The position numbers and the translations under genes were made by a program. A stretch of 64,000 nt of DNA, taken from NCBI GenBank assembly GCA_951406725.2, contig OX597817.1:135346001-135410000 (forward strand). The letters run 5' to 3'. The notes beneath the pieces are model-generated. The model saw only the letters and a program-made list of their open reading frames with translations. It ran no database searches and was not told the origin of the DNA. Origin of the DNA: Octopus vulgaris. Lineage: Eukaryota. Below, in pieces: positions 1-64,000 of this stretch (position 1 is its first letter; each line of letters starts with the position of its first letter).

Positions 1-313
1 CAGAAATGCGCGCCTAGGAGTGCTACTACCGCACCTCAACGATTTTTGTCTGCTTCTGATGTTTTTTGTGTTTTCTAACACTGTACATCTATAAGATATA
101 CAATCTCGAGACTAAAACCGCAGTTAATTAACCTTTTTATGATTTGCCTGCTTTGAGTATGATACACAGACTGCTATTTTAGCCTAAGCTAATTCTGTTG
201 CGCATAACGAGTATACATATATGCAATTTATACATTTCCGTACATGTATAACATTTAAATAGACAGAGAGAGGGTGTGAGAGAAAGAAAGAGAGAGAAGA
301 GAGGGAAGGAGAA

Positions 314-867
<554 letters not shown>

Positions 868-953
<86 letters not shown>
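868..953. repeat. (GATA)n microsatellite
   Basis: Direct reading. Confidence 0.97.
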
Positions 954-979
954 CATCTCCAATTAACTCTCTACCGTCT

Positions 980-1260
980 TAAAAGAAAAGGTGAAGATAG
1001 TACCAATTATTGTTGGGTCCTTGGGAACAGTATCATAAGACATCGAGTAGAATATAAAGGAAATTGGAACAGAGTGCCAAGTAGAACTGTTACAAGCGGT
1101 TCGCCTCCTTGGCTCGGCCAGAATAATCAGGAAAGTATTAGGTAGGTGAAATGAATGGATAGATTGATACCGTAGGTTACAGGTAGTAAGCTCGCTACGC
1201 ATGCAAGATTCCAGGAGTTCCAATAAAACCTGAGTTAAAAAGAACAGTAATGATAATTAA
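980..1260 (+). mobile_element. 3' end of RLE-type (R4/Dong-like) LINE, decayed
   Basis: Reads KVKIVPIIVGSLGTVS*...VELLQAVRLLGSARIIRKVL*, then a 3' UTR running into a TAA/ATT tract; similar to 4035-4210. Confidence 0.8.
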
Positions 1261-1261
1261 T

Positions 1262-1265
1262 AATG

Positions 1266-1346
<81 letters not shown>

Positions 1347-1356
1347 TATTATTATT

Positions 1357-1407
<51 letters not shown>
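1262..1407. repeat. (ATT)n switching to (AAT)n, self-complementary trinucleotide tract
   Basis: Direct reading. Confidence 0.95.
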
Positions 1408-1408
<1 letters not shown>

Positions 1409-2229
1409 TAAGAATCCTTTTTCATTGTAAAAGTCCTACTGTATTATCCAACTGGATAGACAAAAGAACATCTCAAGAAAGCTTAAAAACTTTAATATGT
1501 TACCCAAATACGTAAACACACCTTTTATTGCAACAACACAATTGAATTCAGAAATTCAAAAATTCAACGGACGTATGTGTGTGTGTATGTGTGTGTGCGT
1601 GTGTGTGTGTATGTGTGTGTGTGCGTGTGTGTATGTGTGTGAGTGCGCGCGCGTGTGTGTGTGTATTATTATTATTGTTTTCTCTACCAGTAATTACAAA
1701 TAGAACAGGTTGAATTGCTTCTTTTCAGGGCAACGCTCTCAGTGGCCACTAGTAGTAGTAAACACATTTGACTTCTGCTGACCCAAAGGGTGCGCAGATT
1801 CTTTTGTCTCTATGGCTGACCTCCCCACCATCTGCCGAATCTATTTATAGACCTGTAGAATATGATCTATTCACCACCTAGCTATCCAACTATTTCCACC
1901 AACAACCCAAAATTATGATCTCAAGTACATAACTTGAAAATAAAGAACATTTAGTAAAATATTTTAATAATAAATGGAAATAGTAATAATGATAATAACA
2001 ATGGTAGTGGTGGTGATGGTGATAATGATAAAAATAAAAATAATAATATGCTGCAGCTGCTAATACTAAATATTACTAATACTACAATAATACTACAACT
2101 ACAACTATTATGATAGCACGGGAATCTGAGGCCCAACTGCCACCCTTACCACTACCCCACCCCTGCTACTGTTGCTGTTGCTGCAACCACTGCTGCTAAT
2201 ACACATAAAAACAATAATATCTTCCTATT

Positions 2230-2396
2230 CTCTATCTCATGGTCGCACTGAATCATAAAATCCCATAGGATCTTTGCATTTCTATTTTCGACGATGCCTT
2301 CAGGTTTGTGGTGGTAACAATTTTTTGCTCTGTCAAGTCCATACTTGTTGCAAAGTGTCCAGTGGACAAGCCTTGCTATATTGTCGTGGCGTCTCT
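2230..2396 (-). mobile_element. Internal fragment of RLE LINE (RHD to ILWDF region)
   Basis: Near-duplicate of about 2962-3127. Confidence 0.8.
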
Positions 2397-2419
2397 GGCG
2401 CTATTATTATTATTATTAA

Positions 2420-2494
<75 letters not shown>

Positions 2495-2559
2495 TACTAC
2501 TACTACTACTACTATTATTATTATTATTATCATCATCATCATCATTATTACTATTATTA

Positions 2560-3685
2560 TTGCCTTTGCACAACTTCTAATGCTGGAGATGTACTACAGT
2601 GTCAGCTGTTCACTACCAGTGAACTAAGGTAACACCTCATATTTTTCGAGCACCTTCCTGAGTATTCGAGCTGTTCCAAGCAGTACTGTTTTCTGCATAT
2701 ACTCCACCCTTATTACAGACCCTACTTCTTCCACGTACTTATCGAGATTTTTACTCACTGTTCCCAGGGCTCCGACAATTATTGGTACTACTGCTACCTT
2801 TTTCATCGCCCACAACTGCTTAACTTCCCAAGCTAACCAGCCATATCTCTCGACTTTTCTTTCTTCCTTATTGCATACCTTTTTGTCAGCTGCACATGCT
2901 ATGTCTATGATCCAGCATAGCTTGTTTTCTTTCTCAATTAAGACTATGTCTGGCTTCCTGTTCTCTATCTCATGGTCGCACTGAATCATAAAATCCCATA
3001 GGATCTTTACATTTCCATTTTCGACGATGCCTTCAGGTTTGTGGTCGTACCAATTTTTTTCTCTGTCAAGTCCATACTTCTTGAAAAGTTTCCAATGGAC
3101 AAGCCTGGTTATATTGTCGTGGCATCTCTTATATTCCTTCTGGATTAGTGGTGTACATTGGCTGGTAATATGCCATATGGTTTCACTGCTTTCTCCATAG
3201 ATTCTGCACTTACCACTTTCTGCTGTGTTGTCTATGTTTTATGTAGTTTGTTCTTAGTGCTTGCTCTTGGGCAGCACAGATTAGAGCCTCCGTTTCTGGT
3301 TTTAAATCACTTTTAGTCATCCATAGCCTTCTTTTTTCTCTGTCTGTCTTATCTTCAACATCCTATGAAATTGTCCATGCATTCTTTTATTTATCCACCT
3401 ATTTCAAATTTCATTCATTCTCAAGTATTTGTACGGTGATTTATCCTTGCAATCTTTCATCCTACACAAGCCTGACCTTCTTCTAATGATAGCGGTTCTG
3501 TGGCTTTTTTTACTTACCGTGCTATGTTGGTTTCTTCTGCTCTAATGCTGTGTTCGCATCCAGTAAGTCCTCTTACCCCTCTTTTTCTTGGTACATACAG
3601 TCTGTCTGTGTCACATTTTGGGTGGAGTGACCCATATCTAGTTAGCAACTTTCTTGTCTTTCTGTCTAAGCTGTTCAACTACTGA
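2560..3685 (-). mobile_element. 5'-truncated R4/Dong-like LINE: zinc knuckle, PD-(D/E)xK endonuclease and 3' UTR
   Basis: Minus strand KCRIYGESSETIWHITSQC...KRCHDNI (decayed CCHC and RHD). ORF 2624-2989 has KPDIVLIEKENKLCWIIDIAC...K and VPIIVGALG. The 3' UTR matches 29870-29950 and ends in (TAA)n. Confidence 0.9.
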
Positions 3686-3717
3686 GTATGCGATTACCAT
3701 TTGTCTTTGGGTCTAAT

Positions 3718-3800
<83 letters not shown>
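3718..3800. repeat. (TAG)n microsatellite
   Basis: Direct reading. Confidence 0.97.
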
Positions 3801-4210
3801 TAAAACACAAACTTCATTGTTGAGTGAACATGTCTAACATAAATGTATCGAATAACGACGTTAATGAGGCTGGGACCAAAGGTGAAAGCTTTTTCGCCGT
3901 GATGGTGCCCTGTGGTAGCTCAGGCCCCCCGGTCGTCAAAAAGCCAGAGACAGAGAAGGCGGTGGGATAAGGAAGCAAACCGAACGGTAATTGAATGCTG
4001 GATCAGGATTGAACCCAGCAGAAGGGGATAATAGAGCTCCGAGTAGAACCATTGCAAAAGGTTTGCTTCCTTGGCTCAGCCAGAATAATCAGGAAAGTAT
4101 TAGATAGCTGAAAAGAATGGATAGCAGGGTAGCGTAGGCTGCAGGAAATAAACCCGCTACGCATGCAAGACTCCAGGAGCTCCAACAAAACCGGTGATAA
4201 AGAGAAATAA
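3801..4210 (+). mobile_element. RLE LINE 3' end (4035-4210) fused to an unrelated 230-bp upstream segment
   Basis: LQKVCFLGSARIIRKVLDS* and a 3' UTR homologous to 1080-1250, followed by TAA/CAA repeats. Confidence 0.65.
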
Positions 4211-4629
4211 TAACAACATCAACAACAACAACAGCTAAAGTGAATTATAGATCTAGTAGAGAATTAAATATACTCAGTGTCTAACTAAGCGAACAGCAGT
4301 TCACGGTTCCTAATAAGTGCTAAAGCACGTTCTTGCATGGATGAATGGATAGATGTGTGTATGAATAGATGCGTGGATTGATGGATGGATGTGAGTAGGT
4401 ATATGCATGTATGTATGCATGTATGTATGTACGTATGTATGTATGTATGTGTGTGTATGTATGGATGTATGAATGTGTGTAATGGACGTATGCGTACATG
4501 GATGTATGTTTACATTTATATATATATATATATCTGTGTACCGATATGTTTATGTGTATATATATATGTATGGATAACTAAATATATGGATGCGCGTGAG
4601 TGTGCTTATGTTTGTACACGTATGCATAT

Positions 4630-4832
4630 GTACAGAGGGGACAAACAAGGACAGACAAACGGATTAAGTCGATTACATCGACCCCAGAGCGTAACTGGTA
4701 CTTAATTTATCGACCCCGAAAGGATGAAAGGCAAAGTCGACCTCGGCGGAATTTGAACCCAGAACGTAACGGCAGACGAAATACGGCTACGCATTTCGCC
4801 CGGCGTGCTAACGTTTCTGCCAGCTCGCCGCC
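4630..4832 (-). mobile_element. tRNA-derived SINE, family A (GGCGGCGAGCTGGCAGAA head; GCCTTTCATCCTTTCGGGGTCGATAAA core)
   Basis: A-box-like TGGCAGAAACG and B-box-like GGTTCAAATTCC; more than 12 copies in the window; core resembles Meta/Sauria-type SINE domains (from memory). Confidence 0.9.
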
Positions 4833-5184
4833 TATATATATATATATAATACACGTACACACACACATATATGTATGTATGTAGGTATAAAATTATATAT
4901 ACACATATACATATATATAAATTGAAAGGTATGATGAATAAACGTTCCAATTGGTCAAAACAACTTTATAACATTCCCATATTATCATAAAATGGATATA
5001 AATAAATATTAAAACATCAGGGCATCCAATAGTAACACCCAACATTATAAAATATACACAAATACACGAATAAAAGGTGATAAAACCTAAAAGGGTAACA
5101 TGAGGGAAGTCGAATGAAGAAAAAAACGTGGAATAAATCAATGCCTAATAAAAGCGTGTAACAATTTAAGAGACCGGTGGGAAA

Positions 5185-5580
5185 AGTACCAGGCTTACAA
5201 AGAATAAGTCCTGGGGTCGACTTGTTCGACTGAATGCGGTGCTCCAGCATGGCCTCAGTCAAATGACTGAAACAAGTAAAAGTATGTCTGTTTATGTATT
5301 TGTAGTCGAATTAATCGAGCCCCGTACTTATTCTATCGGTCTCTCTTTTGCCGAACCACTAAGTTACGAGGACGTAAACACACAACACCGGTTGTCAAGC
5401 TAAAGAGGGCAAACACAAACACTCACAGACGCACATAGGACTTCTTTCAGTTTCCATCTATCTAATCCATTCACAAAGCTTTGGTCAACCCAAGGCTAAT
5501 GCAAAAGACAGTTGCCCACGCAGTGGAACTGAACCTAGAAACATAGGGTTAGGAAGCAAGCTTCTTACCACATAGCCACA
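5185..5580. mobile_element. SINE family B pieces (tail on + at 5185-5285, body on - at 5305-5580)
   Basis: Matches 40420-40835 and 57760-58072. Confidence 0.75.
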
Positions 5581-6399
5581 GAGTAAGTGAATGAGTGAAT
5601 AATGGAGGGAGGAGGTAGAGAGAGAGAGAGTGAGAGAGTGAGTGAGCGCGCGAAGAAGTGAATTGGAGAGTGTAAATGAACGTGCATGTATATGTGTGTG
5701 CGTGAGTGAATGTTTGTATGAATGAAAGCCTAACTCAAATGAACATCTCTTACAATGATGGAATTGTCGAAAGAAAATCTTCGAATAAGAACGCCTTGTC
5801 CACGATCTCACCAATAATTTTAACCAGGAGCAAACAGGAAATTTTGCTAATCACTTTTCTATATCTAATTAGATATTTCCAACTGGCGATTGCTAATTAT
5901 GTGCTACACCATATCAAACTACTTTTCACAATAGCCACCTGGTGGCGTGAATTCAATTTCTGTCCTAACACATTTTATGGGCGGATCTACCTATTTAGTG
6001 TACAATGAAAATTAGTCGGATAATCTCATTTGAATGGATTAGGTACCGCTTCACGAGTCGTGCTGTTAAGTTGTGGTGCATTCATCAGGGACTCGTTGCT
6101 GTGCGTTCATTAGAAAATTACTTAACTCTGCCACGCTTTGAGTTAACTAGATAGAAAAATAAAGGATGTTAATACGCATGAACGAAGTGAATAACCTACA
6201 GTTGATTAGAAACATCTCTTGGTCGGTTCAGCCTTTGATTCTCGTCTTGTTAGCGCCTCAGATTGCAAATAATTTCCCATCAATAGAATGATTTAATTAT
6301 AGTTTTCACTCTTTCCCTCTGCCATTTTATGATGTAATGTTAGCATGTAACCCTGTTTATATGCATGTAAAATATAATCAGCCTTGGTGAACATGTGCT

Positions 6400-6660
6400 C
6401 CCATTTCTTTGATTGAATTCACTGTGCTATATGAAAGCAGAACGGAGGAAACCAATATCTACAGCACTAAGAAATATGGCGGTTTGGCCATCATATTGAG
6501 AGAATTCGACGAGGCTTCCAAGCTAAAGTTCTTCACCATAGAGGTGAGCGCGAGGATTTTTGTGGGAAAATCTCATGAAACGGCTCTCAGTTTCTGAGAA
6601 AAAGAGGAAATGGCTGAAGCAGGTGAGAAAAGTTGGTCAACAAGGAATGAAAGTGATCTT
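6400..6660 (+). mobile_element. Decayed RLE endonuclease fragment of HERO/NeSL-like non-LTR element
   Basis: LIEFTVLYE...KKY..L...FFTIEVSARIFVGKS resembles the ELTVPWE...K..KY..L...VEVGxRGF motif of this class. Confidence 0.6.
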
Positions 6661-7039
6661 CCGAAGACATCGTTTAGCATATTGATTGACCGGTGTCCTG
6701 GACCGAACTGGTTACAACCCCCAAAGACTCCTTAGCTCTGCGTGATCGCAGTGACCACCTAGCAGGGTTCAGAATGCAATGCAAACAGTGGCACATTATG
6801 TGGAAGCAGTGGGGATCAGGACCCAGCATTCTTAAGAAAGAGTTAAGAGCCAAAAGCATTTGCATGAGGTGGGGTGGGGTGCTTCTTCTCTGAATTTCTG
6901 CCATTCAACTCTCCCAGGTGTTTCTAGCCCACAAAATATAGTTGCATTAATATGAAATGCTAAGACTGCGTAGAAATAGTGACAGGTGAAAAATAAATTA
7001 CTGGTTCTTTCATCCATCCAATGAGAATAAGTAAATCCT

Positions 7040-7400
7040 TTTGGTTTCAAATATGGCACAAGGCCATCGAGTTTGGGGGAGGGGTAAGTCGATTACATCG
7101 ACCCCCAATTAACACAGTTCAATATTTAAGAGATGAGGAATTATGTACATTATTTACTACCTTAGGAATAAGAACCCAGGTTCGAAATTTCACCAAGACA
7201 CCTGATGAAGGCTGGAGGGTATATCAACCGAAACGTTGTGTTAACAGCAAATAAGATGGAGACAAATATCTGTCAAATGTAAATAATGTAAATAATCAAC
7301 CCCAGTGTTTAACTGGTACTTATTTTATCGACCCCGAGAGAATGAAAAGCAAAATCGACTACGGCAGCATTTGAACCCAGAACCTAAAGTCAAAATAAAT
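7040..7400 (-). mobile_element. SINE family A interrupted by a hammerhead-bearing insertion (about 7108-7275)
   Basis: SINE sequence stops at ATCGACCCC (about 7105) and resumes at ATCAACCCCAGTG (about 7275). Confidence 0.8.
7197..7242 (+). ncRNA. Minimal type I hammerhead ribozyme motif
   Basis: gacac-CTGATGA-a-ggctg...caacc-GAAAC-GTT-gtgtt: stem I, stem II, palindromic AACGTT stem III, GUU triplet. Confidence 0.75.
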
Positions 7401-7514
7401 GTTTATTTTGCGGTGTCCCAGCATGGCCACAGTCCAATAAATGAAATAAATAAATAATTAAAAAATTAAAAACATCTGACATTAGTAATAAAAAAAATTT
7501 TGATACAAAAATTA

Positions 7515-7674
7515 GGAGTGGCTGTGTGGTAAGTAGCTTGTTTACCAATCACATGGTTCCGGGTTCAGTCCCACTGCGTGGCACCTTGGGCAAGTGTCTT
7601 TCTACTATAGCCACGGGCCGACCAAAGCCTTGTGAGTGGATTTGGAAGACGGAAACTGAAAGAAGCCCGTCGTA

Positions 7675-7675
<1 letters not shown>
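7515..7675 (+). mobile_element. SINE family B, 5' part (tRNA-like head, CORE-like ACCTTGGGCAAGTG)
   Basis: GGAGTGGCTGTGTGGTAAG...GGTTCAGTCCC head, ends in (TA)n. Confidence 0.85.
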
Positions 7676-7713
<38 letters not shown>

Positions 7714-8458
7714 ATTTCGCCCGGCGTGCTGACGTTTCTGCCAGCTCGCCGCCTTAGAAATGACAATATTTTGAAGAAGACCATTAAGCAACGCAAAGTT
7801 GAAGCCAGGCAAAATATGTGAGGCGATGCTATAGTGGCATACGAAGACTGTTTTGATACTAAGCGTCAATAAAAAGACCGAGATTAGTTTAACAACAGAA
7901 CGAAAACACAGGCTAAGGTAGGACACAAGAAAAATAAACTTCACTCAATTATCGGAGCTCATAAACAGCAGATTTATTGATGGCCATTACATTCCATTTA
8001 GACTTATGACCACCAACGGAATGAGGTAATTGAGAACGGCTGTCTGCACGCCGGCAATTTGGAAAGGTTATTGAGCATTCGACCTGTTTTGTGGACTGTA
8101 CTGTTTGGTGTTGGAGACGAACATACGCGAGTGCACATGGAGAGAACAGGAGAGAGAGACATACAGACAGACAGACAAACAGACAGAGATTGCAATTTAT
8201 TAATTGAGCGCAATTGAGCACTTTCCTTCTCGTCACACACAGAAAGAGAAATACACTCACGTGCAAGCTTGGCTGTGTAGTAAGAAGTTTTCTCCCGAAC
8301 CACAAGGTTTCGGGTTTCGTGGTGGGGGGCGTGTGGGTGTTTTTGTGTCTGTGTTTTTCCCCACCACTGTGTTTGCCTCCCCGTAAATTATCGGTTCGAC
8401 AAAAAGAGGTCGATTCGTTCGACTAAAATTCCTCAAGACTGTGCCCCAGCAAGGCTGA

Positions 8459-8870
<412 letters not shown>

Positions 8871-9149
8871 AGTTTGTGTGTATGGAGCAAATTATCAACC
8901 GTCATTATCCCAATCTCTCTCTTGACCTGAAAACCCTTCCAACCCTACATTCCGCCATATTGATTATAATATAAACATCACAAGTAAGAAAATAGAATTC
9001 CTCCTTTGACTGTTAAACGTCATCAACAAAAGAGAGGTGAGAGGTATAAAACAAATTTAATTGCCTCCATTGTTGGCAACAAATCTTGGCGGGAAAGTAG
9101 CGAGGTTTTTAGTTTGTTTGTTTTTTCACTTAAAAGCTCTTTATACAAC

Positions 9150-9676
9150 CAGTGTGTGTGTGCCATGTGTGCGTATACCTACATATATATACGTATCTGG
9201 GTGTGCGTAAGTGTGTGTGTGCGTCTCTATACTTATGTGTATGTATATGCATCTGTGTTTCTGCGTATATATATATATATATATATATATTCACATGTAT
9301 ATAAACACACACACACATATATACATTTACATGTGTATGTATATAGGTGTGTGTGCATGTATATATATATATATTATATATTATATATATAATATATATA
9401 TATATTATGTATAATATATATATATGTGTATATATTTATATATATATACATATACATAAGTACATGCATATATATGTGAGTATATATATATATATATATA
9501 TATGGACATATTATAAGTATATATATATATGTAATATATATATATGTAATATATATATACCTACATATGTATATGTATGTACCTATTTATGTATATATAT
9601 ATATGTGTGTATAAAAATGTATATGTGCATATAATGAGCATATGTATATATATAAACGCATACATATATATATACA

Positions 9677-9724
<48 letters not shown>

Positions 9725-9749
9725 TGTATATATGTATATTTATATATTT

Positions 9750-9827
<78 letters not shown>

Positions 9828-9840
9828 GTGTATGCATGTA
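9150..9840. repeat. Degenerate (TA)n/(TG)n low-complexity tract
   Basis: Direct reading. Confidence 0.93.
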
Positions 9841-10189
9841 TATCGTAATATAAGCAAAGTGAAGTGGTTAGTGCCAAATGCGTAATGTTTATCGGTTTAC
9901 TATAGACAAAATTGATAATTCCGTGGAGGAGAGAGAAGATAAGACAAGAAACGCAATAAAAAATATTGTTGAGAATTGTCGAATTATGGTAGAGAAAAGA
10001 AAAATGAATAATTAAATATGAAGAAAACCTCAAACATAACCTTAAAAATTCCGATTCCAAATTTAATTTTAAAACAGAATTGCAGAGAAACAAGGTTTGT
10101 TTTGTCGAAAAGGAAACAAGTATTGGTCAAAAATGTCTCGTAGACTTTCCGAAATGTTAACAGTAAACAAGTGTGATCGCTGGTTCAGT

Positions 10190-10405
10190 GCAACTGTGGC
10201 AGAATCGCTGTCGCGCCGAGTGAGATGGTTAGCAGTATGTCGTCCATTGGTATGTTCTGGTTTCGAATTCCGCCGGGGTCGACTTTGCCTTTCATCTTTT
10301 TTGACGTCGATGAAATAAGTACCAGTTACGCACTGGAATCGATATGTAATCGACCAACCTTCTCCCTCAAAACTTCAGGCCTTGTTCTTATAGTAGAAAG
10401 TATTA
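10190..10405 (+). mobile_element. SINE family A, diverged
   Basis: TGGCAGAATCG head and GTCGACTTTGCCTTTCATC core. Confidence 0.75.
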
Positions 10406-10651
10406 TAGATGTCAGTATGTGTGTGCGTGTGCGGACGTGTGTGTGTACGTTGACATCATTAGAATCTATAACTATATACATATATATGCGTGTGTGTGTG
10501 TGTGTGTGTGTTATGTATGTGTATATGGTATATGTACGATCTATAGCAAAGCTATGTAGATCAGCTAGTTTGAAGCACAGAGATTTTGGTTTCTAAATCT
10601 ACAAAAGTTTAGGTGGTCGGTTTCTGCAGTGATGTTCTTGGATGAGTAGAA

Positions 10652-11009
10652 GGCGGCGAGCTGGCAGAATCGTTAGCACGCCGGGCGAAATGCTCTGCTG
10701 TTACGTTCTGAGTTCAAATTCCGCCGAGGTCGACTTTGCCTTTCATCCTTTCGGAGTCGATTAAATAAGTACGAGTTACACACTGGGGTCGATATAATCG
10801 ACTTAATCCGTTTGTCTGTCCTTGTTTGTCCTATCTGTGTTTAGCCCCTTGTGGATAGTAAAGAAATAGGTATTCCGTCTGCCTTTACGTTCTGAGTTCA
10901 AATTCCGCCGAGGTCGACTTTGCCTTTCATCCTTTCGGGGGGTGATCTAATCGACTGGCCTCCTCCCCCAAAATTTCGGGCCTTGTACCTAGAGGAGAAA
11001 AGAAAATGA
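10652..11009 (+). mobile_element. SINE family A dimer with target-site duplication
   Basis: Full monomer plus a second partial monomer; ATGAGTAGAAG at 10642-10652 and 11010-11020. Confidence 0.85.
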
Positions 11010-11661
11010 ATGAGTAGAAGAAAAAATAAATAAAATAAAAAAAGCTAAAAGCCCTGCATCACAGGAAATGGAATTTCTAGTTTGGCAGAATAGAAATGTC
11101 TAGTAATTTTTTATTCAAAGATGATTGGGAAATGGGTTATTAAGTTATTGAGCGGAGAGTGGAGTAAGTTAATGGTGAGAGTGTGGGCTGGTATGGTGTA
11201 GCCTTTATTGTGTTCAAAGTATGATGTTTGTGTGGTAATGATGGTATTAGTGGTGGTGTGTGTGTGCGTTAAGAGATGATGGTGGCTTTATACAGGAAAC
11301 ACATTAATAACACCAGTCTAGGGGTTCCCAACCTGGGATGAAAACCACTGGTCACTCGACAAGGGATTGAACTGTCTTCTTCCTTTCTGAAGGAATTGGT
11401 GTCGCTAAGGAATTGACAATATTCTTTACACTAAATACCATGTAACCCACCTTGACCAACAGCAGCCTATCTTCCGATAGCCATCTTGGTTTTCCTCTGT
11501 CCTTTCATTCGGCATCCCAGAAGCCTACAGGAGTCGGGCTCCCGTTAGGGGCCTGCGAAACTCGGAACGGAATCATATAGTTTAAGTAATACATTCTTGT
11601 ATTCTTTTATCCTTTAGTCGACGAAATCTACTCCAAAACTTATTCTTTGTAAACCTAGTAC

Positions 11662-11840
11662 TTCAGTTCTATATTTAAGAAATGAGAATTATTTACATTA
11701 TTTATATTATTTACATTTGACGGATATTTTTCCTCATCTTGTTTGTTGTTAACACGTTTCGACTGATATACCCTCCAGCCTTCATCAGGTGTCTTGGAAA
11801 GATTTCGAACCTGGGTTCTCATTCCGAAAGTATTTTTCAT
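11662..11840 (-). mobile_element. Short hammerhead-bearing element, same family as 7108-7275; cleavage triplet deleted
   Basis: Minus strand gacac-CTGATGA-aggctg...cagtc-GAAAC-gtgtt at 11751-11793. Confidence 0.7.
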
Positions 11841-11844
11841 ATCA

Positions 11845-11915
<71 letters not shown>

Positions 11916-12074
11916 TAATTTTATTTTTAAAACGTGCTTTCACTTCACTACCGAGCGCAGCTCTGTGTGCCTTGGGTATGTGCTGTGGTTTGCTGTGATG
12001 CTCTGATGGTTACTGTATTGAAAGTGCAATGTTGTATATAGTTGTAAATCCTGGTGTTTTTGTTATGTATTTGT

Positions 12075-12273
<199 letters not shown>

Positions 12274-12901
12274 GAGTGAGAGAGCAGGTCATGCCATCAA
12301 AGTGACACTGGGGTAAAATATACGAAGCCCAATATACCCATCATGACTACCCGTCTGATAAGGGTACACCAGGCACATGCATCACAACCATATGTGCGCG
12401 ACATGGTGATCTCATATCAAGATAAACAGCACATGACCTTGCAGGTGGGGCCCAGTTAGAAATTTCTTCAGGTTGAGTAGCCCATCCCGCTCAAAAGGTC
12501 CCTGAATAAGGGTTGTTTAAGGATGTTGAAAGAACCACCCATGTTTCCAGAGGTGAATTATTCAAACCCCAAAGAATCCCTCTCAACACATGGCTATGAT
12601 GCTCCCCCACTACTTCTGCTCGTGATCAGAGATGCACATATCGTCAGCCACTAAGGGACATGCTCAACTGGTTAAGGTCAAACAACTGACAAGCAAATCT
12701 GTGGTATTGAGCAGAATATTTGCTGTAGCCCATCTTTTATACCAAGACAAAACAATGTACATGATAACACTGCCAATCAGTTAAGATCAGAAGCCATGAG
12801 AGCCACTGCCTGGTACAGCATCAGGGCATTTATCTGGTACTGCATCAGGGCATCTGCCTGGTACTGCATCAGGGCATCTGCCTGGTACTGCATCAGGGCA
12901 T
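12274..12901. mobile_element. Non-coding 630-bp interspersed element inside a (TAA)n tract, with four 24-bp tandem units at one end
   Basis: (ATT)n on both sides; CTGCCTGGTACTGCATCAGGGCAT x4 at 12806-12901. Confidence 0.6.
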
Positions 12902-13559
12902 TTATTATTATTATTATTATTATTATTATCATTATTATTATCATTATTATCATTATTATTATTATTATTATCATTATTATTATTATTATTATTATTAGTG
13001 TTGTTGTTGTTGTTTTTCCTTCTTTCTTCAAATTCTCGCCGAGTGTTTTCCATACACCTAAGGCAGAGAAGCTCATTGTATGCATTCCCAGATTACACAC
13101 GCAAATTCACAGATAAAATATGTATTTAAAAATTAATAAATAAATAAATTCATGGATGGATGTTGTCTCCACAGCGAAAATGCTCTTCTCAGTACATGAG
13201 CCGTTCCAGTTAATACGATTTTTTGCACTTCCTGTAGGGATGAACTCACACTCCTGAGGACTAAGTCCGCTGGCTAAATAGTGGCTAGAAAAAAAAATCG
13301 AGGCGAGTTGATATGAAGATAGAGATGCAGACAAACATAGCTAGAAGCGACGACTCTCTTCAGATAAGATGTAACTTTTTCTTAAGAGAAGCAAACCATA
13401 ACATCAAGCCATGATGTAGGAAGACAAAAAAACACCAACTTCCCAAACTCAACATGTATTGAGTTTAGCCGAAGGAAATCTATCTTTCAGCCAGTGAAAA
13501 CACACACACACACACACACACATACACACACACTTATATCATGTTTATATATATATATA

Positions 13560-13750
13560 TAGTTCAAATTTATAGAGAAAAAGGACGAAGACAGGTGTAA
13601 GGACAACAAGCAGGTGTACTAGTATGACGCTCGGGAAAAATGGAAAAGTCTTTTACGTTTCGAGCCTACGCTCTTTGACAGAAAGTAATAAGAGAAAATA
13701 AACAGACAGTATGAAAAAAAACCTGTAGAGTTCAGCGGGCCAACATAGCG
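13560..13750 (-). mobile_element. Short (TA)n-flanked element with a degenerate hammerhead (13650-13685)
   Basis: Minus strand cttt-CTGTCAA-a-gagc-gtag-gctc-GAAAC-GTA-aaag; homologous to 38890-39080 and 24800-25020. Confidence 0.65.
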
Positions 13751-14049
13751 ATATATATATATATATATATATATAGGAATACAAAAGATGGGACAAGAAC
13801 ATCAAGACAGATGATAGAAAAAAGGGACAACAAAACATCCAGATATGATACAAAAAAGGGACGAGAAAAAAACAAAAACGGGTCATTCGGAGTTTTCTTT
13901 CCTCAGTCGAGTTCCAAATTATTTTTGCTTTTCGGCTGGTTATACTCGAGATTGCTCCAGTCTGGCCAGTCACACACATGCACACGCATTCATATATATG
14001 AAATAAACATACCTGACCGCTTTAACGAACGTATTATCAAATAATGTTT

Positions 14050-14200
14050 CTAGTATCTTTTATCTTTCACCTGTTTCAGTTATTGGACTGTGGCCAAGTT
14101 GGAGCACAACCTTGAAGAGTTTAGTCATCGATCTCTTTTCCAAAATCACTAAGTTACGGAGACGTAAATAAACCTACATCGGTTATCGAGCACTGGTGAG
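14050..14200 (-). mobile_element. SINE family B tail, diverged
   Basis: Similar to 57760-57930. Confidence 0.6.
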
Positions 14201-14383
14201 GACCTTCACTATTTTACAAAAATAGTGTCTTCAAAGCCACAAAATCTGCTATTTGGATCTTTGAAACCTTGTAAACCGATTTAAAAGTCAGTCATATTGC
14301 TCCTACGTTTAATTCTTAATTTTCTCTATTTTTGTATTCACCGGCGCAAATGTGAATTTTTGAGGATTTTTTATTATTATTAA

Positions 14384-14928
14384 CTAGCAGTATCGCCCGG
14401 CGTTGCTCGGGTTTATAAGGGAAATAACTATATAAGCATTTTTAGAGAGTTATAGCCAAAAAATAGCAAAAAAATGCATTAAAAATGGAAAAAAAATTAT
14501 GGTAATTTTTTTTTAAATCGTTGACTCGTAGACGTTTTTAGAGAGTTACTTCCCTTATATAATAGCGAAAAAATGCATTAAAATGGAAAAAAATGATGGT
14601 AAATTTTTTTTAAATCGTAGACTCATCGTAGACGCGCGCTAATACCCAGAAGAGCTCGATATGAATCACGACTATAAGATACCCGGGACATTTTTAGAGA
14701 GTTACTTCCCTTATATAATAGCGAAAAAATGCATTAAAATGGAAAAAATGATGGTAATTTTTTAAATCGTAGACTCATCGTAGACTCGCGCTAATACCCA
14801 GAAGAGCTCGATATGAATCATGACTATAAGATACCCGGTTTTGGTTAAACTGCACCGCAAAATGTGGGAGTAGTTAGGAATCTAAATCGTAGGAGACAGA
14901 CACACAACCTTACTTTTATATATAAAGA
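14384..14928 (-). mobile_element. Non-autonomous Helitron with an internal tandem duplication of about 155 bp
   Basis: Minus strand starts A|TCTTTATATATAAAA, ends with hairpin CCCGAGCAACGCCGGG then CTAG|T; no TSD; internal repeats about 14535-14686 and 14690-14837. Confidence 0.85.
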
Positions 14929-15299
14929 TATGTTACAAAGCATTATTACTATCTTTTAGAAGGAGAGAAGATTCGAAACATTAGCGTGAAAAAAAAAGGA
15001 CTATTTGCGTTTGTCTGTTGACTGGAAATAACTTTGATATAAAGATGGAAGACTGTGGTAGGAAATGTTACTTATCACCTGTACACCCACGTGATAAATA
15101 TACAATAAAGCTCTTTTATGACCGAAATAATAGAGAAAAAATATTAAACACTTTCTATTAAAATTACATTGTTTACAGATATTTAAACTTTTATGTTTGA
15201 TAATTTCATATTTATATTCGATAATATAATATTTATATTCGAAAATATCAGATTCTGTATAGGAATGGTATTAACAAATTTGATTTCCTAAGGTTTCCA

Positions 15300-15620
15300 A
15301 GCACGTTTTACAGCCACGTGCTTTCGAGTTCAGATCCACTACACGGCAGTGTCTTTTGCTATAGCCCTGACCAGGCCAAAGCCTTGTGAGGGAATTTTGT
15401 TGGCGGAAACTGTGAGGAGATCGTCATATAGGTGCATGTATCTCTATTTGTACTCCTTCCACCATTTGACAACCGGTGTTGGTTTATCATGTCCCTGTAA
15501 CCTAGCAGTTTAGCAAAAGATATCGATAGAACAAGTACTGGGCTTAAAGAAATCAGTATGGAATCGATTTGTTCGATTAGAACACATCAAGGTGGTTCCC
15601 CGAAATCCAATGATTGAAAT
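15300..15620 (+). mobile_element. SINE family B, diverged
   Basis: CCAAAGCCTTGTGAG, GACAACCGGTGTTGG and AAGTAC blocks shared with 40420-40835. Confidence 0.65.
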
Positions 15621-15844
15621 AAATATGAAAGGAAAAATAGCGTGTGACGTCATATCATCGATTATATTTTTGTTTTCTATAGGGGAACTAAACCTTAATA
15701 CAATCAGCAGCACTGGTGTTTCTTTTATTGTCCCCAGAAATCAATTGTGGTGAGATTTGATCTCAAAACTAGATTTATTATAATTCCTTGCTTATTTTAC
15801 AATCATTTCTGCCGTACAGCTTGTTTTATACTATTTTCTTATTA

Positions 15845-16062
15845 TTTGGCTTTAAATTTTAGCACAAGGCCAGCAGTTTCGGAGAAGGGAGCAAGTCGAT
15901 TACATCGATCCCAGAATCTGACTGGTACTTTATTTTACTCATCCCGAAAGGATGAAAGGCAAAGTCGATCTCAGAGGAATTTGAACTCAGAACGTAAAAA
16001 ACGGACGAAATGTCGCTAAGCATTGTGTCTGGCGAGCTAACGATTCCTGCCCCTCGCCGCCC
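15845..16062 (-). mobile_element. SINE family A
   Basis: Ends CTCGCCGCC; contains GAAAGGATGAAAGGCAAAGTCG. Confidence 0.85.
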
Positions 16063-16314
16063 AACAAATATTGACTACATTATTAACAAGAGACATTTAT
16101 ATATTGATGGTATGCTGCCTAGAGGTTATGGTGTTGCACTCGTCCTTGCGAGATCGTAATTTCGATTCCCAGCTGTTGCCGCGAAGTCCTGTTCGGAAGG
16201 AACGTTGAGATCTCAGATATTTATATGCCATGGAAAACGAGTAACAAGCTCTGTGAATCCTACTCGAGTCCCAGGACTCGAGGCAGTACTTACACGTATT
16301 CACACTACCACTCA

Positions 16315-16610
16315 GTCAGTTACGACAACAACTGTTCCAGTTGATCCGATCAACAGAACAGAAATAAACGTGCAAGTGGCTGGGTACTCCACCAACACAC
16401 GTACCCTTAACTTAGTTCTTATGGAGATGCAGCGTGGCACAGAATGTGACAAAGCTGGCCCCCTTTGAATTACAGGTACAACTCATTTCTGACAGCTGAG
16501 TAGACTGGAACAACATGAAATAAAAGGGTTTGCCAAGGGACTCAATGCGTCACCGGGAATCGAAATCCTCACCTTCCGATCGTGAGCCGAATATCCAAAC
16601 CACCATAGCA
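16315..16610 (-). mobile_element. tRNA-derived SINE, family C
   Basis: Homologous to 57330-57697 and 19985-20297. Confidence 0.75.
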
Positions 16611-17020
16611 ATAACCCGCCATATTATATCCTCTCATATTACGTACCAAATGTTATGAATAGATCACCGTTGTATAGCTAAAGGGTAACCCATGATATGA
16701 CGAGTAACTTTGGACGCAAACTTTTGCTATCAAGAAATACGACATAGATTTATTAGAATTGCATTTATATCAAATTTCTTGGGGTTTCTACAAAATGTCG
16801 AAAGACAAACAAATGTCGACAGGAACACTAATTATCAAAGGAATATTTTTTAACGTAAGATATAATTGAATAAAACAATATTCAAAAGACAAAACAGAAA
16901 TTACACTCCGTATTACTTTATATCATGGAATTTCAAAACACACACACACACATACACGCGTGCGCATAAGCCTTTCTTAATCTCTTTCTCTTACTTTCTC
17001 TATTTCACTCTTTCTCTCTC

Positions 17021-17105
<85 letters not shown>

Positions 17106-17485
17106 GTGTGTGTGTGCATATATATATATATATATATATTTTTAAATATATCTCCTTCTGTGTATATATATATATACTACCAAACAAGCATAATTTTTAT
17201 TGAACTCCTAATACATTATCGTTGAATACTTTCTTACATACTTTCTTGTAAACTGTTTTGAAAATGTTCTTATTATTATCAAAGACTGTATATCTGTATT
17301 TTAATACTTTAGTGATAACCAGTACTTAACACAACACAGCTTATACAAAGCTTTACATTTTACTTTTGACAATTTTTTCTAAAAAAGTGAAACCGGTCAA
17401 GTGAATAAACATCTTTAAAATTGCATTTTCAAACCTTCTTTCATATATATTTCCATTCGTGCGGTATCTTACAACTTTACTTTGT

Positions 17486-17513
<28 letters not shown>

Positions 17514-17517
<4 letters not shown>

Positions 17518-17730
17518 TATACTTTATTTAAAAGTAGCAGCAGAAATATAACAAAAGCTGTTACTCAGAGTTTCACGTTCCCGTTCACAGACGACGGGAG
17601 GGGGAACGTGAAACTCTGAGTAACAGCTTTTGTTATATTTCTGCTGCTTTTAAATAAAGCATATTACTCTACCTCTGGTAACTGAGTACTCTTTTTACCA
17701 CTTTGTTTCACATTTATGTGCTTACTCCGG
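17514..17730 (+). mobile_element. (TA)n-embedded fold-back element with hammerhead 3' half
   Basis: Perfect 46-bp inverted repeat 17537-17582 / 17602-17647; cgt-GAAAC-TCTGA-GTA-acag at 17607-17626. Confidence 0.7.
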
Positions 17731-17837
17731 TATATATACATATATATATAGTTAGTTAGTTAAAATTTACTATATTCGGTTAATCTTCACTTGGTAAATC
17801 CTAGTGTCCTTCTGAGGACTGCATAGTTTCCGTAGAG

Positions 17838-18892
17838 AAAATAATGAAATTAATGAAGATGAGTGGAAAAGGGATTTGCACATCCAAGCTTCTTTATGCA
17901 GTTATTTACATCGTTCTTCACTTAGACCTACGCGCGTCCCCGCTGAGGGCCGCTGCACACTGTTAAGTGTGCATCGTTTAAGGATAAAAAAGAAACATAA
18001 TAGGAGTCTTAAGTAAATTTATTTGATCACTAAACGATAACAATAAAGCCTGCACAATTAACTGGAAGATAATTAGTAGAACTAAACCGTACTGCAGAGG
18101 AAGCAAACGTTGTGTATTGTGTATCGAAGAAATTTACCAAATCCTTACCTCAAGATTTAAATTGATAAACCATAGACAGGAAAGTGCAAAAAGATGTGTT
18201 CATGCATTTAAATATACTTTTGAGAAGTTTAAGTAAATATAGTAGACGAACTACTGAAATTAGAATTAGAATTAATTCAATTATAACAAATAAAAAACCT
18301 GAGTTAAATGTAAACCACTACAAAAATAAACTATATAAAATTTTAAGAGTTGAAAACCAAGTTTAAGTCGGATAAAATTAACTGTAAGCAAGACATTAAA
18401 TTAATTTCAACATAACAAGAAAATTATAGACACATATATTAATAATTTTAAAATAACAAAAAACCGAAAATTTATTGAATACCTTTAGAAAAAATGGGAA
18501 TACTATTCTAAATTAGTAGAATGATTATCTAGGATATGAATTAGGAACACACAGGAACATTGACCTACTTTAAGACCAAACATGGCAATAAATACCAAAC
18601 AAGCCGGGGTAAACTACAGGTCACGAGATATATGACTATAGTAACGCTAACACCTCATAATGGAATAATTTCGGTCAATCGCATAGTCTCTTCAGATGAT
18701 ATCTGAACAGCAGAAATGAACGCCCCTGATGAAGTTGCACTGATAATTAACACCAAGATTCACACTTACCAGTGTGCAGTGGCTTGCAGTGGAAACGCGC
18801 GTAGGTCTAAGTGAAGAACGATGTTAATAACTGTATAATAAAACTTAGATGTGCAAATCTTCGATCTCTTGATTTTCATTAATTTCATAATA
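17838..18892 (+). mobile_element. 5'-truncated Penelope-like element: GIY-YIG C-terminus, 3' non-coding region with hammerhead, 5' inverted copy of the 3' end
   Basis: About 17975-18225 reads LSKFI*SLNDNNKACTINWKIISRTKPYCRGSKRCVLCIEEIYQIL...LINHRQESAKRCVH. Inverted repeat about 17838-17970 / 18761-18890. Confidence 0.85.
18724..18805 (+). ncRNA. Minimal type I hammerhead ribozyme motif of the PLE
   Basis: cc-CTGATGA-a-gttgca...tgcagt-g-GAAAC-GCGC-GTA-gg; palindromic GCGC loop, GUA triplet, short stem I. Confidence 0.7.
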
Positions 18893-18921
18893 TATACATA
18901 CATGCATACATACACAGAGAG

Positions 18922-19212
18922 AAAAGAAGAAGAAGAAGAAGAAGAAGAAGAAGAAGAAGAAGAAGAAGAAGAAGAAGAAGAAGAAGAAGAAGAAGAAAAA
19001 GAACAAGAACAAGAAGAAGAAAAAGAAGAAGAAGAAGAAGAAGAAGAAGAAGAAGAAGAAGAAGAAGAAGAAGAAGAAGAAGAAGAAGAAGAAGAAGAAG
19101 AACAAGAACAAGAAGAAGAACAACAACAACAAAAAACAATAACAACAACAACAACAGCAACAAACAACGATGTTGACGACGACGTCGTTGCGAACGGCAA
19201 CAACAACAATAA
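18922..19212. repeat. (GAA)n then (CAA)n microsatellite
   Basis: Direct reading. Confidence 0.96.
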
Positions 19213-19984
19213 CGTCTTGAATATTTACACTGCTCCTCACCTTGCTGTTTATCCAAACAGTTCAAGAAAGGAAGCAGCGTGACAATATATAAGCAAAAAT
19301 ATTTGTAAACTCATCGAAATATAATTAATCATTTACGGTTGATTACTTCAAAAACCGTTAGTAATGTTTCGCTCATTTGTCTATTCAATTTTTATGCGCA
19401 AAATATATGATGCAATCATCTACTTATACACAAAGGCGTTTGATATTTTCATATTTTCTGTATCATATGTATAAAGCACACAAACGCAAATAAGATGGCT
19501 GTTTTAAAACAGTATTTTTATTGATGAAAAACTAAATGACATTTTCCCAATATGTAACCATCTTTCCGAATATAGCAAATGTTCTATGTAGGAAATAAAC
19601 TTTTGAAGATAATTGTTATTAGGAAATTCCTCAAAAAATATAGATAGAGGTTTCTATAAGGGTTTACAAATTTTGATCTTTAGTTCTAAAGCACAAAGAG
19701 CTGCAATAGAATGTTATACTTCTTAAACGTCGCATATTCCGGAATCGTTTATAAAAGACGCGAATCCTACAATGGACCAATCGATTTATCTTTTCTTTTT
19801 ACTATTATCATACTTTAGAATCCAAATATATTTGGACAGTGAGGATAGTGAGATGTCAATCTGAATATTTGAACTCGCTTGAACGTGTGTGTGTGTGTAT
19901 ATATATGTGTGCATGTGTATATGTGTGCGTGTGTATATGTGTGCTTGTGCGCGCGCGCTTGCATGCATGCGTGTGATACGAAAT

Positions 19985-20297
19985 GCACGTGGTTTAGTGG
20001 TTTTGGGTATTCGGATCACGATGATGACGTTGTGAGTTCGATTCCCAGCAACGCATTGTGTCCTTGATGCATGACATTTCATTTCACGCTGCTTCAATCA
20101 ACCCCGGTTAGCAAAAATTAGTTGTACCTGTATTTCAAAGGACCAACCTTGCTACATTCTGTGTCACGCTGAATCTCCCTAAGAACGATGTTAAGGGTGA
20201 GTAATGCTCAGCCACTTGCACGTTGATTTCACGAGCAGGTTGTTCCATTGATGGGATCAACTGAAACACTCGTCGTCGTAACCGACGGAGTGCCAGT
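19985..20297 (+). mobile_element. SINE family C
   Basis: TGGTTTAGTGG...GAGTTCGATTCCC head; tail CTCGTCGTCGTAACCGACGGAGTGCC. Confidence 0.8.
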
Positions 20298-20752
20298 TAT
20301 GAAATGATAATACAAGACAATACAAATAATAAGATATTTCTTCAAACTCCTTATCGGATTCTTTCTTCTATTTGGAAAGGAAAACTTTTCCCGAAATATT
20401 AGAGGATCAATGAATAAATATTTTATTAAATGCCTTACCTACATTGCTCAAGCATTTTTGAAAACATCTCATTTGCACACATTGCAACACTTTAAGCAAA
20501 TTGCAATATTCTCCTACAATATCTGCTTTCAGTAGTCCCGGCGTAACATTTAGTTTGTCCCTTATCTGCAAGAATTATTTGCACGATGAACTAATGCATT
20601 TGAAAGAAGGATTTGGCTGACAAGGTAGTGTTTGGGCATATGGCAATTACATAACAGAGACAAAATCAATTTAATCCTACTGGATTGATTTCTTCCGTGT
20701 GTACTGGTTACAAGAGAAACAAAATTTTGTGTCCAACTGTAGATTCAGCTTC

Positions 20753-20808
<56 letters not shown>

Positions 20809-21379
20809 ACTTTGTGTTGTGAGTGCTTTTCCTTGATTATATAGACATATATACACACATAACACATATAAAAAGATACAAAAACTATATATTCTTATAA
20901 ATATACATAAACATGAAGATGTGTGTGTACATATACATAATACATATATATAGAGAGACACATATTTGTATACATTTCAATACGACGTGTAATACCTTTC
21001 ATATCAAATAAAACTCTATAGCAATGTGACGTGTGAAGTATATCTTTCTATAGATATGTATGTATATATGTGTGTGTATGTGTGTTTGTATATATATATA
21101 TATATATATATATATGTCTGTATGTATATGCATGAATGTATGTATCTGTATGTATGTATGCATATCTTGACATAATTCGCTCGCATCACATAATAACATA
21201 ATAACTACGTATCACCAATTGTCACGCTGCCTAACAAAGTAAATGCGAAGATATATATGCGTAATTCATTATATAACCAAGGTATCTATATTATCTATAT
21301 CGATATATATACACCCTCTACAAAAATATAGCTGTGATCTAATACATTCCAAACATTTGTTATTTTTCACACCCACACT

Positions 21380-21396
21380 TATACATACACACACAC

Positions 21397-21443
<47 letters not shown>

Positions 21444-21449
21444 CACATA

Positions 21450-21485
<36 letters not shown>

Positions 21486-21744
21486 TGTATGTATGTATGT
21501 ATGTATGTATGTATGTATTATGTATGTATATATACATATGAGTGTGTGAGTGTATGTGTGTGTGTATGCGCGTGCGTGTGTGTGTGTGTGTATACATCAA
21601 TTTTATCTTTCAATTCGTGGTATAGAATTTTATTGTAAAGCTGACAGGCATGTTGTTAAATATGTTTCCTTAATGGGCTGATTCGAAGCGTAATCGATAC
21701 ACGCTGCTATTTTACCAAAAACTCACGTTCACACATATGTATAA

Positions 21745-21796
<52 letters not shown>

Positions 21797-21900
21797 GCAT
21801 ATATATATGCGTGTATATATATGTATATATATATGTACGTATATACACACACTCATACATACATACATACATACATACATACATACATACATACATACAT

Positions 21901-21943
<43 letters not shown>

Positions 21944-22341
21944 TAAACAAATAGATAGCTATTTAGATAGGGAAATACTTACCTGCATGTGCAAATAACT
22001 ATGTGTGTGTGTGTGCGTGTGTGTGTGTGTACATATATATGCAGAAACACACATGTGCATGGATGTGTATATTTTCAGTAAACTTACCAAATATTTTAGA
22101 AAGAGAAAACAACTAGAAAACACTGTGTTTATTTCTTTTATATATTTTAATGTTTTCTGGGGTTTTTTTTTAATATGTTTTTGTCCTTTTATTTCGTTTT
22201 CTAAAATAAGATGGCAAATCTGGCGATGCTTTGTAGCTCTCGACTAGCTTTAACAATGAAAATTCAAGATATATACACACGAGAGAATACATGCATATAT
22301 TCATATATCCACAATCACACTAACACATACACACTCACACG

Positions 22342-22379
<38 letters not shown>

Positions 22380-22425
22380 CACACACATATATTTTTATGT
22401 GTGTATATATAAATACATATGCACG

Positions 22426-22457
<32 letters not shown>

Positions 22458-22703
22458 CACACACATGTGTATATATATATATATATATATAACACTTTTG
22501 TGAATGTATTAAATCTGCAGGTGTCCCTATACAAGCACATGTATATATTAGTGAGTGTGTATGTATGTATATATATATATATATAATACATTCACAAATA
22601 TATATATATATATATATATGTATGCATGTATGTATGTCTGTATGTATGTGAATGTATGAATTTTTTCGTTACTATTTTCTGCTCGTGAGCCGTGAGCCTA
22701 TGC

Positions 22704-22739
<36 letters not shown>

Positions 22740-22822
22740 ATATACATATATACATACATATATATATACATTCATACATATATATATATATTCATACATA
22801 TATATATATATGTATATATATA

Positions 22823-22870
<48 letters not shown>

Positions 22871-22930
22871 TACATACATATATATATATATATACATTCA
22901 TACATATATATATATATATAAACACATGCA
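21380..22930. repeat. Cluster of (TA)n/(TATG)n/(CA)n microsatellites
   Basis: Direct reading; short unique spacers between tracts. Confidence 0.9.
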
Positions 22931-23028
22931 CACACTATACACTCATAGATGTGAAAATACAATATAATGGAATAAATTAAGATACAATAAAATCAATATC
23001 TAAAAGTTAGGTAAGCTGCTGCTGCTGC

Positions 23029-23065
<37 letters not shown>

Positions 23066-23498
23066 GCTGCTGCCGTTGCTGTCGCTACAACTAAAGACCA
23101 AAAATACACAAACGAAAACTGTGAAATTCCGAGGGATTCGAATGTGAAAAGAGTAAAAGATATGCAATGGCAACAGAACAATGGGCGCGCAATAAAAAAC
23201 AGCATCCACACTGCCACTCACAATGTATACGTGTGCGTGCGTGCGTGTATGTGTGTGTATGTGTTTGTGAGTGTGCGTGCGTGCGTGTGTGTGTGTGCGT
23301 GTATGTGTTTGTGGGTGTGGGTGTGTGTGTGTATACAGCCACATGTAATGTTTCTAACAAGCACATGAACATACACAGTGAGCGAGATGCTTTCTTGGAT
23401 CTCTCTCTCATCAATAACTTATTAGAAAAAGGTACACTCTCTTCTTTTTTTTTCTTCCTATAGCCTTCTCTTCTTTTTCTCGTTCCATTCATATATAC

Positions 23499-24230
<732 letters not shown>

Positions 24231-24384
24231 ATATAGAAGGAGAGGGAGAAAAGGGAGAGAAAATAAGTGAGAGAGGGGAATGAGTGAGAGAGAGGGAAAA
24301 TACATGGATAGATATAGGTAGATAGATATTCTTACAAATATATGTGTACATGTATGTATATATGTATGTGTGTATATTTGTGCG

Positions 24385-24580
24385 TCTGTCTTTGTCCCCC
24401 CAACAACGCTTGACAACCGATGCTGGTGTGTTTATGTCCCCGTAACTTAGTAGTTCGGCAAAAGGGACCGATAGAATAAGTACTAGGCTTACAAAGAATA
24501 AGTTCTGGGGTCGATTTGTTCGACTATAGGCGGTGCTCCAGCATGGCCACTGTCAATCGACTGAAACAAATAAAAGAATA
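24385..24580 (+). mobile_element. SINE family B, 3' part
   Basis: CGCTTGACAACCGATGCTGG...GCTCCAGCATGGCC...GACTGAAACAAATAAAAGAATA. Confidence 0.85.
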
Positions 24581-24899
24581 TATATATATATAGATATATA
24601 TATACACACACATATATATATATACACACATACATATATATATATATACACATATACATACATGTATATCTCTATACATGCAGATCTGTACACAGGCATA
24701 TACACACAGACACTTTCGCGTAAAATATTATATTATATTAAATATAGAGATCATATTAGGCGCACTTGTTAATATTCTTAATTATATATATATATATTTA
24801 ACAAAAAAAAACGGTGGAAAAAGGCAACAAAAAACAACAACGTGAGGACGTGGCACATGCAAAGTATTAATATGACGCTCAATGAAGGAAAGAAAGAGT

Positions 24900-24935
24900 G
24901 TTTTACGTTTCGAGAAAAAGCTCTTCTTCAGAAAC
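24900..24935 (-). ncRNA. Minimal type I hammerhead ribozyme motif
   Basis: Minus strand gttt-CTGAAGA-a-gag-cttttt-ctc-GAAAC-GTA-aaac, inside a (TA)n-flanked element at about 24800-25020. Confidence 0.78.
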
Positions 24936-25019
24936 ATGAGACAGAGGAAAGTCCAAGAGAAAAGGAAGACGGAGGCAAAAAAATCGCCAGTAGTCAACAT
25001 GTAGTTACATTTTGGAAAG

Positions 25020-25054
<35 letters not shown>

Positions 25055-25060
<6 letters not shown>

Positions 25061-25395
25061 AAATATTAGAATAAATCGAGGGAAAAATCAGATTTAGGAT
25101 TGAATCCAATTTTATAGTAAAATATTATATTATATTAAATTAGAGATAAAACCAGGCAAATCATACAATGAAAAACTTAAGAATACATAAGATTAATTAA
25201 TTTATATTATTTAAATATATATCAAAATTATTAAAAAGATAATCAGTATAACACTACGATCGTTTCATGGCTGTCCAATTCTTAAAATTTCGAGTTATCT
25301 TTTTTAATAATTTTGATATATATTTAAATAATATAAATTAATTAATCTTATGTATTTCATTGTATGATTTGCCTAATAGTGGTTTTATCTCTAAT

Positions 25396-25403
<8 letters not shown>
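25055..25403 (-). mobile_element. (TA)n-embedded fold-back element with hammerhead 3' half
   Basis: Inverted arms about 25132-25242 / 25295-25401; minus strand GAAAC-GATC-GTA-gtg at 25252-25266. Confidence 0.7.
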
Positions 25404-25470
<67 letters not shown>

Positions 25471-25534
25471 TATCAAAATACATGCACACATTCTCTCTAC
25501 AGGCATATACATAAATAGATACATACATACATAC

Positions 25535-25565
<31 letters not shown>

Positions 25566-25690
25566 CATGCACAATCGTACTGTCTCGCGCGCACATCCGC
25601 ACGCGCAGACATACACGCATTTTCACGTACAACTTGATGCTACTGGAAAGATGGGTCTCGACCTGATGAGCCTTGGCTTCCATTTCTTTG

Positions 25691-25716
25691 AGTAGTATTA
25701 TTATTATTATTATTAT

Positions 25717-25811
<95 letters not shown>
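25691..25811. repeat. (TAT)n(TAG)n microsatellite
   Basis: Direct reading. Confidence 0.95.
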
Positions 25812-26285
25812 TGCTAATGAATGCTAATTTAGTTGGCAAGTATCTTGAGTTTTGGTTTCCTCAAATCTCAAGAATTTTTCTTGGAATTCTTGCAGAATAT
25901 GGGATGGTACTTTTCTGCAAGTCAACAATGGAAGTTTCATTTCTACTTCTTTTAGTCTTTCAAGTATCATTTTCTGTTTTGTGCCAAGTGCACCAATTAC
26001 TACTGGAATAATTGTTGTCTCGGTCTTCCACAGTCTCCTGTTCCCTGGCTGGATCCTGATACTCCTCATTTCTTTTAATTTCTTTGGTATTGACTCTGAT
26101 ATGGAATTACAAAATCTGTTATCTTACACTGTTTGTTTATTTTGTCCTCTACAATCATATCCGGTCTTCTTGCTTCAGTTGCGTGAGTCAGTCTTTATAG
26201 CGAAGTCCCACAAGATCTAATTCTCATTTTCTATCAGAGCCTCTGGTTCGTATTCATACTATTTTTCTGTGATTTTGAACTCGGC
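25812..26285 (-). mobile_element. RLE LINE 3' fragment, frameshifted
   Basis: ILWDF...RRLWKTETTIIPVVIGALGT; 3' end abuts the microsatellite. Confidence 0.75.
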
Positions 26286-26299
26286 TAACATCCCAATGC

Positions 26300-28629
26300 A
26301 CTCTTTTCCTCAAGGAAAAAATAGGAAGGAGCAAATGTGTAGAAAGAAATTAAAAAGTAAATTGAAGGCTTTAACACAAGATCTGAATAGAATAGAAGCC
26401 TGGAAATTGAACAAGCGCAAGATTTAATTCTTCTCTTGGGACAAAATACTTTGTCAAAGAGAAGAGATTTGGAATAGTCATGGAAGAGTTGAAACAGCGT
26501 ATCACAGCAATTGCAGGTAAGCTTTCCAGATATCAGAAAAGAATAGATCAGTATCAACAGAATAGATTGTTTGAGACAGACCAGATGAGATTTTATAGCC
26601 AAATAAATAGTGTAGAAGGAAGTATTGAAGATGCGAAGCCTAATGCAGAAGAAGCTAGAAAGTCCTTGGGTAATATTTCGGATAATCCAATCAACTATAA
26701 TGGAGTTGCAGCATGGTTAAAGAAAGTGAGGGAAGAAGTAGTGAGTGAGAAGCAGCCAGATCTAAGACAAACTAGAGTATTAATGATAAAGTGTTAGGAA
26801 GAATGCTGAATTGGAAGGGCCCAGGATCAGGACCAGATTTAGTTCAAGAGTACTCGTTAAAGAGTACCTAGTAGTTTGCATGGGTGACAGAGGAAACAAC
26901 TTCAGGGTTGCCTGAATGGAGGAGTAATACCAGATTGGATGACTAGATGGTATAGTACTCCTTATGAAATACAAAAGTAAGGGCAATATAGTAATTATAG
27001 ACCAATCCCTTGTTTACCATTAGTGTGGGAGCTGTGAACAGGAATGCTTTCAGAAAGCATCTACGAGCATTTTAACAGCCAGAATTTGCTGCCAGAAGAA
27101 CAAAAAGATTGCAGGAAGAAGACTAGATGAACGTATAATCTATTATACAGAGACAGAGCAGTTCCAATATGAAGTGAAATCTAGAAAGAAGAATGTAATG
27201 ATAGCCTGAATAGCCTGAATAGATTATTATAAGAAATCCTATGACATGATTTCACACTATTGGATAAGTGAAAGTTTGAGTATAGCCAGTATTGCAGACA
27301 ACATAAGAGAGTTAATTAGCTTTAGCATGATGACATGGAAAGTAGATATCTACTCAGGTGACACACTCAAAGGGAAAGTTAATATCAAAAGAGGAATTTT
27401 CCAATGTGCCTCTTTATCCCCTTTAATATTTGTGATATTCTATGTATTAAGAAAGGCAAAGGCAGGGTATCAGTTTAGAGATAGTAAAGGAAAAATTAAC
27501 CATTTGCTCTACATTTATCATCTGAAACTTCTTAGTAAGAATATAAAAGAGATAGGTTCTTTAATACAAACTGTAACACTCTTCAGAGAAGATATAGGTA
27601 AGTAATTTGGCATAGATAAACGTGCGATATTAGTCATAAAAAAGGAACAGGTAGTAAGCAGTGAAGGGATCCAATTATCAGATGGCCAGACATTAAGATC
27701 ACTGAAAGACGAGTAAATTATTTTGGGATATTAGAATCTGACAGAGTACTAACTATAGAAATGAAAGCGAAAATCGTGAAGGAGTGCATCGGAAGGTTGT
27801 GGAAGCTAATGAAGTCAAAGCTAAATGACCCGAATTTAGTAAAGGCTGCAAATACTTGGGCAGTATCATTATTTAGATACTCATCAGTTTTTGTAGATTG
27901 GACAAAAGCTGAATTATGAAATCTGAACAGAAGAATTTGGAAGGAATTTAATATGAATGGAGGACTTCGCCCAAGGGTAGGAGTATCAAGATTATACTCA
28001 CCTAGAAAGCAAAGTAGTAGAGATATAATATCCGTAGAAGAGTACCTGGAGTTAGATAGAGAAGGTAAAGGCTCCTATATAGGTAATAGTGAAGGTTTAT
28101 TAAGAGCCTCTAGTGTTACAGTAGGAGACAGGGAAACCAAAAGCCAAATGAAGTTAAAACCAGGAAAAAAAAAAGAAGAAAAAAGAAGAAAGATTATCTG
28201 ACTGACAATCAGATTTCCAAAGATCGTGGAAGAAAATAGTAATAGTGAGACATGGTTGCAGAAAGGATGGCTGAAAGGAAAGACAGAAAGTTTGTTAGTA
28301 GCAGCACAAAATCAAGCATTGAGGACTAATTGGATAAAAGCCACGATAGACAAAAACCAGGTAGATTTCCAATGTCAGTTATGTAAATCAAAAGAGGAAA
28401 GCGTTACTCATATAGTTTGTGAATGTAGCATGCCGGCACAGGATTAATACAAGACATGACAACTTAGGGAGAGTAATCCACCGGCAATTACATAATAAGC
28501 TAGGATTTGAACATACTGATAAACGGTATGAACATTAACCTAGCAAAGTGCTAGAAAATAAGAAATATAAGCTATTGTGGGACTTTAACATTCAGACTGA
28601 CAGAGTAATAGAAGCTAGAACGCCTGATT

Positions 28630-28681
<52 letters not shown>

Positions 28682-28702
28682 GGTGGTGGTGGTGGTGATG
28701 AT

Positions 28703-28757
<55 letters not shown>

Positions 28758-28767
28758 CAGTAGCAGC

Positions 28768-28853
<86 letters not shown>

Positions 28854-29010
28854 ATAAAGAGAATAGGAAGTGCCAGATAACTGACTTTGCAGTCCCAAAT
28901 AATGAGAAAGTCGATATGAGATGTATAGAGAAAATAGCAAAGTACCAGGACATAGCCATTGAATTACAGAGACGGGTAAAATGTATCCTTATAGTTACAG
29001 GTGCATTAGG
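26300..29010 (+). mobile_element. Large decayed R4/Dong-like LINE (RT, CCHC, RLE) with many stops and frameshifts
   Basis: YRPIPCL, DYYKKSYDMISHYWI, KRGIFQCASLSPLIF, NHLLYIYHLKL (decayed YxDD), AAQNQAL, CQLCKSKEESVTHIVCEC, RHD, PDLVVV...D.AVP. Confidence 0.92.
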
Positions 29011-29333
29011 AAGAAGAAGACGAAGAAGAAGAAGAAAAGGAAGAAGAAGAAGAAGAAGAAGAAGAAGAAGAAGAAGAAGAAGAAGAAGAAGAAGAAAAAG
29101 AAGGAGAGGAGGAAGAAGGAGGAGGAGGCGGAGAAGGAGGAGGAGGCGGAGAAGGAGGAGGAGGAGGAGAAGAAGGGGGATGATGATGATGATGATGATG
29201 AAGAAGAAGAAGGAGGGGGAGGAGGAGGAGAGAAGAAGAAGAGGAAGAAGGAGGAGGGGAGGGGATGATAATGAAGAAGAAGAAGAAGAAGAAGAAGAAG
29301 AAGAAGAAGAAGAAGAAGAAGAAGAAGAAGAAG
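29011..29333. repeat. (GAA)n/(GAG)n/(GAT)n purine-rich microsatellite
   Basis: Direct reading. Confidence 0.95.
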
Positions 29334-29950
29334 ATACCGGATATAGTTGTTAGAGGTCAGCAAGAAAAGAAATGCCTTCTAATCGATGCATTAATACCAA
29401 CAGATGACAATGTATCTCTAACAGAAACGGAGAATATAGCCAGGCTTGTCCATTGGACACTTTGCAACAAGTATGGACTTGACAGAGCAAAAAGATTGAT
29501 ACGACCACAAACCCGAAAGCATCATCGAAAATAAAAATGCAAAGATCCTATGGGATTTTATGATTCAGTGCGACCATGAGATAGAGAATAAGAAGCCAGA
29601 CATGGTCTCAATTGAGAAAGAAAACTATGCTGTATCATAGATATAGCATGCCCAGCTGACAAAACAAGGTATGCGATAAGGAAGAGAGAAAAGTCGAGAG
29701 ATATGACAGGTTAGCTTGGGAAGTTAAGCAGTTGTGGTCGATGAAAGAAAGGTAGCAGTGAGCAAAAATCTCGAGAAGTACGTGGAACAAATAGGGGCTG
29801 CAATAAGGGTGGAGCACTTGCAGAAAACAGCATGGAACCGCTCGAATACTCCAGAAGGTGCTCGAAAAGTAAGAGGTGTTAACCTTAGTTCACTGGTAGT
29901 GAACAGCTGACACTGTAGTACATCTCCAGCGTTAGAAGCTGTGCAAAGGC
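29334..29950 (+). mobile_element. Two fused RLE LINE 3' fragments ending in (TAA)n
   Basis: PDIVVRGQQEKKCLLIDALIPTDDNV (29336-29432) followed by the 2560-3120 family including its 3' UTR. Confidence 0.85.
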
Positions 29951-29999
29951 AATAATAATAATAATAATGATGATAATAATAATAATAATAATTATAATC

Positions 30000-30390
30000 C
30001 TTTCTACTATAAGCACAATGCCTGAAATTTGGTGGGAAGGGCCTAGTCGATTACATCGACCCCAAAATCAACTGGTACTTAATTTATCGACCTTGAAAGG
30101 ATGAAAGGCAAAGTCGACCTCAGCAGCATTTGGACTCAGAATGTAGCGACGGGTGAATTACCGCTAAGTATTTCGTCCAGCGTGCTTAGAGGATCGTTAA
30201 CACTTCGGACCGAAATGCTTAGCGGCATTTCGTCCATCTTTACATTCCGAGTTCAAATTCCGCTGAGGTCGACTTTGCCATTTATCCTTTCGGGATTGAT
30301 AAAGTAAGTATCATTTGAGGATTGGGATCAATGTAATCGATTAAACAACCTCCCCAGAAATTGCTGCCTTATGCCAAAATTCGAAGCCAG
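30000..30390. mobile_element. Head-to-head inverted pair of family A SINEs
   Basis: Minus copy about 30000-30187 and plus copy about 30193-30390. Confidence 0.8.
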
Positions 30391-30469
30391 TAAATATATA
30401 TATATGTGCGCGCGCGTGTGTGTGAATACACATATATTCGAAAACTTCTAATATAAGCAGATAAATATA

Positions 30470-30985
30470 ATGGCTTCAGTTTTGGGGAGAAGGCCAGCAA
30501 TTTCCAGGTGGGAAGGGGGTTAAGTCGATTACATTGATCCCAGTACACAACTGGTACTTATTTTATCGATCCCGAAAAGATGAAAGGCAAAGTCGACTTT
30601 GGTGGAATTTGAACTCAGAATGTAAAGACAGACGAAATGCCGCTAAGTAGTTGCGGACTGGCCAGGTTACCAGCTTTGCAGATGACAAGTGGGCCCCTGC
30701 ACCGTTAGAATCCATATATGGGGGCTCATGTTAGTATCTAAGGGGCTCATCACATCAAGTTTGAGAAATTTTTTTATTCACTCCTAGAAGAATACATTAT
30801 TTCAGCCTGGCTGTGTTTATAAACAGTTGAAAAGAATACTTTTAACGAAAGAAAAATTAAATGATAGCATTGTAGTTGCGGGTGGGCCCCATTAGTCTCC
30901 TGGCAAACAATATTTTTAGACCCAGTCCGCCACTGCCGCTAAGCATTTTGCTCGGCGTGTTAACAATTGTGCCATCTCGTCACCA
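30470..30985 (-). mobile_element. SINE family A split by a hAT MITE
   Basis: Body 30470-30647; head resumes at 30936. Confidence 0.8.
30648..30935. mobile_element. hAT-type MITE, 288 bp
   Basis: Imperfect TIRs TAGTTGCGGACTGG / CCAGTCCGCCACTG; exact 8-bp TSD CCGCTAAG at 30640-30647 and 30936-30943. Confidence 0.85.
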
Positions 30986-31326
30986 GAGGCAGATAAACAT
31001 AATGGTACCAAGCAGCCTAACCTGCATAAAGTTGGAATTGTCCCCCGTAGGGACCGGAATAGTAAATTAGCTAAAAACTGGTATTGTCTTTTCCACATCG
31101 CATATTTTTTTCTAGTTAGCATATTTGCCTAAACTGTTCTTCTTCAGTTAGATGAGACGTCTTTCAGTAATTTTTTCTGGCTGCTATTTTCTATAAAATT
31201 ATCTAAGGACACAAAATTAAGGAGTTAAAAAAAAAGGGAAATAAATTGGATTAAACAGGATAAGGCTGGATTAGACTGGAATTAAATGAAGGGGATTGTC
31301 ATCGGATTTGATGCACAGCTGTAAGC

Positions 31327-31765
31327 ATGTGTGAATGTGCGTGTGTGTGTGTGTGTCTGTGTGTATGTGTATGCGTGTATGTATATGTGCGCGTATTCGT
31401 GTGTGCGTGTGTTCGTGTGTATGGATGTGTGTGTGTGTGAGAGAGAGAGGGAGTGTGTGTGTGTGTTTGCGTGTGTTCGTGTGTGCGTGTGTGTGTATAT
31501 GTGTGTGTGTGCGTATGTGTGTATGAGAGAGAGTGTGTGTCTGCGTGCGTGTATGTTCGTGTGTGCGTGCGTGTGTGTTCGTGTGTGCGTGCGTGTGTAT
31601 GTGTGCTTGTCTGCTTTTGTTCGTGTTTGCGTGTGTGCGTGTGTGCGTGTCAGAGAGAGAGAGAAGGTGTGTATGTGTGTATGTGTGAGAGAGAGAGTGT
31701 GCGTGTGCGCGTGTGTTCGTATGTGCGTGTGTGTGTATATGTGCGTATGTGTGCGTGTGTGTGTG
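31327..31765. repeat. Degenerate (TG)n/(GA)n tract
   Basis: Direct reading. Confidence 0.93.
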
Positions 31766-32319
31766 TTGTCCTTTTCCGTCATTGGTCGACACTATTGCAG
31801 AGTCAGTCACTTAAAACCACCTCACCTCTGCCTGGGTTGTTTTCAGACCCAAATGCCTGTCCTCAACTACAATCGTCCATCTTTTCCCTAACGAATAATC
31901 AAAGAAGGAAACAGAAGCCAATATGTTCGCAGCATCCATGGAATTGCATCCGATGCCAGATATCGATTATGTCCGCACACATCAGCATTCTGATCCCTCC
32001 TTCGGTATTTTCTGTAGGAGTTTACACCTTCAACATTTTCAAAACGTTCAATAAATTGTCCCAAAAGGCAGCGGGTGTTTATTATTCGCGTGGCTTTATG
32101 GTTTGTGCAGAGCCAAACCCACCCTCTTGTCCTTCAAACTTCTATAAGTCTGGTGCAGCAAGTGCCAAGTTATCAGGATGCAGGATTAATATGGAGTTAC
32201 CTACTATTCGATGAGCAGACAAGAGAGCTAATTGCCCTCATCAGCCTGGCTCCGTTGCAATGTCTGTGAAGGGCCTTCTGCCAGAGGCAATTTGGGACAT
32301 GCTAATTAACCCATAACTA

Positions 32320-32534
32320 AAAGGCGGCGAGCTGGCAGAATTATTAGCACGCCGGGCGAAATGCTTAGCGTCATTTCTCTCGGCGCTATATTCTGAGTTC
32401 AAATTTCGACGCGGTTGACTTTGCCTTTCATCCTGTCGGGGGTCGATAAATTAAGTACCAGTTGCATACTGAGGTCGATCTAATCGACTTGACCCCTCCC
32501 TCAAAATTTCGGGCCTTGTGCCTAGAGTAGAAAA
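32320..32534 (+). mobile_element. SINE family A, full length with 17-bp TSD
   Basis: TAATTAACCCATAACTA at 32303-32319 and 32535-32551. Confidence 0.92.
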
Positions 32535-32716
32535 TAATTAACCCATAACTAGAACATTGATGGGTGCTACTACTCCGGTTCAAAGTAGACACGGTAACAA
32601 TAATGGTTAAGAGATTTTTCCATACTCCTCAAAACCCAAGAACTCTCTAACCAGGGCCCCACTACTGTATGCACTTTAAAATAATTTCCTGGACAATGTA
32701 TGTGTACATGTATGCA

Positions 32717-32748
<32 letters not shown>

Positions 32749-33654
32749 TGTGTAGACCGGTGTTCGTAGCTAATTACTTTTAGCCAATCCTTGAGAAAGC
32801 AACAGTTGAAACTGGTAGCATACGTAAATCTGTTTGCGTATGCGTTTGTCTAAGCACGTTTGTGTATAGATTTGAAAACGTGTTGTGTGTATGTATGCAC
32901 GTTCTTGTGTAAGTGGCTGCGCGTGTGATATAATGAACGTGTGTATATGTGGTGTGTACATGTACGTGTGTATGATAAAGATACAACCTGACAGAAAGAC
33001 AGACAGAAAGACGGACGAGTAGAGTTCAACGTTCTGTGTGTCTTGAAAAGTAGACATCGGTTGAATATCGTAAATAAACATCGTCTGTCAACGTCAAACG
33101 TTACTTTTATGTCGACGTCTGCCGAGGCACACGACATACTGTGTCTACTTACAAAATGCATTATTTCACTTCTTACACTTCGCTATATCTACAGTAACAA
33201 ACACGAACACTTTATTCTACATATACACGGCACCAACAATGAAAGCAACACTTTGGTAATATTCACTTGGCACATAATAAAACATTGCCCACTTATTATG
33301 ACTGCGCAGTGACTGATCATGATAAATTGCCAAGATGTTTTATAAATTAGTTTAATGATATTAAAAACAAATTAGTAAGTATTATCGTGGCTATCAAATA
33401 GTAATGTCTGCTGTTTGTTTAGAGAGGTGAATATATGCTTCTGTGTCTATGGAAAGACAATTGGGAAAACAAAATATAAACAGCCAATTGTCAGAAATCA
33501 TAATTGAATTCAATTTAACAAAGGAAGACAAGGAAAAACAGACGATGATGATTTCAAATATTTGGCACAAGGTCAAAAATTGTAGGATAGGAAGAAGGTC
33601 GATGACATCGACTCCAGTACTCAAATGGTACTTACTTTATACGAACATTTCAGA

Positions 33655-34271
33655 GTGTTTGGGTATTAATCTGAGGACATGGACCGAGAGTGATAAAAAT
33701 CAAACACCCAGTCAACATCATGGTATTTGGGATGATCAGTAGTGATGGCGAGGTTATACCTCCGTTCATCTTCTCACACGGTCTCAGACTCAACACGGAT
33801 GCCTACATCAAGTGCCTGGAGGAGGTAGAGCTGCCCTGGGGGAAGACGGTGGCTGCTGGAAGACCCTATGTCTGGCAACAGGATTCTGCCCCATGTCAGA
33901 CAATTTCTGCGACCCCATCACCTCTAACATCTGGCCACCTAGCTCTCCAGATTGCAACTCCCTTAATTATTATGTGTGGGGTGCAGTTGAGCGAGAGACA
34001 AACAAAATTCTTTGTAACAACAAAGATGAACTGCAGGCAAGGATTATGGCAGCATTCACCAACTTAAACAAGGAGACCGTCCAGAAGAGTTGTAGGAGAT
34101 TCCGAAGTTGTCAGGAGGCTTTGGTTGAAGCCAACGGCGATTTTATTGAATAAATTTACTCTTTCGAGATATCTTTATGTGTTTTTGGTAAATACATCTG
34201 TTAAAATGAGATATAAGTGTTATTTTCACTTTCGCGTAACTCAGACGACAATTTATCCACCGCGCGCCCTG
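33655..34271 (+). mobile_element. 3' part of Tc1/mariner-superfamily transposon (DD37D/maT-like), frameshifted
   Basis: IMVFGMISSDG...WQQDSAPC and WPPSSPDCNSLNYYVWGAVE...VEANGDFIE*; ends CCCTG|TA. Confidence 0.85.
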
Positions 34272-34585
34272 TATATATAATATATATATATATATATATA
34301 ATTTCAACAATTGAGGGTAAAATTAATTAATTATTAATCAATTTCACCAAGTATTCAGTATGTAAAGGGACCATTTTAGGCGAATTCAAAATATTACATT
34401 ATATATAAGGGCTTAGTAAAATAAATTACTTTGCCACATACTGAACTCATTAGAAATAGCAGCTAAAGAAATTTCTTCAGCTATTTCTAATACTTAAAGA
34501 AGATCTCTCTCAGATAGTGTTTGCCTAAACCAACTCACAAAGGTATGGGGGAAAAAACATTAAAAAATCAAGTGCAAAGGTTATT

Positions 34586-34637
34586 TGAGAACGTACGTTT
34601 CTAGATTAGTCAATTCGACATTTCTTTCGTCAGCTCA
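34586..34637 (-). ncRNA. Minimal type I hammerhead motif, copy 1
   Basis: tgag-CTGACGA-aaga...tcta-GAAAC-GTAC-GTT-ctca. Confidence 0.75.
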
Positions 34638-35142
34638 GAATTCCTTGAATCGGATTTGGGAACACTGAAAGTTGGGAGCATACCCTTTCGGCTTCTTATC
34701 ACTTCTAGAATTCTGCTCGAACTAAAAGTGCTACCAAATTCGAATATGCAAGCGAAGAATTTCTGCTCTCCCCTTTCCACCAGCGTGGGTTAAAATTGAC
34801 AAACACCATGTATTAACGGTGAAAACCGCAGCATTTAACAGAGAAAGATGAATTATAATTTCAACAATTGAGGGTAAAATTAATTAATTATTAATCAATT
34901 TCACCAAGTATTCAGTATGTAAAGGGACCATTTTAGGCGAATTCAAAATATTACATTATATATAAGGGCTTAGTAAAATAAATTACTTTGCCACATACTG
35001 AACTCATTAGAAATAGCAGCTAAAGAAATTTCTTCAGCTATTTCTAATACTTAAAGAAGATCTCTCTCAGATAGTGTTTGCCTAAACCAACTCACAAAGG
35101 TATGGGGGAAAAAACATTAAAAAATCAAGTGCAAAGGTTATT

Positions 35143-35194
35143 TGAGAACGTACGTTTCTAGATTAGTCAATTCGACATTTCTTTCGTCAGCTCA
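35143..35194 (-). ncRNA. Minimal type I hammerhead motif, copy 2
   Basis: Identical to copy 1, 557 bp away. Confidence 0.75.
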
Positions 35195-35480
35195 GAATTC
35201 CTTGAATCGGATTTGGGAACACTGAAAGTTGGGAGCATACCCTTTCGGCTTCTTATCACTTCTAGAATTCTGCTCGAACTAAAAGTGCTACCAAAGTGCT
35301 ACCAAATTCGAATATGCAAGCGAAGAATTTCTGCTCTCCCCTTTCCACCAGCGTGGGTTAAAATTGACAAACACCATGTATTAACGGTGAAAACCGTTCG
35401 AGCAGAATTCTAGAAGTGATAAGAAGCCGAAAGGGTATGCTCCCAACTTTCAGTGTTCCCAAATCCGATTCAAGGAATTC

Positions 35481-35532
35481 TGAGCTGACGAAAGAAATGT
35501 CGAATTGACTAATCTAGAAACGTACGTTCTCA
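35481..35532 (+). ncRNA. Minimal type I hammerhead motif, copy 3 (inverted arm)
   Basis: tgag-CTGACGA...GAAAC-GTAC-GTT-ctca on the + strand. Confidence 0.75.
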
Positions 35533-36139
35533 AATAACCTTTGCACTTGATTTTTTAATGTTTTTTCCCCCATACCTTTGTGAGTTGGTTTAGGCAAACA
35601 CTATCTGAGAGAGATCTTCTTTAAGTATTAGAAATAGCTGAAGAAATTTCTTTAGCTGCTATTTCTAATGAGTTCAGTATGTGGCAAAGTAATTTATTTT
35701 ACTAAGCCCTTATATATAATATATATATATATATATATAATCCATCGCGACAAAAGCAGTATGAATACCAGAAGGTAATGTTGATCTCCGTAACGTGGAT
35801 GTTATGTTAGAACACAGAATGCTGCCATATTGAAAGGATGTCTCATAAGAATTCATGGTATATAAAAGTACTTTTATTTATATAAGTTATACATTCAACA
35901 TATTTTTATATGTTTTTTTTTTAATATTTTTATATATTTTGATACATTCGATATATTTTCTCGGTTCATGTTCGTTAATAATATCTGTATGTTTAGACCG
36001 TACCTATCGAAGTGTTGAGTCATGTCTTAAATATTATCACTTTACAAACTAAAATAAAATCATTTACAAACACTGTCTGTGCTACGTGCTGTTATCACCT
36101 ACCTGTCCTTTTTTCTATGCCAATATTGTAGTTGTTGAA

Positions 36140-36367
36140 GGGCGGCGAGCTGGCAGAATCGTTAGCACGCCGGGCGAAATGCTTAGCGGTATTTCATCTG
36201 TCGTTACGTTCTGAGTTCAAATTCCACCGAGGTCGACTTTACCTTTCATCGTTTCGGGGTCAATTAAATAAGTACCAGTTACGTACTGGGGTCGATGTAA
36301 TCGACTTAAACCCTTTGCCTAGCCTTGTTTGTCCCCTCTGTGTTTAACCCCCTGTGAGCAATAAAAA
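36140..36367 (+). mobile_element. SINE family A with 15-bp TSD
   Basis: AATATTGTAGTTGTT at 36122-36136 and 36368-36382. Confidence 0.92.
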
Positions 36368-36729
36368 AATATTGTAGTTGTTTAACACAGGGTCGATACT
36401 GATCGAATATACTTGTTCATCAATGGTATTCTAACCGTGACCATCTCGCTGTTTAGATGAATCAAGAATTACATTAATGAATGTATCTTTCCATTAAGTG
36501 TGATTCGAGGGAGATTTAGCTGCCATTTCTAACTAGTCGAGCGAATAAAAACAGGCATACACACATGGAGGTACCATGGTATCGACCAACACCCATCCCT
36601 TAAAAAAAAACTGGTCTTGTACCAAAATTTCAAAACATTATTGTTGTTGTTGTTGTTGATGATGATGATGATAATGACGACGACGTTGATGGTGGTGGTG
36701 GGGGTGATGATGATGATGATGATGATAAT

Positions 36730-37020
36730 TGGACTCAGGTTCGTTTTTATTCCTGGTAGGATTTATACGGGTAGTGGGTTACTACCCGTAACCTTAGGTA
36801 TCCACAAGCTTTCAGCAGTCTTTCAAGAGTTTAGAACCCTCCTGATCATCTTTCCTGTCCCCTAAGAAGCAAACTTTCTGTAGAATCTCTACAGGACATT
36901 CTATTCCAATCTCCTTCAACCATTTGCCTCTATCTTTGCTTACAGTTCCCAATGCACCAATTACTATAAACACATTGACTGTTTTCATATTCCAAATTCT
37001 TGCAATTTCAAATTGCAAAT
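36730..37020 (-). mobile_element. RLE LINE 3' end between trinucleotide tracts
   Basis: LQFEIARIWNMKTVNVFIVIGALGTVSK...EILQKVCFLG and 3' UTR. Confidence 0.8.
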
Positions 37021-37051
37021 TATTGTTGTTGTTGTTGTCGTTGTCGTTGTT

Positions 37052-37750
37052 AAGCGGTGAGCTGGCGGAATCGTTAGCACGCCGAGCAAAATGCTTAATA
37101 GTATTTCGTCCGTCTTCACGTTTTGAGTTCAAATTTCGCCGTGGTCGAGTTTGCTTTTTATCCTCTCGGGGTCGATAAAATAAGAACCATTTGATCATTG
37201 GGGGTCGATGTAATCGATTTATACCCTCTCGAAAAATTGCTAGCCTTGTGCCAAAATTTGGAACCGTTGTTGTTGTTGTTGCTGTTGTTGCTCTAGTTAA
37301 GGCGGTGAACTAGCATAATCGTTAACACGCCGGGCGAAATGCTTAGCGGCATGTCGTCCGTCGCTACGTTCTGAGTTCAAATTCCACCGAGGCCGACTTT
37401 GCCTTTCATCCTTTCTGGATCGATGAAACAAGTACCTGTTACGTACTGAGGTTTATGTAATCGACTTACTCCCTCCCCCAAATAACAGGCCTTTTGCCTA
37501 TAGCAAAAACCATTATTATTATTATTATTATTATTATGATTAGAAACGTAGCTCTAAGGCGGCGAACTGGCAAAATCGTTAGCATGCAGGACGAATTGAT
37601 TGGCGACATTTCGTCTGTCTTTACATTCTGATGACGGCTTTGGCTTTCATCCTCTCGAGTTCGATACCAGTGTTTCACTGGATTCGATGTCATAGACCAG
37701 TCCCCTCCCGAAAAATGTCAAGCCTTGTGCCTTTAGGGGAAAGGATTATT
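37052..37750 (+). mobile_element. Three consecutive family A SINEs (about 37052-37265, 37300-37510, 37558-37745)
   Basis: Three (G)GCGGYGARCT heads, each followed by the core. Confidence 0.85.
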
Positions 37751-37939
37751 AGAAACAGCTAATTCCTCGAAGACTGTGAATTTGGATATGCTTGTGTGAC
37801 ATTTCTTGCAATAACAGTTAACTATTATATACCTTCCATCAGTCTCGTCTAAGTCTTTTGCAGGACACTGCAAGTGAGAGGAATTAAAAGTTTTAGAATT
37901 TATATTGTGCTAATGATCAGCGCATACTTTTATATAGAG

Positions 37940-38342
37940 CAAAGGTTCTTAACCCATTTTGGCCAGAGGCCCCATTTTGACCCTGGAGTCACAAATGCCC
38001 CCACCCCCACCCCACCCCGTAGGAAATACTTTTATTTTTCAATATACTACCTATTTCGATATCAGCAGATAATGATTAAAAAATAAAGAACGTTGTTTTA
38101 CACATGCGCTTGTACGCAGCCGCGAGTACAGATGTACAAATTGAAATGCAGAAAAAAAAATGAAATAAAAAATTGAAAGTTTGGTAATTGCGTTTATTTC
38201 CACCACGTGGCACTTATGAGATCAACACGTTGTCTATTTAAAGAGTGCTCTTTGTACAAGGAGCCCCTTTGCTCCAAAACACCCCGCTCGAGCTCCAAAT
38301 GACCTCCTTGGGGGGGCATATAGCTCCCGTTGAGAACCTTAG
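37940..38342. mobile_element. Possible old hAT-type MITE
   Basis: Imperfect TIR CAAAGGTTCTTAAC / GTTGAGAACCTTAG; no clear TSD. Confidence 0.4.
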
Positions 38343-38983
38343 AGTATAATATTGATATAACCTGACAGAGAGAGAGAGAGAGAGAGAGAGGTGGCAATGT
38401 TGGCCAAATATCTCCCAACCGTTAACCCCTACTCAATCTTTTCTCCTGTCGTTTTGGTTAACCTAACAAAACATTTGACAAACAAAGACAGAGCGATTGA
38501 TTATTTCATTATTTTGCTTAATTATAAAACGACATAAGGAATAATTTGATGAGGAATAAATGTCTTATAATTGTTTGGTTTGACAGTTATAGAAGAGGAG
38601 AAGAATATCCTCTCATTTCAAACTAATTTATCACAAGTTTGGTCATTAAATTCCTTTGCTAGAATCAACCGCAAAGAAGTTTGTAATATCCGCACTTATG
38701 CTACATTATAGCCTAATCTACTCTAGGTTAATCTAATCTATCATAAAATAGAACCTTTTAGAATAGACTATATCTATCATCTTCACTTCTACATCGCCTG
38801 CCGCCTCAGTCTTTCTCTTTTCTCTTTTTCTTTTCCTTTATCTCCCTTCTTCACCATGAAGGATGGCTGGTAAGCAGTATATATATATATATAGTGAGAA
38901 TTTACAAAAAAAAACAAAAGACGAAGACGGGTGAGTAAACAACAAAGTGATGTATTAGTTTAACGCTCGAGAAGTGAGAAAGT

Positions 38984-39019
38984 CTTTTACGTTTCGAGCC
39001 TACGCTCTTCAACAGAAAG
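38984..39019 (-). ncRNA. Variant minimal hammerhead motif (CUGUUGA core)
   Basis: Minus strand cttt-CTGTTGA-a-gagc-gtag-gctc-GAAAC-GTA-aaag in a (TA)n-flanked element at about 38890-39080. Confidence 0.6.
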
Positions 39020-39555
39020 GAACACAGAAATAAACAGGGAGAGTAAAAGGTATAGTGGCTAGCGATCTATCATGACGAATGATATATATATATATATATA
39101 TATTGGTAAAACGGTAAGATAACAAAAGAAAGAAAGAGACCTCAATATTATGTAAATAGAGGAAATTTATCTATACAATAATGTAACATATTATTGTGTA
39201 TATATATATATATATATTCTAGTTTCAGCTCAGAGCTGCGGCCATGCTGATGCACCGCCGTTTTGTGCTACACTGTTATTACTAAGAGCCTCCTCTAATA
39301 TGTGGCACTTGGTAAAGAATGGAGTTGATGATATAGCTACCCTCATTTGCACTTCTTGCCGTGAGGTAGGTTCATCTGGGACTCTTTGGGAGAATATTAA
39401 AAAGCTGTGGGCCCTTGAAACCCAGGCTGTTGCAGCAACTGGTCCTGAAGCGTGATGGCATTACTGGGATCTTTAGCACTATGCAGTGTCGTCCCGTCTG
39501 GCATTGGTGTAGCTTTTAATGCCAAAATTTGGCACAATTCCTTCCAGGATCTTCC

Positions 39556-39606
<51 letters not shown>

Positions 39607-39609
<3 letters not shown>

Positions 39610-40212
39610 GTGTATATTTAGGAATAAACCACTCGGTGGATAACCATACGCTAGACGAAGATCACATACGATCTAACTACAAAGAAAGAATGTTCTCCAG
39701 AGAAAATTCAGTGTATGTTAAAATGAATAGGTTCTCTAATTGGCAACATTAACTGCAGTAATTTATCTGCCGCAGAACTTTTTCCGGAATTTAGCGCGCC
39801 AGAACTTAGCCGTTTGAAAATAACCCCAATGTAATCGGTAGAATTAAGCACATTTCCAGTTTTATATGGAAGTGGAACGATCGTACTAGCGAGTCTGCGG
39901 ACGAAGGATTACGTAAGTAATTTATTCGGTAATAGACGGAACCGGTATACGATTAATTCTCGATTTTTATATAATTTTCATCTGTCTTGCCCGCTTATTT
40001 TCTAGTTTTCTCTGGAGAACATTCTTTCTTTGTAGTTAGATCGTATGTGATCTTCTTCTAGCGTATGGTTATCCACTTAGTGGTTTATCCCTAAATATAC
40101 ACGTATTGAAATTTTTTCTGATTTTTCAAATTTTTTATATATACTAGGCTACTGGTTTTAAATTGATATTAATTAAATTAATATTCAATTTATCTCACTC
40201 ATTATTTAAATG
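39607..40212 (+). mobile_element. (TA)n-embedded fold-back element related to 48268-48861
   Basis: 100-bp inverted arms 39607-39706 / 40006-40105. About 40140-40210 is similar to the reverse complement of 48268-48345. GGAAC-GATC-GTA remnant at 39874-39885. Confidence 0.75.
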
Positions 40213-40221
40213 TTATATATA

Positions 40222-40280
<59 letters not shown>

Positions 40281-40303
40281 GTATGTATATATATATATAT
40301 ATA

Positions 40304-40352
<49 letters not shown>

Positions 40353-40419
40353 ATATATTTATATATATATATATATATATACGTATTATATTTATGTATA
40401 TATGTTTATACATGTGGGT

Positions 40420-40571
40420 GCAGGAGTAGCAGTGTGGTAAGTAGCTTGCTTACCAAGCACATGGTTCTGAGTTCATTCCCACTGCGTGGCACCTTGGACA
40501 AGTGTCTTCCAATATAGCCTTGTAAGGCTTTGTAAGTGGATTTGGTAGACGGAAACTGCAAAAAGCCAGTC

Positions 40572-40609
<38 letters not shown>

Positions 40610-40835
40610 GTGTGTGAGTGTGTGTTTATGTGTCTATGTTTGTCCCCACAACATCGCTTGACAACCGATGCTGGTGTGTTTACGTCCTCCTAACATTAGC
40701 GGCTCGGCAAAAGAGACCGATCGAATAAGTACTAGGCATACAAAGAAAAAGTCCTGGGATCGATTTGCTCGACTTAAGGCGGTGCACCAGTATGGCCACA
40801 GTCAAATGACTGAAACAAATAAAGGAATAAAAGAA
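40420..40835 (+). mobile_element. SINE family B, full length, with internal (TA)n/(TG)n tract
   Basis: Head 40420-40573, microsatellite, tail 40630-40835. Confidence 0.88.
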
Positions 40836-40878
40836 TATGCATATATATATATATATATATATATATTCATATACATAT

Positions 40879-40999
<121 letters not shown>

Positions 41000-41148
41000 A
41001 CTGCTTACATACTGTATTATGTATGTATACATACATACTGCTTACTACCTATTCTTCATGGTCAAGAAAGGAGATAAAAGAAAGGGAAAAAGAGAAAGGA
41101 TGAGGAGGCAGCCGATGTAGAAATAAAATTGGTAGACACACGCAAGTA

Positions 41149-41218
41149 TATTCAATTTTCTTTTTGCACGGTTTTCAAATAACACGGTCCAACGAGAAGA
41201 ACCGATTACTTTTTTGCA

Positions 41219-41277
<59 letters not shown>

Positions 41278-43553
41278 CTTTAACACGATTTAAACATTTG
41301 TCCTTGTGTGACCACGGAATTTATTGCAAATGGCGAGTAAGCGATTAAGTAACATCGATCAATTATAATTTACAAAACGCCGGAACTCAATGTAACAATT
41401 TAGCGAAGTAAAATAGAATCCAATCAATTTTTTTTCTGTATAGTGATCCCCCACTCTCCGGTGTGGGTTGGGCCTATGCACTGTACATACCTCTGTCTGC
41501 GTGTAACTGCTCCACCAGACAGCGCGCGGCGGCAGTCATTGGGTCTAATACGAAAGACGTGCCGCGTGCTTCATCTTCTGCTATATTTTTTTTATTTGCG
41601 GTCGTCATAGTGATAACCTACCCCAAGATGTCGGTTGATACATCTAAGAAAAATAAAAGAGCTTCAATTTCTTTGGAGACCAAGATCAATATTTTGGATC
41701 GTCTTTGTAAGAGCGAAAGTGCAGTGTCCTTGGGTAGAGCTTTCTGCCTGAACGAAGCTACGATAAAAACAATCAAAAGGAATGATGCTGCCATTAGATC
41801 TGTAGAACAAAATTGTCCGGCAAGTTGTCGTCATATACAAGAGACAGATTCAAGAAAAAATGGAGAAAGCTTTAATAGTACGGATAGAAGAAAACAATCA
41901 AAAAAGAATACCATTAGATGGCAAAACCATAAAACAGATAGCATTACGATTTTACAAGAAGATTAAGGATCTGGTGTCAAGTGCGTTACATCTGTCTAGT
42001 GATAAAAAAAAAGTTGCTACAAGTGCGGGATTACTTACAAAATTCCTCGAAAGAGACGCACTGCGTAATATAAAACTGAGAGGGGAAATTCCATCGGCAG
42101 ATAAGACTGCTGCTGAAGAATTTCTTCCAAAACTAGCCAAAATAATTGAAGACGGTTATATTTCAGACAGTTTCAACGCAGATGAAATTAGTCTCCTTCA
42201 GAAAAAAATGCCAAACAGAACGTGTGTAGCAAAATCAGAGAAAAGTGCCAGTGGTTTTAAGGCAGCTAAAGACCGTGTAACTTTCTTGTTATGTAGCAAT
42301 GCTTCGGGAGGTTGTTTGTTAAAACTGTTATTAATTAATCGATCAGTTCGTCCACGTGCAATGAAAGGCGTAGACTTACGTAAATTACCAGTTCAATGGA
42401 GAGCCAATAAAAAATTATAGATGACAGCAGAAATGTTTCCTGGAAGGTTTAACAGCTGCTTCGCTCTTGAAATAAGAAGGTATGTGAAAGATAACGGTCT
42501 TGAGTTTAAGGTCCTTTTACTTATAGACAATGCACCCGGTCATCCAAATTTGGAACACCCGAATGTAAAAGTCGTATTCTTGCCACCTATTCAATCGCTT
42601 GATCAGGATATAATTTCAACATTCAAATCATATTCTATCCAACGAACATTTGAATCTATTTTAGATGAACTAAAAAAAATGGTACTTTTTCAATCATTCC
42701 AGCATGGAACAAATAAACTAGAATTGTGTTAAATATGCTGCCCTGGTTTTATCCAAATTAAAGCCATCCATCCTGCTGGAGATCACTTTGGCCAGAATTT
42801 ATAGAGCTTAAAAATCTTGTGTCTAATATAGATACAAATGAATTACATTCTGACATCATCACTCTGTCTCATCAGATTGGCAGAGAAGGTTTTGAAGAAT
42901 TAACAATTAAAGATATAGCAGAATTAACAATTGATGAAGCTCCTAATGGAGAACAAATTATAGTAAGTATTTCAGAGAATGTATATGATTCCACGTTAGT
43001 TTATAGTAGTGATGATGAAGAAGTAGTTCCACTATGTGCAAGTACAATTCTAGAAGGCCTCCAAAATAGCCAACAAACGGAGAAATCGTTTTTTTACAAA
43101 TGATAACAATGTTGAACGAGCTGAGCAATTCCAACGTGATTTGAAAATGATTATGGCACGGTGTGAAGAATCATATAAAGAACTAACAAAAATAAAATCA
43201 CAGCGTCTGATTCAAAACCAGTGAAACAAAAGAAACACAAGACGTTAATTTTATTCAAGATGCACATGAAGATATTTCGCCATTAAATATTTCCAGTAAC
43301 TAGAGTGATTTTTGCGCCACCGAAAAACGACAGAAAGTGGGCACGTTTACTGCCAGCTGAATGATTATGTTATATATATATAATTCAATTTATTTGAATT
43401 TTATTTATGAATTTTATATATGAAAATTAACATTGCTTTGATTAAGTATATTTGGATGGAGCCTATTTCTAATTTTCATATGTACACTGTATATTATTTT
43501 TTTTACACGGTTGTCTCTGCAAGGTATCCTCCGTGCAAAAAGAGAATTGATTG
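41149..43553 (+). mobile_element. Full-length pogo/Tigger DNA transposon, 2.4 kb
   Basis: 23-bp imperfect TIRs (TCAATTYTCTTTTTGCACGG) at 41149-41171 and 43531-43553; TA TSD. Confidence 0.9.
41628..43200 (+). pseudogene. pogo/Tigger (CENP-B-like HTH + DDE) transposase pseudogene
   Basis: KRASISLETKINIL, MEKALIVRIEENNQKRIPL, FNADEISL, KDRVTFLLCSNASG, LLLIDNAPGHP, IQSLDQDIISTFK across frameshifts. Confidence 0.92.
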
Positions 43554-43563
43554 TATATATATA

Positions 43564-43925
43564 TTGGATCATCCCATAAATAATGCGGTTTTTTATCCTT
43601 TTTTTATTTTTCAAAATTAAGAAAAACAAAGTTCTTTTTTAATCTAAAATGTGCTCGCCTTCATTTTCAACAATGCACTTCCATATATCTGGTAGACGTG
43701 CAAGGCCCTTCTTCCAAAATTCACTTGTCCGTTACGAAAAATACTCCTCCAGTACTGTTCTGACCTCGTCTACAGAATTTATATTTTTTCCGTCCAAATG
43801 ATTTTGAAGACTGGAATATATGATAATCAAATGGGGCAATGTTCGGCGAATATGGTGGGTGGAGCATCGTTTCCCATTCAAACTGCTCCAGCCTTTCCAA
43901 TGTCATTCTCACTGTATGTGGCCGA
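43564..43925 (-). mobile_element. mariner 3' fragment with one TIR
   Basis: WETMLHPPYSPNIAPFDYHIF; terminus TA|TTGGATCATCCCATAAATAATGCGG. Confidence 0.8.
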
Positions 43926-44827
43926 CCAATAAACATCTTGATGGTTCTTTGGCTCTCTCCATACCCTTGGAATGGCAAAAGGCATTGACCTTCATGTACC
44001 TCTTAACCATCCTTCTAGAGTAGATCGACAGTTTCCACATATCACATGTGGGGCCCATGGTTTGTTCTAGTCACTCATAGGCATTCTGAAATAGTCTGTA
44101 TGCTATCCACAATTTGGCACCATTCACGATCTTATGTAATACCTGCTTTTTTTTCAATATAGTAACCACACACATAGCAAAATGTATCTGGAGAATTTTT
44201 ACATACTCTAGTGGCCATCCTGAAAGTAGCACAACTTAGTAATTGGTCTGAAAGAGAAAATTAGGCATACATTTAGTAGCGGAACATTATAACAATACCG
44301 AATACATAATAATATTGAAAGTCGACATATTTTTTTAACTGTTGATGATACACAAAAAATAGTTTCATTTTTGGAATCAGCAGAAAAAATGGATTGATAA
44401 ACAATAAAAAAAATACAATAAACAAATTTTTTTTTTGAAAATTGTTACGTTGTGTTATCTAACCATCCCATCTCAAAATTATATGATCCACCTTATATTA
44501 GTCTAACATCTCAAAATCTCCATACACCTCCTTTCTCTCAATATATTCTTACATCTTCCCTTAGTATATAATATACCTTTCTTTTTTGTAATTTATTTCA
44601 TTTGCATAATATATACTTAAACCCCACTCTCTTACCTATTCCAATTATTATTTAATGTTACTTGCCAGTCTACCTGATATTTAATTACATCTTACATCTG
44701 ATATATGCAAACACATATACTTCTTGGTGTCCAACTTGTGTGCTTTTGTAGATATCGTTTTCATTTGTCATTGTGTGTACATCTATTTTATTTATATCAT
44801 GTTTTAATATCATTAATATTATAATTA

Positions 44828-44867
<40 letters not shown>

Positions 44868-44978
44868 CAATACTATTGCGTGCTTATTAACTTTATATTA
44901 CCACCAATTCATATTCTTTTAAAATTATTGCACATATACGTATGTCCCACGCTCACAAACACACATATACTTACTTAC

Positions 44979-45030
<52 letters not shown>

Positions 45031-45781
45031 CATTATATAGACATACCTATATATATGTATGTTTATCTCCCCTACATTGTTAATTTTCAGTCTTAAAACA
45101 TCTATGATATCTATGAACGTTTATTTCATATCTTTAGCCACAGCAAGTATTTACTATTTCAATTCTGTAATATTAACAACTAATTTTCCTATTTTTATTT
45201 TTTTTACCTCATATTTAATTCGCACAAATGGATATAAGTTCTCGCACTAACAAAATTTTCCATTATATATAGCTATTGAAGTATTTGAAATAACTATTAT
45301 TCTCGTTGCATTCTAGCAGCCTACTATATATTACTAAATTCACTAGTTTTAATTTCATTCTCACACAATAAGTTTTTTAAAATACACACCATACCTAATA
45401 TTACTTATAACTGTCAATTCGTATCCTAATTCAAATATAACTGTCTTTCCATTGAACACCTCTGTTAAACTTTCTATGATGAATGACTTATTGGGAGTTG
45501 AAATTACTTATCTACTTATTACTATATGGAGGGACGTCTCTTAAACATTTTTCACTCATATTTTCAAATAACCGTTAGATGCAACAGTCTTTAGTTTATA
45601 CACAACTAGACGCAACAACATTCTTTAGTATGATCTCAATTTTTCATAAGGATGAAATATGTATTTCCGAATTTGTTACAAATTTTCATAAGGATGAAAT
45701 ATGTATATCCGAATTTGTTATCTACTATTTCCTTCATCAAGTCTTCTGAAATAATAATGATAATTCCTGTTGTATACTTCT

Positions 45782-45892
45782 TGCACTGAGGAGAACAGTG
45801 ATATGTAATTAATTTAATTTAATCAATTTAATTTGACTTATTTTACCATGTTATTTACATGCTAATATTGCTGTTCAAAACGATTGTATGCA
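45782..45892 (+). ncRNA. Degenerate hammerhead motif with long stem II
   Basis: tgca-CTGAGGA-gaacagtgata...tattgctgttc-aAAAC-GATT-GTA-tgca (G12 mutated to A). Confidence 0.6.
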
Positions 45893-46586
45893 TGTACTAA
45901 AATTCTATTAAATTTTAACATCTTCTCTTTTCCATTTTTTAACATACTTGTTGAGTTTCTATGGGATACCTTTCCCTAAATTCTCATAACACACCATATA
46001 CATTTAATAATTTCATATTCGCAAAAAGCTTACACCAGTAAGCTACCAGCAAAATATGAAGTCTTCGTTAGAAATCACCCTTTCGAACCCTCCAAAGTAA
46101 AGGATGAAATATCATTCAACCTCTCCACATGTATGTATGCATGTATGTATGTATGTATGTATGTATGTAGGTAGGTAGGTACGTATGTATGTATGTATGT
46201 ATGTATGTATGTATGTATGTATGTATGTATGTATGTATGTTTGTATGTATGCATGCATGCATGTATGTAGGTATTCATGTATATAGACGAAAAAATGGGA
46301 TTTAAAACTCCTGGCAGATATCAAGTAAGCGCTCTGTATAAAGGAATAAGGTTAAATTTCCAACAAGTAGATACCAGTAAATGTATGTGGAATACAAATC
46401 TCAGGTAAATTCTTATGTATGACAGGTAAATCCAATAATCCTTATACGGAATTTTGAGAATTTCATAGTATTAACAACAGTCAATATGTACGAAGAAAAT
46501 CCTATTTTTATTTTAGATAGCACCTTAAAAATCCAACAACTGTTCCAACTACATTAACATATACATACATATATATTCACACACAC

Positions 46587-46641
<55 letters not shown>

Positions 46642-47107
46642 AGGGAAGAACGAAGATTCTACAAAATCCCACCCTGACGTCAACGCACATTGAGAGACAG
46701 TTTGTGCCTTATGGGCTCTAGGGAGCGTTTGTTCGAATAGCTTGCTGCGCATTTGTTTGAGATTTAAATTCCTGTTTTTCCTGAAGAGAAAGCTAAAATG
46801 GTCTCCTTATTCAATCCGAATTTGGAAATTTGCAGCCTTTGAAACATGTGTAGAAAATAATAAAGGAATAGAATCTTCGTTCAGCTCCATTTCTTCCTTC
46901 ACTAAATATATAAAACTTCAATTATCCGCGCTAAGGCATACACCCCATAACCTCAACCGTGTTTTTTCTGTTGTGATTTTTGCTACCCAGGTATCGGTTA
47001 AATTTTGAATAATCCGTAACAAGATAATATTTATCCATTTCAAAATATATATATATATATATATATGCATAATATTATTAAAATTGATGATAATGTGTAC
47101 GAAAATT

Positions 47108-47282
47108 TATGTAATGTAGTAGTCTGTGGTTGGTCTTTAGCTAAAATAGCTGAATGATCTATCTTGCAAGAAGCTTTATAGAGTAATCTCCCTTGAATAA
47201 GTTTCTCAAAACTCCTAAGTCAGGAGAAGTAATTCTTAATTATACAAGAAGCTTAGCGTTTCTCTTGGTAGTTTCTAGAATG
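47108..47282. repeat. Unclassified dispersed repeat, copy 1
   Basis: Similar to 54064-54230 (TCTTGCAAGAAG...TATAGAGTAATCTCCC...GAGAAGTAATTCTTAATTAT...GTTTCTAGAATG). Confidence 0.75.
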
Positions 47283-47785
47283 CCAGCTTGTTCAGTATCA
47301 AGTAGTGAAATGGCTGCGTGTATATTATTAGGAGAATTCTTATAAAGAAGAAGAAAAAACTTAAGAACTTTATATTTACTACCACATAATCAATGTAATC
47401 GAAATTGGTGAAACTCTAACAGAACATTTGAAAAATATTTTAGCTGTTAAAAACGCTAACAAAAAGAAAAACCAGACCAAATTTAACTTTAGACAATCAT
47501 TCGTTCAGCCAAGAACGACGTCATTGAATAAAAAAAAATTTCGTTTATGAAATAAAATATAAAATACCGTACTAATTCCATATTTTTTGACAATTTGAAA
47601 GCGGCATAAAAATAAAAAAATAGAAAATAAAAACCAAACGTAGAAAACGAGAATATTTATCAACTAGAATTGATGACGTCACTGGATATCTAAAGAGCAA
47701 AAAAAATGCAGACAAGAGTTCTACATTATGCTTATACATGTGTGTGTATGTCCGTGCGTGTGTGTATGTGTTTATGTATATATAC

Positions 47786-47850
<65 letters not shown>

Positions 47851-48267
47851 TTTTATGTGTGTAACTAGAAACAAATATAAATATTTACACGCACACACAC
47901 ACACACACATACATATATACATATATATAATAAATCTCTGAACGAGGTATATATGTATTTATAAATAAGGATACGGTCGATATTTAAATATCGATCTTAT
48001 CAATTGGCCAGCATGGGAATAAAAAACCTTACAAAGGTAATAATTATTTAAAACTATAAATTAGGGTATCTGAGAGATACCACCACGCTGAAATAGCAAT
48101 CAAAACCTGACCCTAAAGTCACATTAAATGTTCATATAGCGCTAGGAGAGTGGACAGAGAGACAAATTATACGTTAACCACTGATATATTCATGTTAATG
48201 ATTGTATCTTCAATTTATATTCATACATATTATATACATTTATGTATATATATATATATATATATAT

Positions 48268-48856
48268 AATCAACTAATAAGGGTGAAAAAATTACATACT
48301 AATTTAATAATACCATCAATTTAACACCAAGTGGCTTAGTGCATAAAAACCAGGAATACAATAAAGTTTATACGTAAATATAAGAGAGTGACCACTATGT
48401 GGTCGACTCTAGCACTAAAAATAGATTCGCTACGGTTTCAACCACGAACAGGGCAAATAAAAAATAACAAAAATGCAGATGAATTCTGGACAATTGTTTC
48501 GCTATTAATAAATTATGTAATTTTACTCACATAACATATCTGTAGCTCCTCAGCAGAATTTGTCTAGAATACAATTTACTCAACCGCATGCCAGATTTTA
48601 CCATAACGATAAACACACATGCGGTTCAGTCAATTGCATTCGCCGTTATGATTCCAATGCCCTCGCTAAAGCCCGCAAAAATTCACGGAAACAGATACTG
48701 CATACAAAATTAACTGCAGTATAATTACAATCAACTAATAAGGGTGAAAAAATTGGATACTAATTTAATAATACCATCAATTTAACACCAAGTGGCTTAG
48801 TGCATAAAAACCAGGAATACAATTCGACCACATAGTGGTCACCCTCTTATATTTAC

Positions 48857-48861
<5 letters not shown>
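48268..48861 (-). mobile_element. Non-coding hammerhead element: 461-bp period direct repeat plus short fold-back, in (TA)n
   Basis: 48268-48362 repeated at 48729-48823; 48824-48861 is the reverse complement of 48369-48406. Confidence 0.88.
48482..48560 (-). ncRNA. Canonical minimal type I hammerhead ribozyme (GUC)
   Basis: Minus strand aattctg-CTGAGGA-gcta...tagc-GAAAC-AATT-GTC-cagaatt: 7-bp stem I, 4-bp stem II base, palindromic AATT loop. Confidence 0.9.
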
Positions 48862-49490
<629 letters not shown>

Positions 49491-50034
49491 ATACACGCAC
49501 GTGTACATAAATGCATGTCCGTGTGACTAGTATGAGTGTAAGTAGACATGCGTTATCATAAATATTTTGATTATCTTGGGTTATTAGTAACTCCTCTTTC
49601 GGTGCCAGGACTTTTGTTCTTGACTACAATGCGCGCTGATAAACCTTAAATCTATCCCCCTCTTCCTTTTCCTCCCTCTCTTCCCCCTCCTTCCTATTTT
49701 TCTCTCTGTCTTCCTCTTATCTTTTATCCCTAGCCATCAATTTAAACATTTTTTCATGTGGCTTTGTCCGTTGATGGTTTTCTGATCCTTCAGGCCTATG
49801 AAATCTGGCGAAACTTCGGTAAGTCTTCACTCTCCGCATTGTTACCAAAATAAGAGGATCGGTCTACATTCCAGATCTTGAGGTTTTTTCTTCTTTTTTT
49901 TTTCAAACGAAAAATTTTCTAATTCATCTCAAGGAAACGTTTTTTTTTTCATGATGTAAACGAATTATTCATCAATGAAAAACGCGTCTGAAACAGCTGT
50001 AGTGAAACTTTAACCAATCTGTACTCTTATTTTA

Positions 50035-50582
<548 letters not shown>

Positions 50583-50853
50583 AGAGATTCATACATATAA
50601 AAGCTCTTTTGTTCCTTAGAACAAGACTTTCATCTATTCAATCACAAAACTAAAATATTGTGTTACTACGTTTGTGGTGACAAGTTTACAGCGGTGATTG
50701 CGTTTCGATCCTTGGTGATCTTGTTTCACAACTATTTCTCAATACAAGATCACCTACGATTCCGATGTAATTGCCTCCGCAAACTGGTCTCCACCACAAT
50801 GCACATGTGTGTGTGTGTGTGTGTGTGTGTGTACTGCTTTTCTTGCCCACTCC

Positions 50854-50939
<86 letters not shown>

Positions 50940-51341
50940 TTTTGAAAGAAAGAAAGAATGAAAGAAAGAAATAGAGGGATACGTGTAAATATACACGTTA
51001 CTATCGATATTCGTCAGGCAGACAGTGATATTCAACATTATCATAATTTTGATATCCCTCGTGTACACTTTCGTATACTTGTATCTGAGACATTCTCAAT
51101 ATAAAACTGTGACACTCTGCTTGGCAACGGTCCATAAAACCCAATAACATTCGGTTGCTATGACGTCATTACACGTCAACATGACACATTTTCACTGCAG
51201 ACTCCATTTTGTGGTTTGTTTGTTGTTGGTTTCCATCTTTTTTTTTACCTCTATTTTTTTTAATCTTTTTCGTCTCTACTCTTTTGAAATTTTTATGGCT
51301 TTTATTACTATTAATGTTATTGGTATCGTTGTTTCTACCGT

Positions 51342-51588
<247 letters not shown>

Positions 51589-51991
51589 AATAGTTGTAGT
51601 AATAGTAGTAATTCTTGTGATTTTATTCTTTCCAGTAAAGTAGCCTTGTTGGTTTGTCTTTATTGTTGTTGTAAGCGGTCATCTCGATGTATCTGATGTA
51701 TTCATGTCAAAAAATCGACCGAGTGATGTTGCAAGCTAAATACCATTCTAGTGAACTTGGCAGTAGTGTTTGTGGCTTTTGTTTGACATATGTTATGTTC
51801 GTTCTTACCTTTTGTCCATATCACATATGTTATTTCATTAGCGTCGTGCATTTTTGTATACTTTTATTGTATTTTTAGCTTTTCGTTTTTCATTCTTCGT
51901 AAACAGAAACACACATATAAGCACCTATATAACACATACACAGAGACACATACATACTGACATACATATATACATACATGCGTACATGCAT

Positions 51992-52062
<71 letters not shown>

Positions 52063-52087
52063 TGCATTATACATATACTTACATACG

Positions 52088-52128
<41 letters not shown>

Positions 52129-52151
52129 GCATTGGTATATACATATAATCA

Positions 52152-52211
<60 letters not shown>

Positions 52212-52677
52212 GCATATATGTGTGTGTGTGTGCGTGCGTGTGTGTATAGATATATAGAGGTATGTATACATGAATGTATATGCGCATATATGTTTAATAA
52301 GTATGTGCATTTGTATGTATATATAGATATACAGATATATCTACATATTTATAGATATACACAACGTGATATGTATGTATATATATACATACATACATAC
52401 ATACATACATATATGTATATATACATACACACTAGACATACATACACGCGCACACAAGCACAAGCACACATGCACACACACACACGTACAGCATATATAT
52501 ACAGTTTATGTGATTGTGTGTATAGCAATTTGTCATACTTCTGTATTGAAGTAGTTTCTATGTATATGTGTATATCTGAGTGTGTATGCTAATGAGTATA
52601 ACATGTGTGGATATATATGCATGTGCGTGTATGTGCGTGGGCGTATGTGTGCGTGTTTGTATGCGTGTGTATTATTA

Positions 52678-52825
52678 TTCTGAGTTCAAATTTTGCCGAG
52701 GTCGACTTTGCCTTTCATCTTTTCAGAGCCGATAAAATATAAACCAGTTGAGCACAAGGGGTCGATGTAATCGACTAACCCCCTCCTCTAATCTTGCTGG
52801 CTTTGCTCCGAAGTTAAAAAGAATT
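52678..52825 (+). mobile_element. SINE family A, 5'-truncated
   Basis: TTCTGAGTTCAAAT...GTCGACTTTGCCTTTCATC. Confidence 0.8.
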
Positions 52826-52915
52826 ATTGTTCTTGTTGTAGTTGCCGCTATAGCAGAGAAATAACACTGGTGACTCAAGGTTGAGGGCGCACTTACCAAG
52901 CGTCTTATATATATA

Positions 52916-52958
<43 letters not shown>

Positions 52959-53064
52959 TATGTATGTATGTATGTATGTATGTATGTGTGTATGTATGTA
53001 CATATATATATATGTGTGTGTGTGTGTATACATACATATATATATATACATACACAATATATAC

Positions 53065-53099
<35 letters not shown>

Positions 53100-53116
53100 C
53101 AGACACATATATATAT

Positions 53117-53151
<35 letters not shown>

Positions 53152-54063
53152 CATGTATATATATGTATATATATATATTTGCATATATATATATATCTGA
53201 TATATATACACATATATATGGGTGTATATATATATATATGTAAATGTATATATATATATATATATATATATACGTATATATACGTATGTGTGTGTGTGTG
53301 TTTGTGTTTATATTTATATATGTCTAATACACATATGATTGTAAGCAAATGGATGTAATCAAAGTGTCTAAAACTTATATATATATAAACGTAATTGTCC
53401 AATATATTTTCAGAAGTTAGAAAAATACAGGCATTCGTATATTAGATAATAGTCAATGTATTATTTATGCAATATTATAGATTTAGTTACGAAAACAGCC
53501 ATTTTCGTGTTAAAGAACCTTCCAATTGGAGATAGCTAAATTAACAATCATTGAGTATTGCCAGAGAAAAAGAGGGAAGAGATAGGGAGAGAGAGAAGGA
53601 GAGTGGTATGCGTGTTTTATGTACATAAAAAAAAAGATACTAACAATGTGAGTTCTTTTGTAGAACAAATGTGACGTCTAATCTATATTATAAGTGCTGA
53701 GCTTTTCTGTGCATCGCACACTATTTCAATGACTTCATGAAACGCACCATTTTATAGAATTTGAAGACAGTGATATGATGATATTTTAATCATAAGTTTT
53801 CAGCACACAAAATATTATATTCGATATTTTGTACCTTTACTTTGAATTTCGTTTGAAAATTTCAATATATTTCAATTATGACGTCATAATTTTCTTATGT
53901 CACAAATATGCGGTCTATGATTTTTCAAGTAATTTCTTTGGAGAAACGAAATCAAAACCAGTGAATGTATACAAATTATTCATTTAATTCACGGACGCAA
54001 CATAAGGACAGCTGAGGCTTGTGTTTTATTCTTAACCATTTTTTGTTTGTTTATGGCCATGAA

Positions 54064-54230
54064 TATGTAGTAGTATGTCGTCTGTAGTTAGAATAGTTGA
54101 ATGATATAGTCTTGCAAGAAGTGTTATAGAGTAATCTCCCTTTAGTAAGTTTCTCGGGAGATTATATTTCATGAGAAGTAATTCTTAATTATTCAAGAAG
54201 CTTCGAGTTTCTCTTGGAAGTTTCTAGAAT
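54064..54230. repeat. Unclassified dispersed repeat, copy 2
   Basis: Similar to 47108-47282. Confidence 0.75.
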
Positions 54231-55170
54231 GTCTAACGTTCCATTAATAACAGCAGTTTGCTTGCCCTGCTCTTTGCTTCTTTGTCGATTAGACTCAAAG
54301 CCATTCACGTCGTTGCCATGTCCATTTATTTCTCTATGCCACATTACTAAAAGCCACTATTTAGTTGTTATTTCTACATTTCTGAACTTTCTTCCACAGA
54401 TTATTTCATTCAATTAGTTTCTACATTTTGATTGTTTCATCGACAACCAGTGACTATAATATATTTTTATGTAATAAATATATAGTTCCTAAATTCATTC
54501 TTCTTCTCTGAAAGAGTTCTTCTAATAAGATACATGCAACATTTCTAAACATATATTCACACTACAAATATTTTTCTCGCAAATATGACAATAGACTGAG
54601 AAATAAAAAAAAAATAGAATAAGGTCTTAAAAACGAGACAAATCTACCAAAACCTTAAGTTAGAAAATAACTGACTCTGCAATAAAGCTATTTTGGTAAA
54701 CTGAATGCAGTTCCTTCTATCGAAAGCTATTTTTCAAAACTCGTCAATCAATGAAATTCTCGACTTTACTGTTTGTACGTTAAGTATATTATTTTCTGTT
54801 CAGTTATTTGTTGGTATATAAGTGTGAAATTTGTAAAAAAAAAAAAAAACGAAGAAGTCATGTGAACATTATTTTCACGAATTAAAATAAGTCATGGAAA
54901 CTTATCATTTACCACTTTGTTCATGGATGACGAAGTTTGGCTTGAGGCATTTTATAGAAATATATTGTGGAGAAAATTATTATTAAACACTTCTTTTCAA
55001 TATTCATCGTCTGCTACAGATAATTCTAACATACGCAAACATATTCAAAAATGTGAGAGCATTTATGACATTACTCAACTTGCTTGGATTATCAGTCAAG
55101 TCTCTTTCGAATCGGAGAGTAGATATATATTCATATATACATATACATACATATATATAAATACATATAT

Positions 55171-55252
<82 letters not shown>

Positions 55253-55309
55253 ATACATATATAAACATATATATATGCATATGTACATACATATATGCAT
55301 ATATAGGTA

Positions 55310-55960
55310 TATTTGAAGTATTAATTTATAAAAATATGGTAAAGTAAAAGAATTCACTTTATTAATAATTAAGTGATTCGACCCCCATTTTCTCATAACA
55401 ATATAATGCTTTCTCTCCAAGAATTTAAACTGCAGTTTTTACCTCTGTAGAAATGGAATGCTCTATGACTCACGTGGGCGGACAGGGAGAATAATAGATC
55501 TCATTCGTATTTTTGGATTCGCTAGTACTGGATGTCTGGCATAGTTTGTCCGATGTTACAAATATCGGACGGGTATGTTTGATTCTTAGTATTTTCAAAT
55601 CTAAATCAAAAGAAATCTCTGAGCTGATGAAGGAAAAGTGGCGTTTTACCCACAAATCCAGAAACAGACTGTCCTCGGGTATCGTATATGGATGTGACCT
55701 TTCATTGTTTTTCCCTTATTCCTATGTGAGTTATTTTTCTGAGTATACATTGTCTGGAGACTTTTATTTGCAGTTGAAGAAATAGCCAAGTTTTTGGCTG
55801 CTATTTCGGAAAAGTTCGGTGTGTGGTAAAGTGAATTCTTTTACTTTACCATATTTTTATAAATTAATACTTCAAATACACCGTAAATGGTCTTTACATA
55901 CCGAATACTGCTTGGTCGAATTTATTAATAATTAATTGATTCGACCCCCATTTTCTCATA
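55310..55960 (+). mobile_element. Non-coding hammerhead element: 563-bp period direct repeat plus 52-bp fold-back, in (TA)n
   Basis: 55358-55397 repeated at 55921-55960; 55310-55361 is the reverse complement of 55827-55878; 3' part homologous to the 34301 element. Confidence 0.88.
55618..55679 (+). ncRNA. Minimal type I hammerhead ribozyme (GUC)
   Basis: tctgag-CTGATGA-a-gga..gtgg..ccac..tcc-a-GAAAC-AGACT-GTC-ctcggg; quasi-palindromic stem III ACAGACTGT. Confidence 0.82.
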
Positions 55961-56021
55961 TATAGGTATACATATAAATATATATATACATACATATATG
56001 CACACACACATATATATACAT

Positions 56022-56054
<33 letters not shown>

Positions 56055-56218
56055 CACATATATATATATATATACACACATATATATATATATATATACA
56101 CACATATATACATATATATATATATATACACACATATATATATATACATACATATATATACATTTACATACATATGTACATATATATGTGCATATATAGG
56201 TATACATATAAATATATA

Positions 56219-57014
56219 TCTCTATATATAAACGGCAGTTTGTCTGTCTGTGTGTCTGTGTGTCTGTCAGGTTGTACCCTCACCCTGACCACGGCTTTCA
56301 ACCGATTCTGATGACACTTGACACACACATAGCCCAATGTCATATTTCAAAACTAACGCAGCGAAAATTTTTAAAAGTTCCCCCAGTTCTGAAAATAATC
56401 GATAAATTCGACATGGGGTCGAGAATCTAAGCTTTTTATATGCAACACATTTTCTGTTGTAGTTTTCGCAACTTGCAATCGATTTTCACCAAACTCATGG
56501 TGAAGCTTAATGTTACCCTAAGAAACTTAATTCTGGTGTTAGTTTTCCATGCAATACCTTACCATCAGAAAAAATCGATAAAATCATGCCATTTTGGGAA
56601 ATCGCGTTCAAATTCAAGATGACATCTTTTCGACAATATCTTTCACAAATTGGCAGGAATTTTTTTTTTAATTCACAGCGAGCATCATGTCTGCTCCAAG
56701 GAGCTATATGGCCCTTTTTATTCCAATAGGATACTTTATTACTGGAAAAAATCGGTTAATTAAATCATATGTGGCACACATAGCAAACCGATTTGTGTAT
56801 TAAACACAAACTGTCTAGGGGACACAACTCGACCTTTTTATCGCCCAAAGGGACAGCTAGGAACATTCGTATACACAGAAGTATTCGAGTGAAGAGAAGA
56901 CATTGCAACCTACACATGCGCCTTCGTTCCCTAGAGGGAAAGGACTAGACTGGGATTAGTCGTTGCCTACTAGGGGCTCTTACATACCCGGGCAACGCCG
57001 GGCTATGCTGCTAG
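56219..57014 (+). mobile_element. Non-autonomous Helitron, about 800 bp
   Basis: A|TCTCTATATATAAA 5' end; hairpin CCCGGGCAACGCCGGG (56987-57002) then CTAG|T. Confidence 0.85.
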
Positions 57015-57036
57015 TATATACATACACAACGAACTA

Positions 57037-57242
57037 CAGATTCCAAATTAGTTTATCTGGCAATTAATAGACTCGAGTTCGGGATTAACTAATTTTTTGT
57101 TCGTTCTGGTATAATAACAGCGTGCCTCATGAATTCTTTTTTTTTCTTTTGTATTTTCGTGGTTCGGATTTTAACTGCCCTTTCTAGCATGTAAGGAATC
57201 CTGTCAATGGTCTCGGTCTCCTCTTTGTATAAAAATATTTTA
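57037..57242. repeat. Dispersed repeat, duplicated at 58223-58428
   Basis: CAGATTCCAAATTAGTTTATCTGGCAATTAATAGA...GGATTTTAACTGCCCTTTCTAGCATGTAAGG in both. Confidence 0.8.
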
Positions 57243-57329
57243 TACACTCTTATATTTCTTTTATATGTTATGTCTTATCACTTTTATTTATGCATACTAA
57301 CCACTGGTAATAAATTATGTTAATTTATT

Positions 57330-57697
57330 GGAAGCACTCTGTCGGTTACGACGACGAGGGTTCCGGTTGATCCGATCAACGGAACAACCTGCTCGTGAAA
57401 TTAACGTGTAAGTGGCTGAGCACTCCACAGACATGTGTACCCTTAACGTAGTTCTCGGGGATATTCAGCATGACACAGAGTGTGACAAGGCCGGCCCTTT
57501 GAAATACAGGTATAACAGAAACAGGAAGTAAGAGTGAGAGAGAGTTGTGGTGAAAGAGTACAGCAGGGATCACCACCATCCCTGCCGGAGCATCGTGTAG
57601 CTTTAGGTGTTTTCGCTCAATAAACACTCACAACGCCCGGTCTGGGAATCGAAACCGCGAGTCTGCTGCCCCAACCACTAGGCCATTGCGCCTCCAC
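57330..57697 (-). mobile_element. SINE family C, full length with 12-bp TSD
   Basis: tRNA-like head GGAGGCGCAATGGCCTAGTGG...GGTTTCGATTCCC; TGTTAATTTATT at 57318-57329 and 57698-57709. Confidence 0.9.
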
Positions 57698-57759
57698 TGT
57701 TAATTTATTACCCTTATATTTACGATAGTAATATTTATAATGCTGAGGCTATATCTCTA

Positions 57760-58072
57760 CTCTTTTACTTGTTTCAGTCATTTGACTGTGGCCATGCTGG
57801 AGCACCGCCTTTAGTCGAGCAAATCGATCCTAGGACTTATTCTTTGTAAGCCTGGCACTTATTTTATCGGTCTCTTTCGCCGAACCGCTAAGTTGCAGGG
57901 ACGTAAACACACCAGCATCGGCTGTCAAGCAATGTTGGTGGTGGGGACAAACACAGACACACAAACATATACACACACACACACATACATATATATATAC
58001 GTGCATATATACGATGGGTTTCTTTCAGTTTCCGTTTACCAAATCCACTCACAAGGCTTTGGTCGGCCCGAA
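57760..58072 (-). mobile_element. SINE family B, 5'-truncated
   Basis: Reverse complement of 40510-40835. Confidence 0.85.
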
Positions 58073-58222
58073 GGCTTTGGTCAGCTTACGACACAGTTTT
58101 AAATTTGTTTATTTACAGCTTACGCTTACGCACTATGTTCGAATCCATGATGGATAAAGATGCAGCTATCTTGCGCGCGGGTTTTCGGTACGTATTTGTA
58201 ACTGCATAATTATTCATTAATT

Positions 58223-58428
58223 AACGATGTCAAGGATGATCTGCAGATTCCAAATTAGTTTATCTGGCAATTAATAGAGAGACTCGAGTTCGGCATTAAC
58301 TAATTCATCTTTTGTTCGTTCTGGTGTTGTGCCTCGTGAATTCTTTTTTCGTGGTTTGGATTTTAACTGCCCTTTCTAGCATGTAAGGCGTCCTGTCAAG
58401 GGTCTCCTCTGTGTATAAAAATATTTTA
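58223..58428. repeat. Dispersed repeat, second copy of 57037-57242
   Basis: Direct comparison. Confidence 0.8.
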
Positions 58429-58456
58429 TACTCTTTATATTTTATGCATACATCCA

Positions 58457-58578
<122 letters not shown>

Positions 58579-58614
58579 CACACACATGTATGTATATATA
58601 TATATATATCTCCA

Positions 58615-58905
58615 GTTAAACGTCGTAGAACTGACAGCTGCAACTTCAGATCTGAGAAAGACTACTCGCTGCAAGGCCAATGCAGAAAATTCAACGTCGC
58701 ATACGAACGCACCGTTCACAACTTAGTAAATAACTCCTATAGATACTACATTGGATCTACCACAATTTTAAACAAAGATATTATGCACATATAAACTCGT
58801 TTAGATATAAAGAGAATAGTAATTCCACAAAACTAGCCAGTCGCGTACACCATCTGATTAATAGAAAAATACAATATAGACTTTCTTGGGCTATAATAGC
58901 CTAGG
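58615..58905 (+). pseudogene. Penelope-like GIY-YIG endonuclease fragment
   Basis: SCNFRSEKDYSLQGQC...NVAY...YYIGSTT / FKQRYYAHINSFRYKENSNSTKLAS...YRLSWAII (frameshift). Confidence 0.8.
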
Positions 58906-59079
58906 TTATTGAGATGCTTGCTTTGCCTAAACGTTTGTTGTCATACATGGTGGGCTTCCACACAATTTGTCTAAATAAGTCACGCTGGAGGCATTGATCT
59001 GCCTGACGCTTTTGTAGAAGACACTTGTCCAAAGTGCCGTGCAGTTAGGTTGAACCCGTAATCACGTGGTTGCAAAGGA

Positions 59080-59512
59080 GCTTCTTAACCATACAGCCAT
59101 GCCTGATGATCATGATTGGATTACTTCTGAATATGTCTTATGTCAAGACTGACCTGGGGCTAAACACAACAGAACAGACCAGGGGCGGTATTTTATTTTA
59201 GCGGCCTCTGGGGGATGAAAGGAAAAGTTAGCCTCGGCGCAGTCTGAACGCAAGTACTTGAACACTTCTGTTCCATCGATTCAGCTAATCCATCGCTTCT
59301 TAACCATACAGCCATGCCTGATGATCATGATTGGATTACTTCTGAATATGTCTTATGTCAAGACTGACCTGGGGCTAAACACAACAGAACAGACCAGGGG
59401 CGGTATTTTATTTTAGCGGCCCCTGGGGGATGAAAGGAAAAGTTAGCCTCGGCGCAGTCTGAACGCAAGTACTTGAACACTTCTGTTCCATCGATTCAGC
59501 TAATCCATCGCT
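59080..59512. repeat. Near-perfect 215-bp tandem duplication
   Basis: 59080-59294 and 59295-59509, one visible substitution, GCT microhomology. Confidence 0.93.
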
Positions 59513-61219
59513 ATAGGACAGCAAATATAACAACAGTAAGAATCTTCCATTTTGGTACAACGGTGCCAATTTGCAGAGAAAGACAATAATCGATTAAATT
59601 AAACATGATTCATGTCTGGTATTTATTGAAATAGTTCCGGAGATATTCCGTCTTGGCGAAATTTTCACTTAGACCTAAAATCATTTAAGTTATTTAATGG
59701 AACTCACTAGTGTGTCATTTCTTGTAATAACTTACAGACATCGAATGGTTTTTCGCCGGCAAATACATAAAACTGTCCATTCACATATTTAGCTCCATCA
59801 ATGGTTGAGAGCCAACATTCAATTGTGTGACAATTATAGAAAAACAGAAATATGTAAATATAATAAATATACTCGCTTATCCATCACAAAATTATGAATA
59901 ATATCAAAAAACAAGTGCTAATGGTGTCTAGAAATGTGAATATTTAAAATGCAATAAGATATCGCTTCCACAGCGGCCATTTATTTTTATTTTCATTTTT
60001 TCCTGTCATGGATTTTTATTTGAAACGTAAATAAGCTGATTATCTTCTCCCGAGCACCAGTTTTTAATTATTGATATTACTATTGAAAGCACTACAGATG
60101 CCCCCTGGGCTTCTCAGTCGTTTAAGCTGGAATCTAATGGCTCCTCAAACTTCAAATTTTTTTTCTTTCAAACAACTCGGTCAGACAGCGTTTGTCTTCT
60201 ACCAAATCCGGGAGTCAAACATAGTTTTGTAAATGAAATTTGGTCAACGACGAAAACTGCGTGGAAGCCCTTCTGATGGAAGGGTCTATTCTTGGACGGT
60301 ACACTTAATCCATCATCCGGTTTAACACCACAACTAAGCCCTAGGCTACCTTTAGCGTTGCCCACTCTGTTGAAAGCATTTGAGCCAGGTTTGAAGATAA
60401 CTTCCTGCCACCAATCATGGCTTCTCTGAATACACTCTTCTCCCCTTCTTCAGACTCATTTCAGTTTGATGAGTTTATATCGCCCTCTTTCAAAACGGGT
60501 TTTATATAGAAATTATATTTAGTTCCCCACCCTACCCCATCATATTACTACTTGTCTTTATATGCTATGTGTCGTGTTTATCGATTGTCCTCCACGCAGA
60601 CACCATAACTCACGCGTTGAAATCTGTGCGCCAGTGTCAGTGCTTGTAAATAAGATATAAAACTGTCTGGAGCAAAGCTAACAGTAAATGTTCTCTTTCA
60701 GATATTCTATCATTCCTCACACATCTCTGCACATCAACTTTACCAACACCTCATTCTTTTTTTCTTTATTTTTAATATAGTTATTCTAAGATATATTGAC
60801 CCTTTGTCCGATTATTTAGATCTACATTAGGATAAACTGTCTCTATCGCTCCTCGAGTTCTATTTTATGTTTCAATTCTTTCTGTGAAATCGTGAGCAAA
60901 CGAGAAAGTCCCTGCTTCGTCCTTTGATCTGCTAGAAACGGCCCTTAGACCTTCCTCAAATGAACCCCTGTTGTCTTTAAAAACTGAAGACATTAGATAT
61001 TGTGCTTTTGTTCTGTGCACTGAGGTAAAAGACTGGATGACCACAACTGAGCTGGAAGGGTTTTGACTATAGATCCGACCCATAAGGGCCAGCCTGAGGT
61101 TAAACAACAAGTAATTATATGGTAACGCTATGTTCAGCTGTCACAGATTATTTCCAGCACAATTGTAACCCAATAGATTGGATTTATTCCAGTCTTTATA
61201 ACAACTTTGATCTACATAA

Positions 61220-61415
61220 TGGCTTCAAATTTTGGCACAAGGCCAACAGTTTTAAGGGAGGGGCCAAGTCCATCAAATTGATCCCAGTGCTAAACTGCTA
61301 CTTATTTTGTCGACCCCAAAAGAATGAAAGGCAATTTGAACTCAGACCGTAAAGACGGACGAAATGCCGCTAAGCGTCTTGTCCGGCATGTTAACGATTC
61401 TTCTAGCTCGCTGCT
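61220..61415 (-). mobile_element. SINE family A, diverged
   Basis: GACGAAATGCCGCTAAGC...AACGATTC..CAGCTCGC. Confidence 0.75.
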
Positions 61416-61800
61416 TCACTTTATAAATTCAACAATACGTTGCTGCTTCACTTTATAAATTCAACAATACGTTGCTGCCCACGCTTTGTGTAACACTAAG
61501 GGAAGTAACTCAAATTAACTAAGTAGTAAACAGTTGCAGACGCCTACGTTTGTTTGAAATGTTTTTGTCTTGATGTCTTGGTATATAAAATAAAGTCGTT
61601 TAATTCGAAATATTTCGCTACAACAGGGAAAAATGGTGAGATCTTGGGGAATGTAGACGAGCTTATCGACTCGGCCCATGTAGGTGTTTTAGCTTGGGTA
61701 CTTATTTTATTAATCTGCATTTGTCGAACCGATATGGTACGGCATATCAACAAACACCACTGACTTTAAGCGACATAAACGTAAAACAATCACACACAGA

Positions 61801-61831
<31 letters not shown>

Positions 61832-62252
61832 TGTGTGTGTGTGTGCGTGTGCGTTGTGTGTGTGTGTGTGTGCGTTGTGTGTGTGTGTGTGTGCGTGTGC
61901 GTTGTGTGTGTGTGTGTGCGTGTATGTGTGTGTGTGCGTGTGTGTGTGTGTACATATATTTAGTAGTAGGCATCCGTCGGTTTCGAGAGGCCATAGATTT
62001 GCGCCCGAGCATATATATATGCAGCAAGGAATTTTGTCAGTGAACAGGTCGCGGTCTCAAAGCGACGAAAATATTTTGTCAAATTAAATTCAAACGTTGA
62101 AGTGAATCCAACGGTTTTTGTGTGTTTCTTAAATGGCTTATAAACACCTTCCACGCTGCAAATGTTTCTGTTTCAGCACACTGACTCAGATCAGGTCACT
62201 TGCTATGCAAATACATTTCCATAATATACATATATATATATATATATATATA

Positions 62253-63538
62253 TTTGGTTGGCAAGAAAGTAATTTCGGTTTTTTAGCGTGAAATAAGTAA
62301 ATTTTTTCATAGAAAGAATTAACTTTAATCAGTTATACCTTTTCCATTTTGTTTGATGTCCTTTTACCATCTTTCTGGCAACTTCATGATTCTACGCTCA
62401 TAGAACTTCTGGTCCTTATCAGCCACAAAGTGAAGCAAGTGCGATTTCAGGTCATCATCGTTATTGAAAGTTTTGCCATTCAAAGAATTTTGCAAACTTC
62501 GAAATAAATGGTAATCTGATGGTGCAAGGTCAGGGCTATATGGTGGATGTGACATCACTTCCCAACCAAACTCCAATAATTTTTCACGAGTTAGCAAAGA
62601 CATGTCTGGTTTAGTGTAGTCATGGTGAAACACGATTCCTTTACGATTTGCCAATTCTGGTCGTCTTTCTTTGATTAATTCCTCCAGTTTCATTAGTCGT
62701 TGACAGTAAACATCTGAATTGATCGTTTGGTTCCTTGGAAGCAGATCACAATACACAACACCTTTGTAATCCCACCAAATGGACAGCATGGCCTTTTTTG
62801 ATGCAATTCAGCTTTCGATGTGGTTTGTATTGGTTCATTACGCTTGGACCATGATCGTTTTCTATTGATGTTATTTTAGACAATCCATTTTTCCTCACCA
62901 GTGGTGATTCGTTTCAAGAAAAGTTCGATTTCATTGTTTGAGATGGGTAACGCAAATATTGATTCGTTGTGTTAAGTGAATCTCTTTCAATTCATGTGGA
63001 ACCCAAATATCGACCTTCTTAACGACTCCAAGACATTTTAAGTGATTTTCAGTTCTTGTGTGTGATACGATACATTTAACCTCTGCAATCTCTCGCACAG
63101 TTATATGACAATCAGATTCAATTGTGGTTTTGATTCGGTCATCATCAACCTCAGTAGGTCGACCAGAACTTTGTTATCTTTGAGGGAAAAATTTCCAGAA
63201 CAGAATTTCTGAAAACCATTTCTGACATATGCGTTCTATTAAGCAATCAACACGATAAACTTCACATATGTCTTTGTGAGCCTCAACAGCTTTCTTGCCT
63301 TTACGGAAGTAAAAAAAAAGCAAAACATAGCGTGAATGTTCGTTTTTGCACTCCATGTTTTAAAATTGACACTGAACTAACAGGTGTAGACAAAATTACG
63401 CGCAATTTGCTTCTACAGTAAGCTAAAAGTAACGGCTATCAAATGTCAAAAGGAAAAAAATCATAATATTGACAAAATTCATTTTAAAAAATCGTAACTC
63501 TGTTTGCGAGAAATGAAATTACTTTCTTGCCAACCCAA
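62253..63538 (-). mobile_element. Full-length mariner (DD34D), mellifera-subfamily-like, 1286 bp
   Basis: TIR TTKGGTTGGCAAGAAAGTAATTTC at both ends; TA TSD at 62251-62252 and 63539-63540. Confidence 0.92.
62330..63356 (-). pseudogene. mariner transposase pseudogene
   Basis: MECKNEHSRYVLLFFYFRKGK...; MLSIWWDYKGVVY...FHHDYTKP...HPPYSPDLAPSDYHLF; frameshifted. Confidence 0.93.
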
Positions 63539-64000
63539 TATATGCACGCAGGATGGGCTTCCATATTCTTTCTGTCTGCCAAATTTCCCTCAAGGCTTTA
63601 ATCATCTTAAGATTATCGTAAAATTTTATACAAGTTACTGTGTAATGGTTCGAACCAAGAACAATACAGTTAATCATAGAGCAGCGCCTGTGCTTATATT
63701 ACTCATATATTCCATTTGTTTAGAATCCACGGCTCATTTCGGTAGCAACATCGTTCACTGCGAATATGGGTTCAAGTCTTACTCTATGAACTTTTCCCTC
63801 TTATTTGAAATCAAGTTGCAACATTACATATTAAGATTTGATAATGTTTTATTAAATTATTTCTACAGCATGGAATTATCCAACGTCTCTAGTTTTGTTT
63901 CAGAGTTAAGATTGTTTTCTTGTTGACGTAAAATGAAAAACGATAACTCTCAAAGTAGAAGAGGTTGGCAAGTGTATAACAAGGACGAAAGCTTTCAGAA

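What the first reader, a model, noticed from the sequence alone, without database searches (positions are those of the whole stretch)
34301..35720. Near-identical tandem-plus-inverted triple hammerhead cassette
Two direct copies 557 bp apart and one inverted copy are essentially identical (one 11-bp slippage duplication), so the insertion looks very young. A minus-strand transcript has two hammerheads with self-complementary GUAC loops that could form the dimeric active form and release a 557-nt monomer. The 325-bp arms would form long dsRNA or a cruciform.
Basis: partly seen in the sequence, partly recalled or inferred. Interest (0 to 1): 0.75.

Follow-up and report, generated by a model that had tools for sequence, protein, structure and literature searches.

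The report
Back-to-back hammerhead retrozyme insertion
This is one very young copy of a 557-base non-coding jumping repeat that carries a predicted self-cutting RNA motif and sits in TA microsatellites as two back-to-back arms ending at two fixed sites, a pattern likely left by a borrowed Penelope-type enzyme copying the RNA from both ends of a cut chromosome.

Summary
In detail: two tandem units (34297-35396), a perfect 325-bp inverted arm (35396-35720) and three identical minimal type I hammerheads. It is not a unique cassette. It is one insertion of a dispersed non-coding family (364 exact hammerhead matches in the genome; sister families 60-85% identical). Of 85 insertions examined, 61 are simple inversions, all with the 3' ends facing outward, and most abut (TA)n. 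In 56 of 56 classifiable inversions one arm ends at site A and the other at site B, about 95 nt upstream. This locus has a 31-bp apparent target-site duplication with microhomology at both ends. The hammerhead covaries across subfamilies, including a C3-G8 to U3-A8 swap, and helix III is predicted stable only as a dimer. Best reading: a non-LTR retrozyme copied by a Penelope-like RT/endonuclease that primes from both target strands. Inner arm ends ignore the predicted cut site, so the template was circular or uncleaved. Cleavage, expression, circles, the parent element and polymorphism are not shown. The inverted arm is an insertion by-product. This scan noted the same pattern before on other DNA, in this genome and others.

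The parts
34272..34302 (+). Left copy of an apparent 31-bp target-site duplication (imperfect TA microsatellite); its last 6 nt are also the element's site-A end (microhomology)
   Evidence: exact match to 35711-35741
34297..34853 (-). Retrozyme unit 1, 557 bp, full length; 3' end at site A (unit position 557)
34854..35396 (-). Retrozyme unit 2, 5'-truncated (unit positions 26-557), with an 11-bp duplication
35282..35306 (+). 11-bp tandem duplication, seen in 1 of 22 sampled units that carry this exact motif
35396..35720 (+). Inverted arm, 325 bp (unit positions 132-456), sense on the plus strand, 3' end at site B; 1-nt overlap with unit 2 at 35396
35711..35741 (+). Right copy of the apparent 31-bp target-site duplication; its first 10 nt are also the element's site-B end (microhomology)
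34587..34636 (-). Minimal type I hammerhead, copy 1; predicted cut 3' of 34590
35144..35193 (-). Minimal type I hammerhead, copy 2; predicted cut 3' of 35147
35482..35531 (+). Minimal type I hammerhead, copy 3 (inverted arm); predicted cut 3' of 35528
34590..35146 (-). Predicted cut-to-cut monomer, 557 nt, strongly folded (z -7.1)
34449..34491 (-). Hairpin upstream of site B, partly kept in the sister family; candidate protein-binding element (inference)
34316..34348 (-). AU-rich hairpin in the tail between sites B and A, conserved in sequence in the sister family
55306..55960 (+). Separate insertion of a sister family (563-bp unit, hammerhead 55621-55676, 56-bp inverted arm), also in (TA)n

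Best explanation
This is a very young insertion of a dispersed, non-coding 557-bp repeat with a predicted hammerhead ribozyme (a non-LTR retrozyme), likely written into a TA microsatellite by a borrowed Penelope-like reverse transcriptase/endonuclease that primed on both cut DNA strands. Shown: the architecture, the family, the TA targets, the two fixed 3' ends, the junction microhomologies, the covarying ribozyme fold and the lack of a long ORF. Inferred: the target was nicked on both strands up to 31 bp apart. The top-strand end annealed at site A and copied 1100 nt, almost two rounds of the unit. The bottom-strand end annealed at site B and copied 325 nt. The two cDNAs joined head to head through 1 nt of microhomology. 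The template was a circle or an uncleaved multimer; I favour a circle, about 60:40. The hammerhead would cut multimeric transcripts as a dimer to release the 557-nt unit.
For: Family size: 1789 candidates with 40 scored; 364 exact 25-mers; 864 + 72 hits of looser hammerhead patterns, controls 0. Orientation among 85 insertions: 61 minus-then-plus, 23 uninverted, 1 complex, 0 plus-then-minus. Of 61 inversions, 56 have both ends at A or B and all 56 are one A plus one B (P about 3e-17 against independent choice); 5 have one other end; none is AA or BB. 34 of the 56 come from the pattern-sampled subset. Both flanks pass a TA-repeat test in 44 of 61 inversions and at least one flank in 60 of 61. 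Inner junctions: microhomology of 1-11 nt in 34 of 56. Inner ends near the predicted cut: 8 of 145 against 5.5 expected; 182 of 235 segments span the cut site. Neither arm contains the other in 14 of 56 loci, and inner ends lie within 20 nt in only 3 of 56 (4.1 expected), which argues against fold-back. [quoted passage not shown] An autonomous RT + GIY-YIG element with intact 781-aa frames exists in the genome, ends in (TA)n, and shows long end + short end in 3 of 3 clear inverted copies. Literature: two internal RT start sites and nicking and extension of both strands by a Penelope protein (PMC11167929, parts 1-2 of 4 read); animal retrozymes as PLE derivatives (10.64898/2026.07.22.740005, parts 1-3 of 5 read).
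Against: No autonomous parent with a homologous pLTR was found. Local alignments to pLTR or 3' regions of the GIY-YIG groups sampled gave z of 1.0 or less, against 52.6 for the sister-family control. None of the fetched family or sister-family loci had an attached PLE ORF. The base of stem II is an A-A mismatch in 49 of 53 motifs, and in this family the next pair is A-U, not the usual G10.1-C11.1; the active fold is not the predicted minimum-energy fold of the isolated motif. Eight of nine Xenopus retrozyme dimers did not cleave in vitro. TA tract lengths on the two sides do not correlate across loci (rho -0.01), so the 31-bp duplication is evident only here. At this locus the B arm lies within the A arm, so fold-back is not excluded for it; non-nested loci (14) are somewhat fewer than expected for independent arms (19.4 +/- 3.1). 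B-arm inner ends are weakly enriched near the cut (7 of 56, P 0.035 uncorrected). The covariation counts come from related sequences and reflect few independent events. Sister family 2 follows the two-site rule less strictly (extra ends near unit positions 528 and 180; one locus with two 528 ends).
Confidence: 0.72

Rival explanations
1. Same element class, but copied from a linear, uncleaved multimeric transcript of a parent array (L1-style twin priming on one RNA); the hammerhead is not used in transposition.
For: In vitro, hammerhead mutants did not impair Penelope insertion and unprocessed RNA was the main substrate (PMC11167929). A-arm inner ends are slightly enriched near site B (11 of 56, P 0.09). 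In L047 the units differ by 1-4% along the array and the unit nearest the junction is closest to the opposite arm.
Against: 5' truncation alone would shorten arrays in every generation, yet arms reach 5.4 units and 13 of 112 exceed two units. The hammerhead fold is kept with compensatory changes. Only 1 of 85 insertions has a complex orientation such as a copied parent junction would give.
Confidence: 0.3
2. The inversion arises by fold-back self-priming on one arm or on an antisense template (the model of PMC3846280), not by priming from both target strands.
For: Nested arms in 42 of 56 loci, including this one; proposed for head-to-head Penelope repeats.
Against: 14 of 56 loci have arms that cannot be copied from one another; junctions are not palindromic; both outer ends sit at fixed sites next to TA target sequence.
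Confidence: 0.12
3. These are 5'-truncated pLTR-only remnants of an autonomous Penelope-like element not yet found.
For: PLE-type minimal hammerhead, tail and inverted form; most PLE hammerheads occur as solo motifs (PMC4209133, passages). Only the best-scoring candidates were examined in each genome search.
Against: Arms run through several head-to-tail units with no ORF sequence between them; a unit of about 560 bp is kept in sister families down to about 60% identity; no long ORF in six frames.
Confidence: 0.08
4. Assembly artefact.
For: Perfect identity of the copies; no spanning read or contig was available.
Against: The same architecture with locus-specific junctions occurs in 61 of 85 insertions, including diverged ones; a private 11-bp duplication; an apparent target-site duplication.
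Confidence: 0.02

Closest known systems
Metazoan non-LTR retrozymes (PMC7229834, passages; bioRxiv 10.64898/2026.07.22.740005, parts 1-3 of 5)
   Same: Non-coding, low-GC tandem units each with a type I hammerhead, weak palindromic helix III, strongly folded monomer, dispersed copies, co-occurrence with PLEs.
   Different: The unit is 557 nt (170-400 nt in PMC7229834, within 51-972 bp in the preprint). Most copies are inverted two-arm insertions in (TA)n with two fixed ends; the word 'inverted' does not occur in PMC7229834. The hammerhead resembles the PLE minimal type, with a 1x1 mismatch at the base of stem II. Circles and cleavage are not shown.
EN+ Penelope-like elements (PMC8557442 passages and sections 10-11; PMC3846280 passages; PMC11167929 parts 1-2)
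   Same: Partial tandems with a head-to-head inverted 5'-truncated copy, a tail at one end only, two internal RT start sites downstream of the hammerhead, and AT-rich or (TA)n targets.
   Different: No RT or GIY-YIG ORF; the tail is about 95-100 nt rather than 30-40; the apparent TSD is 31 bp rather than 8-10.
PLE minimal hammerheads (PMC4209133, passages)
   Same: Extra nucleotide after position 9, palindromic loop 3, U3-A8 core variant in a sister family, opposite-strand pairs a few hundred bp apart.
   Different: G10.1-C11.1 is replaced by A-U in this family, and there is an additional unpaired A before G12.
L1 twin priming (recalled, no call)
   Same: Both target strands prime cDNA, giving an inversion with junction microhomology.
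   Different: Fixed internal start sites, overlapping arms, multi-unit arms, no poly(A) priming.

Membership tests
Non-LTR retrozyme | Type I hammerhead in each of at least two tandem units | tested here: met
Non-LTR retrozyme | No protein-coding capacity | tested here: met
   six-frame translation of the tandem; no ORF of 110 aa or more over the element
Non-LTR retrozyme | Dispersed multi-copy family, GC under 50% | tested here: met
Non-LTR retrozyme | TSD longer than 4 bp when present | tested here: met
   31 bp at this locus; not discernible at other loci
Non-LTR retrozyme | Self-cleavage of the RNA | not testable with these tools
   only fold, conservation and covariation
Non-LTR retrozyme | Expressed as linear and circular monomers | tested here: inconclusive
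   only contigs of runs guessed to be RNA were available; these cannot show strand, ends or circles
Canonical type I hammerhead | Core CUGANGA / GAAA / UH with three helices | tested here: met
   core positions at least 98% conserved in about 175 units while position 7 varies
Canonical type I hammerhead | G10.1-C11.1 pair directly before G12, and loop 1-loop 2 tertiary contacts | tested here: not met
   A-A mismatch then A-U in this family; no Rfam hit; tertiary contacts not assessed
Autonomous Penelope-like element | RT + GIY-YIG ORF between pLTRs | tested here: not met
Penelope-type insertion | Head-to-head inverted copy with the tail at one end | tested here: met
   61 of 61 simple inversions face outward; 56 of 56 classifiable are A+B
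PLE-derived non-autonomous element | Homology to the pLTR of an autonomous PLE | tested here: inconclusive
   none found among the GIY-YIG loci fetched; the searches scored only 150 of 6136 and 150 of 15868 candidates

The most novel reading that the evidence does not exclude
One Penelope protein dimer loads on a single hammerhead-made RNA circle and runs two rolling-circle reverse transcriptions at once, each subunit assigned to one of two fixed start sites and one target strand. That would explain the 56-of-56 A+B rule, arrays of up to five units and the head-to-head inversions of Penelope elements in general, and these loci would be a ready substrate for testing it.
Probability: 0.3. Interest if true: 0.7.

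Novelty: new variant of a known kind. Interest (0 to 1): 0.4.

Why it matters
How Penelope-like elements make their tandem and inverted insertions is described as undefined (PMC8557442), and how animal retrozymes integrate is only proposed (PMC7229834). This family gives a quantitative footprint: two fixed start sites used once each per inversion, no bias to the ribozyme cut, non-nested arms. It links retrozymes to Penelope machinery by mechanism and predicts the outcome of an existing in vitro assay. The single locus is otherwise an ordinary young copy. Many such perfect inverted repeats could supply dsRNA when transcribed by read-through, which is untested.

Tried and rejected
Rfam: no hammerhead family hit; the weak microRNA-model hits are the AU-rich hairpin and lie far below threshold. 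Expression: no RNA holder listed on record. Contigs of four runs guessed to be RNA carry family sequence but show no strand, ends or circle. Presence or absence in other individuals: the contigs break at the repeats and none spans the locus, so no verdict. A possible 46-nt intron (GTGAGT...AG at 34538-34493) was considered; no spliced joint was seen in contigs and no deletions were printed by the gap scan, so it is left open. The idea that the 11-bp duplication marks a heterogeneous template was dropped: it is private to this locus. Within-locus against between-locus identity did not separate circle from linear template (medians 0.005 against 0.005; 20 private alleles in all units, 106 in one unit). 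Parent search through GIY-YIG hits of two PLE groups found no pLTR homology. A general TSD test by TA tract length failed. Literature searches found no paper that describes twin priming or a strict two-site rule for retrozymes; the library lacks most subscription papers. Supplements of PMC8557442, PMC4209133 and the preprint were not read and may list related elements.

Full report
Observation. The window holds two direct units starting at 34297 and 34854 and an inverted arm at 35396-35720. Unit 2 lacks the first 25 nt and has an 11-bp duplication; otherwise the copies are identical. The arm is a perfect 325-bp partial copy. Each copy carries the same hammerhead motif: 3-4 bp stem I, CUGACGA core, stem II with an internal loop, GAAA, a 2-bp helix III closed by GUAC, and a GUU triplet. 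Cut to cut on the minus strand is 557 nt, which folds far better than shuffles (z -7.1, 0 of 100). There is no long ORF.

Context. The element lies in a TA microsatellite. The 31 bases at 34272-34302 recur exactly at 35711-35741. The last 6 bases of the left copy are also the element's end at unit position 557 (site A). The first 10 bases of the right copy are also its sequence at about position 456 (site B). I read this as a target-site duplication with priming microhomology at both ends (inference). The genome is 2.8 Gb in 227 contigs; its repeats look octopus-like to me (recall, and earlier scan notes).

Family. A genome search gave 1789 candidates, of which 40 were scored; an exact 25-mer gave 364 matches against 0 for the control. 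I examined 85 insertions from 83 non-redundant loci: best hits and the first places listed, on contigs 1-4. This is a sample, not the whole family. 61 are simple inversions, all minus-then-plus, so their 3' ends face outward; 23 are uninverted; 1 is complex. In 56 of the 61 both outer ends fall at A (545-557) or B (450-470), and every one has one A and one B. The other 5 have one unclassified end. Uninverted copies end at B (16), A (6) or elsewhere (1). Sister families at 60-85% identity keep a unit of about 560 bp, TA targets and mostly the same two ends; one lies in this window at 55306-55960. That sister family has extra end sites and one exception to the rule.

Ribozyme. Across about 175 family units the core is at least 98% invariant, while position 7 and one loop II position vary freely. 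[quoted passage not shown] These sequences are related, so the counts reflect a few events. Helix III is unfavourable as a hairpin (+2.4 kcal/mol) and favourable as a two-copy duplex (-9.8), matching the dimer model for PLE and amphibian hammerheads (PMC4209133 and PMC7229834, passages). Against strong activity: an A-A mismatch at the base of stem II, no Rfam match, low activity of PLE minimal hammerheads, and 8 of 9 inactive Xenopus dimers.

Mechanism. Each outer end is the 3' end of a sense copy next to TA target sequence, which is what priming by both target strands would give. Inner junctions show 1-11 nt microhomology in 34 of 56, are blunt in 4, have inserts in 17 and a 21-nt overlap in 1. 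Fold-back copying cannot make the 14 of 56 loci where neither arm contains the other, and junctions are not palindromic. At this locus the arms are nested, so fold-back stays possible here. Inner ends are spread over the unit, with no overall excess at the predicted cut, and 182 of 235 segments cross it, so a cleaved linear monomer was not the usual template. Circle against uncleaved multimer is unresolved. A purified Penelope protein nicks and extends both strands and starts at two internal sites that bound the tail (PMC11167929), which fits A and B.

Driver. The genome holds a young two-ORF element with RT and GIY-YIG domains and intact 781-aa frames. It ends in (TA)n at two sites 40 nt apart, with long + short ends in 3 of 3 clear inverted copies. 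A second group has frames up to 1091 aa and hammerhead-like motifs upstream of the ORF; it resembles Hydra elements by my reading, which I did not test by phylogeny, and Pfam gave it no hit. Neither shares detectable sequence with the unit. The driver is therefore inferred from the footprint, not identified.

Youth, hammerheads and the 557-nt monomer stand as predictions. A minus-strand transcript that includes the arm folds into a duplex over the whole arm and buries one hammerhead. Transcripts starting inside either arm run outward and would not form it. Sequencing-run contigs could not test expression, editing or polymorphism.

Novelty. Tandem/inverted insertions with a one-sided tail and TA targeting are described for PLEs (PMC8557442; PMC3846280), and retrozymes are described as PLE derivatives. 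My searches found no account of a strict two-site rule in retrozymes. The scan itself reported this pattern for other repeat families. Those notes are unchecked and not independent support; I had reached the twin-priming reading and the A+B count before seeing them. Verdict: a new variant of a known kind, interest 0.4.

Noticed in passing
window 55306-55960: Insertion of a sister retrozyme family (563-bp unit, about 60% identical, GUC-triplet hammerhead at 55621-55676, 56-bp inverted arm); 1722 candidates in the genome.
   Followed up: yes
L184:2938 (-), L187-L196: Third sister family whose hammerhead has the U3-A8 core variant and changed stems I and II; 72 pattern hits.
   Followed up: partly
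L124:244-5460; L121-L131, L140: Young TA-targeting RT + GIY-YIG element with an extra upstream frame of up to 479 aa, a 504-bp pLTR and a U3-A8 hammerhead-like motif with weak stem I; Penelope-like elements are usually described as single-ORF.
   Followed up: partly
L247-L262: Second abundant GIY-YIG element group with frames up to 1091 aa, hammerhead-like motifs in the upstream repeat, and a 2.2-kb inverted copy in L247; no Pfam hit.
   Followed up: partly
L174:2960-3250: Short palindromic element of another family with a hammerhead (CAAUUG loop III) in a TA run.
   Followed up: no
window 34493-34538 (-): Splice-donor-like GTGAGT and a downstream AG are kept in both families just 3' of the hammerhead; a possible small intron as in Penelope pLTRs; no spliced form seen.
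   Followed up: partly
window 33564-34271: Left flank looks like a decayed Tc1/mariner-type transposase fragment ending next to the TA target (recalled motifs; no Pfam hit).
   Followed up: partly
window 41806-42417 and 62364-62807: DNA transposon remnants (DDE_1 and Transposase_1 hits).
   Followed up: no
window 32314-32533, 36132-36314, 37044-37742: Several copies of an abundant SINE-like repeat flank the locus.
   Followed up: no
L047: Five-unit arm whose units diverge progressively (1-4%), the unit nearest the junction being closest to the inverted arm; unexplained.
   Followed up: no
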